DNA from: an uncultured Candidatus Rokubacteria bacterium
GTDB taxonomy: Bacteria; Methylomirabilota; Methylomirabilia; Rokubacteriales; DASRDR01
NCBI GenBank assembly: GCA_963826115.1
Contig: CAWGVS010000012.1
Location: 224,001-288,000, forward strand
Reading direction: 5' to 3'
Length of the DNA stretch: 64,000 nucleotides
The translations under genes and the position numbers were made by a program. The notes under the pieces were generated by a model. The model made no database searches. It was not told where the DNA came from and saw nothing but the letters and a program-made list of their open reading frames with translations. Positions 1 to 64,000 of the stretch are shown here, piece after piece; the first letter of the stretch is position 1, and every line of letters starts with the position of its first letter.

Positions 1-2
1 AA

Positions 3-473
3 CAGGGCATCACGGTGATCGAGGCCGCCGGCAACGGCAATTTCGACCTGGACACCTATGTGAACGCTGCCGGGGTGCGCATCTTTGACCGTGGTAGCCC
101 GGGCTTCCGCGACTCCGGGGCGGTCATGGTCGGGGCGGCCGAGCCGTGGGAACAGCACCCGCGCTGGGGCGGCTCCAACTTTGGCTCGCGCATCGACTGC
201 TACGGCTGGGGCAACGGCATCGACACCGCGTGGACGAACGACGCGAGAACGAAGTACACCCCCTCCTTCCCAGGCACGTCGGGCGCCTCCGCCATCGTCG
301 CGGGCGCTGCCGTGATCTTGCAGGGACGGGCACGCGCAGGATCGGGACGACCCCTCTGGCCGCTGGAGCTCCGGAACGCACTGCTGACCGGCGGTACCCC
401 TTCGGCCCAGCCCTCCGGCGACCGGATCGGACTCATGCCCAACCTCCGGGCCATCATCGAAGCGGGCCGCTGA
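3..473 (+). CDS. S8 family (subtilase) serine peptidase, C-terminal part; gene begins before the window
   Basis: Oxyanion motif AAGNG, VGA, SNFGSRID and catalytic-Ser motif FPGTSGASAIVAG; frame open from the window edge. Confidence 0.9.
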   Translation, partial: QGITVIEAAGNGNFDLDTYVNAAGVRIFDRGSPGFRDSGAVMVGAAEPWEQHPRWGGSNFGSRIDCYGWGNGIDTAWTNDARTKYTPSFPGTSGASAIVAGAAVILQGRARAGSGRPLWPLELRNALLTGGTPSAQPSGDRIGLMPNLRAIIEAGR

Positions 474-619
474 TCGGCTCACCGTACCCGAGGCACCACG
501 GGTCGTTTGCGGTTCGAGTGCCGAGTGCGCTAGACTGCCGCTCGTTTCGGCACCTCATCCGCTGTCACTCAACGGAGGCGCGTCGAATCGCCCAGGGGCC
601 TGAGACAGAAGGAGACGAC

Positions 620-1051
620 ATGAACCTTATGAAGGTGAAGTTCAAGTGGCGTACTGCACATCTGGACCTCGATCCGAACGATCCCGCCGCCAACGACGAG
701 ACCGACGCGCCGGCCGTGTTGTCCCCGCCGGGAATCGTCACTTTGGTGAACACCGTTCGACTCTTTTCGAATTCCGACACGGGATACTGGTACGTCAACG
801 ACGGCGCGACTTGGTGGCCGTGGCCGGGCGACACGACGTTCAAGGTTAGAGTGAAGCAGAATGGGTCGGTCGGCGCGGTCCTATGGAAGAGGGGGCCGAC
901 GGATTTCGTGCCCATAGGGTCCACCAACACGCAGCCCGCCGGCGTCGCCCGAAGAGATACCTGCACGATCGAAGACGGCAATGAACCTGGCTCACCCCCG
1001 GCGCCGTGCCGTTGGGTCGTCCAGGGAGGGAAAGCCTACAAGATCTGCTAG
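620..1051 (+). CDS. Hypothetical protein, 143 aa, with a possible degenerate internal repeat and a C-terminal Cys pair
   Basis: AAGGAG RBS before ATG 620; protein-like composition (MNLMKVKFKW...CRWVVQGGKAYKIC); followed by a hairpin. Confidence 0.75.
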   Translation: MNLMKVKFKWRTAHLDLDPNDPAANDETDAPAVLSPPGIVTLVNTVRLFSNSDTGYWYVNDGATWWPWPGDTTFKVRVKQNGSVGAVLWKRGPTDFVPIGSTNTQPAGVARRDTCTIEDGNEPGSPPAPCRWVVQGGKAYKIC

Positions 1052-1067
1052 GCGGTCCTCCGATAGT

Positions 1068-1085
1068 GCCCGCCTGACGGCGGGC
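1068..1085 (+). terminator. Putative terminator-like hairpin
   Basis: GCCCGCC-TGAC-GGCGGGC just after stop 1051; no U tract. Confidence 0.35.
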
Positions 1086-1211
1086 CCGTCGTGACCACTT
1101 CTCGGCGGGCGGCCTCACGTGCGGCCTGCGCCGCACGCGAGACCGCAAGCCCGCGGCGTGACATCATGGTCCTTGTTCGACTAGGCACCAGTCAGGTAAG
1201 GAGACGACCCA

Positions 1212-1628
1212 ATGCTGGGCGACAAGATCGGCGAGGAGCGGGGCAAGGTCACGGGCCGGCGGGCCCTCAAGAGCGAGGATCCGCGCTACCTGAAGCTCGA
1301 GATCTCGTTCGAGACGCAGGCGTCCCTCTATGGCGTTCCCTGCATGAGCGTCGGCACCTACGAGGTCTTCGAGCGCGTCCCCGGACAGCTCTACGGCGTC
1401 GGCCAGGGCATGGTGCGGACCCAGGACGGCAGCGAGGGCGCCATCTGGAACGGCCACGGCGTGGGCACACCGACGCCCGACGGCGGCGTCCGGTTCGCGG
1501 CGTCCGTGAGCTACCAGGCGGGGTCCGGCGGCAAGCTGGCCCGCCTGAACCACGTCCTCGTCCTCGTGGAGCACGTCGCGAGCGGCGACGGCAGCGCGCG
1601 GTCGACCTTCACGGAGTGGAAGGCCTAG
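1212..1628 (+). CDS. Conserved-looking hypothetical protein, 138 aa, beta-rich
   Basis: TAAGGAG RBS, strong GC3 bias, MLGDKIGEERGKVTGRR...FTEWKA. Confidence 0.8.
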   Translation: MLGDKIGEERGKVTGRRALKSEDPRYLKLEISFETQASLYGVPCMSVGTYEVFERVPGQLYGVGQGMVRTQDGSEGAIWNGHGVGTPTPDGGVRFAASVSYQAGSGGKLARLNHVLVLVEHVASGDGSARSTFTEWKA

Positions 1629-1652
1629 CGCCGCGACGAGCGCGAGGCGCGG

Positions 1653-1823
1653 CTAGAGGTCGACGAAGCGGCCGCCCACCCACGCGAGCGGCGCGCGGAC
1701 GCGCGTGCCGGTGTACACCGACACGGCGACGCCCCGACCGGCCAGGGCCGCCACCATGGCGAGCCGCCGGCGGGGATGGCTCACCTCCGGCATGCAGAAG
1801 ACCGCGGCGAGCGGGGCGGTCAC
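1653..1823 (-). pseudogene. Truncated N-terminus of a GT1/MGT-like glycosyltransferase (56 aa)
   Basis: GTG start overlaps the methyltransferase stop (GTGA); AVFCMPEVSH...LAGRGVAVSVYT...GGRFVDL* fits the GT-B N-terminal pattern but stops after 56 aa. Confidence 0.55.
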
Positions 1824-2689
1824 CGCGCGTCGGAGCCGGGCGGGCCGGGTCGATCGGACTCCATGCCGGGGGCGAGCCCCCGCGCGATGTCCGCCTCGGA
1901 CCGCCCGTTGATCCACGGATAGGTCGAGAGGAGCACCGGCGTCCCCTTGAGGGCCGCGACCGTGACGCGGTCCGCCGCCTTCCCGGGCTCGAAGGGCACG
2001 TGGCCCTCGAGCACCGAGGTGAACCCGACGTCGTGCAGCACCCGGAGTAGCGACGGGCGCGTCAGGCGAAAGCTCCAGGCGTTGTCGATCGACCGCAGCA
2101 CGCGCGCGCGCCGGACCTCGGCGGGATCGTGGTCCTCGTGCTCGCGGTGGCGGCGGCCGTGGTACGTGCGATCCCGCCAGGCGGCGGTCTCCTCCCCGTC
2201 CGGGCTGATCAGCGTGTCGACTACCACCAGGCGCTCGCAGATGTCTCCGACGTGCTCCAGCACCGAGAACAGGTCCGGAGCGTCCAGGTGATAGAGGAGC
2301 CCCAGGAGGTACACGACGTCGAACGTCCCGTGCGTGGCGCGGGTCACGCGGCGCACGTCCTCCTGGACGAACCGCACGGCGCGCACGTCGTGGCGCGCGG
2401 CGCAGCCGGCGCCGAGCGCCATGCGCTCGGTCCGGGCGTCGAGCGCCAGCACCTCGGCCCCGCGAAGGGCCGCCTCGATCGCGTACACGCCCTCGCCGCA
2501 GCCGAGGTCGAGGATCCGCAGCGTCTCGAAGGGCCGGCCCGCCAGATCGCGCGTGAGCTGCATGACCCGGCGGACCTTCACCGCGTTCGCCATCCCGGTC
2601 TGCGGCGCGCCCACGCCGGCTTCCAGCCCCTTCCGGGCGAAGAGGAGGAGCGCGTCGGCGTCCAGGGCCCGGGGGGTCTCGTCGGTCAT
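1820..2689 (-). CDS. Class I SAM-dependent methyltransferase
   Basis: ILDLGCGEG motif I and FDVVYLLGLLYHL; GAGGAG RBS before ATG 2689. Confidence 0.9.
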   Translation of the reverse strand: MTDETPRALDADALLLFARKGLEAGVGAPQTGMANAVKVRRVMQLTRDLAGRPFETLRILDLGCGEGVYAIEAALRGAEVLALDARTERMALGAGCAARHDVRAVRFVQEDVRRVTRATHGTFDVVYLLGLLYHLDAPDLFSVLEHVGDICERLVVVDTLISPDGEETAAWRDRTYHGRRHREHEDHDPAEVRRARVLRSIDNAWSFRLTRPSLLRVLHDVGFTSVLEGHVPFEPGKAADRVTVAALKGTPVLLSTYPWINGRSEADIARGLAPGMESDRPGPPGSDAR

Positions 2690-2726
2690 GTGGCTCCTCT
2701 GGCTCCGTGGGAGTCGAGCGGGCAAG

Positions 2727-3155
2727 TCATCCGGCGACCCCGCGCGCTGGAGTCACGTCCGCTGCCGGTGCCCAGGATGGCCACACATGCAGGAGCTTGC
2801 CCTTCTCCGGCACGCAGGGGGCTTCCGCTCGACGCGCGGCAGGCCGGCGGCGCGCCAGTAGGTGGCCATGACACGCTCCGCGCCCGATCCCGCGCCGATG
2901 GCGTCCAGGAGCGCGTTCCGTACAACCCCCTCGTCGAGCGGGCCGACGCGCGGGTGGACGCGCAGCTCCAAGCCCGGTCCGTCGTCGCCACGATCCGTCT
3001 CGAGGGGCTGGTCGTCCGCCGGCCCGACGCCGAAGCGGGCCGGGAGATGCGTCTCCAGCACGGCGTCGACGTCGAGGACCGTCATCCCGCCCGCCGTGAG
3101 CTTCTCGCGCGGGCAATCGCAGCGGTGACCAGTTGACCCAGATGAGCCACCCCAC
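2727..3155 (-). pseudogene. Degenerate remnant of a paralog of the 3281-4927 gene (C-terminal part)
   Basis: CDCP-REKLTAGG...LPARFGVGPADDQ...HPRVGPLD aligns by eye to the neighbour's CGCP...FEKLTAGG...LPARFGGGPADYQ...HPAVGPLD; internal deletion of about 15 aa; frameshift near 2815 (GKLLHV lies in another frame). Confidence 0.8.
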
Positions 3156-3280
3156 CAGGGATGGCGTCCGACGAGCGCGACCACACCGCCGCGGCGCGTC
3201 ACCGGCAGCTCCCGGCGCGGAGCTCGGCGGCGGGCCGGATGTCGTCGCCGAAGAGGCCCACGCCCAGCGTGCTCGAGGTC

Positions 3281-4927
3281 TCAGCCCGGACGGGGTTGAG
3301 GCGTCTCGTCACGTCCGGCCATCCGCGCCCCAGGAGAGCCGACGTGAAGGTGGAGAACCTTGCCCGACGCCATGGCCAGGGGCGGTCGGCGCTCGATTCG
3401 AAGAAACTGCCCGGCCTGCCACAGAAGCCCCGCGAGACGCTCGATTCCCGATCCGGAGCCGGCGGCTTGGAGGAACGCATTCGCCACTTCGTCGAGATCG
3501 AGCGGGCCCACCGCAGGGTGAATCAGGAGCCGTAGACACGGCCGCCCGCTCTCGGCCTCGTCCTCGACCAGCTGGTAGTCGGCCGGGCCCCCGCCGAAGC
3601 GCGCCGGCAAGACCTCCTCGAGCACGCGGACCAGGTCCGCATCCAGAAACGCGATGCCCCCAGCCGTCAGCTTCTCGAAGCTGCGGACGGTCTCGAGATG
3701 GGTCGTCCAGCCATGGGCTTCGAGGGGGCAGCCGCACCTGCGCTGGATCACCCTCGCCTGATCGCCCAGCGACACGTTCAGGAGCACGAAGGGGGCCCTC
3801 GGAAGCAGCGAGGAGACCAGAAGGGTGAGGGGCGGCAGTCCGGCGGCGCCCTCGCCGGATCCGGGCTGGATCAGAGCCTGGGTATCGTGGAGCACGTGGA
3901 CGTCGTCCGGCGCACCCGGGGTGACGCACCCGGCGCCGAGCGGGCCGCCCAGCTCCATGGCCCCGTAGCTCGCGGCGACCGTGGCGCCGGCCATCCGGAT
4001 CGCGTCGAGACGCGTCTCGGTGATCGGCTCGCCCGAGAGCGTGAAACACGCGCCCCGAATGTCGACGCCCTTCTCGAGCGCCGCCTGCGCCAGACGCGCC
4101 GCCGGGCTAGGGGCCATGAAGACGTGCGGGGTGCCCCCACCCCGAAGCACCTCGTGCATCCAGCCGGCGACCTGGAGCGCCTCATCGACGGGGACGTGCT
4201 GGATCCGCGGCAGCGGCACCCCACCCATCAGCCCGCCCCACCGCATGACGCGAGCGCTCCAGCGATACCGAGCGTGGAGCTCGGGTGAGTCGGGATCGAC
4301 TGGCGAGAACCAGCGATCCGGCACCGCCCCGGCGGCCGCGAACCGGAGCAGCACACGCATGGGCGTGCCCCCCGGCACGGCCCAGACGGCGTGACGGCAC
4401 TTCGTCCAGCCCCGCGCGCTGAAGATCAGCCGCTGGTTCACGGCATGTTCGCGGACGGACGCGAGATCGAGCAGCGCCACGGTGGGCAATCCTCGGCTTC
4501 CACCGCTCTGGAGCGGCACGTGCGCGACCGCGAAAGGATTCCGCAGGCGACTCGGATCCACCACGACGGTGGCACTCCCGCGCACCGCGGGTCGCCGGCC
4601 CTTGAACTCGTCCACGGTGAGATAGACGCCCTGCCGGAGCAGAGCACCGAGGGCTCCCTCCACGCCATCGCCGTTGACGAGCTTCTCCAGATCCCCGTAC
4701 TCGCAGCCCGCGAGGTCCAGGAGCTGGCGATAGGGGCTTGCGGCATCGGCGTAGATGATCCGACGGGCCAGGGTGAGGAAGCTGGTCTCCCGGTGCTCGA
4801 GACGTCGGCGAAGGACAGCGCGAGCCTCCTCCAGGCTGACCGGGTGCCGCAGGAAGGCCGGGAGGCGAGCCAAGAACCTCGCGCCGACGAGAGCGTCCTT
4901 CAGTGAGCTCGGGCCGAGCGACTTCAC
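3281..4927 (-). CDS. Phenylacetate-CoA-ligase (PaaK/CapK)-like adenylate-forming protein, divergent
   Basis: SGGSRG P-loop-like motif, SGEP, YGAME, LLNVSLGD, RRCGC, SGK near the C-terminus; GGAGG before GTG 4927. Confidence 0.7.
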   Translation of the reverse strand: MKSLGPSSLKDALVGARFLARLPAFLRHPVSLEEARAVLRRRLEHRETSFLTLARRIIYADAASPYRQLLDLAGCEYGDLEKLVNGDGVEGALGALLRQGVYLTVDEFKGRRPAVRGSATVVVDPSRLRNPFAVAHVPLQSGGSRGLPTVALLDLASVREHAVNQRLIFSARGWTKCRHAVWAVPGGTPMRVLLRFAAAGAVPDRWFSPVDPDSPELHARYRWSARVMRWGGLMGGVPLPRIQHVPVDEALQVAGWMHEVLRGGGTPHVFMAPSPAARLAQAALEKGVDIRGACFTLSGEPITETRLDAIRMAGATVAASYGAMELGGPLGAGCVTPGAPDDVHVLHDTQALIQPGSGEGAAGLPPLTLLVSSLLPRAPFVLLNVSLGDQARVIQRRCGCPLEAHGWTTHLETVRSFEKLTAGGIAFLDADLVRVLEEVLPARFGGGPADYQLVEDEAESGRPCLRLLIHPAVGPLDLDEVANAFLQAAGSGSGIERLAGLLWQAGQFLRIERRPPLAMASGKVLHLHVGSPGARMAGRDETPQPRPG

Positions 4928-5280
4928 CGGTTCAGCCTCCCCGGCACCATAGGACACCGGCCGATGGGTCACAAGTGGGTTCGCTGTCGCAGGGGGTCGT
5001 CCGAGACGGGTTGCAAGCATCGCGAGCGTCGCCAGGGATCGCGGGTCGGTTTCGCCGAAATCGCGCAGGTAGCGAGCCACCGCGACGACCGCGGCCGCCC
5101 TCGGCGATGGTTGACATGGAAAGGGCGCGCGTGGGAGCCTCGGCCCGGCGAGTCCATCCTGGTTTCGCTACCCGCGAGCGAAGCCGCGGCCGAGGCACCG
5201 ATCCGGGATGGCCATGGACGCGATCGGGGCCCGGAGATTCCGGGGAACACCCGTCACCGACTGTCACCGCGGAGGATTCG

Positions 5281-6960
5281 ATGCGATTCGCAGCGCAACG
5301 CTCGCGCCAGGAGGTGGCGCCCCGCTCGCTCGACGTGTGTGTCGTCGGGGCCGGACTCTCCGGGCTCGTGACGATCAAAGAGCTGCTCGACGAAGGGCAT
5401 CGTGTGACGTGCTTCGAGCACGAAGCGCAGGCAGGCGGCAACTTCAACTATCCGACCGGCGCGGCGTACGACACGATGTACCTGACGACGTCCCAGTATT
5501 TCACCGCCTTCTCCTCCTTCCCGCCTCCACTCGACCAGACGCCGCGTCACTGGTCGCGACGGGAGTACGCCCAGTACCTGCACGACTTCTCGATGGAGTT
5601 CCAGCTGCTGCGCCACATCCGATTCGGCATCGAGGTCGTCACCGTGCGACGCGTTCAGGACGGCTCCAGCGAGAAGTTCCTCGTCGAGCACCGGGACTCG
5701 AAGACGGGGCTGTCGACGCGGACCGCGTTCGACGCGATCGCCATCTGCACGGGACCACACTCGGTCAAGACGCCGCGGGTCCCGAGCCTTCCGGGCGCGG
5801 CCAGATTTCGCGGCCGGATCGAGTACGCGACGTCGTACAAGTCCCCGGAACCGTACCGCGGAAAGCACGTCGTGTGCATCGGCCTCGGCGAGACGGCCGC
5901 CGACGTCACCGGCCAGATCGCGGACGTGGCCGCCTCGTGCTGGGCGACCTTTCGTCACTACCCTGCGGTGCTGACGCGCTACATCGAGAAAAAAGCTGGG
6001 CGCTTTCCCAATGACGCCATCTTGGCGCGCCTCGTGCACGCCGTGCCGCGTGCCGTGATCAACCGCATGCAGCTGCGCCGTGCCCGACGCACCCTCGCGG
6101 CTCCTCCCGGGAGGGCCAGCGCGCGGGATCGCCTCATCGCCGAGTGGCGGATCAAGGGCGGAACCCCGGGGCATCAACCGCTGCAGAAGAACGACGAGTT
6201 CATCGACCGAATCGTCGCGGGGACGTTACAGGTGAAGCCGTGCGGGATCGAGCGTCTGGAGGAGGACGCGGTCGTGTTCAGCGACGGCAGCCGAGTGAAG
6301 GCCGACGTCGTGATGTGCTGCACTGGCTTCGACGAAAACAATCCCCCGGTTCTGGTCGAGGGCACCAAACCCTTCACCGTCAGACAGCTCTACAAGCACG
6401 CCTTTCACCCGGACTTCGGCGGACGGCTGGCGTACGTCGGGTGGGCCCGGCCGGTACAGGGCGGCGTCCCGGCGTGCGCCGAGCTCCAGGCGCGATACTT
6501 CGCGCTGCTGTGCAGCGGCCGGAGATCGCTTCCCGAGCCTGCCGACTTGGGCCGTCTGATCGAGAATGACCGGGAGCGCGAGGAGCGCTCCTTCTACGCC
6601 CGCAAGGATCTGGGGACGCTCTGCAGCTACACGACCTACCTGGACTCCGTGGCCGAGCTGATCGGATGTCGGCCCCGGCTGCGAGATCACCTCTTCGAGC
6701 CGAAACTTGCCTATCGCTTGCTCGGTGGGTCGAACATCGCTGCCGCGTATCGGCTACGCGGGCCTCACGCGCAGCCGGAGCTGGCGAAGAGGCTGATCCT
6801 CCGTCTGCCCGTCCTCTTGAGCCCCGTCCAGATGGTAGGCTTCGGCGTTCTGAGCGTGCTCACGCGGGCCGGGGTGCTCAAAGAGCCGAAGCACCCGAGC
6901 GGTCCCGATGATCGCGCGGCTCGGATGCCGGCCATGGCCACTCGGAACGCCGCCGGATAG
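5281..6960 (+). CDS. Flavin-containing monooxygenase (FMO, class B), eukaryote-like length and tail
   Basis: GAGLSG FAD motif, FRGRIEYATSY FMO fingerprint variant, GLGETA NADP motif, CTGF, ELQARY, YRLRGP; GGAGG RBS. Confidence 0.9.
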   Translation: MRFAAQRSRQEVAPRSLDVCVVGAGLSGLVTIKELLDEGHRVTCFEHEAQAGGNFNYPTGAAYDTMYLTTSQYFTAFSSFPPPLDQTPRHWSRREYAQYLHDFSMEFQLLRHIRFGIEVVTVRRVQDGSSEKFLVEHRDSKTGLSTRTAFDAIAICTGPHSVKTPRVPSLPGAARFRGRIEYATSYKSPEPYRGKHVVCIGLGETAADVTGQIADVAASCWATFRHYPAVLTRYIEKKAGRFPNDAILARLVHAVPRAVINRMQLRRARRTLAAPPGRASARDRLIAEWRIKGGTPGHQPLQKNDEFIDRIVAGTLQVKPCGIERLEEDAVVFSDGSRVKADVVMCCTGFDENNPPVLVEGTKPFTVRQLYKHAFHPDFGGRLAYVGWARPVQGGVPACAELQARYFALLCSGRRSLPEPADLGRLIENDREREERSFYARKDLGTLCSYTTYLDSVAELIGCRPRLRDHLFEPKLAYRLLGGSNIAAAYRLRGPHAQPELAKRLILRLPVLLSPVQMVGFGVLSVLTRAGVLKEPKHPSGPDDRAARMPAMATRNAAG

Positions 6961-7046
6961 GATCGGATCTACCGACCCCGGGCCTGTGAGTGTTGATTCG
7001 GCCGGGCGAGGCCGCCCTCGATTCCCGAATCCGCGGGGGGCCTTCC

Positions 7047-9560
7047 CTAGTCCAGCGCCGTCAGCAGGCGACGCTGCGCCTCGAGGCGCTTCGGCCGCTC
7101 CTTCGCGAATCGCGTGACCCCGGCGAGGATCGACTCGGCGTCGAGGTGCGCCTCGGCGATCACGTCGGCCTCGAGCCCGCCGGTCAGCCACTGGTTGTCC
7201 CAGTCGGCCGTCAGCGAGTAGTCGTCGGTGAGCGCGCCGACGTTCCGGAGCGGCCACATGCGGCGCGTGCCGGACATGACGAACATGAGGTCCTGCTTCG
7301 CCTCGGGCGGCAGGACGGCCCGCTGGTACGCGGCCGGCTGCCGGTCGAACAGGTCCTCGCTGATCGCGGCGATGACCTTCACGTTGACGCCGGCCTGCTC
7401 GAGGCGCGGCAGCACGCTGACCAGGTTGAACGTGGCGCTCGAGCCCTGCGCGACCACGTAGCCGTGTCGCGGCCCGGGCGCGAAGTCGCGAACGACGTAC
7501 AGGCCCTTCGCGGCCGCGCGGAGGTCCGTATCGGCGAACTTGGTGCGGTCCGCGACCTTGAAGTCGGGCCGCGCCACCTCGATGACGATGACGCCGACCT
7601 TCTTCTCCCGCGCCGCGATCTCGGCCGCCGCGAAGTACCCGGGCGCGACGTCGTTGTAGTCCCAGAAGCTCAGGTGGATCGTCTGACCGCGCGGGAACAG
7701 CTTCCACACCTGCGGCGCGAAGATTCCGAAGTGGGTGCGCGCGTCCGCCGCGGTCTCCGGGCCGGAGTGCCCGGCGAGTATGTGGAGCACCCCGGTGCGG
7801 AACTTGCTGTCCTGGTTCTGCTGGCTCCACACGCGCGCGGGCAGGTACATGAGCGGCGTGAACGCGCCGTAGGTGCCGCTGAACGCCCACACGCCCGCGA
7901 ACTTGTCGGGGTCGACCGACGCGCTCTGGCTCACCAGACCGATGGCCGTCGAGGCGTTGCCCGCCTCCTGGATCGCCGCCTTGAGGCGCGTGCCGAGCGG
8001 GTTCGTGTCGGGGTCGTAGTGGCCCCAGATGCTCCCGTGCTCCAGGTTGACCGACTCCGACAGGTCCGCGGCCAGCGTGAGCGCGCGGTTCTCGGTCACG
8101 TAGTTCAGCCACTTCACGATCTCCGAGATGCCGCGGCGGGCCCCCGCGACCTCGCCGTACTTCCGGAACAGCGCGACCTTGAGCTGCTTCTCCGCCCCCG
8201 ACACCGGGTTCTTCACCGTCAGGGTCTGCGGCTCCTCGGGCAGGTTCGCGACGCGCAGCCGCTCGTCGAGGAACGGGTCGCGCCGCACGTCGATCCGCAC
8301 CTTGATGTCGTCGGTCAGCGTGTCGCCGATCTCGACCAGCCGGTCCGCGAGCCACTCGCCCAGTCCGTTCCGCTCGAGCACGGACATCGCCACGTCGATG
8401 TTCGTCTTGAACTGGACCAGCCGCTCGCGCGGGTCGGCGACCGCCCCGTCGCGGATCCCGACGAACTTCACCCCGTAGTGCTGCTCGAAGGTCTCGGCGA
8501 GCGCCACGAAGTAGTCCGAGTTCATCTTGAAGGCGTAGGGGTGGCTCGGGAACCCGACGATCTGGTCCGCGTGCGGGAGCTTCCCGTTCACCGCGCCGGG
8601 CCAGTACCCCTTGATCGTCTTGCCGAAGACGATCATCGGCCGGCGGTCCCGCGGGTCCCACTCCTCCATCTGCCGCAGCACCCGGACGATCTGGTCGTAG
8701 TCGTGCCCGTCCGGGATGGAGAAGACGTTCCAGCCGTAGGACGTCCACTGGTCCATCAGGCGGTAGCCGTCGAACTTCCGGTTGACCACGCCGCCGATCA
8801 GCGCGTCGTCGATGCCGGCGTTGTTGTCGGAGAAGAAGATCCGGAGGCGCTTGCCGACCTGGAGGGCGATGGCCTGCGTCTTCAGCTCCTGGGCGTGGCC
8901 CGCGCACATCGCGAACTCGCCCTCGAAGGCGATCACCTTGGGCGACCCCGGCGGCGCGCCGATGAAGTCCCAGAACGCCGCCTTCCCCGCGGCGGTGGCG
9001 ATCCCGACGCCCGAGGGGCCGCCGTTGACGTCGTTGGTCACGTCCGTCGACTCGATGTGCCCGGAGAGCGAGCGGATGCCGCGCCCCCTGGCCTGGGCGA
9101 AGAGCGCGTGGTCGGCGAGCCCCTGGTCCTGGAGCAGGGTCCGGAGCGCGCCGGCGCCGCGCCGGAAGCCGAGGGCGTCGACCGAAAGCATCGTCGCGTC
9201 GGGCGCCACGTGATAGCGGCGATCGCCCGTCGCCTCGTGCCGCCGGTACAGCGCCTCGCCCATGATCATCCAGAGGGCGTAGCAGGTCGGCGCGCAGTGA
9301 CCCGCCGCCAGCATGAACTTGTCGGCGTACGGGTGCTTCTGCCGGCGGTAGTCGAAGCGGAGGCCGCCCGAGGCCGGGCCTGCCAGGTGGGTGGCGACGT
9401 TGAAGGGCGTGTACGCCGTCGGCCCGCCGAAATGCCCGGTCTGCGCGTAGTTACCGAGCAGCGTCAGCGTCATGCAGGTCATGTAGCCGATGTCCTCGAG
9501 GCGCTCCCGCTCCGAGGGTGCCTTCGATGCCCCGACCGACGCTGGCGAGACTCGACTCAT
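7047..9560 (-). CDS. Transketolase-like ThDP enzyme (837 aa)
   Basis: GHFGG, DKFMLAAGH, GH..S, GGPSGVG, YGWNV..DGHD, TIKG, ADL, IQEA, HSGPETAADARTH; AGGAAGGG upstream. Confidence 0.85.
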   Translation of the reverse strand: MSRVSPASVGASKAPSERERLEDIGYMTCMTLTLLGNYAQTGHFGGPTAYTPFNVATHLAGPASGGLRFDYRRQKHPYADKFMLAAGHCAPTCYALWMIMGEALYRRHEATGDRRYHVAPDATMLSVDALGFRRGAGALRTLLQDQGLADHALFAQARGRGIRSLSGHIESTDVTNDVNGGPSGVGIATAAGKAAFWDFIGAPPGSPKVIAFEGEFAMCAGHAQELKTQAIALQVGKRLRIFFSDNNAGIDDALIGGVVNRKFDGYRLMDQWTSYGWNVFSIPDGHDYDQIVRVLRQMEEWDPRDRRPMIVFGKTIKGYWPGAVNGKLPHADQIVGFPSHPYAFKMNSDYFVALAETFEQHYGVKFVGIRDGAVADPRERLVQFKTNIDVAMSVLERNGLGEWLADRLVEIGDTLTDDIKVRIDVRRDPFLDERLRVANLPEEPQTLTVKNPVSGAEKQLKVALFRKYGEVAGARRGISEIVKWLNYVTENRALTLAADLSESVNLEHGSIWGHYDPDTNPLGTRLKAAIQEAGNASTAIGLVSQSASVDPDKFAGVWAFSGTYGAFTPLMYLPARVWSQQNQDSKFRTGVLHILAGHSGPETAADARTHFGIFAPQVWKLFPRGQTIHLSFWDYNDVAPGYFAAAEIAAREKKVGVIVIEVARPDFKVADRTKFADTDLRAAAKGLYVVRDFAPGPRHGYVVAQGSSATFNLVSVLPRLEQAGVNVKVIAAISEDLFDRQPAAYQRAVLPPEAKQDLMFVMSGTRRMWPLRNVGALTDDYSLTADWDNQWLTGGLEADVIAEAHLDAESILAGVTRFAKERPKRLEAQRRLLTALD

Positions 9561-9806
9561 GTCCGTGTCCTACCCTTCCTGTGTGAACGACGTTCAGCCC
9601 GAGGATCCATGGGGCGCCCGCGGCACTCCCCGGGCGCGCGCGGCGATGTCCGAGACTGTTCGAGGATTTTACCCGAAGTCGGGCAGGCCTGCCGACCCGG
9701 CCCGGGGGCCGATCCGGCCACGCGGGGCCCGGTCCCCGCCGCCGCCCGCCACCGGGCCCGGGCCCTCTGCTACACTGGCGGGACCCCACCCAAGGAGGGC
9801 TCGAGC

Positions 9807-10769
9807 ATGGCAGGCGGAGCGCCGAAATACGCGTGGATGAACGGCAAGGTCGTCCCCTGGGACCAGTGCGTGGTGCACGGCCGGAGCGCCGGCGGCTTCA
9901 TGGGCAGCAACGTGTTCGAGGGGGTCCGGGCCTACTGGAACGCCCGGCAGGGCGAGCTGTTCGTGTTCAAGCACGAGGAGCACCTCCAGCGGCTCGCGCG
10001 CTCGATGAAGACCGTCCGGCTCGAGGTGCCGTATACGCTCCGCGACATCGAGCAGGGGGCGATGGACCTCCTCCGGGCCAACGAGTTCCGCGAGGACGCC
10101 CATTTCGTGCCGGTGGCGTTCTTCGGGATGGGAGCGCAGAACTTCAACACGCTCGGGCCGACGATCGACAACGGCGTCTACATCACGGCGGTGCCCTGGC
10201 CCCAGCCGGCTGCGCTGTCGAACGGCGTGGCGGCCTGCGTCGCCTCGTGGCGGCGCATCAGCGACGACAGCGTGCCTCCGCGGCTCAAGGCGGGCGCCAA
10301 CTACCAGAACAGCCGCCTCGCCCAGACCGAGGCCAAGGTGAACGGCTACGACACCGCGATCATCCTGAACCACCGCGGCACGGTGGCGGAGGGGCCCGGC
10401 GCCTGCCTGATGATGGTGCGGGACGGGAAGCTGGTCACGCCGCCCGTCACCGCGGGCATCCTCGAGAGCATCACCCGGTCCACGCTGATGGACCTCGCGG
10501 TCCGGGAGCTCGGCATCGACGTGGTCGAGCGGGAGATCGACCGGACGGAGCTCTACGCGGCGGACGAGGTGTTCATGTGCGGGAGCGGCCTCGAGGTGCT
10601 GCCCATCACCTCCGTGGACCGTCTCGCGGTCGGGGAGGGCGCGCGCGGGCCCGTCACCCGGCGCATCCAGGACGTCTACTTCGCCGCAGCCCGCGGCGAG
10701 ATGCCGGCCTACCGGCAGTGGCTGACGCCCGTGTATCGCGCGACGCGCCAGCCGGTGCTGGCCGGCTAG
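9807..10769 (+). CDS. Branched-chain amino acid aminotransferase family (PLP class IV)
   Basis: WMNG, VFEGVRAY, EHLQRL, KAGANY, EGPGA, ILESITR, ADEVF; AAGGAGG RBS. Confidence 0.9.
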   Translation: MAGGAPKYAWMNGKVVPWDQCVVHGRSAGGFMGSNVFEGVRAYWNARQGELFVFKHEEHLQRLARSMKTVRLEVPYTLRDIEQGAMDLLRANEFREDAHFVPVAFFGMGAQNFNTLGPTIDNGVYITAVPWPQPAALSNGVAACVASWRRISDDSVPPRLKAGANYQNSRLAQTEAKVNGYDTAIILNHRGTVAEGPGACLMMVRDGKLVTPPVTAGILESITRSTLMDLAVRELGIDVVEREIDRTELYAADEVFMCGSGLEVLPITSVDRLAVGEGARGPVTRRIQDVYFAAARGEMPAYRQWLTPVYRATRQPVLAG

Positions 10770-10772
10770 CGT

Positions 10773-10797
10773 CCCGATCCGCCGCGACGGGATCGGG
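10773..10797. terminator. Hairpin between convergent genes
   Basis: CCCGATCC-N9-GGATCGGG. Confidence 0.4.
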
Positions 10798-10830
10798 CGC
10801 GGCGGTGGCCGCGCCCAGCCCGACCAAGCG

Positions 10831-12069
10831 TCAGGACGGGGCGGCGGCGCGGAAGCTGAACGCGGGGTCGAGGGGCGGCAGCGGGGCGCCGAAGAACAGG
10901 CGCCGCTGGAGCCGGGGAAACAGCCCTGAGCGCACCGCCAGCGGCAGCACCTGCCGGACGACCCACCGTGTCATCGGGCTCCGGCTCCCCGACCCGAGGA
11001 GCGTCTGGCCGGCCCGTCGCTGGAGCGCGTGGAGCGTCCGCACGTCCGGCTCGCGGATCGCCTGGACGCGGGCGAGGGCGTCCTGCGGGATCGGCCCGTG
11101 CCCCAGCCGCGGGTAGATCTCCTGGGCGGCGATCGCGGCCGTCGACAGCGCGACGTTCACGCCGATCGCGCCGGCCGGGCTCATCGTGTGGGCGGCGTCG
11201 CCGATCAGGAGCGCGCCGTGGCGCGCCCATTCGCGTACCAGCAGGATCACGGCCGGCAGCGGGAAGAACGGGGTGAAGTCGCGGAGGCCGGCCGCGAAGT
11301 CCGCGAACAGGGGATCCAGCCGCCGGATCCGCTCGGCGACGGCCGGGACGCCCTCCTGGCGCCAGCTCCGCCAGACCTCCTTCTCGAGGAGGAGCCCCAC
11401 CTGGATCTGGTTCGGGTACTTCGGCAGCATCAGGAGCGGGACCTTGCCGATGGAGAAGTAGATCGTCCGCGGCCAGTCCGCGGGCGGGTCGACGACGAAC
11501 CAGATCACGTCGAAGTCGTCGTGCTCGTACTCGGTGACGAACCCGCCCAGGCGCCGGATCGTGGAGTGACGGCCGTCGGCGCCGACAACCACGTCGGCCC
11601 GCACCTCGAACGCCTCCGCCCCGTGCCGGCGGCCCCGGACCCCCACCACGGCGCCGCTCTCCACGACCAGCTCCGTCACCCGCGCGCCCATCCAGCACTG
11701 GAACCCGGGGTAGAGCGCGCCCTTCCGCTGGAGGGCGTCGAGGAAGACCGGCTGGGGCATCCAGATCGCGTAGGGATACTCCGGGACGACCCGCCGGAAG
11801 TCGAAGCCCCCGGCGGGCTTCCCGTCGACGAGAAGCCGGCCGACGGTCAGGGTGATGTGCGGCTGCGCCTGGACGTACTCGAGGAGTCCGATCTCGTCGA
11901 GGAGCCGCGCCGTGCTCGGCTGCAGGACCTCGCCCCGGAACTCGCGGTCGAAGTTCTCATGCCCCTCGAGCACGACCACCCGGGCCCCGCGCTTCGCCAG
12001 GAGCAAGCCGAGCAGGAGCCCGGCCGGGCCGCCGCCCACCACGCAGACGTCGACACGCGACTCCGCCAT
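10831..12069 (-). CDS. FAD-dependent oxidoreductase/monooxygenase (UbiH/FAD_binding_3 type)
   Basis: GGGPAG, VVGADG, IGDAAH..SPAGAIGVN. Confidence 0.9.
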   Translation of the reverse strand: MAESRVDVCVVGGGPAGLLLGLLLAKRGARVVVLEGHENFDREFRGEVLQPSTARLLDEIGLLEYVQAQPHITLTVGRLLVDGKPAGGFDFRRVVPEYPYAIWMPQPVFLDALQRKGALYPGFQCWMGARVTELVVESGAVVGVRGRRHGAEAFEVRADVVVGADGRHSTIRRLGGFVTEYEHDDFDVIWFVVDPPADWPRTIYFSIGKVPLLMLPKYPNQIQVGLLLEKEVWRSWRQEGVPAVAERIRRLDPLFADFAAGLRDFTPFFPLPAVILLVREWARHGALLIGDAAHTMSPAGAIGVNVALSTAAIAAQEIYPRLGHGPIPQDALARVQAIREPDVRTLHALQRRAGQTLLGSGSRSPMTRWVVRQVLPLAVRSGLFPRLQRRLFFGAPLPPLDPAFSFRAAAPS

Positions 12070-12124
12070 GCCGATTCCCTGCGTCGATCATAGGGCGCGG
12101 GCCCGCCCGGCGGAAGGGCCGCGC

Positions 12125-12616
12125 CTACAGGAGGCGACGGACTCCGGTCAGCGCGGCGAAGGGGGCGAACACGCGCAGGTTGTTGCTCCCGGGATCGAGC
12201 GGCACGAAGAAGAGGCCCGCGCGATGCCGGTCCAGCTGTCGCGTGTGCCCGACGAGCTCCTCCCCGTCCCGGAAACGCACGCTCACCTTGCGAGTGTCCG
12301 GCGGGCGGGGCTGGTAGAGGTCCTTGGACTCGTCGCGGCTCGGGTCGCCGTCGAAGCTCCGCACGAAGAACACGGCCTTGAGGTCCGTCATGGCGACCTC
12401 GACCCCGTCGCTGTCCGGATCCGACAGCGGGGCGACCCGGAACGTCGGCTGCTCCGGGTCGAGGTCGGCGTAGCCCTTCAGGACTCGCCCGTCCGCATAC
12501 CGGACGACGACCCGCCCGGGACTCCGGCTGACCCAGAGCCGGCGGCGCCGCGGCGGCGCGGGCTCGTCGAGGGCGGCGGGCCCGCGCCGGCCGACACGGT
12601 CCCCCTCTGCGGCCAT
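12125..12616 (-). CDS. DUF6982-like protein
   Basis: Two repeats: VVVRYADGRVLKG...LKAVFFV and VSVRFRDGEELVG...PLDPGSNNLRVF. Confidence 0.7.
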   Translation of the reverse strand: MAAEGDRVGRRGPAALDEPAPPRRRRLWVSRSPGRVVVRYADGRVLKGYADLDPEQPTFRVAPLSDPDSDGVEVAMTDLKAVFFVRSFDGDPSRDESKDLYQPRPPDTRKVSVRFRDGEELVGHTRQLDRHRAGLFFVPLDPGSNNLRVFAPFAALTGVRRLL

Positions 12617-12714
12617 GTCAATTCCACCGTAGCAGGCCCTTCGGGCGCGGCCCGCAGAATTGTGCCGGCCCCAGCCAGACCGGACCGCGTCGAGGACGCG
12701 CCGGGCGCGGCGCG

Positions 12715-13734
12715 CTACTCGGCGTCGGCCGCGCGATCCGGCCGACAGACCCCCTCGATTCCGGACCCTCGATGCGGCCGGACGTCGGCGCCCCGGAGCG
12801 CGTCGCCGACGCGCACGGCTTCCCGCCGGAGCCGGAGCCCCACGACTCGCACCAGCATTCCGATGCCCTCCTGATGCCCCACCCGCCGCGCGGATCCGAT
12901 GGCGCGACGGAGCCCGGAGCCCAGCCCCGCACCCCGGTCTCTCTGCCCCTCCGCCGGGACTCGCCCCGGAGGGCGCCGAGGGCCCGGCGCCGTCAACGCG
13001 CGACGACACACGGGTCCGGCTTCCTCGCACAGGGCGTGATAGACCTCGGCCACCTCGGTGGGCCACGCCCCGGCGCCGGGGCCCGCGTGCCAGCCGTCGC
13101 CAGGCGAGACGATCGCGCAGGCCCGGGCGATCGTCTCCGGGGATAGCGAGAGCCCCAGGGCGCCCGTCACGCGCTCGAGCTCCGCCGGCGCGTCGTGGAG
13201 GTACGCGGCGTAGTGCGTCACCACGCGACGCTCGACCGGCGTGGCCGCCAGCACCTGGCGGTTGTACGCCAGCCAGAGCGCCCAGCCGTCGACGCCCGGA
13301 CGGCGGCCGCGACGACCGAGCGAGGCGACGATCTCGGACGGGTCGCGGACACACACCACGACGCGAAGGTCCGGGATCATCGCGAGCCAGAACGGCAGGG
13401 TCAACGAGTTTCGCGGATCCTTCCAAAACCAGGGCTCCCGGCCGCGATAGCCCGCGAGCAGCCTCTCGGCGCGCTGGCGGAGGCGGGACAGCCGCGGGCT
13501 CGACGCCCAGCCGGGGGGCAGGACTGGTGGCCGATCCCAGAACCCGCCGAACCGGGCCAGGATGTCGTCGTTGAGGCGCAGGAACTGGAGGTTTTCCCCG
13601 AACCCGTCGGCATTGTCCGGAGCCGGCGCCACCAGCTGGGTCGGCGGGCCGCAATAGAGACCGCTCGCCGCGAGGAGCCGGGCGACCAGCGAGGTACCGG
13701 AGCGATGCATGCCCGCGACACACGCCGCCGGCAT
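12715..13734 (-). CDS. Sulfotransferase family protein
   Basis: PAPS-binding GMHRSGTS, WFWKDPR..LTLPFW, VRDP...SL. Confidence 0.85.
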   Translation of the reverse strand: MPAACVAGMHRSGTSLVARLLAASGLYCGPPTQLVAPAPDNADGFGENLQFLRLNDDILARFGGFWDRPPVLPPGWASSPRLSRLRQRAERLLAGYRGREPWFWKDPRNSLTLPFWLAMIPDLRVVVCVRDPSEIVASLGRRGRRPGVDGWALWLAYNRQVLAATPVERRVVTHYAAYLHDAPAELERVTGALGLSLSPETIARACAIVSPGDGWHAGPGAGAWPTEVAEVYHALCEEAGPVCRRALTAPGPRRPPGRVPAEGQRDRGAGLGSGLRRAIGSARRVGHQEGIGMLVRVVGLRLRREAVRVGDALRGADVRPHRGSGIEGVCRPDRAADAE

Positions 13735-13744
13735 CAGGCGCCTC

Positions 13745-14641
13745 TCAGCCCCGGCACCAGTGCGTCAGGTCGCGGCCCAGCATCGCGCCGAGCCGCGTCA
13801 CCTCGGGGAGGACGTCGGCCTGGAGTCGCCGTCGCAGCTCCGGGGCCATCGGCGCCCGCGGCGCCGCGCGGCTGTTCAGGCGCCGGAGCCGCGCCAGGAG
13901 ACCGGCGCGCGCGGGCCGGTCCAGCACGGCGCGGCCAAGCCACCGGAGTGCGCGAGGCGGCTCGTGGATGGCGCGGGCCAGTCGCGCGCTTCGCGACCGC
14001 CGGTGGGCGTTCTCTGCGCCGACCGCGCCCGCAACGTCGGACCGAACGCCCAGGAACTCGAGCGTGGCCCGGCCGACCGCCGCGGCGTCCGCCCGGAGGT
14101 CGTCGTAGACGATCACGTGGACGCGGGCGCGGCCGAACGCCTCGAGGTAGCGGGCCAGCTGGTCCGGGTAGCGAACGACCGAGCGATACAGGCCGGCGTC
14201 CCGCATGCCGCGGCGGGGCAGGCCCTGGCCGGCGCGGCGCGCGGGCTCCGCGTCCAGCGCCGCCGCGAAGTCGGCGACGTCCTCGCTGCCCTGGAGCCGC
14301 CGCTCGGCATGGAGGGCCTGCATGACGTCGACCGGATTCCGCAGCATGACGATGATGCGCGCGTCGGGGCTGAACCCCCGGATCTCCGTCGCCGCTCGCG
14401 TCGAGTAGAGATACCAGACCGACCCTTCCCCCGCGAGACGGTGGTCACGCGCCCCGGCGAAGCACGCGAGGTACTCAGGCTCGCCGAGGGGCGCCCGGTC
14501 CGCGAAGCAGAGGTCCGTCCCGAAGAAGTGCGGCTCCTTGAGCGGCGACATGAAGATATCGGGATGCCGCCCGAGATAGGCGTACAGCGCGGTCGTCCCG
14601 CACTTGGGCGCTCCCACGATGAAGAGGTCGGGCCGTCTCAT
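13745..14641 (-). CDS. Sulfotransferase (Sulfotransfer_1 type)
   Basis: PDLFIVGAPKCGTTAL..YL..HPDI...KEPHFF, LRNPVD; ATG overlaps the upstream stop. Confidence 0.9.
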   Translation of the reverse strand: MRRPDLFIVGAPKCGTTALYAYLGRHPDIFMSPLKEPHFFGTDLCFADRAPLGEPEYLACFAGARDHRLAGEGSVWYLYSTRAATEIRGFSPDARIIVMLRNPVDVMQALHAERRLQGSEDVADFAAALDAEPARRAGQGLPRRGMRDAGLYRSVVRYPDQLARYLEAFGRARVHVIVYDDLRADAAAVGRATLEFLGVRSDVAGAVGAENAHRRSRSARLARAIHEPPRALRWLGRAVLDRPARAGLLARLRRLNSRAAPRAPMAPELRRRLQADVLPEVTRLGAMLGRDLTHWCRG

Positions 14642-15774
14642 CCGGCGCCCTCGGCGACGCTCGAGCGCGGCGGCCGGCCCACTGTTGGGGCGCGCCGGGG
14701 CGCGCTGGCCGCGGCCGGCGCGGGACGGCCGATCACCGCCCGGAAGAGCGCGACGTACCGCTCGGCCGTCATCCGCCACGTGAACTGCCGCGCGCGCAGA
14801 AGCCCCCGCTCGCGCAGCGAGCCATGGAGCGTCGCGTCCCGCATCCGCTCCATGGCGCCGGCGATCGCCGACGCCGAGCGCGGGTCGACCAGCAGCGCCG
14901 CGTCTCCCGCGATCTCCGGACACGCGCTGACGTCGGATGTGATCACGGGGCATCCGCACGCCATCGCTTCCAGGATGGGGTGCCCGAAAGTCTCGTGCAA
15001 CGAGGGAAACACGAGGGCCCGCGCCCCGCGGTACCAGCGCGCCAGGTCGGCATGGGCCAGCGTCTCGGGAATCAGGCGCACCCCCTCGATCCCGGCCGGC
15101 CCTCCGGGCCAGCCGGGGACGACCGCGACCAGGTCGGGCCGAGTGGCCCGCGGGAGGCTCGCGTAGGCGGCGAGCAGGGCCGTGAGGTTCTTCCGCGGCG
15201 AGTACTGCGCCACCGTGAGGAAGTACGGTCGCGCGCCCGTCGTCGGCGGGCCCTCGCCGTCGGGCCGGAACGTGGCCAGCGAGACGCCCGGATAGATGCG
15301 GTGAAGCCTCGCCGCCGGCACGCCGAAGACCTGCCCGACCTCGCGCATCCCGAAGTCCGACACGCCCACGACGACGCCGTTGACGCGGGTGTTGAGCCAG
15401 CGCCAGTCCCTCCGCGCGCGGCGCTTCCGGAGCTGCCCCCCCAGCGCCCGCGCGCGAGTCCGCCAGACGTCGCGCCACGCCAGGACGAACGCCGCGGCGC
15501 CGTGGGCCGTCACGACGATCGGGGCGCTGGCCGGCAGGTCCCGCAGGCGGCGCGGCCCGCGCGTCCCGGCAATCCCCGGATCCCAGAGCAGATCCGCGCC
15601 GGGAGGCGGGCATGCGCCTTCCGGGACGGCCGTCGGGGTGCAGCCGAGCGGGGCGAGCTCTCCGACGATCGCTTCTCGCGCGTGGGCGAGACTCAGCGCG
15701 TCGCGCGGCCGCGTGACCACGGCCACCGCCAGCGGACGGTCGGCAGCGGGGAGACCGGCGGCCGCGCCTCTCAT
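14638..15774 (-). CDS. Glycosyltransferase family 4
   Basis: RKNL, FPSLHETFGHPILEAMACGCPVITSD, FTW; ATGA overlap. Confidence 0.9.
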   Translation of the reverse strand: MRGAAAGLPAADRPLAVAVVTRPRDALSLAHAREAIVGELAPLGCTPTAVPEGACPPPGADLLWDPGIAGTRGPRRLRDLPASAPIVVTAHGAAAFVLAWRDVWRTRARALGGQLRKRRARRDWRWLNTRVNGVVVGVSDFGMREVGQVFGVPAARLHRIYPGVSLATFRPDGEGPPTTGARPYFLTVAQYSPRKNLTALLAAYASLPRATRPDLVAVVPGWPGGPAGIEGVRLIPETLAHADLARWYRGARALVFPSLHETFGHPILEAMACGCPVITSDVSACPEIAGDAALLVDPRSASAIAGAMERMRDATLHGSLRERGLLRARQFTWRMTAERYVALFRAVIGRPAPAAASAPRRAPTVGRPPRSSVAEGAG

Positions 15775-17114
15775 CGCGTGCGGGGTTGCGCCGAGGCGGG
15801 CGCGGACTCCGCCGAGGTGCCCGCGGACGCCCCGTCGAGCGCGAACCGATACGCCGCCAGGAGCGCGGCCGACGTGCGCTCCGGCGAGAAGTCGCGCGCC
15901 ATCTTCGCCCGACCGTACGCGCCCATCTCTCGCGCCCGATCCGGCGAGTCGAGAATGGCCCGGATCCGGCCACACAGCTCCTCTCGCTCCTGGCTCTCGA
16001 GGAGAAAGCCGTTCCGGCCGTCCTCGATCACGTCGGGCACGCCGCCCACGTTCGTGCCGATGACGGGAACGCCGTGCGCGGAGGCCTCCATGAGCATCCG
16101 CCCCAGGGCCTCGTAGAACACGCCCGCCATGATGACGACGTCGGCCGCCGCGTAGTACGGGCCGAGCGCCTCGTTCGTGATTGCCCCCAGGAACCGCGCG
16201 CGCGCCCCGAGCCCGAGCGCGGTCGCCTCCGCCCGCAGCGCGGCCTCGTGGCGTCCCCGTCCGATCACGAGCAGCGTCGTGCCCGGGAGCGCCGGCATCG
16301 CGCGGATGACGTTCTGGACGCCCTTCTCCTCGACGAGCCGCCCGGCGTACATGAGCACACCAGCGTCGCGGGGGATCGCGAGCGCCGCCCGCGCGCTCTC
16401 CGGGACCTCCGCCGGAACGCGAACCGCGTTGGGGACGACCCGGACGCGATCGGGCGGAAAGCCGAACCGCACGAGGTCCCGAGCCAGCCCCCGGCTGATC
16501 GGGAGGAACGCCGACGCGCCCCGGACGCTCCGCGCGAGCTGCGCCATGTGCGGATAGCTGTAGAGCCAGAACAGGACCGCCCGCGCGTGGCCGCCGAGAC
16601 CGCGCCCGCCGCGCCAGTCGAGGATGGCCCGGAGGCGCCGGAGGCCGCGGCAGCCGAGGCAGTCCCGCCCCGCGCGATCCCGCCCGATGCTGGTCGGGCA
16701 GAGTAGATGCGGCTCGTTGACCGTCACCACATACGGGAGCCGCCGGCGCCGGGCGGCCCGCGCGACCCCCGGCACGGCGCGGCTGCCGAAGGCGTGCAAG
16801 AGGCCGGGCCGGAACTCCTCGAGGACCGATCCGAGCCCCCGTCCGATCTCGTGGTGGAGCCACTGGCGCTCCGCGAACGGTCCAGCCCCCGGGAGACTCC
16901 GCATCGGGAGCCGCGTCAACCGGACGCCGTCGAGGAGCTCGTCGCTCCGCGGCCGGCCGCGCACGAAGCTGACGACCCGCACGTCGGCGCCAGCCTCCAC
17001 CAGCGCCCGGGCCTGCTCGCGCACGCTGATCGGCCCGCCGCCGATCGGGTCGGACGACGACACCTCGGGATGACACCGGAAGGAGACCAGGAGGACCGGC
17101 GGGAGCGGCGTCAT
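15771..17114 (-). CDS. Glycosyltransferase family 4
   Basis: GRLVEEKG, EALGRMLMEA..GVPVIG..GG; CPT...CLGC segment; ATGA overlap. Confidence 0.9.
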   Translation of the reverse strand: MTPLPPVLLVSFRCHPEVSSSDPIGGGPISVREQARALVEAGADVRVVSFVRGRPRSDELLDGVRLTRLPMRSLPGAGPFAERQWLHHEIGRGLGSVLEEFRPGLLHAFGSRAVPGVARAARRRRLPYVVTVNEPHLLCPTSIGRDRAGRDCLGCRGLRRLRAILDWRGGRGLGGHARAVLFWLYSYPHMAQLARSVRGASAFLPISRGLARDLVRFGFPPDRVRVVPNAVRVPAEVPESARAALAIPRDAGVLMYAGRLVEEKGVQNVIRAMPALPGTTLLVIGRGRHEAALRAEATALGLGARARFLGAITNEALGPYYAAADVVIMAGVFYEALGRMLMEASAHGVPVIGTNVGGVPDVIEDGRNGFLLESQEREELCGRIRAILDSPDRAREMGAYGRAKMARDFSPERTSAALLAAYRFALDGASAGTSAESAPASAQPRTR

Positions 17115-19480
17115 CGCTGGCCCGAACCGGGCCCGCCGTCGAAGCGCAGCGTGAATCGCACGGCGCCCGCCACGACCGCCAGACAGCCCGGCTCGGGGCA
17201 GGACGCGGTGGGCGGCGGCGCGACCGGCTCCCCCGGGACCTCGGCGGACAGCGCGTGGCAGGCCAGGGCCGGATCCGACGCCGACCGGGCCGTCGCGTCG
17301 ACGAGGTCCACGCGGACCGCGCGACCGCGCGGGTTGGTGACCGTCGGGCCCATCCGCGGCGCGACGGCGAGCCCGGACGAGACGTGGAGGACCGTGGCCA
17401 CGACGGCGCCCCCGGGCCCGGCCGCTCGCACCTGCCCGGACGGCGTCACCGACACGGTCCAGCCGTCGTCGGCCCGGAAGGCCGCGGCGACCAGGCCCCG
17501 CACGGTGAGGCCGCGGTGGGCGCCGACGGGCCGGACCCGAGTGGCGACCACGACCGTCCGGCCCACGAACGCGTACAGGCGGTCCACGTCGGCGCCACCG
17601 TACCGGTGGCGCAGGTGGATCGTCGGTACCGGCCCGGCGACGGCCCGGAGCGCGCCACGGCCGAAGGCCGCGGCGTCGCTGACGAGCGGCAGATCCGTGA
17701 TGGCCCCCGGGCCGGCGGCGGGCGGGTGGTCGAGGATGGGCAGGAGCGCGCCGCGGCCGGCGAGCCCTAGCTGCGCGAGGCCCGCGACGCCGGTCCGATG
17801 GGTCCGGCCGCTCCAGAGGTAGGAGGGCGCGCAGCCCGAAAAGACGACGCCGTACAGGTCGTCCGTCCGGACCGCCGCGAAACCGGAGTCGTCGAGGACC
17901 CGCAGGTAGCCGGGCCGGTCCATCGGCAGCGGCGCCTCCTCGATCGGCGCCTCGTGCAACCGCGCGGCCTTCTGGAGGAGCGTCGCGACCAGCGCGTTGT
18001 ACGGCGTCTCGCAGTGGTTCCAGGCGACGCGCTCGGCGACGAGCCGGTTCATCGCGGTGGGGAGCATCCCGTCGGGCTGCTGCCAGGGCGCGAGCTGCTC
18101 GGCCAGGAGCCGCGCGCCCCGCCGGTACGCGCCGGCCTCGGCCGGATGGTAGGCGCGCAGCCGGGCGGCCGCCTCGAACGCGAGCACGGCGCTCGCCACG
18201 TGGTAGACGTTGTTCCCGCCGCGCCCGACGTAGGCGATCTCGCCGTCCGGGGTCGTGAGCGCGAGCGAGAGGGCCGCGCCCGCGAGGAACCGCCGGCACG
18301 CCTCGGGATCGTCCCGCCACGCCAGCCCCTGGGCCAGCGACGCGAGGCTGTACTGGTGGTAGGTGAGGTCGTGCGCGTCGGGATAGTGGACGTAGTTGTC
18401 CTGGATCAGACCCTCCGCGGTCTGGTCGCGCCGCACGCGCGCCAGGCACCGCTCGATCGACGCCTCGTCCTCGGTCGCCACCGCGGCGCGCGCCGCGCGC
18501 CAGTGGAATCGGAGCGCGAACACGTTGGTGGGGTTGTAGGTGCCCTCGGCGAACCGCCCGATGAGCGCTCGCGACACCGCCAGCTCGTCGGCGTCGAGCA
18601 GGCCGGCCGGCGCGAGCAGCGACTCGACCGTCTCGAGGAATGCGGGGTTCTTGAAATCCGAGTGGTGGAACGCGAACGCGGTGGCGGCGTACTGCGGGTA
18701 GACGCGACGGACAAAGGCGAGAGCGGCCCGGGCCGCCTCGAGGTACGCCGGGCCGCCTCCCTGCCGGTAGTGCCAGGCGAAGGCGTAGGCCGCGTATGCG
18801 TCCGCGTACTGGTTGCCCGCCACCTGCGGGGGCAGCCGCACGCCCTCGCTGTTCAGGTGACGGTCGTAGATGCCGCCCGCGTCGTACGCCTCGAGATCGA
18901 GCCGGCGGCCCGCCGGGTCGATCCGCCGGAGGCGCCACGTCACGCCCTCCACCTCCGAGAGCTCGAACGCAGGCAGCCGTTCGAACCGCAAGAGCCGCGC
19001 CTTCACCATCGCGCGGGCGGTTGGCCGGAACCGACGGAGCCCGGCCTTGAGCCAGGCCACGGGCCCGCCGGCCGGCGGCCGGACGCCGCGGAACCCGGGC
19101 AGGCCGCTGACCCGCCCGACAAGGTCCACGCGGAAGAGCTCGCCCTCGCTCAGCGGCCCTCGTCGCTCGCCCCGGTGCTCGCTCCACACCCGCCACGCGC
19201 CGCCCTCGGCGCGAGCAATGAGCGGGACGGAGAGTGGCTCGGCGCTGCCTCGAAGCGGCCGCGTCGTGAGCGTTCCCGAAAGCTCGCCACCGGGCCCCGG
19301 TGCCAGCGCGACGACGCTGTCCACCGTGGTCACCTGGCTCGTGAACAGGAACTCGACGAGCCGGCGGGTGAGCGGCTCGTACGCCGCGAAGCCGGCAGGA
19401 CACCCGGCTCCGGGTACGGGAGCCGTCCGGAGTTCCCGGAGCGCGGGCAGTCCCGGTGATCCGTGGCGGTCGGCGCTCAC
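17111..19480 (-). CDS. Large hypothetical protein, heparinase II/III-like (alpha/alpha toroid plus beta domain); start uncertain
   Basis: Helical core with TYHQY, PDG..YVGRG, QQPDG, followed by DSGFAAVR and a beta-rich C-terminus. Confidence 0.55.
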   Translation of the reverse strand: MSADRHGSPGLPALRELRTAPVPGAGCPAGFAAYEPLTRRLVEFLFTSQVTTVDSVVALAPGPGGELSGTLTTRPLRGSAEPLSVPLIARAEGGAWRVWSEHRGERRGPLSEGELFRVDLVGRVSGLPGFRGVRPPAGGPVAWLKAGLRRFRPTARAMVKARLLRFERLPAFELSEVEGVTWRLRRIDPAGRRLDLEAYDAGGIYDRHLNSEGVRLPPQVAGNQYADAYAAYAFAWHYRQGGGPAYLEAARAALAFVRRVYPQYAATAFAFHHSDFKNPAFLETVESLLAPAGLLDADELAVSRALIGRFAEGTYNPTNVFALRFHWRAARAAVATEDEASIERCLARVRRDQTAEGLIQDNYVHYPDAHDLTYHQYSLASLAQGLAWRDDPEACRRFLAGAALSLALTTPDGEIAYVGRGGNNVYHVASAVLAFEAAARLRAYHPAEAGAYRRGARLLAEQLAPWQQPDGMLPTAMNRLVAERVAWNHCETPYNALVATLLQKAARLHEAPIEEAPLPMDRPGYLRVLDDSGFAAVRTDDLYGVVFSGCAPSYLWSGRTHRTGVAGLAQLGLAGRGALLPILDHPPAAGPGAITDLPLVSDAAAFGRGALRAVAGPVPTIHLRHRYGGADVDRLYAFVGRTVVVATRVRPVGAHRGLTVRGLVAAAFRADDGWTVSVTPSGQVRAAGPGGAVVATVLHVSSGLAVAPRMGPTVTNPRGRAVRVDLVDATARSASDPALACHALSAEVPGEPVAPPPTASCPEPGCLAVVAGAVRFTLRFDGGPGSGQR

Positions 19481-19666
19481 GGGAGGCGGATCAGCGGCCC
19501 GACCTCGCCGCGCGTCGCTGTCCCCGCAACGAACCGCGCGTGGCCAGGGGGAGGAGGAGGTCGCGGGCGCGAGCGGCGGCGCGGCCGGGCGGCGAGCATG
19601 CCCTACTCTACCGCCGCCCCGGGACGCGTTTCGAGCCGTCCGGTCGCCGTCGGCTAGACTGGATAC

Positions 19667-20113
19667 ATGCGATCCACGTGGCGCGGCACCCGCGGGGGTG
19701 GCGGCACGGCCCTCCTGCTCGCGCTGGTCCTCGCCGCCCCCGTCCTGGCCCAGCAGCGAGCTGAAATCCGCGTGAAGGTCGTCGGGCTCCGATCCGATCA
19801 GGGCGAGCTCCGGTTCGCCCTGTACGACAAGAAGGCGACCTTCGCCACGAAGGACGGTCCCCTCGTGAGGGGCGCGCACCCGATCCGGAACGGGCGGTGC
19901 GAGTTCGTGATCCCGGACGTGCCGTACGGCAGCTACGCCGTCATCGTCGGCCACGACGTGAACCACGACGGCAAGATCGACGAGAACCCCTTCTCGTCGG
20001 AGCTCAAAGGCATCTCGAACTACACGGGCAAGATTCTCTGGTTTCCGGACTTCGACAAGGCGCGGTTCCCGGTCGACCGCCCGTCGGTCACGATCGAGAT
20101 CCGGGTCTACTAG
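19667..20113 (+). CDS. DUF2141 family protein with signal peptide
   Basis: V.GLRSDQG.L..ALY, DVPYGSYAV...HDVN.DGK, GISN, PDFDKA.F. Confidence 0.85.
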   Translation: MRSTWRGTRGGGGTALLLALVLAAPVLAQQRAEIRVKVVGLRSDQGELRFALYDKKATFATKDGPLVRGAHPIRNGRCEFVIPDVPYGSYAVIVGHDVNHDGKIDENPFSSELKGISNYTGKILWFPDFDKARFPVDRPSVTIEIRVY

Positions 20114-20219
20114 CTCGCGCGCGGGGCGGCCGGGCCGGCCGGCGCCCGGATGACGGGCCGAGTCGGCGATGCTAGGATCGGGCCGTCATTCGACCGCCCG
20201 CCCGCAGGAGGACGTGCCG

Positions 20220-21092
20220 ATGGCTCTTCGGTTCCGCCCGCTTCATCCCACGTTCGTCGCCGAGGTCAGCCCCGTCGACCTGCGTCAGGTCCACGACGCG
20301 GAGACGCTGGCGGAGATCCGGGGCGGCATGGACGCGTACGCGATCCTCGTCTTCCGGAACCAGCCGTTCACCGACGACGAGCAGCTCGCCTTCGCGCAGC
20401 GGCTGGACGGGCAGCTCCACACGAAGACGGGGACCGCCGCGCTCGGGCTGAACCGCCTCGGCAACGACGCCCTCGTCGACATCTCGAACCTGGATGCGCG
20501 GGGAGAGATCACGGCGTCGGACAACCGGCGGCGCGTCTACGCTCTCGGAAACCGGCTCTGGCACACCGACGCGTCCTTCCAGGACCCGGCGGGACGGTAC
20601 TCCATGCTGTCGGCCAAGGTGATCCCGCCGGTCGGCGCCGACACCGAGTACGCGGACATGCGGGGCGCCTACGACGCGCTGCCCCCCGAGACCAAGGCGC
20701 GCCTCGAGGGCCTGCGCGTCCACCACTCGATCGCGTACTCGCGCCAGACGCTCGGCTTCGAGTTCTCCCCGGATGAAGCGGGCCGGCTGGAGGGCGCGAT
20801 CCACCCGCTGGTGCGCGTCCTGCCGCGCTCGGGGCGCCGCTCGCTCTACCTCGCGTCCCACGCCTCGCGGATCGTCGACTGGCCGCTTCCCGAAGGCCGG
20901 CTCCTGCTCCGTGACCTCACCGAGCACGCGACGCAGCCCCAGTTCGTCTACCGGCACCACTGGGCCGTGGGCGACCTGGTGATCTGGGACAACCGGGCCA
21001 CCATGCACCGGGCGCGGCCGTTCGACGACATGACGCACCCGCGCGAGCTCCGCCGCGTCACGACGCTCGACGTCGAGCCCGCCGCGCGCTGA
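20220..21092 (+). CDS. TauD/TfdA family Fe(II)/2-oxoglutarate dioxygenase
   Basis: WHTDASF (HxD), HPLVR, DLVIWDNRATMHR; AGGAGG RBS. Confidence 0.92.
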   Translation: MALRFRPLHPTFVAEVSPVDLRQVHDAETLAEIRGGMDAYAILVFRNQPFTDDEQLAFAQRLDGQLHTKTGTAALGLNRLGNDALVDISNLDARGEITASDNRRRVYALGNRLWHTDASFQDPAGRYSMLSAKVIPPVGADTEYADMRGAYDALPPETKARLEGLRVHHSIAYSRQTLGFEFSPDEAGRLEGAIHPLVRVLPRSGRRSLYLASHASRIVDWPLPEGRLLLRDLTEHATQPQFVYRHHWAVGDLVIWDNRATMHRARPFDDMTHPRELRRVTTLDVEPAAR

Positions 21093-21124
21093 CCCGCGGC
21101 GCGCCGGGACCGGGCGCCCTGCGC

Positions 21125-22393
21125 CTAGCGGGTGAGGTAGGGGATGGTCATCGGCCCTTCGGGGAGCACGGCCACCGGCGCGTCGGACCCGACCTGCCGG
21201 AGCTCCTCGGCGAGGCGCGCCCCCACGTCGGCGACCGGCTCGACGTGCGCGCGGCGGAGCTCCTCCGCGGGCATCTCGCTGTAGAGCCCCGCCCGGGCCC
21301 GGACGAGGATCATCGCCAGCACCTGGGCCTCCCACTGGTCGAACATCGAGAAGCCCGGCGTCAGCACGGTGTCGAGGATCGCCTGCGGCGTCCGGTGCTC
21401 GACGAGCAGCTTCCGGAAGTTCCCGTGCGCCGGGAAGCCGTCGTTACAGCGGGCGGCCGTCAGGATGTACCCGCCGTCCTGGACCACCTGCGCCCCCGCC
21501 GACATCCCCTTCACCGTCTGGTAGAGGTTCTGGTCCAGCGGGTAGCCGCCGTTCGTCGTGACCACGATCGGGAACGCCCGGTCGCAGCCGACCATGGCGC
21601 TCTCGCGGGCGGCGGCGCAGCCCTCCTCGTGCGCCACGATCGGGTCCCCGCAGTAGAAGCCGGTGATCGCGCGGTCGCGGTTGAGGGTGATGTTGACGCA
21701 GAAGTCGAGCGGCAGGAGCGCGCCGTTTGTCCGGATCTGCGCCTGCGTCGGGTTGCCGTCGAGCACGCCCCAGGTCGACCGCGGGTCGGCGATGACCGCG
21801 GCCCGGTGGTAGTGCGTGATCGAGTCGATGTCCGCCAGCGCGGGGAAGATTCCCTTGTAGCCGCCGGAGAACCCGGCCATGAAGTGCGGCTCGATGAAAC
21901 CGACGACGATCCGGCGGTCCGCTTCCACGTACGCCCGGTTGAGGAAGACGGGACGGCCGTCCGGCGCCGCGCCGGCCGGCGCGAGCGCCGACGCGTCGTG
22001 GGCCGCGTGGTTGACGATGCGGTACGCCGCGGCCACCTCAGGCCCGACCATCCGCGCGAGCTCGGCCGGCGTGTTGGGCCGGTGCGAGCCCGTGCCGTTG
22101 ATGATGGTGACGCGCCGGGCCGGGACGTGGGCGAGCTCCGCGAAGAGCCACGGCAGGAGCCGGTCCGACGGCATGGGGCGCGTGATGTCCGGGATCACGA
22201 CCGCGACCCGGTCCTCCGGGCCGACGAGCTCCCGCAGCGGGCGCGTCCCGATCGGCCGGCGCACCGCGGCGCGGAAGGCGGCCGCCTCGTCGCGCAGCCC
22301 GGGCACGTAGCGAGGCTCGATCACGGTGAGGTCCGCCGCGTCGGTGTCGAAGGCGAGGCCGTCCGTGCCGTACTGGAGGCGCAGCCGCCGCAT
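21125..22393 (-). CDS. larA: Nickel-pincer-dependent lactate racemase family protein
   Basis: IPDITRP, GTGSHRP, GFIEPHFMAGFSGGYK, GGYPLDQNLYQTVKG. Confidence 0.88.
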   Translation of the reverse strand: MRRLRLQYGTDGLAFDTDAADLTVIEPRYVPGLRDEAAAFRAAVRRPIGTRPLRELVGPEDRVAVVIPDITRPMPSDRLLPWLFAELAHVPARRVTIINGTGSHRPNTPAELARMVGPEVAAAYRIVNHAAHDASALAPAGAAPDGRPVFLNRAYVEADRRIVVGFIEPHFMAGFSGGYKGIFPALADIDSITHYHRAAVIADPRSTWGVLDGNPTQAQIRTNGALLPLDFCVNITLNRDRAITGFYCGDPIVAHEEGCAAARESAMVGCDRAFPIVVTTNGGYPLDQNLYQTVKGMSAGAQVVQDGGYILTAARCNDGFPAHGNFRKLLVEHRTPQAILDTVLTPGFSMFDQWEAQVLAMILVRARAGLYSEMPAEELRRAHVEPVADVGARLAEELRQVGSDAPVAVLPEGPMTIPYLTR

Positions 22394-22459
22394 GGGCCGA
22401 TGATAGCGCACCCGGGGGCCCGGACGCCGCCGCGAGCCGCCATGCTAGAGTCGCCGCAC

Positions 22460-24829
22460 GTGCTCTCGTCATCGCGCCGGGACGCCGCGATCCGCCCCGC
22501 CCGCCGACGGACCGGGCGCCGCCGCTGGCTCGCGCCCGCGCTCGCCGCCCTGGCTCTGGTGGCCGGGTGCCAGCCCGCCGACCAGGCCACGAAGGCCCCG
22601 CCCGCCGCCGCCCCGACCTTCGTGGGGAGCGCGCAGTGCGCGACGTGTCATCCCGACCAGATGGCCGCCTTCCGCGAGTCGGACCACGCCCGTGCCATGC
22701 AGGCCGCCAGCGCCGAGACGGTCCTCGGCAACTTCGACCAGGCGACCGTCAGCCACCGGGGCGTCACGTCGACGTTCTTCCGCCGTGACGGGAAGTTCAT
22801 GGTCCGAACCGACGGGCCGGACGGCAAGCCCGGCGAGTTCGAGATCACCTACACCTTCGGCGTCAGGCCGCTCCAGCAGTACCTGGTCCCGCGCCCCGAC
22901 GGACGCCTCCAGGCGCTCGGGCTCGCGTGGGATGCGCGGCCGCGCGCCCAGGGCGGCCAGCGGTGGTTCTCGCTCTATCCCGACGTGACGCTGCGGGGCG
23001 GCGATCCGCTCCACTGGACCGGGCGCGACCAGACGTGGAACTTCCAGTGCGCCGAGTGCCACTCCACCGATCTCCGGAAGCGCTTCGATCTCACGAAGAA
23101 CCGCTACGACACCACCTGGGCGGAGCTGACGGTCTCCTGCGAGGAGTGTCACGGCCCCGGCTCCGCCCACGTCGCCTGGGCCCAGGCGCGGCCGGCCGGC
23201 GCCCCCCGCGCGGCGACGGGAACGACGGGCCTCGTCGCGCGCCTCGGCCGGGGCGACGGCGCCTGGGTCATGAAGGACCCTCAGCGCGGCATCGCCGAAT
23301 GGACGGGGCCGGCCCGGTCCTCGGCGGAGGTCGACGTATGCGCGCGCTGCCACGCGCGCCGCCGGCCGATCGTGGACCCGCACCCCTACGGGCGCCCGTT
23401 CCTCGACACCCACGTGCCGGCGCTCCTCGACGCGCGGCTCTACCACCCCGACGGGCAGATCCTCGGCGAGGTCTACGAGTGGGGCTCGTTCCTCCAGAGC
23501 CGCATGCACCGCGCGGGAGTCACCTGCTCCGACTGCCACGAGCCGCATCGCGGGACGCTCCGGGCGCCCGGCAACGCCGTCTGCGCCCAGTGCCACCTCC
23601 CGGCGAGGTTCGACGCGGCGGCGCACCATCACCACGCGCCGGGAACCGAGGCGGCCCAGTGCGTCAGCTGTCACATGCCCGCGCGCACGTACATGGTGGT
23701 GGACCCGCGCCGCGACCACAGTCTCCGGATCCCGCGGCCCGACCTGTCGGCGGCGCTCGGGACGCCGAACGCCTGCACGGGCTGTCACCGGGACCGCGCG
23801 CCGCAGTGGGCAGCCGACCGCATCGCCGCATGGGGCGGCGCGCCGCGCGCCGCCGGGACGGCCGTCGCCCGGACCCTCGATGCCGCGCGGCGCGGGGCGA
23901 GCGACGCCGCGCCCCAGCTGATCGCGCTCGCCAGCGACCGCGACCAGGCGGGGATCGTGCGCGCGACGGCGCTCGCGCACTTCCCGGACTTCGCGACGCC
24001 CGGCATGGCCGCGGTCGTCGAGGGCGCGCTCCGCGACGCGGATCCCGTGGTCCGCCTGGGGGCGGTCCGGGCCACCGACGCGCTCCCGCCGGAGCGGCGA
24101 GGCGCGCTCCTCGGGCCACTCCTCCGGGATCCGATCCGGGGCGTGCGGATCGCCGCGGCCCAGGGACTCGCGGGCGGGGGCCTCGCGGCGCTCCCCGTCG
24201 AGCAGCGCCCGGACTTCGATCGCGTCCTGGCGGAGCTCGTCCAGTCCGAGCTGGTCAACGCCGACCGGCCCGAGGCGCACATGAACCTTGCCAACCTCTA
24301 CGGGCGGATCGGGCGGCCCGCCGAGGCGGAGTCCGAGCTCCGGACGGCCCTGTGGCTCGACCCGTCGTTCGTCCCCGCGATGGTGAACCTCGCCGACCTC
24401 CTGCGCGCCGCGGGGCGCGACGCGGACGGCGAGCGGTTCCTCGAGCAGGCGCTCCGCGCGGCGCCGGACCACGCGGAGGCGCTCCACGCGCTCGGGCTCC
24501 TCCGCGTGCGGCAGAACCGGCTCCCCGACGCGGTCGACTTCCTCCGGCGGGCCGCCCGCGCGCGGCCGGACGTCCCGCGCTTCGCCTACGTGTACGCGGT
24601 CGCGCTCCACGACACCGGCCGGGCCGGCGACGCCATCGGGGTCCTGGAGAGCGCCCACCGCCAGCGCCCGGCGGACCGCGACGTCCTCGCGGCCCTCGCC
24701 ACGTACGTGGGCGAGCGCGGCGACACGAAGCGGGCGCTCGGGTACGCCGAGCAGCTCCTGGCCCTCGACCCGGCCGACGCCGCCGCGCAGCGGCTCGTCG
24801 AGACGCTCCGCCGCCGCGCCGGTGGCTAG
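22460..24829 (+). CDS. Octaheme c-type cytochrome lipoprotein with HEAT and TPR repeats
   Basis: Lipobox LVAGC; 8 CxxCH motifs (CATCH, CAECH, CEECH, CARCH, CSDCH, CAQCH, CVSCH, CTGCH); HEAT-like LRDADPVVRLGA; C-terminal TPRs; alternative ATG at 22442. Confidence 0.88.
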   Translation: MLSSSRRDAAIRPARRRTGRRRWLAPALAALALVAGCQPADQATKAPPAAAPTFVGSAQCATCHPDQMAAFRESDHARAMQAASAETVLGNFDQATVSHRGVTSTFFRRDGKFMVRTDGPDGKPGEFEITYTFGVRPLQQYLVPRPDGRLQALGLAWDARPRAQGGQRWFSLYPDVTLRGGDPLHWTGRDQTWNFQCAECHSTDLRKRFDLTKNRYDTTWAELTVSCEECHGPGSAHVAWAQARPAGAPRAATGTTGLVARLGRGDGAWVMKDPQRGIAEWTGPARSSAEVDVCARCHARRRPIVDPHPYGRPFLDTHVPALLDARLYHPDGQILGEVYEWGSFLQSRMHRAGVTCSDCHEPHRGTLRAPGNAVCAQCHLPARFDAAAHHHHAPGTEAAQCVSCHMPARTYMVVDPRRDHSLRIPRPDLSAALGTPNACTGCHRDRAPQWAADRIAAWGGAPRAAGTAVARTLDAARRGASDAAPQLIALASDRDQAGIVRATALAHFPDFATPGMAAVVEGALRDADPVVRLGAVRATDALPPERRGALLGPLLRDPIRGVRIAAAQGLAGGGLAALPVEQRPDFDRVLAELVQSELVNADRPEAHMNLANLYGRIGRPAEAESELRTALWLDPSFVPAMVNLADLLRAAGRDADGERFLEQALRAAPDHAEALHALGLLRVRQNRLPDAVDFLRRAARARPDVPRFAYVYAVALHDTGRAGDAIGVLESAHRQRPADRDVLAALATYVGERGDTKRALGYAEQLLALDPADAAAQRLVETLRRRAGG

Positions 24830-24886
24830 CCGGCCCGCGGGCGCGGCCTTCCCAGCCGCCGGACCCGTGCGCTAGGATTCGGCGTC

Positions 24887-25723
24887 ATGGCCGCGCCGCC
24901 GGGTCCGGACATCTCCGCCCGCGAGATCGAGCGCTATCACGCGGCCGCGCTGGAGCTCGCCGACGAGGCGCGGCGGATCGTCGGGCCCGCGGTCCAGCGC
25001 GGCCTCCAGGTCGAGACGAAGCGCGACCGCTCGCTGGTCACCGACGTGGACCGCGCGGTCGAGCGGTGCTGGCGCGACCGGCTCGAGCGCTGGTTCCCGG
25101 ACCACGGCGCGCTCGGCGAGGAGTATCCGCCCGCGCGCCCGACGAGCCCGTTCCAGTGGATCATGGACCCGATCGACGGAACCGAGGAGTTCGTCCACGG
25201 CATCCCGACGTTCGGGACCATGCTGGCCCTCCACCACCGCGGCGTGCCCCTGGTCGGGGTCATCGACCATCCGGCGCTCGACATCCGCGTGCACGCGGCG
25301 GTCGGCCTCGGCACTCACCGGAACAGCCGGCGGGTCCGCCTCGACGAGGCCCCGGCCGCGGCGCGGCCCGAGGACGTGCGGCTCGTGCTGAGCGCGCGGG
25401 TCAACTTCACCCGCCACGTCGACGAGGGGCCGCTCTTCGAAGCGCTCACCGAGACCTACCCGAATCACCGGATCTACCGGGCGGCCTACGCCCATACCGC
25501 CGCCGTCAGCGGGGCCGCCGACGCCATGGTGGACATGCACAACCAGGTGTGGGACCTCGCCCCGAGCCAGGTGCTCGCCGAGGAGGCCGGCGGCCGCTAC
25601 GTCGTCGTGCGCGACTTCGCGGCGCCCGAGGGCCGCATCCTGAGCGCCGTCTTCGGCCGCCCGGCGGTCGTGGACCGCGTGGTCGCCCTCTGCCGCGACC
25701 ACGGCGCGCGGGAGGCGCGCTAG
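24887..25723 (+). CDS. Inositol monophosphatase family protein (HisN-like)
   Basis: VTDVD, GEE, WIMDPIDGT, WDLA. Confidence 0.88.
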   Translation: MAAPPGPDISAREIERYHAAALELADEARRIVGPAVQRGLQVETKRDRSLVTDVDRAVERCWRDRLERWFPDHGALGEEYPPARPTSPFQWIMDPIDGTEEFVHGIPTFGTMLALHHRGVPLVGVIDHPALDIRVHAAVGLGTHRNSRRVRLDEAPAAARPEDVRLVLSARVNFTRHVDEGPLFEALTETYPNHRIYRAAYAHTAAVSGAADAMVDMHNQVWDLAPSQVLAEEAGGRYVVVRDFAAPEGRILSAVFGRPAVVDRVVALCRDHGAREAR

Positions 25724-25725
25724 CG

Positions 25726-26274
25726 ATGCGCCTCGCGAGCGCCGGGCGCCGGGCGGTGGCGGGCGGGAGCCTCCTCCTCGCCCTGTCGGGCTGTGTGCTC
25801 CCCCTGCCCGAGAGCGACGGCTCGTCGGCCTCGTCGTCCCCGTCGGTCTACCCGGGGGCCGGCAGCGGCTACACGAGCGTGTTCGGGGGCAACGAGCGTG
25901 TCGAGTACCGCGGCGAGCTCCCCTCCGGCACCTACACGGAGAGCTGCCGCGACATGCGGGTCGACCGCGACCGCCTCCGGCTCGAGGCGGAGTGCAAGCG
26001 GCGCGACGGGCGCTGGCGCGACACCCGGCTGGACCTCCGCGAGTGCGACCGGGGCATCCTGAACGTGGACGGCTGGCTCACGTGCCCCCGGCAGCAGACG
26101 GTGCGGCTGCCCGCCGGCAGCTACCGCGAGAGCTGCCGCGACTTCTCGGTGGAGAACCGCCGCCTCGAGGCGCGCTGCCGGAAGAAGAACGGCGAGTGGC
26201 GGGACACCGAGATCGACTTCTCGCGATGCAAGAACCCCATCCGGAACGACGACGGCCGCCTCGTCTGCGGCTGA
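25726..26274 (+). CDS. CVNH (cyanovirin-N homolog) lectin-like lipoprotein
   Basis: Lipobox LSGC; two repeats of GxYxxSC...L.A.C...G.W....D...C...I.N.DG.L.C. Confidence 0.8.
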   Translation: MRLASAGRRAVAGGSLLLALSGCVLPLPESDGSSASSSPSVYPGAGSGYTSVFGGNERVEYRGELPSGTYTESCRDMRVDRDRLRLEAECKRRDGRWRDTRLDLRECDRGILNVDGWLTCPRQQTVRLPAGSYRESCRDFSVENRRLEARCRKKNGEWRDTEIDFSRCKNPIRNDDGRLVCG

Positions 26275-26302
26275 CGTCCCGCCCCGCGCGAGCTGCCCGC
26301 GG

Positions 26303-26776
26303 CTACTGACAGTTCCCGACCCCCTGCCGGAACCGCGCGGGGATCGAGAAGGTCACCGTGAACGTCTTGGTGGCCCCCGGTTGCAGGAGATCCACGTTCT
26401 TCGTCACGGTCAGGTTGACCTGATTCGGTGGCCAGGGCCCCCATCGGATGTTGACGCACTGGCAGTTGAAGAGGCACGGCAGCACATCCAGCTCGGCCGG
26501 CAGCTCGAGCGGCGCCGTCGGCGGGACCAGCGGACCCGCGCCGAACAGTCCGTTCCGGATCTTCCGCCGCTCGGCGTTCGTGGGCGCGGGCACGATGTTC
26601 GTGATGTTGCCGGCGTTCGGCGGGGCCCACTGGAACTGCAGGCGGACGCAGGCGAAGACCTGACAGGAGAGCTGGACCTGAGCCGGCTGGCCGGTGACCG
26701 ACCCGATCGGGGCGGTGTCGCCCTCGCCCTTCCGTCGTCGTCCCCCACGTTCGCGCCGGGTCACCGGACCTCGCAT
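26303..26776 (-). CDS. Hypothetical protein (157 aa, Cys/Pro/Asn-rich)
   Basis: GGAGGAG RBS before ATG 26776; protein-like composition and GC3 bias. Confidence 0.7.
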   Translation of the reverse strand: MRGPVTRRERGGRRRKGEGDTAPIGSVTGQPAQVQLSCQVFACVRLQFQWAPPNAGNITNIVPAPTNAERRKIRNGLFGAGPLVPPTAPLELPAELDVLPCLFNCQCVNIRWGPWPPNQVNLTVTKNVDLLQPGATKTFTVTFSIPARFRQGVGNCQ

Positions 26777-26972
26777 GGGCTCCTCCGTGAACGGGCTCGG
26801 AGCGCGGCGCGGCCCTCGACGTCGCATGCCGGCCCACCGCGGCCCGATGATGGGGGCCGCCGACGGGCAGCGTCAAGGCCGCACGCCTCCCGCGGCCGCG
26901 CGCGGGGTAGAATCGCCCCCGGCGTCGCGCCGGGCCCACCGGCCGGCGGGCCACAGCGAACCGGGAGGGTCC

Positions 26973-28118
26973 ATGCGAGTCGGTCGCGTCGAGGCGTTCG
27001 CCGTCCGGTATCCCGAGCCGAACAACGACGGCAAGATCCGCGCGCTGACGCTCGTGCGCGTGGAGACCGACGACGGGCTCGTCGGCTGGGGCGAGGCCAT
27101 CACGGGCGGCCAGGAAACCTCGCTGGCGGTGGCCTTCGTCGTCGAGCGGCGCCTCGCTCCGCTCGTGGTGGGGAGCGACCCGCGCGACGTCGCGGGCGTC
27201 TGGAGCCGGCTGCGCGACGCAACCTTCTGGGACGGCAACGGCGGTCTCGTCACGTTCGGCATCAGCGCCGTCGACATGGCGCTCTGGGACATCGCGGGCA
27301 AGGCCGCGGGGGTCCCGCTCTACCGGCTCCTCGGCGGCAAGCGTCGCGATCGCGTCCCGGCCTGCGCCTCGACCATCTTCGCCACGAACGACCTCGACCG
27401 CGTCGCCCGCGAGTTCCGCGGCTTCGTCGCCGAGGGGTACCGCTACGTGAAGGGCGGCTGGGGCCACGACCTGTCCATCGCCTTCGGAAGCGACGAGCGG
27501 CGCGACCGCGCGATCGCCCGAACCGTGCGCGACGCCATCGGGCCCGACGTCGACATGATCGTGGACGTCGCCGCGCTCATGGGCTGGGACTCGAGCCACG
27601 CCATCCGGATGTGCCGGGCGATCGACGACGAGGTGCGTCTCTACTGGTTCGAGGACCCGCTGGTGGAGCAAGACCTCGACGGCTACCGGCGCCTCCACGC
27701 CGCGGTGGACACGCGCATCTGTACAGGCGAGAAGGGCTGGCACGCGGCGCACTACCGCGGCCTCATCGAGTCGGGCGCGGTCGACGTGATCATGATCGAT
27801 CCAGGCCGGGCGGAAGGCGTGACGGGGGCCTGGCGGGTCATCGAGATGGCGGCGGCCGCCGGGCTCGCGTGGAACGCGCACTCCTGGAGCAGCGCGCTCA
27901 ACACGGCGGCGTCCCTCCACCTGGCGGTCGCGGCGTCCAACACGCTTCTCTTCGAGCTGAAGCCGGTGCCGTCGCCCATGCAGCACGAGCTCGTCACGAA
28001 TCCCATCGGGCACGTGGACGGCTGGGTGGCCGCGCCCGAGCGTCCGGGCCTCGGCGTCACCGTGGACGAGGCGGCGGTGCGCCGGTACCGGTTCCGCGAG
28101 GACGCGCTGGGCCGATGA
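26973..28118 (+). CDS. Mandelate racemase/muconate lactonizing enzyme family (enolase superfamily)
   Basis: ETDDGLVGWGE, SAVDMALWDIAGK, WFEDP, TGE, HSW; GGAGG RBS. Confidence 0.92.
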   Translation: MRVGRVEAFAVRYPEPNNDGKIRALTLVRVETDDGLVGWGEAITGGQETSLAVAFVVERRLAPLVVGSDPRDVAGVWSRLRDATFWDGNGGLVTFGISAVDMALWDIAGKAAGVPLYRLLGGKRRDRVPACASTIFATNDLDRVAREFRGFVAEGYRYVKGGWGHDLSIAFGSDERRDRAIARTVRDAIGPDVDMIVDVAALMGWDSSHAIRMCRAIDDEVRLYWFEDPLVEQDLDGYRRLHAAVDTRICTGEKGWHAAHYRGLIESGAVDVIMIDPGRAEGVTGAWRVIEMAAAAGLAWNAHSWSSALNTAASLHLAVAASNTLLFELKPVPSPMQHELVTNPIGHVDGWVAAPERPGLGVTVDEAAVRRYRFREDALGR

Positions 28119-28228
28119 GCAGCGCCGGGCCGGGCGGGCCGACCGGACCGCCCACGGCAGAGTAGAATGGCCCCGGCGTCGGACCGGATGGGCGCGGCGT
28201 CATCCGGCGACTCCGAGGAGGAGCGGCC

Positions 28229-29104
28229 ATGGCGAAGTTCGTGATCGAGCCTCACTTCCGGCTCCAGGAGTGGGTGGCCGAGGAGAAGGGTTACTTCGCC
28301 GCCGAGGGGCTCGACTACGTCTTCCGGGAGCTGGTCCAGTCCACGGACGGCCAGATTCACAATCGCGGCGACCGGATCGGCGCGTACCAGTCGCTCGAGG
28401 CGGGCCGGGCGGCCGACGTGAGCTGCGCCTGTCACTGGACGGTCGGTGTCGCCGCCGCCGCCGGTCACGGCAAGCTCTACCCGGAGGCCTACTCCGTGGC
28501 GCCGGCGGGCATCTTCGTCCCCGCCGACTCGCCGGTGCGGAGCCCGGAGCAGCTGGCGGGGGTCCCGATCTCCGTCGGCTACCAGTCGGGCAGCCACTAC
28601 TCGACGATCCAGGCGCTCGAGCCGTACCTCCGCCTCGACCAGCTCCACCTGTCCTTCAACGACGGCATGCTCTTCCGCCGCATGGAGCTCCTCGTCGAGG
28701 GCCAGTCGCCGGCGGCCGCGCTCTTCAGCGGCCCGTACTACTTCGCCGAGCAGCTCGGCTTCCGCAAGATCATCGACACCACGTTCATGATCACGACGAT
28801 GATCCACGGGGAGCCAGACCCCGAGGACGTGCGGCGGTTCTTCCGGGCCCTCCAGCGGGCGCAGCGCGACATCGACGTGCGGCCTGACCTTTACACGCAC
28901 TACTACCGCAAGGAGTTCCCGGTCCGCTTCCACCCGCTCATGGACACGCGGCGGTGGGGTCCGGGCGAGCGGATCGTGTTCGAGCCCTACACCAAGGACG
29001 TCTTCGACCGGACGGTCCAGTGGATCGCCGAGCACGGCATCTTCGCCCCCGGCAGCATGGGCTCGTGCGACTACGAGCAGTCCATCGCGGGCCCGGCGCG
29101 GTAG
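28229..29104 (+). CDS. NMT1/TauA-like binding-protein-fold protein lacking a signal peptide
   Basis: VAEEKGYFAAEGLD, DSPVRSPEQLAG, GSGSH; GAGGAGGAG RBS. Confidence 0.75.
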   Translation: MAKFVIEPHFRLQEWVAEEKGYFAAEGLDYVFRELVQSTDGQIHNRGDRIGAYQSLEAGRAADVSCACHWTVGVAAAAGHGKLYPEAYSVAPAGIFVPADSPVRSPEQLAGVPISVGYQSGSHYSTIQALEPYLRLDQLHLSFNDGMLFRRMELLVEGQSPAAALFSGPYYFAEQLGFRKIIDTTFMITTMIHGEPDPEDVRRFFRALQRAQRDIDVRPDLYTHYYRKEFPVRFHPLMDTRRWGPGERIVFEPYTKDVFDRTVQWIAEHGIFAPGSMGSCDYEQSIAGPAR

Positions 29105-29123
29105 CCCGCCGGCGGAGGCGCGC

Positions 29124-30413
29124 ATGAGCCCGCCGGGCGAGTGGGACTTCGACGCCGCGGTCATCGGCGGCGGGCCGGGCGGCTCCAGCACGGCGACCGC
29201 CCTCGCGCGCCGCGGGCGGCGGGTCCTCCTCCTGGAGCGGGACCAGTTCCCCCGCTTCCACATCGGGGAGTCCCAGCTGCCCTGGAGCAACGAGATCTTC
29301 GACGCCCTCGGCGTCAAGGAAACGATCGCCGGCGCCGGGTTCGTCCACAAGTGGGGCGCGAGCTTCTCGACGATGGACGGCGCGAACGAGCAGTACGCCG
29401 ACTTCGCCCAGGCCTGGGAGACCCCGACCCCTCAGACCTTCCAGGTGCCGCGGGCGACGTTCGACGATCTGCTCCTCCGCCACTCGGAGAAGAGCGGCGT
29501 GGACGTCCGCGAGCGCCACCGCGCGCTCGAGGCGATCTTCGACACCGGCGGGGTGACGCTCCGGTTCGCCGATCCGGAGGGCGCGGAGCATTCGGTCCGC
29601 GCGGGCGCGATCGTCGACGCCTCCGGCCGGGCCGGGTTCCTCGCCAAGAAGTACGGGCGCCACGCCATGGACCCGCTCCTCCGCAACATCGCGGTGCACT
29701 CCCAGTACGAGAGCATCCCGCGCGCCACGGGACGGCGGGCCGGCGACATCCGGATGTTCACGCGCCCCGACATGGGGTGGATCTGGCTCATCCCGCTGTC
29801 GGACCGCGTGACCAGCGTGGGCGCCGTGATCCCCCAGTCCGTGCACCGCCGCGAGTCGCGCGACACGCCCGAGGCGAGCCTCGCGCACTACATCGAGAGC
29901 ACGCCGGGGGCGGCCCGGCTCATGACGAGCGCCCGGCAGGTGACGCCGGTCCGGTTCGACGCGGACTACTCGTATCTCGGGACGGTCATGGCCGGCGACC
30001 GGTGGGTCACGGTGGGGGACAGCGCCGCCTTCCTCGACCCCATCTTCTCGACCGGGGTCCTGATGGCGATGCAGGGCGGGCTGGACGTCGCGGCCGCGAT
30101 CGACGCCGGGCTCCGCGATGGCGACCTGTCGCGGCGGCGCTTCGCCCCGTACGAGCGCCTCGTGCGGACTCGGTACCGCCACTTCCGACGCTTCGCGGTC
30201 GGCTTCTACAATCCGAACTTCCGAGACCTGTGGTTCAACCGGAGCGAGCGCGGGGGCATCTACGAGTCGGTGCTCTCCGTCCTGGCCGGCAACTATGCCC
30301 CGTCGCTCAGGGTGCGGCTCCGGCTCCACTTCTTCTTCGTGCTGGTCGCCCTCCAGCGCGTGTTCGACATCGCCCCCCGCGGCCCCCGGGCCCCGCAGGA
30401 GCGCGGCCGCTAG
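29124..30413 (+). CDS. Flavin-dependent halogenase-like oxidoreductase
   Basis: GGGPGG, FPRFHIGES, FVHKWG (catalytic Lys position), WIWLIP, GDSAAFLDPIFSTGV. Confidence 0.82.
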   Translation: MSPPGEWDFDAAVIGGGPGGSSTATALARRGRRVLLLERDQFPRFHIGESQLPWSNEIFDALGVKETIAGAGFVHKWGASFSTMDGANEQYADFAQAWETPTPQTFQVPRATFDDLLLRHSEKSGVDVRERHRALEAIFDTGGVTLRFADPEGAEHSVRAGAIVDASGRAGFLAKKYGRHAMDPLLRNIAVHSQYESIPRATGRRAGDIRMFTRPDMGWIWLIPLSDRVTSVGAVIPQSVHRRESRDTPEASLAHYIESTPGAARLMTSARQVTPVRFDADYSYLGTVMAGDRWVTVGDSAAFLDPIFSTGVLMAMQGGLDVAAAIDAGLRDGDLSRRRFAPYERLVRTRYRHFRRFAVGFYNPNFRDLWFNRSERGGIYESVLSVLAGNYAPSLRVRLRLHFFFVLVALQRVFDIAPRGPRAPQERGR

Positions 30414-30474
30414 GCGACACGGACCCAAGGACGCGGCCGGATGGCCCCGCGGCCGCGACGCGAGGAGGCGAGCG

Positions 30475-30810
30475 GTGGACGCGGTCTCCGACTCGAGCCA
30501 TCTCTACGCGGTCGAGCGCCGGGCCCGGCACGCCGAGCGTCCGGGCTTCCGGATCTCGGAGCTCCAGATCTCCCCCACCCAGCAGGTGCCCTGGCACTAC
30601 CACTCCCGCATCCAGGACACGTTCTACGTCCTCGAGGGCCGGCTCCGGCTCTTCCTGCGCGAGCCCGAGGAAGAGGTGCCCCTCGGGCCCGGGGAGACCT
30701 ACTCGGTCCGTCCCGGGCGCCCGCACCTCGTCACCAACGGGGGCGGCACGTCCGCGACCTTCCTGGTCCTCCAGGGTCTCGGCGAGTACGACTACGTGCC
30801 CTTGCCATGA
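30475..30810 (+). CDS. Cupin domain protein
   Basis: PWHYH...[13 protein letters not shown]; AGGAGG RBS before GTG. Confidence 0.85.
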
Positions 30811-31196
30811 CCACGCCCCGCCGCCCCGGCTGGCCACGTCCCGAGGAGCACCGCACGGCCATCGCGACCGACCGCGTGACCACCGCGATGGGCTTCGAGG
30901 GGTACCGCGTCGTGCAGCACCGCGGCGTCGTGCGCGGGATCGTCGTGCGCTCGCGGAGCGTCGTGGGGAGCCTGGGAGCGTCGATCCAGACCCTCTTCGG
31001 CGGGAACATCACGCTCTACACCGAGCTCTGCGAGCACGCCCGGCAGGACGCCTTCGACCTCATGCTGCGGCACGGCGGCGAGGTCGGCGCGAACGCCATC
31101 ATCGGGATGCGGTACGACGCGAACGAGATCGCCCCCGGCGTCACCGAGGTGCTGGCCTACGGCACCGCCGTCGTCATCGAGCCGGCCGGCCGCTGA
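30807..31196 (+). CDS. YbjQ/UPF0145 family protein
   Basis: [20 protein letters not shown]; ATGA overlap with the cupin gene. Confidence 0.9.
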
Positions 31197-31248
31197 CGGT
31201 GCTATGCTCGGCGCGCCGGTCGAGACCGCCGGCCCCGCGGAGGCGCTC

Positions 31249-32514
31249 GTGAACACCAGCTGCGACACGCTCGTCGCCCTCGGCTCCGAGACGCGGAGCG
31301 GGCGGACGCTCTTCGCCAAGAACAGCGACCGCCCGGTCATCGAGTGCCAGCCGCTCCAGGCCGTGCCCGCGGGGCGTCACCCGCCGGGCGCGACGGTCCG
31401 GTGCACCTACCTCGAGATCCCGGAGGCCCCGGAGACGCTCGCGGTCCTGGGCAGCCGCCCCTGGTGGATCTGGGGATTCGAGCACGGCGTCAACGAGGCC
31501 GGCGTCGCGATCGGCAACGAGGCGCTCCACACGCGCGAGACGCCGGCCGAGACCGGCCTCCTCGGCATGGACCTCCTGCGCCTCGGCCTCGAGCGCGGCC
31601 GGACCGCCGACGAGGCCAGGCGCGTGATCACGGACCTGCTCGAGGCGCACGGCCAGGGCGGCAGCGCCCAGCACGGCGGCCGCCGCTACTACCACAACAG
31701 CTTCATCATCGCGGACCCCGGCACCGCGTGGGTGCTCGAGACCTCGGGCCGCCACTGGGTCGCGCGCCGAGTCCGGGGACGGGCGGCGATCTCCAACCTT
31801 GCCACGATCGGCGACGACTGGGACAACGCCTCGCGGGGGATCGAGGCCTACGCGGCGGAACGCGGGTGGTGGACGCCAACGCCGGGCCGCCGCTTCGACT
31901 TCCGCGCCGCCTTCGAGAACCCCGAGCCGCGCTACCGGGCGGAGGCGCGCTACGACGCGCACTGTCGGTTCCTGGCCGCCGTCGGCCGCCCCGACGTGCC
32001 CGACATGTTCCGGCACCTCCGGGACCACTACGACGGCGGCACGATCCACCGGCCCGGCCGGAAGGACGGCGATCCCGAGGGCTGGTCGGTCTGCATGCAT
32101 CCGGAGCCGGCGACCGGCGCGACGGCGGCGGCCATGGTGGCGGAGCTCGGGCGGGAGGGACCGGTGATCGCCTGGTGCGCCCAGACGACCCCGTGCACGA
32201 GCGTGTTCCTCCCGGTCGCCGTCGGGGCGGCGCTGCCCGAGGCGCTCACGTCGGGGGTGGGCGAGCCCGACGGGCGGTCCGCCTGGTGGCTCATGAAGGC
32301 GCTCGGGGACGAGGTGATGCGCGACCCGGTCGGGCGGACGCCCGCGGTCCAGCGCGTCTGGCACGCGTGGGAGCGGGAGCTCCTCGCCGCGGTCGCCGGC
32401 GCCCGGACCGCGCTGGGCCGGGACCTGGCCGGGCGGGTCGAGGAGATGCTCCGACGGCGCGAAACGCTGCTGAGACAGGCGGCGGCGGCGCCGCTCGCCG
32501 CCCACGGAGGATAG
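31249..32514 (+). CDS. C69 family dipeptidase/secernin-like Ntn hydrolase
   Basis: N-terminal SCDT nucleophile, FAKNSDRP, WIWGFEHGVNE, GMDLLRLGLER, YHNSFIIAD. Confidence 0.88.
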   Translation: MNTSCDTLVALGSETRSGRTLFAKNSDRPVIECQPLQAVPAGRHPPGATVRCTYLEIPEAPETLAVLGSRPWWIWGFEHGVNEAGVAIGNEALHTRETPAETGLLGMDLLRLGLERGRTADEARRVITDLLEAHGQGGSAQHGGRRYYHNSFIIADPGTAWVLETSGRHWVARRVRGRAAISNLATIGDDWDNASRGIEAYAAERGWWTPTPGRRFDFRAAFENPEPRYRAEARYDAHCRFLAAVGRPDVPDMFRHLRDHYDGGTIHRPGRKDGDPEGWSVCMHPEPATGATAAAMVAELGREGPVIAWCAQTTPCTSVFLPVAVGAALPEALTSGVGEPDGRSAWWLMKALGDEVMRDPVGRTPAVQRVWHAWERELLAAVAGARTALGRDLAGRVEEMLRRRETLLRQAAAAPLAAHGG

Positions 32515-32518
32515 CGCC

Positions 32519-34108
32519 ATGAGCCCGCGCCACCGCCCGTCGATGCCCTCCCGCCGGGACCTGCTCGTGGGGGCCGCCGCGCTCGGCGCGGCCGGGACCG
32601 TCGGCCCCGCCATCCTGCGCCGGGCCGCCCACGCGCAGGAGCCGCGCGCCGGCGGCGTGCTGAAGGTCGCCATCATCGGCGAGCCGCCCTCGCTCGACGC
32701 CCACTGGACGACGGCGAGCCTGACCTACGACGTGACCGCGCACCTCTACGAGCCGCTCTTCACGCTGGACGAGCGCTACGGCGTCGTCCCGATGCTGGCG
32801 GAGGGCCACGCCGTCTCGGACGGGGGCAAGACCTGGACGATCCGCCTCCGCCGCGGCGTGCCGTTCCACAACGGGAAGGAGTGCGCCGCCGAGGACGTGG
32901 TCGCCTCGCTCACGCGGTGGGGCCGGATCGCCAGCGTCGGGAAGGGGCTCTTCAAGAACGTGCAGAGCTTCCAGGCGAAGGACCGGTACACGGTGGAGCT
33001 CCGCTTCGGGGGCTGCTCGGGCCCCGTGCTGGCGGCGCTGGCCAACACCAGCCAGTTTCCGGCGATCTACCCGAAGGAGGTCGTGGACGCGGCGGGCGAC
33101 GGCCAGATCAAGGACTTCATCGGGACCGGGCCGTTCCGCTTCGTCGAGCGGGTCCCCGATCGGCACACGCGCATGGCGCGCTTCGACAAGTACGCGGCGC
33201 GCGCCGAGGCTCCCAACGGCTACGGCGGGCGGCGGACCGCGTACGTGGACGAGCTCCAGTTCATCCCGGTGCCAGACGTGTCGGTGCGGGCGGCCGGCGT
33301 CGAGTCGGGCGAGTTCCACTTCAGCGACTGGATCGCCCCCGACAACTACGAGCGCCTGACCCGCAACTCGCGGCTCGACGTCATGCTCGTCAAGCCGAAC
33401 GAATGGGTCAGCGCCATCTTCAACAAGAAGCAGGGCCCGTTCGCCAATCGGGCGCTCCGCCAGGCGTTCCTCGCCGCCCTCGACATGGAGCCGATCATGC
33501 GGTCCGCGGTCGGCGCGCCGGAGTTCTACCGCCTGGACCCGAGCCTGATCTTCCGGGAGCAGGTGTGGTGGTCGGACGTCGGCAAGGACGTCTACAACCG
33601 GCCGGACAAGGAAAAGGCCCAGCGGCTCATGCGGGAGGCCGGCTACAAGGGCGAGCCGATCCGCTGGATGGCGACCCAGTTCTACGACTGGATGTACAAG
33701 TCGGCGCTCGCCGCCAAGCAGCAGCTCGAGGACGTCGGCTTCAACATCGACCTCCAGGTGCTCGAGTGGGCGACCGTCGTCCAGCGCCGCAACGATCCCA
33801 AGCTCTACGACGTCTTCACCACCGGGATCGGCTTCAACACCGACCCCTCCCAGATGGTCGTGCTCTCCTGCGACTGGCCGGGCTGGACGTGCGATCCGAA
33901 GCTCGACGCGCTCCAGTCCCGGATGGCGTGCGAGACCGACTTCGCCCGTCGCAAGGCGGTCTGGGAGGAGATCCAGCGCTGGTTCTGGGACGAGGTCCCG
34001 GTGGTCAAGCTCGGCGACTTCTTCACGCTCCGCGTCAAGCAGAAGACCGTGGCCGGCTACGCGAACCGTTACCGGCCGTTCTTCTGGAACGTGGGGCTCC
34101 GGGCCTAG
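32519..34108 (+). CDS. ABC transporter substrate-binding protein, family 5 (peptide/nickel), Tat-exported
   Basis: SRRDLL Tat motif; PMLAE, LRRGVPFHNG, IGTGPF, NRALRQA. Confidence 0.92.
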   Translation: MSPRHRPSMPSRRDLLVGAAALGAAGTVGPAILRRAAHAQEPRAGGVLKVAIIGEPPSLDAHWTTASLTYDVTAHLYEPLFTLDERYGVVPMLAEGHAVSDGGKTWTIRLRRGVPFHNGKECAAEDVVASLTRWGRIASVGKGLFKNVQSFQAKDRYTVELRFGGCSGPVLAALANTSQFPAIYPKEVVDAAGDGQIKDFIGTGPFRFVERVPDRHTRMARFDKYAARAEAPNGYGGRRTAYVDELQFIPVPDVSVRAAGVESGEFHFSDWIAPDNYERLTRNSRLDVMLVKPNEWVSAIFNKKQGPFANRALRQAFLAALDMEPIMRSAVGAPEFYRLDPSLIFREQVWWSDVGKDVYNRPDKEKAQRLMREAGYKGEPIRWMATQFYDWMYKSALAAKQQLEDVGFNIDLQVLEWATVVQRRNDPKLYDVFTTGIGFNTDPSQMVVLSCDWPGWTCDPKLDALQSRMACETDFARRKAVWEEIQRWFWDEVPVVKLGDFFTLRVKQKTVAGYANRYRPFFWNVGLRA

Positions 34109-34860
34109 CCTCCGGCCGGACCCCGCCCGCGGTCGATCGGCCGCGACGGCGGCTCGACGCGCAGGCCGACCAGGCGCTCCATCGTCGCCGGGTCCTCGCG
34201 AAGGTCCGAGGACCGCCCGCGGTGGGCGACCCCGCCGCCCTCGAGCACGACCGCCGTCTCCGTGAGGGACAGCGCGAGCTCGACGTGCTGCTCGACCAGG
34301 ACGACGGCCACGCCCTGCTCCGCCCGCACGCGCCGGACCGCGGCGACCAGCTCCTCGACCACGATCGGCGCGAGCCCTTCCAGGGGCTCGTCGAGCAGCA
34401 GAAGCGCGGGGTTCGTCATGAGCGCCCGCCCGATGGCGAGCATCTGCTGCTCCCCGCCCGACAGGTGGTCCCCGCGGCTCTTCCGGCGCTCCGCGAGCCT
34501 CGGGAAGAGCGCGTAGACGCGCCCCAGGTCCCACGGGCCCGGGCGCGCTGCCACCGCGAGGTTCTCCTCGACGGTCAGGGAGGGAAAGACCTCGCGCTCC
34601 TGGGCGACCCAGCCAAGGCCGGCGAGCGCGCGGCGATGGGGCGGGACCGCGCCGAGATCCCGGCCGCGCCACCGGAGGGCGCCCCGGGTCACGTCGGCGA
34701 GGCCCATGATCGCGAGGAGGAGCGTCGTCTTCCCCACCCCGTTCCGGCCCAGCACGGCCAGGCTGCCTCCGGGCGCCACGTCGAGCGTGACGGCGTCGAG
34801 GACCACCGCGTCGCCGTAGCCCACGCGCACGCCGTCCACGGCGAGCAGCGGCTCAGTCAT
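34105..34860 (-). CDS. livF: Branched-chain amino acid ABC transporter ATPase (LivF type)
   Basis: GRNGVGKTT, LSGGEQQML, LLLDEP. Confidence 0.9.
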   Translation of the reverse strand: MTEPLLAVDGVRVGYGDAVVLDAVTLDVAPGGSLAVLGRNGVGKTTLLLAIMGLADVTRGALRWRGRDLGAVPPHRRALAGLGWVAQEREVFPSLTVEENLAVAARPGPWDLGRVYALFPRLAERRKSRGDHLSGGEQQMLAIGRALMTNPALLLLDEPLEGLAPIVVEELVAAVRRVRAEQGVAVVLVEQHVELALSLTETAVVLEGGGVAHRGRSSDLREDPATMERLVGLRVEPPSRPIDRGRGPAGG

Positions 34861-35611
34861 GCCGGCCTCGGCCCAGGTACACCTCGCGCACCCGCGGATC
34901 CGCCGCGACCTCGGCGGGCGGACCCTCCATCAGGATCTGGCCGCCGACCATGACGACGATGCGCCGCGCGAACCGGAACACGACGCTCATGTCGTGCTCG
35001 ATGAACAGCACCGCGATGTCCTCGGAGAGGCCGTCGATCGCGTCGAAGAGCTCCGCGCTCTCGCCCTTCGGCACGCCGGCAGCCGGCTCGTCCAGCAGGA
35101 GCACCGCGGGCCGCGTGGCGAGCGCGAGCGCGATCTCGAGCAGGCGCTGCTGGCCGTAGGCGAGCTCGCGGATCGGTCGGCGCCAGCTCAGGCCGAGCCG
35201 CAGGGACACGAGGATCTGGTGCGCCTCGTCGAGCGCCTCGCGAAAGGCCGGGAGCCGCCGCCAGAACACGCCCGCGACCCCCCGCCGCTCGCACACCGCC
35301 AGCGCCACCGCCTCGAGGGCCGTGAGGTGCGGGAACAGGGTGTTGATCTGGAAGGTCCGCACCAGTCCCCGCTTGACGCGGGCCTCGGGCGCGAGGCTCG
35401 TGATCTCCTCGCCCCCGAGGTAGATGCGCCCGCGGTCGGCCGGGAGCATGCCGGTGATCATGTTGATGAGCGTGGTCTTGCCGGCGCCGTTCGGCCCGAT
35501 GAGCGCGTAGCGCTCGCCCCGCGGCAGCGTCAGCTCGACGCTCCGGGCGACGACGAGCGATCCGAAGCTCTTGTCGAGCCCGCGGGTGGACAGGGCGGCG
35601 GGCGCGGTCAG
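34853..35611 (-). CDS. livG: Branched-chain amino acid ABC transporter ATPase (LivG type); apparent CTG start
   Basis: Frame extends upstream of the listed ATG through GLDKSFG and GPNGAGKTT; CTG at 35611 preceded by GGAGG and overlapping the livM stop. Confidence 0.8.
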   Translation of the reverse strand: MTAPAALSTRGLDKSFGSLVVARSVELTLPRGERYALIGPNGAGKTTLINMITGMLPADRGRIYLGGEEITSLAPEARVKRGLVRTFQINTLFPHLTALEAVALAVCERRGVAGVFWRRLPAFREALDEAHQILVSLRLGLSWRRPIRELAYGQQRLLEIALALATRPAVLLLDEPAAGVPKGESAELFDAIDGLSEDIAVLFIEHDMSVVFRFARRIVVMVGGQILMEGPPAEVAADPRVREVYLGRGRHD

Positions 35612-36603
35612 GCCGCCCTCCGAGACCGCGCGCCGAGGCGCGCCAGGCCCCCGAGGATCCCCCCCGGAAACCCCATCACGACGGCGACGAGCAGGAGGCC
35701 GATCCAGAAGTACCAGTACTGGGGGTTGATGCCGGAGAAGCGGTCACGGGCGACCATGAAGATGAGCGCCCCGATCAGGCCGCCGTAGAGGCGCCCGGCG
35801 CCGCCCAGCACCAGCATGACCACCAGCTCGGCCGACCGCTGGAAGCTCAGCACCTCCAGCGCCACGGTCTGGGTCGTCTGGGCCAGGAGCGCGCCGGCCA
35901 CGCCGGCCATCACCGCCGACATCGTGTAGATCCGGCGGACGTGCACCCGGCTCGACACGCCGATCGCCGGCATCCGGGTCGCGTTCTCCCGGATGCCCCG
36001 CAGCGAGAGCCCGAACGGCGAGTACGTCATGCGCCGGGCGCCGAGAAAGATCAGGAAGAGCACCGCCAGCGAGTAGCCGAACGCCGTGTAGCCGTAGAGG
36101 TCGAACCGCAGGTGGCCGAGGAGCGGCCAGGTGCGCACGCCCTGGAGGCCGTCGGCGCCGCCGGTGAGCCAGTGCGCCCGGTTCGCCGCCTCGTGGAGCA
36201 GCACCCCGAGGCCCAGCGTGATCATGATCAGGGCCAGATGACGGACGCGCGCGATGACGAAGCTCGTGGCGTAGCCGACCGCGCCGGCCACCGCCGCGCC
36301 GATCACGAGGCCGGACAGGGGCTCGCCCCACCCGCGCTGCGAGACGATCCCGGCGGCGTAGGCGCCCAGGCCGAAGAACGCCGCGTGGCCGAGCGACACG
36401 ATGCCCGCGTAGCCGAGGATCAGATCGAGCGACAGCGCGAACAGCGCCGTGATCGCGACCTGGCTGGCGAGAACCAGGTACGACGGCGCCAGGAGTAACG
36501 GGAGCGGGGCGGCCAGCCAGAACAGGACCTCCAGCGGCCGCCACCGCGTCTCCGCCTCGGCCCACTCGAGGGGCCCCGCGGTCGCCCCCGAAGCCCCGCC
36601 CAT
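35608..36603 (-). CDS. livM: Branched-chain amino acid ABC permease (LivM type)
   Basis: LGYAGIVSLGHAAFFG, TGGADGL, IREN. Confidence 0.9.
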   Translation of the reverse strand: MGGASGATAGPLEWAEAETRWRPLEVLFWLAAPLPLLLAPSYLVLASQVAITALFALSLDLILGYAGIVSLGHAAFFGLGAYAAGIVSQRGWGEPLSGLVIGAAVAGAVGYATSFVIARVRHLALIMITLGLGVLLHEAANRAHWLTGGADGLQGVRTWPLLGHLRFDLYGYTAFGYSLAVLFLIFLGARRMTYSPFGLSLRGIRENATRMPAIGVSSRVHVRRIYTMSAVMAGVAGALLAQTTQTVALEVLSFQRSAELVVMLVLGGAGRLYGGLIGALIFMVARDRFSGINPQYWYFWIGLLLVAVVMGFPGGILGGLARLGARSRRAA

Positions 36604-36606
36604 CGC

Positions 36607-37470
36607 TCAGCGCCTCCCGAGCAGGCCGGCCGGGCGCCACATCAGCAGGCCGACCATCACCAGGTAGATGAGGAACGCGCCGAGCTCGGGCACGTAGTAC
36701 TTGCCGGCGACGTCGCTGATCCCGAGGACGCTCGCGGCCACGAAGGACCCGCCGATCGACCCGAGCCCGCCCACCGACACGACGATCAGGACGTACACGA
36801 GGTAGGTGAACGCGAACGCCGGATCGAGGCCGACGATCTCGATCGCCAGCGCGCCCCCGAGGCCCGCCAGCCCGCTGCCGAGGGCGAAGGTGATCGCGAA
36901 GGCGCCGTCGACGTCGATCCCGAGGCCGCGGGCCATGCGCTGGTTGTCGACCGCCGCGCGCACCCGGGCGCCGAACCGCGTCCATTCGAGCGCGGCCACC
37001 AGGGCCCCCGCGACGACCACCGCCGTCGCGGCGAGGAAGAGGCGATACACGCCGAGCCGGACCCCGGCGACGGCCAGCGCGCCCCGCAGGTACGGAGGCA
37101 TCGTCACGGGCTGCTGCACCGTGCCGAAGACGTAGGCCGCCGTCGCGGCGGCCATGAACGTGAGCCCGATCGTCAGCAGGCACTGGTCGAGCTCGCCGGC
37201 GCGGTAGAGGCGGCGGTAGAGCGTCCGCTCCAGCACGACGCTCGCCGCCGCCGCCGCCAGGAAGGCGACGGGCAGCGTGACGAGGAAGGGCCAGCCCAGG
37301 CGGCTCATCAGGGTCACGGTCACGTAGCCGCCCAGCATCGCGAAACTCGTGTGCGCCAGGTTGACGAAGTTCATCATCCCCAGCGTCACCGAGAGCCCCA
37401 CCGACAGGAGGAACAGGAGCATCCCGTAGGCGAACCCGTCGAACAGGATGCCCACGACCGGCGCGAGCAC
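36607..37470 (-). CDS. livH: Branched-chain amino acid ABC permease (LivH type)
   Basis: GLSVTLGMMNFVNLAH, TRFGARVRA, GGLGS. Confidence 0.9.
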   Translation of the reverse strand: MLAPVVGILFDGFAYGMLLFLLSVGLSVTLGMMNFVNLAHTSFAMLGGYVTVTLMSRLGWPFLVTLPVAFLAAAAASVVLERTLYRRLYRAGELDQCLLTIGLTFMAAATAAYVFGTVQQPVTMPPYLRGALAVAGVRLGVYRLFLAATAVVVAGALVAALEWTRFGARVRAAVDNQRMARGLGIDVDGAFAITFALGSGLAGLGGALAIEIVGLDPAFAFTYLVYVLIVVSVGGLGSIGGSFVAASVLGISDVAGKYYVPELGAFLIYLVMVGLLMWRPAGLLGRR

Positions 37471-37510
37471 GAGGCCCTGGCCGCGACCGATCAGCCGGCG
37501 AGGCCGGCGG

Positions 37511-38689
37511 TCATGGCTTCATGCGCGCCTTCACCGGATCCTTGACGTTCTCCACCTTGTCGAACTCGACGTTCTTGAGCTGGCCGCCGACGCTCTCGAC
37601 GCGCCGGATGTACACCGTCTGGATGATGTCGCGCGTATCGGGGTCGATCGAGACGGGCCCGCGGGGGCTCTCCCAGCGCATGCCCTTGGCCGCCGCGATC
37701 AGGGAGTCGCCGTCGGTCTTGCCGCCCGTCTTCTTGAGCGCCTCGTAGATCAGGTGGATGCCGTCGTACCCGCCGATGCTGTAGATGTTCGGGTTCCGTC
37801 CGTAGGCGTCGTGGTAGGCCTTCACGAACTCCCGGTTCAGCGCGGAGTCGTGGTTGTAGTCGTAGTGGTACGCGGTGACGATCCCGAGCCCGGCCTCGCC
37901 CATGCTCCGGAGGGCCTCTTCCTCGGTGATCTCCCCCTGTCCCAGGACGCGCATCGTCTTCGGGTCGACGCCGCGATCGGCCAGGGCCTTGCCGATCGCG
38001 GCCGGCTGCACGCCGCCCGGCACCCAGATGTAGATCGCCTCGGGATTCAGGTCCTTCGCGCGCTGGACGAAGGCCGAGAAGTCGGGGTTGGCCAGCGGGA
38101 ACCGCACCGACCCGATGATCTCGCCGCCCGCCTCCTTGAACGCGCGCTGGAACGCGCCCTCGGCGTCGTGCGCCGGGCCGAAGTCGGAGACCATGGAGTA
38201 GACCTTCCGGACGCCGCTCTTGAAGGCCCACGCGCCCAGGGACTCGTTCAGCTGCGGCGTGGTGACCGAGGTGCGCGCGATGTACGGCGACTTGGTCGTG
38301 ATGATCGACGTGGCGGCGTTCATGACCACCATGAACTTCTTCGCCTCGGCCGAGACGTCGGCCGCCGCGAGGGCGTTGGGCGTGAGCACGAAGCCCGCGA
38401 GCATGTCCACCTGGTCGCGGACGATCAGCTCCTGCGCCAGGCGCTTGGCGACGTCCGGCGCGGCGCCGCCGGTGTCGCGGCGGATGAATTCGAGCTTCCG
38501 GCCGGCGACCGTGTCGCCCTTCTGCTTCACGTAGAGCTTGATCGCGTTGTCCATCTGGGTCGCCGTGTCGGCGAACTGCCCGGAGTACGGCATGATCACG
38601 CCGATCTTGATCGTGCCCTGGGCGTGCGCCGCCGTGAGGGAGGCGATCGAGAGCGCGAGACCAACGAGTCCGGCCACGAATCTGTTCAT
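37511..38689 (-). CDS. ABC transporter substrate-binding protein (Leu-binding family)
   Basis: Signal peptide AHA-Q, IKIGVIMPYSG, ESPRGP; GGAGG RBS. Confidence 0.9.
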   Translation of the reverse strand: MNRFVAGLVGLALSIASLTAAHAQGTIKIGVIMPYSGQFADTATQMDNAIKLYVKQKGDTVAGRKLEFIRRDTGGAAPDVAKRLAQELIVRDQVDMLAGFVLTPNALAAADVSAEAKKFMVVMNAATSIITTKSPYIARTSVTTPQLNESLGAWAFKSGVRKVYSMVSDFGPAHDAEGAFQRAFKEAGGEIIGSVRFPLANPDFSAFVQRAKDLNPEAIYIWVPGGVQPAAIGKALADRGVDPKTMRVLGQGEITEEEALRSMGEAGLGIVTAYHYDYNHDSALNREFVKAYHDAYGRNPNIYSIGGYDGIHLIYEALKKTGGKTDGDSLIAAAKGMRWESPRGPVSIDPDTRDIIQTVYIRRVESVGGQLKNVEFDKVENVKDPVKARMKP

Positions 38690-38993
38690 GGACCCTCCCT
38701 GGTTCGACATCGGCGTGACGGCCGCATCCTCTGAGTCCGCGCGGAGTCCCCGCCGCGAACGGGCGGGCGCCGGGCGGGCGCGCCTAGGGTAACGCGGCCG
38801 GCCGGCCGGAGCCAGTGTCTTCTCGCGGGGCCACCGGAGCTCCGTGCTAGGATCGGCCTCGGCACGTGAACACGCGGTGGAGCATCCACGCAGCGACCCG
38901 ACTGGCTCCGCGCCGGCGTGTCCGACCGCCTGCCGCACCGGCCCCCGCCCGATCGTCCGCCGACCCGCCGCGCCAGCCGGCCGGGCTCCCCTG

Positions 38994-41915
38994 ATGCCGG
39001 CCGGCAGCGGCGCCTCGCCGGGCCGGACCCGCCGCTGGCAGTTCCGGCTCCGCGTCCACATCGCCACCATGTTCGTGGCGGTCATCGCCGCCGCCGGGCT
39101 CGCCATCGTCGGCTACGGCTACCGCGCGACGTCGCGGCTGCTTCTGTCCGCCGGCGACGACGAGTTCCTCCACGTGGCGGAGCGCACTGCCGGCCATGTC
39201 CGGGCGCTCCTGGCCCCCGCCCGGCTGCTGGTGGAGCTCCTCGCCCACCATCGCATCACGGGGACCACCGACCTGGCGGCGCGGCTCGATTCCTTACCGT
39301 TCCTGACCACCGCCCTCGCGGCGCACCCCGAGATCTCCGCCGTGTACGTCGGCTTCGCCAACGGCGACTTCTTCCTGGTGCGCTCGCTCCCGGAAGCCGT
39401 GCGGCCGGGCCTGGGCGCGCCGCCAGACGCGGCGTTCCTCGTCCAGAGCCTGGCGGCCACCGACCGGCCCACCCCGGGCCGCTACATCTTCGTGGACGCG
39501 CGGCTCGGCATCCTCCGGAACGAGCCCCGCCCGGCCTACCGGTTCGACCCGCGGACCCGGGACTGGTACCAGCGCGCCACGGCGACCACGAGCCTCGTGC
39601 GCACGAATCCCTACGTGTTCTTCACCACCCGCGAGGTCGGCACGACGCTCGCGCAGCGGGCCGCGGCCGGGGGGACCGTCGTCGGCGTGGACATCACGCT
39701 CCAGGAGCTCTCGCGGCACCTCGCCGAGTCGCGCGTGACCTTTTCCGCGCAGGTCGCCCTCGTCGACCGGCTGGGCCTGGTGATCGCGTATCCGGACGCG
39801 GCCCGGCTCGTCCGCACCGCCCCGGGGGGCGAGGCCGGGCTCACCCGGCTCGCGGATCTCGGCCAGCCCGCGCTCGGCCAGCTCCTCGCCGCGCCCGCCG
39901 GGTCGGCCGGCGGCCACGTCGCGCTGTCCCTCCCCGGCGGGGAGTGGGTGGGCGCCAAGCGCGGCGTCGACATGGACGCGGGCGAGCCGCTGATCCTGCT
40001 CCTGGCCGCTCCCCGCCGGGAGCTGGTCGCGGAGGCCCGCGGTCTCGCGCAGTGGCAGGTCCTCATCGGGCTCGCCGTCCTCGGCCTCGCGCTGATCGTC
40101 GTCTGGCTCTCCGCGCGCCTCATCTCCCGGCCGCTCGAGACGCTGACCCGGTCCGTCGAGCGCATGGGCGGCGGCGATCTCGACACGCGGCTCCCCGCGA
40201 TCTGGAATCCCTTCGAGGTGAGCGCCCTCCGCGACATGACCGACCACATGCGGCGGCAACTGCGGCGCAACATCGAGGAGCGCGCCGCGCGGCTCGCGGA
40301 GGAGCAGCGCCGGGCCCGGGAGCTCGAGATCGCCCGGAACATCCAGCAGTCCATGCTCCCGGCGGGGAGCGCCGCGCCCCTCGACGGCCGGTGCCGGATC
40401 GCGGCGATACTTCAGCCTGCCCGCGAGGTCGGCGGGGACCTCTACGACTTCTTCCCGCTGGACGGCCAGCGGCTCGTCATCACCATCGCCGACGTCGCGG
40501 ACAAGGGCATGCCCGCCGCGCTCCTGATGGCGCGGGTGACCGGGCTCCTGCGCGCGATCGGACGCGGCGAGACCGGACCCGACGAGATCCTCCGGGAGCT
40601 CGACGCGCGGCTCTCCGAGGGCAACGACATGTGCATGTTCGTCACGATGGCGTGCGCGGTCCTCGACGGCGAGAGCGGCGAGCTGCGCTTCGCGAGCGCG
40701 GGCCACGAGCGGCCGCTCCTGCGGCGGGCCGGCGGCGCGACCCGCGTGCTCGTGACCGAGGGCGGGCCCGCGCTCGGCCTGGACGCCCGCGAGGGATTCC
40801 CGGTGTGGGTCGGGTACCTGGCGCCCGGCGACGCGCTGGTGCTCTGCACCGACGGGGTGACCGAGGCGTTCGACGCGGCGGGCGAGGCCTTCGGCCTGGA
40901 GCGGTTCCGACAGGTCGTCGCCGAGGCGCGCACGGACGCGCTCGACGCCCTGCCGGGCCGGCTCGTGGAGGCGATCGAGCGGTTCTCCACGGGCGGGTTC
41001 CCGCGGGACGACATGGCGATGGTGGCGCTCCAGTACCGGCCCACCGGCGTGCGGGTGGACGCGGCCGGCGTGGAGTCCTGGCAGCTCGCGGTGGCCAGCG
41101 AGCCCGACGCGCTCGCCGCCGCGCTCCGCGCCATCGAGGGCATCCTGCGGGCCCGGGGCGTGCCGGCCACCACCCACCACGACTGCGTCCTGGCTCTGGA
41201 GGAGCTCCTCGCCAACGTGATGACCCACGCCTATGGCGGCCAGCCCGGCCGGGAGGCGCGCGTCGAGATCCGGATGCCGCCGGAAGAGATCCAGGTCCGG
41301 ATCGAGGACGCGGGGCCGCCCTTCAATCCCCTGGAGGCGCCCGAGCCGGACCTCGAGGCACCCTTGGCCGAGCGGCCGATCGGAAAGCTCGGCCTGGTCC
41401 TGATCAAGCACCTCGCGACCCGCTGGGAATACGCGCGCGAGGGCGCGGCCAACGTCCACACGCTCCTGTGGACACGACCGGCCGAGACGTCAGACGGGGC
41501 GTCGCTCGAGACGGCGACGGCCCCCGGAGAAGGAGGAGAGATGAGCCTAGACATCGAGACCGGCTCGAGTCCGACCGAGCGACGGGTGACGCTGCGCGGG
41601 CGCCTCGACAGCCTCACCGCCCCCAACCTGGACGCCGAGCTCGCGCCCGTGCTGGACGACCGTGCCGTCACGTCCCTCGTGTTCCAGCTGGAGGGCCTCG
41701 ACTACATCAGCAGCGCGGGCATCCGCTGCATCATCCGCGCGCGCAAGGCGGTCGAGGGACGCGGCGGCACTGTCGCCATCGTCAACGCGCAGCCCGCGGT
41801 CCGCAAGGTGTTCGAGATCGTGAAGGCGCTCCCCTCCGATCAGGTCTTCGCGAGCCAGGCCGAGTTCGACGCCTACCTCGACCGGATGCAGCGCCGGGCG
41901 CGCGAGACCCGCTGA
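38994..41915 (+). CDS. Fused sensor: TM-Cache-TM-HAMP-SpoIIE PP2C phosphatase-anti-sigma kinase (HATPase_c)-STAS
   Basis: DPRTRDWY/PY Cache motifs; HAMP; ELEIARNIQ, GGDLYD, ADVADKG, TDGVTEA, DDM; EELLANVMTHAY, IEDAGPPFNP; GRLD..TAP, DYISSAG. Confidence 0.9.
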   Translation: MPAGSGASPGRTRRWQFRLRVHIATMFVAVIAAAGLAIVGYGYRATSRLLLSAGDDEFLHVAERTAGHVRALLAPARLLVELLAHHRITGTTDLAARLDSLPFLTTALAAHPEISAVYVGFANGDFFLVRSLPEAVRPGLGAPPDAAFLVQSLAATDRPTPGRYIFVDARLGILRNEPRPAYRFDPRTRDWYQRATATTSLVRTNPYVFFTTREVGTTLAQRAAAGGTVVGVDITLQELSRHLAESRVTFSAQVALVDRLGLVIAYPDAARLVRTAPGGEAGLTRLADLGQPALGQLLAAPAGSAGGHVALSLPGGEWVGAKRGVDMDAGEPLILLLAAPRRELVAEARGLAQWQVLIGLAVLGLALIVVWLSARLISRPLETLTRSVERMGGGDLDTRLPAIWNPFEVSALRDMTDHMRRQLRRNIEERAARLAEEQRRARELEIARNIQQSMLPAGSAAPLDGRCRIAAILQPAREVGGDLYDFFPLDGQRLVITIADVADKGMPAALLMARVTGLLRAIGRGETGPDEILRELDARLSEGNDMCMFVTMACAVLDGESGELRFASAGHERPLLRRAGGATRVLVTEGGPALGLDAREGFPVWVGYLAPGDALVLCTDGVTEAFDAAGEAFGLERFRQVVAEARTDALDALPGRLVEAIERFSTGGFPRDDMAMVALQYRPTGVRVDAAGVESWQLAVASEPDALAAALRAIEGILRARGVPATTHHDCVLALEELLANVMTHAYGGQPGREARVEIRMPPEEIQVRIEDAGPPFNPLEAPEPDLEAPLAERPIGKLGLVLIKHLATRWEYAREGAANVHTLLWTRPAETSDGASLETATAPGEGGEMSLDIETGSSPTERRVTLRGRLDSLTAPNLDAELAPVLDDRAVTSLVFQLEGLDYISSAGIRCIIRARKAVEGRGGTVAIVNAQPAVRKVFEIVKALPSDQVFASQAEFDAYLDRMQRRARETR

Positions 41916-41954
41916 CCGCCGCCCCGCGGCCGGCGATCGGGCCGGGCTCCGGGA

Positions 41955-41983
41955 TTGACGCCGCGCGGCGGGCCCGCTACCGT
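41955..41983 (+). promoter_or_regulatory. Sigma70-like promoter for the PhyH gene
   Basis: TTGACG-17 nt-TACCGT. Confidence 0.55.
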
Positions 41984-42001
41984 GGGCCGGCGCCTCGTCG
42001 C

Positions 42002-43027
42002 ATGCACGCCCTCGAGAGCTCGATCGCGCTCGTCGCGGACGGCCCCGCCCTCGCCCGGCGGATGGCCCGGGACGGGTATCTCTACCTGCCCGGCCTCCTG
42101 CCCACGGAGGCGGTGTCTGGCGTCCAGGCCGACGTCGCCGCGATCGCGCGCGACGCGGGATGGCTGCGGGCCGACGCGCCCCTCGCCGCCGCCGTCGCGG
42201 ACCCGGGCGGCTTCTGCGTCGACCCCGACCCGCGGTATCTCGAGGTCCTGCGCCGGATCAACCGTCTCGAGCGCTATCACGCGTTGAAGCACCACCCGGC
42301 GCTGCTTGGCCTCTTCGAGCGCCTCCTCGGCGCCCCCGCGTTCCCGCACCCCCGGGTGCTGATGCGGAACATCTTCCCGGGCGCGCCCGAGTACACGACC
42401 AAGGCGCACCAGGACTACCCGAACGTGCAGGGGACCACCGAGGTGTACACGGCGTGGATCCCCCTGATCGACTGCCCGTCCGAGGTCGGCGGGCTCCAGG
42501 TGGCGCGCGGCTCCCACCAGCTCGGCGTGCTCGACTTCGGGATCGGCAACGGCGCGGGCGGCATCGAGATCCTCGACCCGCTCGAGGACCGGTGGACGGG
42601 CGGCCCCATGCGCGTCGGGGACGTGCTCGTCTTCCACAGCCTCACGGTGCACAAGGGGATCGAGAACCGGAGCGCGCGACTCCGGATGTCCATGGACTGC
42701 CGCTTCCAGCGCGTGCGCGACCCGTTCAACCCGGACAACGCCAACCCCGACGGCCAGCCCCTCCGCTGGGAGGACGTCTACGCGGGGTGGCGATCCGACG
42801 AGCTCCAGTACTACTGGACTCGGCTCCCGCTCACCTCCGCGGCGTTCGACCGGACGTGGTTCGACCGGCGGGACGCGCTCGGATTCGAGCTCGGCGAGGC
42901 CGGCGACCCCCGCGCGCGCTCGGTGCTCCAGCGGATCGTCGCGCGCGACGCCGACCCTCGGAAGCGCGAGCGGGCCGCGCGGCTCCTCGCCGCCCTGGAC
43001 GCGGGCGACCCCTCCCCCCGCGCCTGA
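42002..43027 (+). CDS. Phytanoyl-CoA dioxygenase (PhyH) family protein
   Basis: RDGYLYL, AHQD (HxD), [26 protein letters not shown]. Confidence 0.88.
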
Positions 43028-43070
43028 CGCGCGGGGTACGAGGGTTCCGTGAGTCTCCCCGGCGCGCCGT

Positions 43071-43665
43071 CGCCTGCCACGCCCAGCCGATGCGCGAGTC
43101 GCGGAGCCGCGCCGACGCGAAGAGGGCGAGGAGCGCCGCGACCAGGAACAGGTAGTAGTACTGGCCGTTCCGCGTCGCCGCGTAGCCGAGGAAGTGGGGC
43201 GCGTCGATTGTCACGATCCCGCTCGGCCCGCCCGGTGATGTTGATCGGCCGGTCCAGGTTGATGAGGAGCAGGTACGTGATCTCGCCGAACCCGAGCGTC
43301 ACGATGGCCAGGTAGTCGCCGCGGAGCCGGAGCGTCGGCGCGCCGATCAGGACGCCGGCCAGCGCGGTCACGACGACGACGATCGGCAGGATGACGACCG
43401 TCGGCCAGTGGACGCCGAAGTGCGGCGACGCGAGGAAGGCGTAGATGTACGAGCCGATGCCGAAGAACGCCACGTAGCCGAGGTCGAGGAGGCCGGCGAA
43501 GCCCGACGACGACGTTGAGGCCGAGGGCCAGCGTCGCGTAGAGGCCGATGCGCGTCGCCACGCCGATCCAGTAGTCGTTCGGGGCCACCAGCGGGAACAG
43601 GATCGCCGCCGCCAGGAGCGCGGCGCCGAGCCACCGGCGGCGCGGTCGGCTCGCCCGGCGCTCAT
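43071..43665 (-). pseudogene. livM: LivM permease pseudogene (about 3 frameshifts, 3' truncated)
   Basis: LivM segments lie in different frames: [10 protein letters not shown] / [14 protein letters not shown]...[18 protein letters not shown] / GPSGI...SRIGWAWQA; homology ends near 43071. Confidence 0.85.
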
Positions 43666-44606
43666 CAGACCTTCTCCGACTCCGGGACCGACTCGCCGAG
43701 CAGGCCCGCCGGGCGGACGACGAGGGTCACGATCAGGATCACGAAGGCCACCACGTCCTTGTACGCGGGATTCATGAACGTCACCGCGAGGCTCTCCACG
43801 AGCCCGAGGATCAGCCCGCCGAGCATCGCGCCCCGGATGTTCCCGATCCCGCCGAGCACCGCCGCCGTGAACGCCTTGAGCCCGGCCGAGTAGCCCATGA
43901 AGAAGTCGATCTGCGTGTAGTAGAGGCCCACCAGCACGCCGCCGGCCCCGCCCAGGGCGGACCCGAGGAAGAACGTGACGCCGATCACCCACCGGACGTT
44001 GACGCCCATCACCGCGGCCATCTCGCGGTCCTCGGCCACCGCCCGGATGGAGCGCCCGAGGGTCGTGCGCTGCACCAGGAGATTCAGGCCGCCCATCATC
44101 AGGAGGGCGCCGCCGATCATCACGAGCACCAGCACGGACACGCTCACGCCGCCGATGTCGAACGTCCACGCCCGCGGGAACAGGAGTCCGGTCATGAAGA
44201 CCTTCATGCGGGCGCCCTGCGTCAGCATGATGGCGTTCTGGATGAAGATGGACGCGCCCACCGCGCTGATGAGGGGGCCGAGCCGGGTCGCGCCGCGCGT
44301 GTAGAGCGGCCGGTAGGCGAAGCGCTCGAGGGCCGTTCCCACGAGCCCGGCGCCCGCCATCGCCAGGGTCAGCATCAGCGGCAGAACCCAGATCGGGTGG
44401 AGGCCGCCGATCTTCTCGCGAAGCAAGAGGGCCAGCACCCACCAGCCCACGTACGCGCCGATCGTGAAGATGTCGCCGTGCGCGAAGTTGATCATGAACA
44501 GGATGCCGTACACCATCGTGTAGCCCAGCGCGATGAGGCCGTAGACCGAGCCCAGCGCCAGCCCGAAGACGAGCTGCTGCGGCAAGATCTGGAGGATGTC
44601 GCTCAC
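43665..44606 (-). CDS. livH: Branched-chain amino acid ABC permease (LivH type)
   Basis: [36 protein letters not shown]. Confidence 0.9.
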
Positions 44607-44631
44607 CGCGCCGGGTCCTTCCCCGCCGGGC

Positions 44632-45363
44632 TCACGCGGACGCCGCCTCGTCCACCTCGCCGAGGTACGCGCGGCGGATGTGGTCGGCGCGGAGCAGCGC
44701 GTCGGCGGTGTCCGTGACGACGATGCGGCCGTTCTGGAGCACGTAGCCCCGATGCGCGATGCCAAGCGCCACCGTCGCGTTCTGCTCGACCACCAGGATG
44801 GTGGTCCCCTGCCGGTTGATCGTCTGGATGATGTCGAACACCTGGTCGACGAGGGCCGGCGAGAGACCCATCGACGGCTCGTCCATCAGCAGGAGACGCG
44901 GCCGCGCCATCAGCGCGCGGGCCATGGCCAGCATCTGCTGCTCGCCGCCGGACAGCGTGCCGCCCTTCTGCTGCGCCCGCTCGCGGAGCCGGGGGAACAG
45001 CGTGTAGACGCGCTCCAGGTCCTGGCCGAGCTCCGCCGGGGACTCGCGGCGCCGCGTGTAGGCGCCCATCGTGAGGTTCTCCCACACGGTCATGCGCCCG
45101 AAGATCCGGCGCGCCTCGGGAACGAGGGAGATGCCGCGGCTCACGATCGATTCCGTCGGCAGCCCGTCGATGCGCTGGCCCTCGAACTCGACGCGCCCCT
45201 GACGGGGCCGCACGATCCCGAGGATCGTCTTCATCGTGGTGGACTTCCCGGACGCGTTCCCGCCCAGGAGGCAGACGATCTCGCCCGCCCGCACCTCGAG
45301 GTTCACGGACTTCAGGACCTGGATGGGCCCGTAGTAGGTGACGACGTCCGCGAGCCTAAGCAC
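44632..45363 (-). CDS. livF: ABC ATPase (LivF type)
   Basis: GGNASGKST, LSGGEQQMLA, DEPSMGL. Confidence 0.9.
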   Translation of the reverse strand: MLRLADVVTYYGPIQVLKSVNLEVRAGEIVCLLGGNASGKSTTMKTILGIVRPRQGRVEFEGQRIDGLPTESIVSRGISLVPEARRIFGRMTVWENLTMGAYTRRRESPAELGQDLERVYTLFPRLRERAQQKGGTLSGGEQQMLAMARALMARPRLLLMDEPSMGLSPALVDQVFDIIQTINRQGTTILVVEQNATVALGIAHRGYVLQNGRIVVTDTADALLRADHIRRAYLGEVDEAASA

Positions 45364-46146
45364 GGCCGCCCCGGCGCCCCAGGTACGCCTCGAGGACGGC
45401 CGGCGTGTCCCGGACCGCCTCGAACGCGCCCTCGGCGATCTTCGTCCCGTGGTCGAGCGCGACGACGCGCTCGCAGATCCCGCGGACCAGGCCCATGTCG
45501 TGCTCGATCAGCAGGATCGCGACGCCCCGGTCCCGGATCCGGACGATGTCCCGCATGAGCTCGCGGGTCTCGGTGGGATTCATGCCGGCCGCGGGCTCGT
45601 CGAGGAGGAGGAGCCGCGGCTCGGTAGCGAGAGCCCGCGCGATCTCGAGCCGCCGCCGGTTCGCGTAGGAGAGCGTCCCCGCCGGCTCGGCGATCCGGGG
45701 CCGCAGCCGGTCGCCGAAGAGCCCGAGCAGGACCTCCGCGCGCTCCCGGGTGCGCTGGACCTCTGCGCGCACCGCGGGGACGCCGAGCAGCACGCCCGCG
45801 ATACCGGCGCGCGTGCGACAGTGCATCCCCACGAGCACGTTCTCCAGCACGGTCATCTGGTTGAACAGCCGCTGGTTCTGGAACGTGCGCGCGATGCCGA
45901 GCGCCGTGATGGCGTGGAGGGGAGCCCGGCCAGCTCCGCCGGCGCGCCGGCCGGCCCGAGAAAGGTCATGCGGCCGGCGGTGCTACGGTAGATCCCCGTC
46001 AGGAGGTTGAAGACCGTCGTCTTGCCCGAGCCGTTGGGCCCGATCAGGCCGACGATCTCGCCGGGCTCGACCCGGAGGTCGAGCTCGTGGACGGCCCGGA
46101 GGCCGCCGAAGGCCTTGCTGAGACGCTGCGTCTCCAGGAGGGCCAT
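45356..46146 (-). pseudogene. livG: ABC ATPase (LivG type) with a frameshift
   Basis: GPNGSGKTT frame (45853-46146) switches to HAITALGIARTFQN...DEPAAG near 45918 (one base missing). Confidence 0.8.
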
Positions 46147-46174
46147 CGGCGGCCGGCCGGGCGCTGGTCCGGTC

Positions 46175-47317
46175 CTACTTCACGACCAGGGTCTTGACCT
46201 GCTCGAAGCCGGTCCCCTTCACCTGGTAGACGAAGATGACGCCGCCGGCGACGTCGCCCTTGTCATCGAAGGTCAGCGGAATGCCGAGAATGCCCTTGTA
46301 CTCCTTGGTGGCGCGGACCGCGTCGCGGATCGCCGCCCGGTCCGTCTTCCCCACCTTCTTGATCGCCTCGAGGATGATGTTGGCCGCCTCGTACGCGAGG
46401 GGCCCGTAGGAGCTGACCGGGCCGTACTTCGCCTCGAACGACTTCACGAAGGCGGCTGCGGCCGGGATCTTCTTCAGGTCGGGCGCGAGGAAGGTGACGT
46501 AGTTGCCCTCCGCCGCGCCGCCCGCGGCCTGGATGTAGTCCACCGGCTCGAACTGGCCGTCCGGGCCGATCATCCGGACCTTGCCGAGGCCCACGTCCGG
46601 CAGCTGCTTGGCGATGAGCGCCGCCTCCGGCGCCCACAGGCTCGCGTAGATGACGTTCGTATCCTTGGGAAGCGTGCCGAGCACCGCGCGGAAGTCCTTG
46701 TCCCCCGCCCGCACCACGTACCGGAGCGCGGTGGCGCCCATCGCCTTCGCCTTCTTCTCGACCTCGTCGGCGGCGCCCTTCGGCCCCGTCGTCCCGTCGT
46801 CGAAGATCGCGATCTTCTTCGCCTTGAGCTCCTCGATGGCGAAGATGGCGCCGGCCGGGCCCTGCGCGTCGTCGCGCGCGCACACGCGGTTCGTGTTCTT
46901 GAGGCCGCGGTCGGTCACCTTCGGGTTCGTGCAGCCCGGGCTGATGAGGGGGATCGCAACCCGCTCCAGCACCTCGGAGACCGGAATGCACGTCACGCTG
47001 GTGATCCCCCAGACGGCGCCCATGACGGCGGGATCGGCCGCGACCTTCTCCGCCGCCGCCACGCCCACCTGCGGGTTCCCCTGGTCGTCGGCGTCCATGA
47101 CCTCGATCTTCTTCCCGAGGACGCCGCCCTTCGCGTTCCACTCCTCCACCGCCAGCTTGACGGCGTTCGCGACTTCCTGCCCCTGCTTCGCGAGCGGCCC
47201 CGTGAGGGGCACGCCGGCCGCGATCTTGATGGTCTGCTGGGCCTCGGCCGCCGGCCCGGCCAGCGCAACGGCTAGGGCGAGCCCCACACCCACGATCATT
47301 CGTCCGCGCATTCGCAT
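46175..47317 (-). CDS. Branched-chain amino acid ABC substrate-binding protein (LivK/LivJ type)
   Basis: Signal peptide, PLTG, GGVLG, DD, RDDAQG, FDDKGD; AAGGAGG RBS. Confidence 0.9.
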   Translation of the reverse strand: MRMRGRMIVGVGLALAVALAGPAAEAQQTIKIAAGVPLTGPLAKQGQEVANAVKLAVEEWNAKGGVLGKKIEVMDADDQGNPQVGVAAAEKVAADPAVMGAVWGITSVTCIPVSEVLERVAIPLISPGCTNPKVTDRGLKNTNRVCARDDAQGPAGAIFAIEELKAKKIAIFDDGTTGPKGAADEVEKKAKAMGATALRYVVRAGDKDFRAVLGTLPKDTNVIYASLWAPEAALIAKQLPDVGLGKVRMIGPDGQFEPVDYIQAAGGAAEGNYVTFLAPDLKKIPAAAAFVKSFEAKYGPVSSYGPLAYEAANIILEAIKKVGKTDRAAIRDAVRATKEYKGILGIPLTFDDKGDVAGGVIFVYQVKGTGFEQVKTLVVK

Positions 47318-47357
47318 CAGTTCCTCCTTCGCTGGTGAATGACGACCGCGTGCCGGG

Positions 47358-48674
47358 TCAGGGCAGCGCGCGCTCCGCCTGCAGATCGGCCACCGCCTTG
47401 CCCACCGCCACCGCCGTCTCCTCGATCTCACGGTCTCCGTGGACGGCCGAGACCCACCCATGGTTGGCGGACATGTCGACGCCGTGCAGGATCAGCGCGC
47501 AGCGCCACTTGTGAACCAGGCTCGCGTCCCGCTTCTTCCCCGCCTCGGGTGGCCCCTCGAGCGAGATGTGGCAGACGGAGACGTCCCCGTACGCGACGCA
47601 CGGCGCCCCGGCCTTCCGGAAGACGTCGTTGAGCGCGGCGCGCAGCTCCGCCCCGCGGGCGTTGGCGGTCTCGTGGTGCTTGCCGTCCGCGATCTGGGAC
47701 AGCATGGAAATCCCCGCCGTCGCGGTGAGCGGGTTGGAGTTGTAGGTCCCGTTCTGCGCCACGCGGCCCTGCCGGTTCCGCAGCGCATCGGTACCGAACG
47801 CCATCTGGCTCAAGATCGCGCGCTTCCCGCACACCGCTGCGCCCGGCAGCCCGCCCGCCACGATCTTCGCGAGGGTGGTCATGTCCGGGGTGATGCCGTA
47901 GTACTCCTGCGCCCCGCCGGGCGCGTAGCGGAACCCGGTGATGACCTCGTCGAAGATCAGCACGAGGTTGCGGTCGGACGTGAGCTGGCGGAGGTCCTTC
48001 AGAAAGCCCGGGTCGATCGGATCGGTGCCGGCCTGGGCGCCGCTCGGCTCGAGGATCACCGTGCCGATGTCGTCGCGGCTCTTGACCAGGCGCTCAAGGG
48101 CGCCCATGTCGTTCGCGGGCGACAGCAGCACCTCGCCGAGCACCGGGCCGGGGATCCCGGCCGACATGGGGATCTCGAAGGGCGGGTTCACACCGGTCGC
48201 CACGCCGTCGGCCCAGCCGTGGAAGTGGCCGGTGAACTTCACGAGCTTCGGCCGGCCAGAGTAGGCCCGCGCCAGCCGGATGGCGAGGTGCGTCGCCTCC
48301 GTCCCCGACATCGTGAACCGCACCATCTCGGCCGAGGGGATGAGCTTCGTGATCCAGTCGGCCCACTCGACCTCGAGCTTGTGGCACGCGCCGTAGTGCG
48401 TGCCGAGGCTCACCTGCCGCTTCACCGCCTCGACCATCGCGGGGTGGGAGTGCCCGAGGAACAGGGCTCCGTGGCCCATCCAGTAGTCGATGTACTCCCG
48501 GCCGTCCACGTCCCACTTGCGGGGCCCGGCGGCCCGCGCCACGTAGAGCGGGAAGGGAACCAGGTGGCGGCTGTCGTGCGTGATCCCGCCCGGGATGATG
48601 CGGCACGCCTTCTCCCACTCCGTCCAGGAGCCTGGCAGGGCCTTGCGGTATCGCTCGGCGATGGTCTCGCCCAT
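47358..48674 (-). CDS. Class III PLP aminotransferase (glutamate-1-semialdehyde aminomutase-like)
   Basis: WDVDGREYIDY, SGTEA, FHG, IFDEVITGFR, KIVAGGLP. Confidence 0.9.
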   Translation of the reverse strand: MGETIAERYRKALPGSWTEWEKACRIIPGGITHDSRHLVPFPLYVARAAGPRKWDVDGREYIDYWMGHGALFLGHSHPAMVEAVKRQVSLGTHYGACHKLEVEWADWITKLIPSAEMVRFTMSGTEATHLAIRLARAYSGRPKLVKFTGHFHGWADGVATGVNPPFEIPMSAGIPGPVLGEVLLSPANDMGALERLVKSRDDIGTVILEPSGAQAGTDPIDPGFLKDLRQLTSDRNLVLIFDEVITGFRYAPGGAQEYYGITPDMTTLAKIVAGGLPGAAVCGKRAILSQMAFGTDALRNRQGRVAQNGTYNSNPLTATAGISMLSQIADGKHHETANARGAELRAALNDVFRKAGAPCVAYGDVSVCHISLEGPPEAGKKRDASLVHKWRCALILHGVDMSANHGWVSAVHGDREIEETAVAVGKAVADLQAERALP

Positions 48675-48748
48675 GGGAAGATCCTCCTCAGTAGGGGCGC
48701 CGCTCCGCGAGCCGCGCGCCCGTTCCGGTGCGTCGGACGTAGGCGTCT

Positions 48749-48776
48749 ACTATGAGACCCGCACGCCCCCCGTCAA
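48749..48776 (-). promoter_or_regulatory. Sigma70-like promoter for the aminotransferase-liv operon
   Basis: Minus strand TTGACG-16 nt-CATAGT. Confidence 0.45.
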
Positions 48777-48824
48777 GACGCCCCGAACGGGGCGCGGGGA
48801 CCGACGGCGCGGGCGGGAGCCGCG

Positions 48825-49973
48825 CTACGCGGTCGGGGTCAGCCGCGCGGCCCGCGTCACGTGGTTGTCCCAGCGGGCCGCGGAGATGAACGGCGTGGAC
48901 AGGGCCGTCGTCCGGCCTTCGCGCGGATCCACGCGCACGGCCCCGCCGCGGCCACTGGTCAGGAGGAACGCGCCGGACGTCTCGTCGGCCGCGAGGCCGC
49001 ACCCGTCCGGGAGGTCGACCGTGCCGACCACGGCGGCCGTCGCGAGCTCCCAGAAGACCGCCACGCCGCCGCGCGGACACGAGACTCCGAGGAGCGTGCC
49101 CGTGGCGTCGACCGCCGCGGCGCCGCAGTACCCGCGCATGCGCGGCGTCACCGCCGGCCCCGCGTCGAGCACGGTCAGGCCAGCGCGGCGGCGCCAGACC
49201 GCCGCCAGGGGCACGAGGTCGTCCACGTCACCCTCGTCCTGGGCGGCGACCGCGATCAGGTCGCCCTGTCCGATCGCCAGGTGCCGAAGGCTCAACCGCC
49301 AGAACGGCTCGGGCAACCGCCCCTCGGCGAGGAGACGCCCGTCGCGCGCCGCGAGGAGCGCGAGGGTCGGGCGCATCCGGTCACGGTCGAGCTTGACGCC
49401 CGGCGCGTCGGCGTGCGTCACGATGCCGCCGTTGGCGACCACCAGCGTCTGCCCGTCCCCGAGGACCGCCACCTCGTGAGGGCCGACGCCGTGGCTCGCG
49501 ACCTCCCCGATTCGCCGGTATCCGCGATCGGGATCGTAGCGGCCGATGAGGCCCTTCCCCTCGTCCCCGACCTCCTCGGTCGCGCAGAGGAGCCCGCCGT
49601 CGCCCGTGTAGGTCCCGTGGCCGCAGAAGTGCCGGCCCGGCGCCGCCTCGATCGTGGCGAGGGCGCGCCCGCCGACGAGGTCGATCACGGTCGCCGTGCG
49701 TCCGGGTCGCCGCGAGAACAGAACCGCCTCCGGCCGGCGCGGGTGCACGGCGAACGCGTGGCCCCGCCCGGCCAGGACGACGTCGAGCGCCGGCGCGCCC
49801 GTCGCGTCGAAGCCGCTCGCGTGCGGCTGGCCGAGCGTGTCGTTCCGCGCGCTCAGGTAGAGCGCGCCGCCGGGCGCCGAGTCCGCGGCGCTCGGCGTCA
49901 GGAGCAGCGCGCCCAGCCCCGCGAGGAGCGCTCGACGGGTCAGGGGGCCGGGCTCAGTCGCCGTCGAGCGCAT
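48825..49973 (-). CDS. DUF1513 family beta-propeller protein, Tat signal
   Basis: TRRALL; RGH, RRPG, GRHFCGHG, GVGPHE, ANGGI, SLRHL, WDNH. Confidence 0.88.
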   Translation of the reverse strand: MRSTATEPGPLTRRALLAGLGALLLTPSAADSAPGGALYLSARNDTLGQPHASGFDATGAPALDVVLAGRGHAFAVHPRRPEAVLFSRRPGRTATVIDLVGGRALATIEAAPGRHFCGHGTYTGDGGLLCATEEVGDEGKGLIGRYDPDRGYRRIGEVASHGVGPHEVAVLGDGQTLVVANGGIVTHADAPGVKLDRDRMRPTLALLAARDGRLLAEGRLPEPFWRLSLRHLAIGQGDLIAVAAQDEGDVDDLVPLAAVWRRRAGLTVLDAGPAVTPRMRGYCGAAAVDATGTLLGVSCPRGGVAVFWELATAAVVGTVDLPDGCGLAADETSGAFLLTSGRGGAVRVDPREGRTTALSTPFISAARWDNHVTRAARLTPTA

Positions 49974-51090
49974 TGAATCCGAGCGGGAGGTCGAGCGCGG
50001 TGGTGAGGTGCTCGGCCACGGCGTGGCTCAGGCCTCGAACCTCCTTCAGGAGGCGCGCGACCGCGGGGCGCGTCCGCGGGGTCTTCACCGCCACGTCGAG
50101 GGTGCCCGGAATCCGGTCGGCCGCCGCGATGCAGGCGTCGAAACCGCGGCGCAGCCGGGCGTCGATCTCGGGCGCCGCCGCGACCTCCCGGACGAAGTCG
50201 CTGAGCCCCCATCCGCCGTCGCCGAGATAGAGCGCGCGGGCGGCGGCCAGGTTCAGCCGTAGGTTCCGGAGCGACCGGCCGCTCCGCCATTCCTCGGCCA
50301 GCATCGGACGGGCCCCCGCCACGGAGGGCCCGAGCGGCCGGGCGAGCTTGAGGCTCTCGATCCGCTGGAGCGCGCCGTGGAGGCTCCGGAGGAGCTCCAT
50401 CGTGGCGTCCTTCGGCTCCGGGTAGGCCGCGTTCCCGGGCCCCGCGGTTTCCATCCGGCGCGCGTACGCGGTCTCGCCGCCGGTCCACTCGCGGTGCACC
50501 TCGCCGGCGATCGTGGTCGCGTTCCGCGCGATCGCTTCGAGCACCTGGCAGCGACGCGCCGTCTCGTCACCGCCTCGCCGGAAGGCCGCCAGCGCGCCCT
50601 CGTCGAAGAGGAGACGCTCCACCGCCGGGAGCCCCTGGACGGCCGCGCTGACGTGCCGGAAGCCCTCGACGGTCAGGACCGCCGCGTCGCGTCCGGCGAG
50701 GAGCTCCGCGAGCTGCCGTCCCGTGGCGTTCCGGGGATCGGGCCAGAACGCGAACCGCTCGGCGCGGAGGCGTGACTGGATCGGTCCGGCCTGGACGTGC
50801 TCGACAGTTTGCCAGGCGTCGGCGGCCCCGTGATACGCGGTCCGGACCTCGTCGAGCGCCGCGGTCGCCGGCGCCTCGCAGAAGCGGCGGGCGGCGGCCT
50901 CCAGGTCGGCGGTCGCGCCGGCGAGCCGCGCATAGCGGGGCACCACGTGATGCGTGACGAACGACTCGTTCAGTCGCCGGTACGCCGGCTCGCGCTCCGC
51001 GTCGGCGCCGGCAGGGCCCGCGAGCAGGACGGTCCACACCGCGGCCAGGACGACCGCCCGCCACGACCCTCCTCGCCGGGTGGACGTCAC
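49954..51090 (-). CDS. Imelysin family protein (second, inactive type)
   Basis: Signal peptide; FWPD, QGLPAVERLLF, EWRS, C-terminal GFNALDGD. Confidence 0.88.
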   Translation of the reverse strand: MTSTRRGGSWRAVVLAAVWTVLLAGPAGADAEREPAYRRLNESFVTHHVVPRYARLAGATADLEAAARRFCEAPATAALDEVRTAYHGAADAWQTVEHVQAGPIQSRLRAERFAFWPDPRNATGRQLAELLAGRDAAVLTVEGFRHVSAAVQGLPAVERLLFDEGALAAFRRGGDETARRCQVLEAIARNATTIAGEVHREWTGGETAYARRMETAGPGNAAYPEPKDATMELLRSLHGALQRIESLKLARPLGPSVAGARPMLAEEWRSGRSLRNLRLNLAAARALYLGDGGWGLSDFVREVAAAPEIDARLRRGFDACIAAADRIPGTLDVAVKTPRTRPAVARLLKEVRGLSHAVAEHLTTALDLPLGFNALDGD

Positions 51091-51099
51091 GGGACGATC

Positions 51100-52683
51100 C
51101 TAGAGCGACCCCAGGAACGCCAGCAACGCCTCGCGCTCCTCGGGAGTCATCCGGACGACGCGCTGCTTGGCGGCCTCCGCCTCGCCGCCGTGCCAGAGCA
51201 CCGCCTCGAGGAGACTCCGCGCGCGGCCGTCGTGCAGGAAGCGCGTGTGGCCGCTGACGACGGGCGTGAGGCCGATGCCCCAGAGCGGCGGCGTCCGCCA
51301 CTCCTGTCCGGTGGCCCGCCCTTCCGGCCGGTCGTCGGCGAGCCCTGGCCCCATGTCGTGCAGCAAGAGATCCGTGTAGGGCCAGATGAGCTGGCGGCTC
51401 AGCTCGGGCCGCTCGGGCTCGACGCGCGTCAGGTACTTCGCCGTGTGGCACGCCGGACAGCCCGTCCGATAGAAGGCCCGCTTCCCGCGCAGCACCTCCG
51501 GAGCGTCGACGCGACGTCGGAGCGGCACCGCGAGGTTCCGGGCGTAGAAGACGACCAGGTCGAACATCGTGGGCGCGACCTCGACGCCGGGAGGCTCGTC
51601 CGCCCCGGACGGCGCGCCGCGACAGAGCGCCTGGGCCGCCGTGCAGTCTCCCGCCGCCGCGGGCAAGAGCTCCGTCGACAGCCCCATGTCGCCGCTGAAC
51701 GCGCCCGCCGTCTGGTCCCGGATCGTCGCGCGGGCCGCCTTCCAGCCGAACCGACCGAGCATCGGCCGCCCGTGCTCCATGCTCCACACGGAGTTCGGAC
51801 GTCCCGAGATACCGTCGCCGTCGCGGTCGTCGGGATCCGCGCGCGCCAGGATGTCGGCTTCGTCCACCAGCTCCAGCAGGCCGAGCCCGATCATCGGTGC
51901 CGCCACCCGGGGCGAGACGAGAACGTCCGATCGCATCGGCCCGTACCCGAGATCCACGATCTGATAGCGGGGCCGCCGCAGGTGGACGATCGCGCCGCCG
52001 TGGAGGGCCACTGGGCGGTCCTCGTAGGTGATCCGCACGCGGGCCTCGGGTGCGTGGCCCTGGATCGCGAACCCCTGGAGCTGCCCCCCGTAGGTCGGCT
52101 CCGGCACGATCGTCTGCCGGCCTTCCTCGATCGCCTGGCGCTCGGCGTCCGTGCCCGGCGGCACGCTCAGCCGGAACAGCATCGTGGTGCCATCTCCGTC
52201 CGGCCACCGGCCGCCATCGGCGGGGTGCCCGCGGCCATCCTTCAGGTGACAGCTCTGGCAGGAGCGGGCGTTGTAGAGGGGGCCGAGCCCGTCCGACGAC
52301 TTCGTGGACGACGGCGCCGAGACCCACAGCTTCCGGAAGATCCCGTCGCCGACCTTGAAATCGAGCTGCTGCGCGAAGGTGAGGGTCGACGAGAAATGGG
52401 AGAACGAGCTGCGGCCGACCGCGTGGCGCGACGTCGCCGCGCCGCCCGGCAGCTCCTCGTCGGGCTCGGGCGCCGAGAAGTCGCGGGGCGGCGCGAGCAG
52501 CGCCGCCCGATCGGTGGCGTCGAGACCCGGCGCCGGCGGGGACTCCGGCCCGTCGGCGCCGAGGACCCCCGCCAGCACGACCAGTCCGGCCGCCGCGGCC
52601 AAGAGGGCGCCCAGCGCGGCCCGGGGCAGGCGGGGGGCGAGTCCCGCGCCTCGCCCCCTGTCCGCTCCCCGCGCCGCTTGCAT
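51100..52683 (-). CDS. Di-heme oxidoreductase (DHOR/DUF1111) family protein
   Basis: DGLGPLYNARSCQSCH, YGGQLQ, GRFGWKA, CPACH, YTDLLLHDMG, WRTPPLWG, LHDGRAR. Confidence 0.92.
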   Translation of the reverse strand: MQAARGADRGRGAGLAPRLPRAALGALLAAAAGLVVLAGVLGADGPESPPAPGLDATDRAALLAPPRDFSAPEPDEELPGGAATSRHAVGRSSFSHFSSTLTFAQQLDFKVGDGIFRKLWVSAPSSTKSSDGLGPLYNARSCQSCHLKDGRGHPADGGRWPDGDGTTMLFRLSVPPGTDAERQAIEEGRQTIVPEPTYGGQLQGFAIQGHAPEARVRITYEDRPVALHGGAIVHLRRPRYQIVDLGYGPMRSDVLVSPRVAAPMIGLGLLELVDEADILARADPDDRDGDGISGRPNSVWSMEHGRPMLGRFGWKAARATIRDQTAGAFSGDMGLSTELLPAAAGDCTAAQALCRGAPSGADEPPGVEVAPTMFDLVVFYARNLAVPLRRRVDAPEVLRGKRAFYRTGCPACHTAKYLTRVEPERPELSRQLIWPYTDLLLHDMGPGLADDRPEGRATGQEWRTPPLWGIGLTPVVSGHTRFLHDGRARSLLEAVLWHGGEAEAAKQRVVRMTPEEREALLAFLGSL

Positions 52684-52697
52684 CGAGACCCGCCTGG

Positions 52698-53987
52698 CTA
52701 CTTCTTCTTGTCCTTGGCCACGTCGTCCGGCTTGTCCAGGCTGTCGGAGCCCTCGAACTTGATCGCCTTCAGCTTCAGCGCCGCGACGACCCGCTCGAAC
52801 GTCTTCGTCTGGTCCACCAGCCCGTCGATGACCGCCTGGACGACGGCGTTCCCCTCGGGGTTGTTGGGGCCGATCATCTGATCGTACCGCTCCTTCGTCT
52901 CGGCCCGCTCCTTCAGCCGCCGCACGGCGGCCAGCGTCGTCTCGAGCTTCGTCGCCATCTCGCGCTGGAGGTCCGGCGCCACCTCGCCGAGCAGCGCCGC
53001 GAGCGACGGGCCCTGGACCACGCGGCCGTCGACCCGCACGTAGCGGCCGTTGTAGACGTTCGACATGCCGACGATGTCGTAGTAGTGCGAGTTGTGCGTG
53101 TTGTCCGAGAAGCAGTCGTGCTCCTCCTCGGGGTCGTGGAGGAGGAGACCGAGCTTCATCCGCTCGCCCGCCAGCTCTCCGTACGACAGGCTCCCGAGGC
53201 CGGTCAGGATCGCGGCGAGCCCGGTATCCGGCCGACCCTTGGTGAGCTCCTTCCGCGCCTGTCCGCCCGGGGCAAACTGCCGCGCGATCCAGGCCAGGTC
53301 CTCGACGAGCAGCTCGGAGGCGGCCGTGAGGTACTGGGCGCGCCGGTCGCAGTTGCCGTGCGTGCAGCTCGTCCGGCTGTAGTCGGTCCACGGCCGGTTG
53401 CCCGCGCCCGGCCCTGTCCCGTTGAGGTCCTGTCCCCAGAGGAGGAACTCGATCGCGTGGTAGCCGGTGGCCACGTTCGCCTCGACGCCGCCGATCTCGT
53501 GCAGCTCGTGCAGGACCTTCTTGGTGATCGTGGACGCGTCCAGGCTCTTCGCGCCGACCTTGAGGCGCTTGTTCGCGATCACGTTGGCGGTGTAGTAGGG
53601 GTTCGAGTCCGACGCGTTGCCGTACTGCCCCTCGACGTAGTCGATCAGCCCCTCGTCCAGCGGCCAGGCGTTGACCTTCCCCTCCCACTCGTCCACGACG
53701 CTGTTCCCGAAGCGGAACACCTCGGACTGCATGTAGGGCTCGCGCGCCGCGATCCACGCCTCGCGCGCGGCCTGGAGGGTGGCCTCGCTGGGGTTGTCCA
53801 CCAGCGCCTTCGTCGCCTTCTGGAGCCGGCGGGCGCGCGCGAGGGCGTCCTCGTAAATCGCCTGCCCGATGTCCGCGTACGTCTTCACGACATCGGCGCG
53901 GTCGGTCTGCGCGACACCCGGCGGCGGCGCGCTCAGGACGAACGTCGCCGCGAATCCCGCGACGAGGGCGGCTCGTACGAATCTCAT
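52698..53987 (-). CDS. Imelysin/IrpA-like iron-regulated protein (peptidase M75 family)
   Basis: Signal peptide; VNAWPLDEGLIDYV, TGYHAIEFLLWGQD (GxHxxE), EEEHDCFSDNT; GGAGGAG RBS. Confidence 0.92.
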   Translation of the reverse strand: MRFVRAALVAGFAATFVLSAPPPGVAQTDRADVVKTYADIGQAIYEDALARARRLQKATKALVDNPSEATLQAAREAWIAAREPYMQSEVFRFGNSVVDEWEGKVNAWPLDEGLIDYVEGQYGNASDSNPYYTANVIANKRLKVGAKSLDASTITKKVLHELHEIGGVEANVATGYHAIEFLLWGQDLNGTGPGAGNRPWTDYSRTSCTHGNCDRRAQYLTAASELLVEDLAWIARQFAPGGQARKELTKGRPDTGLAAILTGLGSLSYGELAGERMKLGLLLHDPEEEHDCFSDNTHNSHYYDIVGMSNVYNGRYVRVDGRVVQGPSLAALLGEVAPDLQREMATKLETTLAAVRRLKERAETKERYDQMIGPNNPEGNAVVQAVIDGLVDQTKTFERVVAALKLKAIKFEGSDSLDKPDDVAKDKKK

Positions 53988-54016
53988 GACACTCCTCCCC
54001 GCGTCCCGGCGGGCGC

Positions 54017-55432
54017 TCACTTGTAGGTCACCGACACCTTGCCGAACAGCTCGTGCTGGTCCGACGCGGCGGTCTGCCGGGCCGCGCCCCCGCGCTCGAG
54101 ATCGCTGTACCGGTACTCGCCGGACAGGCCGACGCTGATGTCACCCTTCTCGTAGATGATCCAGCCCGCGCCGAGGCTGATCCGGTTGCGGACCGACCAC
54201 ACCCCGGTCGTGCTCGCCAGGCCGTCGTCCCAGAAGTGGGTGTAGCGCAGGCCGAGCTCCACCTTCTCGATCGGCCGGTAGTAGAGCCCGAAGCTCACCT
54301 GCTTCTCCTTGAAGCTCCGGCCGAGCCGCACGGGCGTCGTGGTCGACTCCCCGGTGGCGGGATCGGTGGCGCTGATCTGCTGGACGTAGTCCTCGCGGGA
54401 GAGCGCCATGTAGAACTCCGCCTCGGCGGTCAGCGGTCCCCAGGTGTAGCCGCCCCAGAGACCCGCGGTCTGGTTCCGCCGGCCCGCGCCCGGCTCGCTC
54501 GAGATCCCGCCCCCGACCGTGAGGTCCGGCAGCGGCGTGACGTTCACCGCTCCGATGAACGACTGGATGTTGTCGGACGCGTCGGCCAGCCCGACCGAGC
54601 TCGCGCGGACGATGGTCACGTTGTCGAAGAGCGTGGACCCGAAGAAGTGATCCATCAGCTCTTCCTGCCGATAGGCGGTGAAGGAGGCGTCCAGGCCCCA
54701 CAGCGCCTTGTTCTTGTAGCCGAGAGTCACCCCGACCTGGTTCGCCTCGTAGGCGTCCTTGGACGGCGTGTCCGTGACGAGGTGCTCATAGAAGGCGCCG
54801 AAGGGCTGCGTCCGCTTGCCGATCACGAAGTAGAGGGGGAATCCGTCCTCCTGCTCGAACGTGATCGTCGCCTCGTCGACCACCACCGCGCTGTCGGCCT
54901 CGGCGCCGCCGTCCGTGGTGTCCGACCCGAAGTACTCGCTCTTGAGCACCAGCTTGCCGGTGATGTAGTCGGTGGGCTTGAACTCGAAGTCGACCTCGGC
55001 GTCGCGGAGGAAGATGTCGGAGGTCGAGCCGCTGTTGCGGTCGCCGAGATTGCCGTAGCGCCGCCAGCGCACCTCGCCCTCCAGGGTCACCGAGATCGAG
55101 ATCGCCGCCTCGTCCTTCTCGGCCATCTCGGTCAGGATCTCGTTGCGCACCTGGCCGACGGCCTCGTTGAGCTGCGCCTCGGTCACGGGGGCCTGACCGG
55201 GAGCCGGCGCCGCCGAGGCCGGTGCGGGCGCGGGGACCGGCGACGCGGGAGCCGCCGCCTTCTGCGCGGCCTCCTCGGCGGCCATCTCGCGCTTCAGGGC
55301 GTCGACATCCTCCTGGGTGAGGATGCCCTTCCGGATCAGGAGCTTCAGCAGGGCGTCGTCCGACCCGGCCTGGGCCGGCGTCACGCCGAGGAGTCCCACC
55401 ATGAGCACCGCCAAGAGCCCGACCCTGCGCAT
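54017..55432 (-). CDS. Outer-membrane beta-barrel porin, LbtU-like
   Basis: Signal peptide AQA; LLKLLIRKGILT leader, Pro/Ala linker, SDIFL..AE, VDEATIT, GK..PFG.F..HLVTD, amphipathic strands ending in VSVTYK. Confidence 0.72.
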   Translation of the reverse strand: MRRVGLLAVLMVGLLGVTPAQAGSDDALLKLLIRKGILTQEDVDALKREMAAEEAAQKAAAPASPVPAPAPASAAPAPGQAPVTEAQLNEAVGQVRNEILTEMAEKDEAAISISVTLEGEVRWRRYGNLGDRNSGSTSDIFLRDAEVDFEFKPTDYITGKLVLKSEYFGSDTTDGGAEADSAVVVDEATITFEQEDGFPLYFVIGKRTQPFGAFYEHLVTDTPSKDAYEANQVGVTLGYKNKALWGLDASFTAYRQEELMDHFFGSTLFDNVTIVRASSVGLADASDNIQSFIGAVNVTPLPDLTVGGGISSEPGAGRRNQTAGLWGGYTWGPLTAEAEFYMALSREDYVQQISATDPATGESTTTPVRLGRSFKEKQVSFGLYYRPIEKVELGLRYTHFWDDGLASTTGVWSVRNRISLGAGWIIYEKGDISVGLSGEYRYSDLERGGAARQTAASDQHELFGKVSVTYK

Positions 55433-55522
55433 CTCGACCTCCCGGTCCGGTCAGGACCGTCGTTCAGGCGCGGGGCGTGGGGCCGCTGGCCGCTGGGACA
55501 CCGCTTCGCGTCGCGAACCGCG

Positions 55523-55753
55523 TCAGCCCGTGCGGGGGCCGCACACCTCGCAGGTCGAGAGCCCCGCCACCGGCAGGACGACCACCCGCTTGCAACGCCG
55601 ACACTTCAGCTCCACCCCGCCCGGCCGGAGCCGCGCCAGGAGACTCCCGCAGCCGCACCGGCAATCGCGCGCGGGATCCGTCACCGAGGGCTCCAGCCGG
55701 ACGTCGGGCGCGCGATCCGGCACGCGACCGGACGGCGCGGGGCGGGAGGTCAT
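55523..55753 (-). CDS. Small Com-like zinc-ribbon protein (76 aa)
   Basis: CRCGCGSLLAR...VELKCRRCKR plus a C-terminal CEVC; AGAGGAG RBS. Confidence 0.7.
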   Translation of the reverse strand: MTSRPAPSGRVPDRAPDVRLEPSVTDPARDCRCGCGSLLARLRPGGVELKCRRCKRVVVLPVAGLSTCEVCGPRTG

Positions 55754-55809
55754 CCGGAACTCTTCTCCTCTTCGTCGGGAACCGGCCCTTGCGTCGGGCC
55801 AACCAGAGC

Positions 55810-55841
55810 GTTAAGTATCCTTAACTCAATCGCCCTGTCAA
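55810..55841 (-). promoter_or_regulatory. Promoter (-35 TTGACA) with an overlapping AT-rich palindromic operator, probably for a metal-responsive repressor
   Basis: Minus strand TTGACA (55841-55836)...GATACT; GTTAAG-TATC-CTTAAC inverted repeat at 55810-55825 overlapping the 19-bp TTAAGT-N7-ACTCAA (55811-55829). Confidence 0.65.
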
Positions 55842-55996
55842 CCCTAATTCGTGGACGTCGCCCGCCGCGCCGCCGGGCGCCCGGGGGCCGACCCGCCTGG
55901 CCAGTGCACCGCCCGGCGTGGGGACGGGCTCTCGATCGGAGTGGCCTATACTCGGGCCCGGACTCGCGCCCGGATGACGGGCGCCCTGGAGGCGTG

Positions 55997-56887
55997 ATGG
56001 CGAGCGACCCCGGCCCGGGCCTGGTGGTGGGCACCGGCGACTTCGTCTACGACGTGGTGCGACCCTGGGGCGCGCTGCCCCCCGGCTGGACCCTGGGGCT
56101 CGTCAGCCACGTCGCCGTGGACTCGCGGGATCGCGTGTACTTCTACCAGCGCAAGGACCCGCCGGTCCTCATCTTCGACGAGGCCGGCCACTTCCTCGAC
56201 GGCTGGGGCAGCCAGCGGCTCCGCGACGCACACGGGATCTTCATCGGTCCCGACGACCACGTCTACCTCTGCAACCGGGACGAGCACGAGGTGCTGAAGC
56301 TCACGCGCGAGGGACGTGTCGTGCTGACCTTGGGTCACCGGGGCCGACCCGCCCTCCAGGCGCCGTTCAATCACCCCGCCGACGTTGCCGTATCCCCCGA
56401 CGGCGAGATCTACGTGGCGGACGGGTACGGGAACTCGTCGGTGCACCGGTTCTCGGCCGACGGTCGGCACCTCGGCTCGTGGGGCGCGCCCGGAGCGGAG
56501 CGCGGACAGTTCACGACTCCGCACGGCATCTGGGTCGACCGCCCGGACCGCGTGCTGGTCGCCGACCGGGAGAACAACCGGGTCCAGCTCTTCAGCCCCG
56601 AGGGCGATTACTACGACGAGTGGCGAGACCTCTACCATCCGATGGACATCTACGTCGACGCCGCCGGCATCGTGTACGTGACCGACCAGATCCCGCGCAT
56701 CAGCATGTACGCGCCGGACGGCCGGCTCCTGGCGCGGGGGCGCCCGGTGAACGTGGGCGCCCACGGCGTGTGGGGCGACTCGCGCGGGAACCTCTACCTC
56801 GCCGAGGTCGGCGTGAACCAGGTGACCAAGCTCGTCCGGCGACACCCCGTCGCCCCCGAGCCCCCACCCGGGCCGGCCCGTCCATGA
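55997..56887 (+). CDS. NHL-repeat beta-propeller protein (PAL-like)
   Basis: FNHPADVAV..DG.IYVADGYGN, FTTPHGI, VADRENNRVQ. Confidence 0.88.
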   Translation: MASDPGPGLVVGTGDFVYDVVRPWGALPPGWTLGLVSHVAVDSRDRVYFYQRKDPPVLIFDEAGHFLDGWGSQRLRDAHGIFIGPDDHVYLCNRDEHEVLKLTREGRVVLTLGHRGRPALQAPFNHPADVAVSPDGEIYVADGYGNSSVHRFSADGRHLGSWGAPGAERGQFTTPHGIWVDRPDRVLVADRENNRVQLFSPEGDYYDEWRDLYHPMDIYVDAAGIVYVTDQIPRISMYAPDGRLLARGRPVNVGAHGVWGDSRGNLYLAEVGVNQVTKLVRRHPVAPEPPPGPARP

Positions 56888-57798
56888 GGCTCGCCGTCAT
56901 GGGCGCCGGCGCCGTCGGCGGCTACATCGGCGCGCGGATGGCCGCCGCCGGGGCGGAGGTGTCGCTCCTGGCGCGCGGGGCGCATCTCGCGGCGATCCGC
57001 GCGCACGGGCTCGCGGTCGAGAGCCCTCTCGGCGACACGCGGCTCGTGCCGGCCGCCGCCACGGACGACCCGGCGACGGTGGGGCCGGTGGACGTCGTCC
57101 TGCTGGCGACCAAGCTCTACGACGTGGAGGCGGCGGCCAGCGCGATCGGGCCGCTCGTGGGCCACGACACCGCCATCGTGTGCCTGCAGAACGGCGTCGA
57201 CGCCATGGACATCGTGGCCCGTCGCCACGGTCGCGCGCGCGTCGTGGGGGGCGTGGTCATGATCAACGGCGAGATCGTGGCGCCGGGCGTCATCCGTCAC
57301 CACGCGCTGAACCGCCTCACCCTGGGCGAGCTCGAGTGGCGCGAGGGGCGCCTCGCCCGCCTCGTGGCCCTCGGCAACCGCGCCGGGATCGAGACCGTCC
57401 CGAGCGACGACATCCGCCTCGACATCTGGCGCAAGTTTCTCGTCCTCGCGCCGATGGCGGCGCTGAGCGCCATGACCCGCGCGCCGCTCGGTGCGATCCG
57501 CGCGCACGCAGCGACGTGGCGGCTGGCCGAGCTCGGCATGCGGGAGGTGGTCGCGGTGGCGAACGCCCAGGGCGTCGCGCTCACCGAGGAGGACGTCCGG
57601 CGCACGCTCGCGTTCGTGCAGGGCATGCCCGACACCTGGCGGGCGTCCCTGGCTGCGGACCTCGCGCACGGGCGGCGCCTGGAGGTCGACTGGCTGGCGG
57701 GCGCCGTCGCACGGCTCGGCGACGCCGCGGGGATCGCCACTCCGTTCCACCGCGTCGCGCTCGGCGTGCTCGCGCCGCACGCCGCCGGCGCCCCCTGA
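56884..57798 (+). CDS. panE: 2-dehydropantoate 2-reductase family (PanE/ApbA)
   Basis: GAGAVGG, LQNG, WRKF, SL..DL..GRRLEVD. Confidence 0.85.
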   Translation: MRLAVMGAGAVGGYIGARMAAAGAEVSLLARGAHLAAIRAHGLAVESPLGDTRLVPAAATDDPATVGPVDVVLLATKLYDVEAAASAIGPLVGHDTAIVCLQNGVDAMDIVARRHGRARVVGGVVMINGEIVAPGVIRHHALNRLTLGELEWREGRLARLVALGNRAGIETVPSDDIRLDIWRKFLVLAPMAALSAMTRAPLGAIRAHAATWRLAELGMREVVAVANAQGVALTEEDVRRTLAFVQGMPDTWRASLAADLAHGRRLEVDWLAGAVARLGDAAGIATPFHRVALGVLAPHAAGAP

Positions 57799-57816
57799 GA
57801 GCCGGAAGGAGCCCCG

Positions 57817-58065
57817 ATGGACTTCGTGGAGGAGCGGGATTTCACCGTGAGGCTGGATCTCCGTTGCACGTTCGCCGACGGCTACGAGGGGGAGCTGGAC
57901 GGCTACGCGTGGCTGCGCGAGTTCCACGACCGCATCGCCCCGCGCCTGGTGGAGGCGGCGGTCCGCGCGATCCGCGCGCACCCCGGCTGGACGGTGCGCC
58001 CCGGTAACCGGGGCCGTGCGCTGGAGGACGAGGTGACGCTGATCGTGGAGCGGGCAGTCGACTGA
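57817..58065 (+). CDS. Hypothetical protein, 82 aa
   Basis: AAGGAG RBS; YEGELDGYAW, NRG...EDEV; GC3 bias. Confidence 0.75.
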   Translation: MDFVEERDFTVRLDLRCTFADGYEGELDGYAWLREFHDRIAPRLVEAAVRAIRAHPGWTVRPGNRGRALEDEVTLIVERAVD

Positions 58066-58083
58066 CAGGCGTCACGCCGCAGC

Positions 58084-58111
58084 CGGCCGGGCTCCGTCCG
58101 GAGCCCGGCCG
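58084..58111. terminator. Strong hairpin between convergent genes
   Basis: CGGCCGGGCTCC-GTCC-GGAGCCCGGCCG, perfect 12-bp stem. Confidence 0.6.
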
Positions 58112-58137
58112 ACCGAGACGTAACGCGTGTGAGGCGC

Positions 58138-58740
58138 TTACTTCTTCTTCGCGGGAGCGGGCGCCTTCGGGGTGGCCGCCGCCGGCATGGCCGCCGCGAG
58201 ATCCTTCGACCACTTCTCGATCGACGCGAGCACGCTCGCCAGCTTCTCCTTGGCCTCGGCCGGCGAGTTCGCCAGCGTGGTCTTCGCCGCCGCGAGCGAT
58301 TCCTTGGCGGCCTTCTCGTCGGCCTCCCAGGCCTTCTTCACGTCCGGCTTCATCTTCTTGGCGGCAGCGTGGGCCTGCTTGTCGAGCCCCGCCCACGCGG
58401 CCTCGGCCGCGGCGATCCCCTTCTCCACCTCGGCCTGCATCGCCGTCTTGCCCGACACGGCAGCCTTGGCCGCGTCGTCGGCGAGGCCCTTGGTGCGCTC
58501 GTACGCCGCCTTGGCCTCTTTGTATTTCTTCTCGCCCATCAGGCTCTCTGCCTGCTTCTGGACGTCGGTCACGGCCTTGTAGGCGGGACCGGCGTACTTG
58601 TCGGCCTCGGCCGACTTCGCCGCGGCGACCGCCGAATCGGCGGCCTTCTTCTCGGCCTCCGGAGGCGAATCGCAGCCTGCCACCAGCAACGCGACACCCG
58701 CGAGCACCGGCACTGCCCACCGCACGCTGAACCGCTTCAT
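58138..58740 (-). CDS. Ala/Lys-rich helical lipoprotein (DUF4398-like)
   Basis: Lipobox LVAGC; A..A...A..AEA.KYA pattern; AGGAG upstream. Confidence 0.75.
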   Translation of the reverse strand: MKRFSVRWAVPVLAGVALLVAGCDSPPEAEKKAADSAVAAAKSAEADKYAGPAYKAVTDVQKQAESLMGEKKYKEAKAAYERTKGLADDAAKAAVSGKTAMQAEVEKGIAAAEAAWAGLDKQAHAAAKKMKPDVKKAWEADEKAAKESLAAAKTTLANSPAEAKEKLASVLASIEKWSKDLAAAMPAAATPKAPAPAKKK

Positions 58741-58856
58741 TTCAGGAGCCCCTCCGTCCCTCGGACGACGTGATGTGTGTAGGATGGATCCAGACTTCCG
58801 ACCGGAAAGCATACGCCAAGTCCGCCCCCCGGTCGACCCGTGCTAGCATCCCCCCG

Positions 58857-59873
58857 ATGCCGCCCTCGAGCCGCCTGGACCGCCTCCGCGACACGGCCCG
58901 CCGGCAGCCCGTCGACCGGCCCCCGTACGCGTTCTGGCGGCGTTTCCCGACCGCCGACCGGTCGCCGGCCGGCCTGGCCCAGGCAACCCTCCGGTTCCAC
59001 GATCGCTACGGATCGGACTTCCTCGCGGTGGCGCCCCCGGCCGGGTACGCGGCCCAGGCCTGGGGGTGCGTGGAAGCCGAGGCGGCGGGGCCCGACGGGA
59101 GCCGCGCCTGCGCCCGGTGCGCCGTGGGCCGGCCCGAGGACTGGCGGCAGATCCGGCCGGTCGATCCCGCGGCGGCCCCGGGCTACGCGGACGTGGTCGA
59201 GACGCTCGTGCGCGTGGGATTCGACCGCCGGATCGGTGACGCGCCCGTCCTCGTGGTCCTGCCCGCCCCGTCCGCCGTCGCGGCCCGCCTGGGCGGTGGC
59301 CGGCTCGGGTTCCATCTCCGCGAGTGGCCGGGCGCCGTGGGCGACGCCCTCCAGGCCATCGCCGAGACGCAGATCCGCTTCGCCGAGCTCTGCCTCGGCG
59401 AAGGCCTCGCGGGGGTGCTCTACGCCGTGGACGCGCCGGACGAGCCCGCGCTCGGCGCCGGGGCTTACGCCGAGCTCCTCGAGCCGCACGACCGCACGGT
59501 CCTGTCGGCCCTCGACGGCCGCGCCACCCTCCGCGTGGTGCAGGCGGCCGGCCCGGTCCCGTTCGCGCGCGTGGCGACCTGGCCCGCCGACGCGGTCGCG
59601 TGGGTCCCCGGTCCCGGCCAGCCGGCCCTGGCCGACGGTCACGCGCGCCTCCGGACGGCCGCGCTGGGGGGGCTCGATGCCCGCGCGCTCCGAGACGAGC
59701 CGCCGTCGCGCGCGGTCGACGCCGCCCGGGCCGCGCTCGCGAGCGTCGGCGAGCAGGGGCTGGTCGTGGGGACGCCCGGACCCATCTGGCCCGATACGCC
59801 GGACGAGGTGCTCGTCGCCGTCATCCGCGCGCTAGGAGGCTCCCCCCGGCCAATCCTCGGCCTCGCCCGCTGA
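58857..59873 (+). CDS. Uroporphyrinogen decarboxylase-like TIM-barrel protein, divergent
   Basis: VDRPP..FW, GSDF, LGGLD, G...PDTP.E. Confidence 0.7.
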   Translation: MPPSSRLDRLRDTARRQPVDRPPYAFWRRFPTADRSPAGLAQATLRFHDRYGSDFLAVAPPAGYAAQAWGCVEAEAAGPDGSRACARCAVGRPEDWRQIRPVDPAAAPGYADVVETLVRVGFDRRIGDAPVLVVLPAPSAVAARLGGGRLGFHLREWPGAVGDALQAIAETQIRFAELCLGEGLAGVLYAVDAPDEPALGAGAYAELLEPHDRTVLSALDGRATLRVVQAAGPVPFARVATWPADAVAWVPGPGQPALADGHARLRTAALGGLDARALRDEPPSRAVDAARAALASVGEQGLVVGTPGPIWPDTPDEVLVAVIRALGGSPRPILGLAR

Positions 59874-60615
59874 CCGCCCGGGCGAGGAGCCGGTCGAGCC
59901 AGTCCGCGCGCTCCATGCGTCGCAGGACGCGCGCGACGTGCGCCTGGTACGCGCGGCTCGGCGAGCCCGGGTGCCACGCGCGCGGGTTCGGGAGGCTGGC
60001 GGCGAGCTGGGCCGCCTCGAGCGGACCGAGGTCCGCGGCGGCCTTCCCGAAGAACCGTCGCGCGGCCGCCTCGGCGCCGTAGATTCCCGGTCCGAACTCC
60101 ACGACGTTCAGGTAGAGATCGAGGATCCGGCGCTTCGAGAGCGCGCGCTCGAGCTGCCACGCGAGGATGGCCTCGCGCACCTTTCGGAGCGGGTTGCGTG
60201 AGGGCGTCAGCCAGAGGTTCTTCGCGAGCTGCTGGGTGATGGTCGACGCGCCGCGCGGGAGCTCCCGCCGCTCGACGGCCCGCTCGAGCGCATCCTCGAC
60301 CTCGTCGAGATCCACGCCGCCGTGGGCGAAGAACTTGATGTCCTCGGCCACGATCACCGCGCGTTTGAGGGGCAGCCCGATGGCGGCGTAGGGGGCCCAG
60401 GTCCACTGGACGCGGTCGTCGCGCCCCGCCGCCCGCTGCTCGGCCCGGTAGCGCTCGATGAACGCCGTGGTCCGCGGCGGCCGGGTGGCCAGGGGGGCGA
60501 CGCGCGGCCACGCCCACGCCTCGTAGGCGACCCACGCGCCGACGGCCAGGAACCCGAGGAGCGCCAGCCGGCGCCCGAGGCGACCCCGCCTCCCTCGTCG
60601 AGCCACGCGCGCCAC
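59821..60615 (-). CDS. mtgA: Monofunctional peptidoglycan transglycosylase (GT51)
   Basis: AED.KFF.HGGVD, RGASTITQQLAKNL, RK..E, YLN..EFG.GIYG.EAAA, LPNP. Confidence 0.92.
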   Translation of the reverse strand: MARVARRGRRGRLGRRLALLGFLAVGAWVAYEAWAWPRVAPLATRPPRTTAFIERYRAEQRAAGRDDRVQWTWAPYAAIGLPLKRAVIVAEDIKFFAHGGVDLDEVEDALERAVERRELPRGASTITQQLAKNLWLTPSRNPLRKVREAILAWQLERALSKRRILDLYLNVVEFGPGIYGAEAAARRFFGKAAADLGPLEAAQLAASLPNPRAWHPGSPSRAYQAHVARVLRRMERADWLDRLLARAVSGRGRGLAGGSLLARG

Positions 60616-60667
60616 GGCGTCCAGTCTAGCTCTTGCGCCCTCCGGGCCGAGCCGTCACCATGACCCG

Positions 60668-62143
60668 GTGAATCGCCGCGTTCTCGGCCAGGCGCGGCTC
60701 GCCTGGCTCGACCGATACATCATCCCGCGCGAGACGCCGGTCGCGCCAAGCCGCTGGCACCAGCACATCGTGCAGCGACGGGTCAGCCGCCTCGATCACC
60801 TCCGGCCCCACCGGCTCAACTGGGAGGCGCTCAAGCATCCCGAGGCCGCGCCGGCGGACGGGGACGACACCCTCACCCCGCGCCGGCTCGCGGGCATCCG
60901 GTGGTCCTGGCTCGACGGGCTCTTCACCACGGTCAGCGAAAACCTCTACCTCGGCTTCATCGTGCTCTACGCGCTCGCGTACGGGGCGAGCACGAGCCAG
61001 CTGGGGCTCCTGGCGGCGGTCCAGAACCTCCTCGGCGCGGTCTCCCTGTTCCCGGGGGCGCGCGCCGCCGACCGGGTGCGTCACCGGAAGCCGCTGGTGA
61101 CGTGGACGGTCGGCGGCTTCGCGCGCGTCGCCCTCCTCGCGCTCGCGCTCGTGCCGTGGCTCACCGACGTGCCCGGGCCGGCGATCTGGCTGATCATCGT
61201 CCTGAACGGCGTCCGCTCGTTCATGTCGAACTTCGGCAATCCTGCGTGGACCGTCCTGGTGGGCGACCTCGTGCCGCCGCGTCTTCGCGCTCTGTACTTC
61301 GGGAACCGGAATCTGATGATCATGCTGGCCGCGCTCCTGGTCGCGCCGCTCGCCGGCTGGCTCATCAAGGCCGGCAACGGATGGCTCGGTCACCCCTACC
61401 TCGGCTACCAGGCGGTCTTCACGCTCGCGTTCCTGACGGGCCTGGCCGGAACGGCCTGCTTCCTCCGCATCCCGGAACCGCACCGGGTGCTGCGGGCTCG
61501 AGTGGTCACCTCGGAGGGCGGTGGCCTCTGGCGAGAGCTCGCGCGTAACCGGGCGTTCGTCGGCCTGGTCGTGAGCGGATTCGTGTGGAACCTCGCGCTC
61601 CAGGTCGCCGCGCCCTTCTTCAACGTCTACCTGGTCCGCCACCTGGGCGCGGGCGTCGGCACCGTGGGCATGCTCGCGGGCGTGAACACCCTCTTCGGCC
61701 TGATCGGCAGCGGCCTCTTCGGGCGCGTGATGGACCGGCTCGGGGCGCTCAAGACGCAGGCCCTGAGCGGCCTCCTCATCCCGGTCATCCCCACCGCGTG
61801 GATCTGGGTCACCGCGCCCTGGCAGGTGGGCGTCCTGGAAGCCTACGCGGGCCTCGTGTGGGCCGGCTACAACCTGGCCAACTTCGCCCTCATCCTCGAG
61901 CTCACGCCGGCCGCCCACCGACCGCAGGCCGTCGCGCTCTACCAGACGGTCGTGTTCGCGAGCGCGGTGGTGGGGCCGCTCCTCGGTGGCTGGCTCGCCG
62001 ACACGTTCGGGTTCCACGTCATCTTCGCCGCGAGCGGCGCCGGCCGGCTGCTCGGGATCCTCCTCTACATCTGGCTCGCCGTCTGGCCGATCCTCGGCGC
62101 GCGCGGCGCGCGGCCGGCGGCGGCGCCGGCCGGGGGCGGGTAG
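60668..62143 (+). CDS. MFS transporter
   Basis: About 12 hydrophobic segments; ADRVRHRK, GRVMDRLG, GPLLGGWLAD..G. Confidence 0.88.
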   Translation: MNRRVLGQARLAWLDRYIIPRETPVAPSRWHQHIVQRRVSRLDHLRPHRLNWEALKHPEAAPADGDDTLTPRRLAGIRWSWLDGLFTTVSENLYLGFIVLYALAYGASTSQLGLLAAVQNLLGAVSLFPGARAADRVRHRKPLVTWTVGGFARVALLALALVPWLTDVPGPAIWLIIVLNGVRSFMSNFGNPAWTVLVGDLVPPRLRALYFGNRNLMIMLAALLVAPLAGWLIKAGNGWLGHPYLGYQAVFTLAFLTGLAGTACFLRIPEPHRVLRARVVTSEGGGLWRELARNRAFVGLVVSGFVWNLALQVAAPFFNVYLVRHLGAGVGTVGMLAGVNTLFGLIGSGLFGRVMDRLGALKTQALSGLLIPVIPTAWIWVTAPWQVGVLEAYAGLVWAGYNLANFALILELTPAAHRPQAVALYQTVVFASAVVGPLLGGWLADTFGFHVIFAASGAGRLLGILLYIWLAVWPILGARGARPAAAPAGGG

Positions 62144-62148
62144 GCGCG

Positions 62149-63789
62149 GTGCTCCTCTCCAACGGGCGCATCTACACCCTCGACGCCGCCGACCGCGTCG
62201 TCGACACGCTGGTCGTCCGCGAGGGCCGCGTGGCCTTCGCCGGCCGTCGCGGGGACATCAACGCGCCCGCCGGGGAAACCGAGATCGATGTCGGCGGGCG
62301 GGCCGTGCTGCCCGGCCTGGTGGACGCCCACGGCCACCTCATGTACCTGGCGCGCCTGCGCCTGACGCTCGACGTCGCGGGGCTCGCCTCGGAAGCCGCG
62401 TGCGCCGCCCGGGTGGTCGAGCGCGCGGCCACCGTCGCGCCGGGCGAGTGGATCGCCGGCCGCGGATGGGACCAGAACCGGTGGCCGGGCGCGCAATATC
62501 CACGCCGGGAGTCGCTCGACCGCGCGGCGCCGGGCCATCCCGTGGCCCTCACGCGCGTCGACGGTCACGCGATCTGGGCGAGCTCGGCGGCCCTCCGGAT
62601 GGCGGGCATCGACCGGCACACGCCGGACCCGCCGGGAGGGCGGCTCGAGCGCGACGCCCACGGCGAGCCGACGGGCGTGCTGATCGACACCGCCCAGGAC
62701 CTCCTGCGGCGCGTGGAGCCGCGCCCCCGCCCGGCGCAGCTCGAGGGCGCCGTGCAGGCGGCGATCGCCGACTGTCTCGCCGTCGGGCTCACCGGCGTCC
62801 ACGAGATGGGCGCCGACCTGGACGCTCTCGCCGCGTATCGCCGGCTCGTCGCGCGCGACGCGTTCCCGTTCCGGAACGCGGTCGCCCTCCGCGGCGCCGA
62901 TCCCGCCGCGTGGCAGGCGGCGCTCGAGGGCGGCCCCGAGCGCCACGGCGACGGCCGGCTGGTCGTGGGGGCCGTGAAGCTGATGGCCGACGGGGCGCTC
63001 GGCTCTCGCGGGGCGGCGCTCCACGCGCCGTACTGCGACGACCCCGAGAATCGCGGGCTCCTCCTGCTGCCGCCGGACGAGCTCGAACGGCGCGCGCGCG
63101 CCGCGGCCGAGCGCGGCTTCCAGGTCTGCGTGCACGCGATCGGCGACCGCGCCAACACGCTCGTCCTGGACGCGCTCGAGGCGGTGCTCCACGGTCGCGC
63201 GAGCGCGGCCGGCGGCCGCCTGGCGGCCGTGCCGGGCCGGGATCCGCGTCACCGGGTCGAGCACGCGCAGATCCTGGCGGAGGCGGACATCCCGAGGTTT
63301 CGCGGGCTCGGCGTCCTGCCGAGCATGCAGCCGACGCACTGCACCTCGGACATGCCCTGGGCCGACGCGCGGCTGGGGGCGGACCGGCTGCCCGGCGCCT
63401 ACGCCTGGCGCTCGCTCCTCCGGACGGGGACGATCATCGCCGGCGGGTCGGACTTCCCGGTGGAGCTCCCGAATCCGTTCCACGGGATCCACGCCGCCGT
63501 CACGCGACGCCCGCGGTCGGGCCCGGATCCCGGGTGGCAGCCCGAGCAACGCATGACCCGGGCGGAGGCGGTCCGCGCGTTCACCGCCTGGAACGCGTAC
63601 GCCGCGCACCAGGAGGCCCTCCTCGGCACGCTCGTGCCGGGGAAGTGGGCGGACCTGGTCGTCTGCTCGGCGGACGTCTTCACGTGCCCGGAGATGGAGA
63701 TCGAGGCGATCGAGCCGGTCCTGACGCTGGTCGCGGGCGAGATCGCCCTCGACCGGCGCGGCGAGATTGGCGGAAGCCGAAGCGGCTGA
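62149..63789 (+). CDS. Amidohydrolase (YtcJ-like, Amidohydro_3)
   Basis: NGRIYT, PGLVDAHGH, DGH, KLMADGALGSRGA, HAIGDRAN, RVEHAQ, GSDFP, GKWADLV. Confidence 0.92.
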   Translation: MLLSNGRIYTLDAADRVVDTLVVREGRVAFAGRRGDINAPAGETEIDVGGRAVLPGLVDAHGHLMYLARLRLTLDVAGLASEAACAARVVERAATVAPGEWIAGRGWDQNRWPGAQYPRRESLDRAAPGHPVALTRVDGHAIWASSAALRMAGIDRHTPDPPGGRLERDAHGEPTGVLIDTAQDLLRRVEPRPRPAQLEGAVQAAIADCLAVGLTGVHEMGADLDALAAYRRLVARDAFPFRNAVALRGADPAAWQAALEGGPERHGDGRLVVGAVKLMADGALGSRGAALHAPYCDDPENRGLLLLPPDELERRARAAAERGFQVCVHAIGDRANTLVLDALEAVLHGRASAAGGRLAAVPGRDPRHRVEHAQILAEADIPRFRGLGVLPSMQPTHCTSDMPWADARLGADRLPGAYAWRSLLRTGTIIAGGSDFPVELPNPFHGIHAAVTRRPRSGPDPGWQPEQRMTRAEAVRAFTAWNAYAAHQEALLGTLVPGKWADLVVCSADVFTCPEMEIEAIEPVLTLVAGEIALDRRGEIGGSRSG

Positions 63790-64000
63790 AGGGGCCGCTC
63801 CCGCCCATCCGGGGCGGCCGGCCGATCAGTCCCGGATGGGCATCCCGCGGTCGTCGAGCTGGGGCGGGCCCGCCCACCCCCGGAGGCCGCGCCCGCTGCC
63901 GGCGCCGGGCCTCCTCGATGGCCATCCGGGCCTCGTTGCGGCGGGACCGCCGACCGGGCCGCTCTTCGACCACGGTCGGCGGGGCCGCGCTGAGGGTCGG

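Follow-up and report, generated by a model that had tools for sequence, protein, structure and literature searches.

Most accounts of how bacteria control iron uptake centre on Fur-type repressors, on small RNAs and on sigma/anti-sigma signalling. HemP and HmuP are small regulators that head haem-uptake operons and are reported to act on the receptor gene behind them, and TRAP, PyrR, HutP and BglG/LicT are RNA-binding proteins that act at leader elements overlapping terminators, where they decide read-through. Com of phage Mu, the closest known relative of the protein considered below, is a zinc-finger protein that regulates mom at the level of translation via Cys6, 9, 26 and 29, and it acts as an activator (as summarized in PMC3299994). 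Imelysin-like proteins have been implicated in iron uptake (abstract of PMC3143127).

The locus described here lies in a 64,000-nucleotide stretch of DNA, the whole of which is referred to as the window. At this locus, and at the head of iron-uptake operons in several phyla, a Com-like gene and the RNA segment behind it probably form an undescribed mRNA-level switch.

The operon and its first cistron

Every part of the minus-strand gene run that an earlier note had read from this DNA was located on that strand of the window: a promoter-like site, a small cysteine-rich gene, its leader, and genes for a porin, an imelysin, a di-haem oxidoreductase (DHOR), a second imelysin and a DUF1513 protein (Table 1). 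Adjacent operon genes abut or overlap, by 4–20 nt, and matches to PF09375, PF06537 and PF07433 are all above their cut-offs within this one operon (283.9, 298.4, 189.6 and 310.2 bits). The DHOR gene is likely to start at the ATG at 52683, giving a product of 527 aa, and the DUF1513 protein carries TRRALLAG close to its N-terminus. The porin had been called LbtU-like; the likeness stands (NCBIfam LbtU_sider_porin, NF033652: 68.6 bits, E 6e-19, profile positions 3–130 of 327), whereas membership does not, the score being under the curated cut-off of 90 bits, which makes the protein a relative outside the curated LbtU siderophore porin family. Its match to Pfam Porin_5 is weak.

Table 1 Features of the operon and of the region upstream of it
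Feature	Position	Strand	Remarks
Sigma-70-like promoter, TTGACA-16-GATACT	55814..55841	-	upstream of small gene
Palindrome GTTAAG-N4-CTTAAC (6-4-6)	55810..55825	-	candidate operator; overlaps -10 hexamer
Com-related, putative zinc-ribbon gene, first cistron	55523..55753	-	76 aa
Conserved core RCxCGSLLAR-x4-GVELKCRRCKR, residues 32-56	55586..55660	-	17 invariant columns, 52 sequences
Leader between small gene and porin gene	55433..55522	-	90 nt
Leader motif, model R1 match	55459..55503	-	40.7 bits; sole good copy in genome
Motif core GGCC-AGC-GGCC-CCAC-GCCCCGCGCC	55467-55491	-	within leader motif
Porin	54017..55432	-	outer-membrane; LbtU-like yet under family cut-off
Imelysin (Peptidase_M75)	52698..54020	-	PF09375, E 2e-84
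Di-haem oxidoreductase (DHOR)	51100..52683	-	PF06537, E 1e-88
Second imelysin	49954..51090	-	E 1e-55
DUF1513 protein	48825..49973	-	PF07433, E 2e-92; twin-arginine N-terminus

The small open reading frame has GAGGAG 11 nt ahead of its ATG and belongs to a family of 632 protein clusters, with 335 loci in species genomes. Over 17 conserved residues, column entropy computed on 62 distinct homologous nucleotide sequences was 0.19 bits at the first codon position, 0.03 at the second and 1.19 at the third; because variation concentrates at the third position, the frame is protein-coding under protein-level selection, and did not arise by chance from high G+C content. Four cysteines and seven basic (Arg/Lys) residues of the core are invariant among 52 sequences. 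The cysteines are C33, C35, C51 and C54, in the pattern CxC-x15-CxxC; since C33 and C35 are invariant and C31 is variable, the first knuckle is CxC, correcting the CxxC of the earlier note. The predicted structure has a three-stranded core (pLDDT about 75–84), and the only Pfam matches at E ≤ 10 are Zn_ribbon_4 (E 0.056) and Zn_ribbon_SprT.

The relationship to Mu Com, which the earlier note had proposed from the cysteine pattern, depends on how it is sought. The suggested check against the Pfam family Zn_ribbon_Com (PF10122; gathering score 22.9 bits) failed: the window protein gave no match at E ≤ 10, the small gene was outside the five best places in a profile search of the genome (E ≤ 10), none of the 52 family members matched at E ≤ 1, and precomputed matches were found for none of the 120 homologues listed, versus 21 of 21 Mu Com relatives. 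BLASTP against Mu Com returned 32% identity over 37 aa (E 5e-5). At profile level the likeness is borne out: hhalign against 20 Com sequences gave Prob 95.7–95.9 (E 6e-9 to 9e-9, 36–38 columns, with a one-residue gap required in the first knuckle), compared with 11.4 for reversed Com and at most 18.1 for 20 column permutations in which the Cys columns were fixed. In addition, phrog_13819, ‘gpCom control of modification’, was matched by 47 of the 52 members at E ≤ 0.1 (best 4.3e-4) and phrog_6417, ‘translational regulator’, by 39. Judged by these profiles, the small protein is a distant cellular relative of Com. Its location outside any prophage was confirmed by chromosomal synteny and by tblastn against 50,697 phage records, none of which gave a real match to it.

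Promoter region and genomic neighbourhood

TTGACA-16-GATACT is the sole such site in 55300–56100 (mean 0.0 over 50 shuffles), and its -35 hexamer and flank are kept in two relatives of the genus. The palindrome that overlaps its -10 hexamer is a candidate operator for some regulator; it occurs once in the 6.2-Mb genome and is partly conserved in the genus, where relatives keep a direct repeat, TTAGGGnTnAC, instead. Fur boxes were scored as matches to the classical 19-bp consensus: by this measure the best match in the promoter region of the window is 10/19, with no recognisable Fur box, and zero sites in the whole genome, which has three Fur-family genes, reach 16/19. As the operator is neither Fur-box-like nor conserved in full within the genus, the transcriptional layer of metal control that had been proposed for the window is unsupported. 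Most relatives, unlike the window, have preceding Fur-box-like sites: in 37 of 64 loci a site with at least 13/19 matches lies 70–160 nt upstream.

The link to iron uptake itself extends well beyond this genome. Relatives of the small gene, in Myxococcota, Binatia, Methylomirabilota, Nitrospirota and others, consistently lie at iron-uptake loci (porins, TonB receptors, ExbBD, imelysin–DHOR and haem uptake). Among 80 first downstream genes scanned, 35 are porin-like (28 + 7, on clustering), 4 encode TonB receptors, 1 ExbB and 3 copper proteins, and 12 are ferritin-like genes in convergent orientation; genes for FMN_bind/ApbE, HmuY, HemS, Peripla_BP_2, imelysin, DHOR, FeoA and TonB/ExbD occur farther downstream. 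On the upstream side, fur is found in 11 of 72 loci, and other neighbours include FeoB, FeoA, a DtxR-type repressor and cytochrome c–FTR1 fusions.

The leader motif and its interpretation

The leader downstream of the small gene contains a motif of ~35 nt that is new here; Rfam 15 covariance models gave no match at E ≤ 1 on either strand of 47000–57500. Across the family, at least one match is present in 68 of 80 loci, 12 of these being outside the model-building set, usually 10–100 nt past the stop codon of the small gene, and all 73 matches are on the same strand as that gene. The motif is also found only together with the protein. Of 61 relatives, only the five genomes that encode the protein gave matches of 40 bits or more, each time beside the small gene; among 81 genomes of one myxobacterial order, 26 carry the protein, and the 20 that carry the motif all belong to these 26, with 19 of the 20 motifs adjacent to the gene and none in the 55 protein-less genomes, although many of the co-occurring genomes are relatives and so not independent. 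The motif fell below the thresholds used in 12 of the 80 loci and in 6 of the 26 protein-bearing genomes. In support of the earlier note's proposal of control at the RNA level, the small gene is followed by a strand-specific, conserved and protein-linked motif.

Evidence on folding is uneven. One helix of the motif covaries (UA 30, CG 18, UG 6, CA 0), albeit over three pairs only and with a score that may be inflated by relatedness and G+C content. In 11 of 60 instances the tail of the motif doubles as the 5' arm of a terminator-like hairpin, versus 10 of 3,000 random positions. Predicted occlusion of the start site is no better than its control, the tail pairing with the start region in 31 of 50 minimum-energy folds versus 29.2 of 50 after permutation of the tail; the leader of the window folds no better than its shuffles (z = -0.22), and the start-occluding helix in its clade displays no covariation.

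We consider it reasonably probable that a Com-type zinc ribbon binds the leader motif and controls the iron-uptake genes after initiation, most likely as an activator or antiterminator. The first cistron would encode a small, basic four-cysteine zinc-ribbon protein, which would bind the ~35-nt motif in the mRNA leader just 3' of its own gene and would control the genes behind it once transcription has begun, most likely by activating them. In some relatives the bound protein would prevent the terminator whose 5' arm is the motif tail; in others, and in the window, it would free the ribosome-binding/start region. Transcription of the module would itself be iron-controlled in most relatives, given the Fur-box-like site and, often, fur directly upstream, so that Fur-type control and control after initiation would make two layers. 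That the protein binds the motif, that its target is RNA and not DNA, which way expression is shifted, and any sensing role of the metal site are inferred, as are two proposals of the earlier note: that the protein senses metal and that it activates translation of the porin in particular. A broader version, which we regard as rather doubtful, would see in the zinc ribbon and its motif a widespread riboregulatory checkpoint behind Fur that gates iron-uptake operons in at least five phyla, by antitermination or translational unlocking, with sensing at the Cys4 site itself (by thiol oxidation, or by whether Fe(II)/Zn(II) is bound) and iron import licensed only when the cell can fold this single-domain protein safely.

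The linkage evidence (68 of 80 loci, 20 of 26 genomes versus 0 of 55, terminator overlap) would fit equally well a post-transcriptional repressor that binds the motif, perhaps only when iron-loaded, and stabilises a terminator or closed start, adding negative feedback to Fur control. Fe(II) could in principle be bound at the Cys4 site, and autoregulatory first cistrons are typical of repressors too. However, the 5' arm of the terminator falls within the best-conserved stretch of the motif, and a bound protein is therefore expected to compete with the hairpin, not to help it; no alternative antiterminator pairing was evident, and Com, the closest known relative, is summarized as an activator (PMC3299994). 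We judge repression unlikely.

Less likely still is a reading at the DNA level, in which the motif would be an operator and the small protein a transcription factor that binds it, either to form a roadblock or to activate an internal promoter. The motif can be read as tandem heptads (AGCGGCC AGCGGTC ... AGAGCCC), which could suit a multimer on DNA, its first hairpin lacks covariation, and the name used by NCBI is ‘Com family DNA-binding transcriptional regulator’; yet its single orientation in all 73 matches, its position inside a transcribed leader between cistrons, its overlap with terminator stems in 11 of 60 instances and its one covarying helix all speak for RNA, and Com is described as a translational regulator (PMC3299994).

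Similarly improbable is that protein and motif are not partners. In that case the motif would be recognised by some other factor or be a riboswitch, the protein would be a rubredoxin- or Bfd-like metal-handling or redox accessory for the uptake system, and the two would be co-located only because both are in the iron regulon. The cysteine pattern of bacterioferritin-associated ferredoxin does resemble CxC...CxxC, and in Binatia the small gene lies tail to tail with a ferritin-like gene. Against this, the small protein has no Fer2_BFD or rubredoxin Pfam match at E ≤ 10, its invariant surface is strongly basic, its profile resembles an RNA-binding regulator, and it has no signal peptide, although the products of the operon are exported. 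Absence of the motif from 55 + 56 protein-less genomes would be odd for an independent riboswitch, and ~35 nt with 3–4 pairs is small for a ligand-binding fold. Finally, the earlier note's version, a direct Fe/Zn sensor made by the additional cysteines C31, C68 and C71, is extremely unlikely, since these residues are present in the window protein but are not conserved as ligands across the family, many relatives having L, S, V, F or H in place of C31 and the C-terminal CEVC (C68, C71) missing even within the same genus.

If the activator or antiterminator reading is true, control of iron uptake would gain one more post-transcriptional layer, in the form of an RNA-binding protein dedicated to it and paired with a leader element; Com, so far a phage curiosity, would gain a large cellular family with a physiological theme; and a compact, portable protein–RNA switch would be available for engineering. 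The gene and the RNA motif named here are at present overlooked by genome annotation. Since the module occurs in cultivable myxobacteria, such as Corallococcus or Anaeromyxobacter strains, the hypothesis is open to direct test.

Comparison with described systems

The structural genes of the operon in the window are of the same families as the imelysin–DHOR–imelysin–DUF1513 iron-uptake clusters, for which the abstract of PMC3143127 mentions neither a Com-like first cistron nor a leader motif.

The small protein shares with Mu Com its size (about 60–76 aa), its basic character, a putative four-cysteine zinc ribbon and the core LL..x..(V/I)E(L/I)(K/R)C.RCKR.(V/I), and in both cases the gene is directly upstream of its putative target, on the same transcript. 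The cysteines are spaced CxxC-x16-CxxC in Com, in contrast to CxC-x15-CxxC in the small-protein family. Com belongs to phages and prophages, upstream of mom or a DNA methyltransferase, whereas the small-protein family is chromosomal; the genes downstream serve DNA modification in one and iron uptake in the other, and the small-protein module, unlike Com, often lies behind fur or Fur-box-like sites. It also has a leader motif of its own: the motif model gave no match in the com–mom region of Mu, so its RNA target is not demonstrably Com-like. As some of its leaders hold terminators, control may, unlike that by Com, be by antitermination besides translational.

With HemP/HmuP the small protein has in common its place at the head of an iron/haem uptake operon; those regulators are of an unrelated family that is not known to have a zinc ribbon or such an RNA motif, and Pfam HemP had no match among the operon proteins or in the small protein. 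The likeness to TRAP, PyrR, HutP and BglG/LicT lies in the pairing of a putative RNA-binding protein with a leader element that overlaps a terminator. Those proteins have other folds and sense amino acids, nucleotides or sugars, whereas in the system of the window the putative regulator is the first cistron of the mRNA that it would regulate, and the theme is iron.

The operon and its first cistron

The genes of the operon form a compact run on the minus strand, from 55841 to 48825, in which the small open reading frame is separated by a 90-nt spacer from five genes that abut or overlap one another. The closest named record, a Candidatus Methylomirabilota assembly, has a porin 87% identical to that of the window, with the same small gene and leader. 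Neither the NHL-repeat gene nor the class-III aminotransferase gene that flank the operon has an evident link to it.

Features of the operon and its surroundings (positions in the window)
Feature	Position	Strand	Remarks
NHL-repeat beta-propeller gene	56000-56887	+	upstream, divergent; synteny kept in two genus relatives
Direct repeat TTAGGGnTnAC	55810-55860	-	in the -35 and -10 regions; conserved feature shared by two genus relatives
Sigma-70-like promoter, TTGACA-16-GATACT	55841..55814	-	sole such site in 55300-56100; shuffles 0.0
6-4-6 palindrome	overlaps promoter -10 hexamer	-	
Small ORF, 76 codons	55753..55523	-	GAGGAG 11 nt 5' of ATG
Leader motif	55459-55503	-	40.7 bits
Porin	first of five	-	NCBIfam LbtU_sider_porin, 68.6 bits, below the cut-off of 90 bits
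Imelysin	second of five	-	PF09375, E 2e-84
Di-haem DHOR	third of five; likely start 52683	-	PF06537, E 1e-88
Second imelysin	fourth of five	-	E 1e-55
DUF1513 gene	fifth of five	-	E 2e-92; twin-arginine N-terminus
Class-III aminotransferase gene	47358-48674	-	150 nt past DUF1513

The small protein belongs to a family of 632 protein clusters (word-indexed search, E ≤ 0.01); of the 120 clusters listed, none carries a precomputed Pfam domain, and JGI names 19 'phage FluMu protein Com'. With one genome taken per species, a pattern scan gave 335 small-gene loci; the best 80 are spread over Myxococcota, Binatia, Methylomirabilota/Rokubacteria, Nitrospirota and others. Seventeen columns are invariant in an alignment of 52 members (R32, C33, C35, G36, L38, L39, A40, R41, E48, L49, K50, C51, R52, R53, C54, K55 and R56), and across 62 distinct nucleotide sequences variation at conserved residues is nearly confined to codon position 3 (0.19, 0.03 and 1.19 bits for the three positions); selection thus acts on the protein. 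The extra cysteines that the earlier note had put forward as metal ligands lose their appeal, as neither the cysteine before the first knuckle nor the C-terminal CEVC of the window protein is conserved.

The AlphaFold model reaches no more than moderate confidence (mean pLDDT 61.8), with a three-stranded core at residues 38-61 (pLDDT about 75-84) and disordered tails. Among solved structures, no significant match was obtained with the small protein either by sequence (best uS14, E 0.13) or by Foldseek fold search (best E 2.0, miscellaneous zinc ribbons). A Bfd-like or rubredoxin identity was rejected, there being no family match, and a second weak protein match in the window's genome (contig C5, E 6.6e-4), located within an open frame of 726 aa, was attributed to chance. 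At one Binatia locus (L020:5575-6618), an IS1595-type transposase gene stands directly 5' of the small gene, which may explain why one JGI record calls a family member 'transposase'.

Gene neighbourhoods and the link to Fur

The neighbourhood survey bears out the prediction that the family would be linked to iron-uptake genes, and the linkage is wider than had been stated. Genes at the loci were called with a simple G+C-third-position caller followed by a Pfam scan; the downstream survey covered 80 genes (loci L002-L005 and 76 of L012-L091).

Genes directly adjoining the small gene
Gene	Side	Loci	Remarks
Porin-like family, 425-551 aa	downstream	28/80	8 of the 28 with weak Pfam porin matches
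LbtU-like group of the window	downstream	7/80	by clustering
TonB-dependent receptor	downstream	4/80	
ExbB	downstream	1/80	
FMN_bind protein	downstream	3/80	behind an uncalled gap of porin size
Cupredoxin or multicopper oxidase	downstream	3/80	
Di-haem peroxidase-like gene	downstream	1/80	
Ferritin-like gene, convergent	downstream	12/80	Binatia
Unrelated convergent genes	downstream	about 7/80	MetRS, epimerase, TPR, PEGA and one unassigned
Fur-family gene	upstream	11/72	same strand
FeoB	upstream	3/72	
FeoA	upstream	1/72	
DtxR-type repressor fused to FeoA	upstream	1/72	
Cytochrome c-FTR1 fusion	upstream	3/72	

Matches to the LbtU model were confined to the window's LbtU-like porin group and always fell below the cut-off. 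Further downstream lie FMN_bind, an unknown gene and ApbE; TonB receptors with HmuY, HemS/ChuX and Peripla_BP_2; and TonB/ExbD, FeoA, a PiuC-like hydroxylase, and imelysin with DHOR. With the window's own proteins as tblastn queries, imelysin or DHOR was found downstream in 15 of the 80 loci L012-L091. The remaining genes directly upstream at the 72 loci include ExbB, NifU, multicopper oxidases and ApbE.

Several arrangements stand out individually. In Myxococcota and Binatia, a recurrent cassette follows the motif, consisting of a porin-like gene (425-551 aa), FMN_bind (~180-200 aa), an unknown gene (~170-195 aa) and an ApbE flavin transferase gene (L014:7265-11244, L024:7302-10855, L031:7231-10752, L057:7331-10906 and similar loci); it looks like an exported flavoprotein system tied to the porin, possibly a ferric reductase. 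Cytochrome c-FTR1 fusion permeases of 676-678 aa end at or overlap the small-gene start in L013:4976-7009, L044:3736-5766 and L063:4465-6501. In another family of the same order (L004:2-1498, L005:1646-3100), a multicopper oxidase gene precedes the small gene with almost no spacer, the latter being an internal cistron rather than the first. In Anaeromyxobacter soli (L056:7001-11279), where the motif was not found, the small gene is followed by genes for chorismate mutase, DAHP synthase, EPSP synthase and shikimate dehydrogenase, an arrangement that may point either to a different target or to a connection with catechol siderophore precursors.

A palindrome resembling a Fur box (for example GAAATTGAAAATGATTTTC) occurs 70-160 nt 5' of the conserved core at 37 of 64 loci, by a criterion of at least 13/19 matches to the classical consensus. 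None was found at the window promoter (best 10/19), and no classical Fur box of at least 16/19 anywhere in the window's 6.2-Mb genome, which has three Fur-family genes. In a search for a regulon, neither the promoter palindrome nor the direct repeat recurred elsewhere in that genome; the repeat, conserved in the genus and unique in that genome, suggests a dedicated regulator other than classical Fur.

The leader motif and its proposed partner

The sequences 3' of each small gene share an element with the consensus CC-AGC-GGCC-AGC-GGTC-n(3-7)-GAACCC-AGAGCCC, derived from an alignment of 55 instances that were chosen by regular expression, its invariant columns being partly by construction. The covariance model built from these instances gave 73 matches when searched against the 80 loci (907 kb, both strands, E ≤ 1), all on the small-gene strand and none on the other. 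At least one match was present at 68 of the 80 loci, 12 of these outside model building; the 12 without are L026, L029, L040, L053 (where the sequence stops 41 nt past the small gene), L056, L060, L064, L065, L074, L077, L086 and L090. The motif usually starts 10-100 nt 3' of the small-gene stop codon. An Rfam scan of 47000-57500 at E ≤ 1 gave no match, and the covariance model, nhmmer and the regular expression gave no other good copy in the window's 6.2-Mb genome that might point to a regulon.

In Binatia, the motif lies about 1 kb off, past the convergent ferritin gene and 5' of imelysin-DHOR, and at several loci a further copy lies some 4.8 kb downstream, 5' of another imelysin gene; the presumed factor would thus also act in trans. 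At L067:7001-12495 and the similar Binatia loci L061, L078, L082 and L089, the small gene is tail to tail with a 153-aa ferritin-like gene, and the motif ~1 kb on is followed by a conserved 93-94-aa ORF (no Pfam family), imelysin and DHOR; no Fur-box-like site was found 5' of these motif copies. Among stand-alone motif copies, 7 of 15 have such a site 68-152 nt upstream.

In most relatives, iron limitation would lift Fur repression, and the first cistron of the resulting transcript would give the Com-like protein. The protein would then bind the leader motif of its own mRNA and of other motif-bearing leaders, blocking either a terminator or an inhibitory start-site fold, so that the uptake genes are expressed; the outcome would be a delay or threshold behind Fur, with the folding state of the Cys4 metal site as a possible second input. 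In 11 of 60 distinct instances, a hairpin with 13-17 pairs and a U-rich tract behind it begins its 5' arm with the motif tail AGAGCCC; of 3000 positions drawn at random from these loci, only 10 satisfy the same criterion. Such an overlap would correspond to the usual attenuator layout, where factor binding and the terminator are in competition. The leaders of L013 and L044 are examples of this terminator type. A repressor acting through the same motif would reverse the sign; we infer an activator from the role of Com, which is one (PMC3299994), and from the place of the terminator 5' arm, within the most strongly conserved stretch of the motif.

Were the motif a DNA operator, it would have to be reconciled with its position between cistrons, its strict orientation (73/73) and a covarying helix. 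Alignment columns 20-22 and 31-33 form a 3-pair helix that is paired in 99.4% of cells, and its middle and inner pairs vary on both sides (UA 30, CG 18, UG 6, CU 1, CA 0; and GC 47, GU 7, AU 1). Its covariation score of 0.404, which relatedness may inflate, compares with 0.256 in shuffles and was matched by 0 of 500 of them; slid controls were far lower. The CG and UA classes both cover loci of 0.5 to 0.73 G+C, so base composition alone does not explain the covariation. An alternative hairpin, GGCC-NNN-GGYC, is 95.9% paired yet shows no covariation. In minimum-energy folds of the window and many relatives, the motif tail pairs with the Shine-Dalgarno or start region. Such occlusion, seen in 31 of 50 cases versus 29.2 of 50 after permuting ten tail bases, was not above control; the window leader does not exceed shuffled sequences in stability (z = -0.22), and a six-sequence clade alignment gave no compensatory support. 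Start-site occlusion in the window is therefore a prediction only.

The view that protein and motif are not partners fits poorly with their joint distribution. Among 61 relatives of the window's genome, motif matches that reach 40 bits are confined to G000, G011, G012, G039 and G044, exactly the genomes with strong protein matches, each adjoining the gene; these five contributed to the motif model, so that only the absence elsewhere is informative. Three other relatives have weak matches (28-34 bits). An independent test was made on the order to which a Corallococcus locus belongs, with 81 genomes of which all but two were new to the analysis. Of these, 26 have the protein, one copy each, and 20 the motif (E ≤ 0.05); all 20 fall within the 26, and none of the 55 lacking the protein has the motif. 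In 19 of the 20 the motif is immediately 3' of the small gene on the same strand, and in 6 of the 26 it was not seen at this threshold. No P-value is attached to these counts, since related genomes are not independent. In one myxobacterial genome (G286, contig C1, 3321399-3321444), a second strong copy (41.5 bits) stands some 537 kb away from the small gene, as action in trans would allow.

Relation to Com of phage Mu

The likeness to Com that the earlier note had seen appears in profile-profile comparison and is absent from the Pfam Com model (PF10122). The window protein has no PF10122 match at E ≤ 10, the small-gene locus is not among the best five places in the whole genome of the window, none of the 52 family members matches at E ≤ 1, and a scan of 251 genomes from the phylum gave no match to the model, which all 21 close relatives of Mu Com (sequence from NC_000929) carry. 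BLASTP aligns the small protein with Mu Com over 37 residues at 32% identity. An hhalign comparison of the family with 20 Com sequences spans 36-38 columns at probabilities of 95.7-95.9%, the first knuckle taking a gap of one residue (CxC in the family, CxxC in Com); the figures are 11.4% for reversed Com and at most 18.1% for 20 column permutations that kept the cysteine columns. PHROG matches among the 52 members were to phrog_13819 'gpCom control of modification' (47/52) and phrog_6417 'translational regulator' (39/52). Given likeness by sensitive methods and no PF10122 match, the family is not filed as a PF10122 member and is treated, on these comparisons, as a separate cellular branch of Com-type zinc ribbons distantly related to Com. 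The proposed setting outside phage also stands, as tblastn against 50,697 phage records gave no real match; the only two matches, both antisense to a Streptomyces phage adaptor gene, were discarded as chance. Searched with the motif covariance model, the Mu com-mom region gave no match (best score 3.3 bits), and the literature search, with most subscription journals outside its coverage, returned no publication that describes a Com-like family associated with iron loci.

Among known systems, Mu Com-mom is the closest. Both have a small, basic Cys4 ribbon encoded directly 5' of the controlled gene on the same mRNA, the control being putative here. The family described here differs from Com in lacking PF10122 membership and in its CxC first knuckle, and its loci differ from com-mom in their cellular iron context, in a different conserved RNA element, in the terminators of some leaders and in their coupling to Fur.
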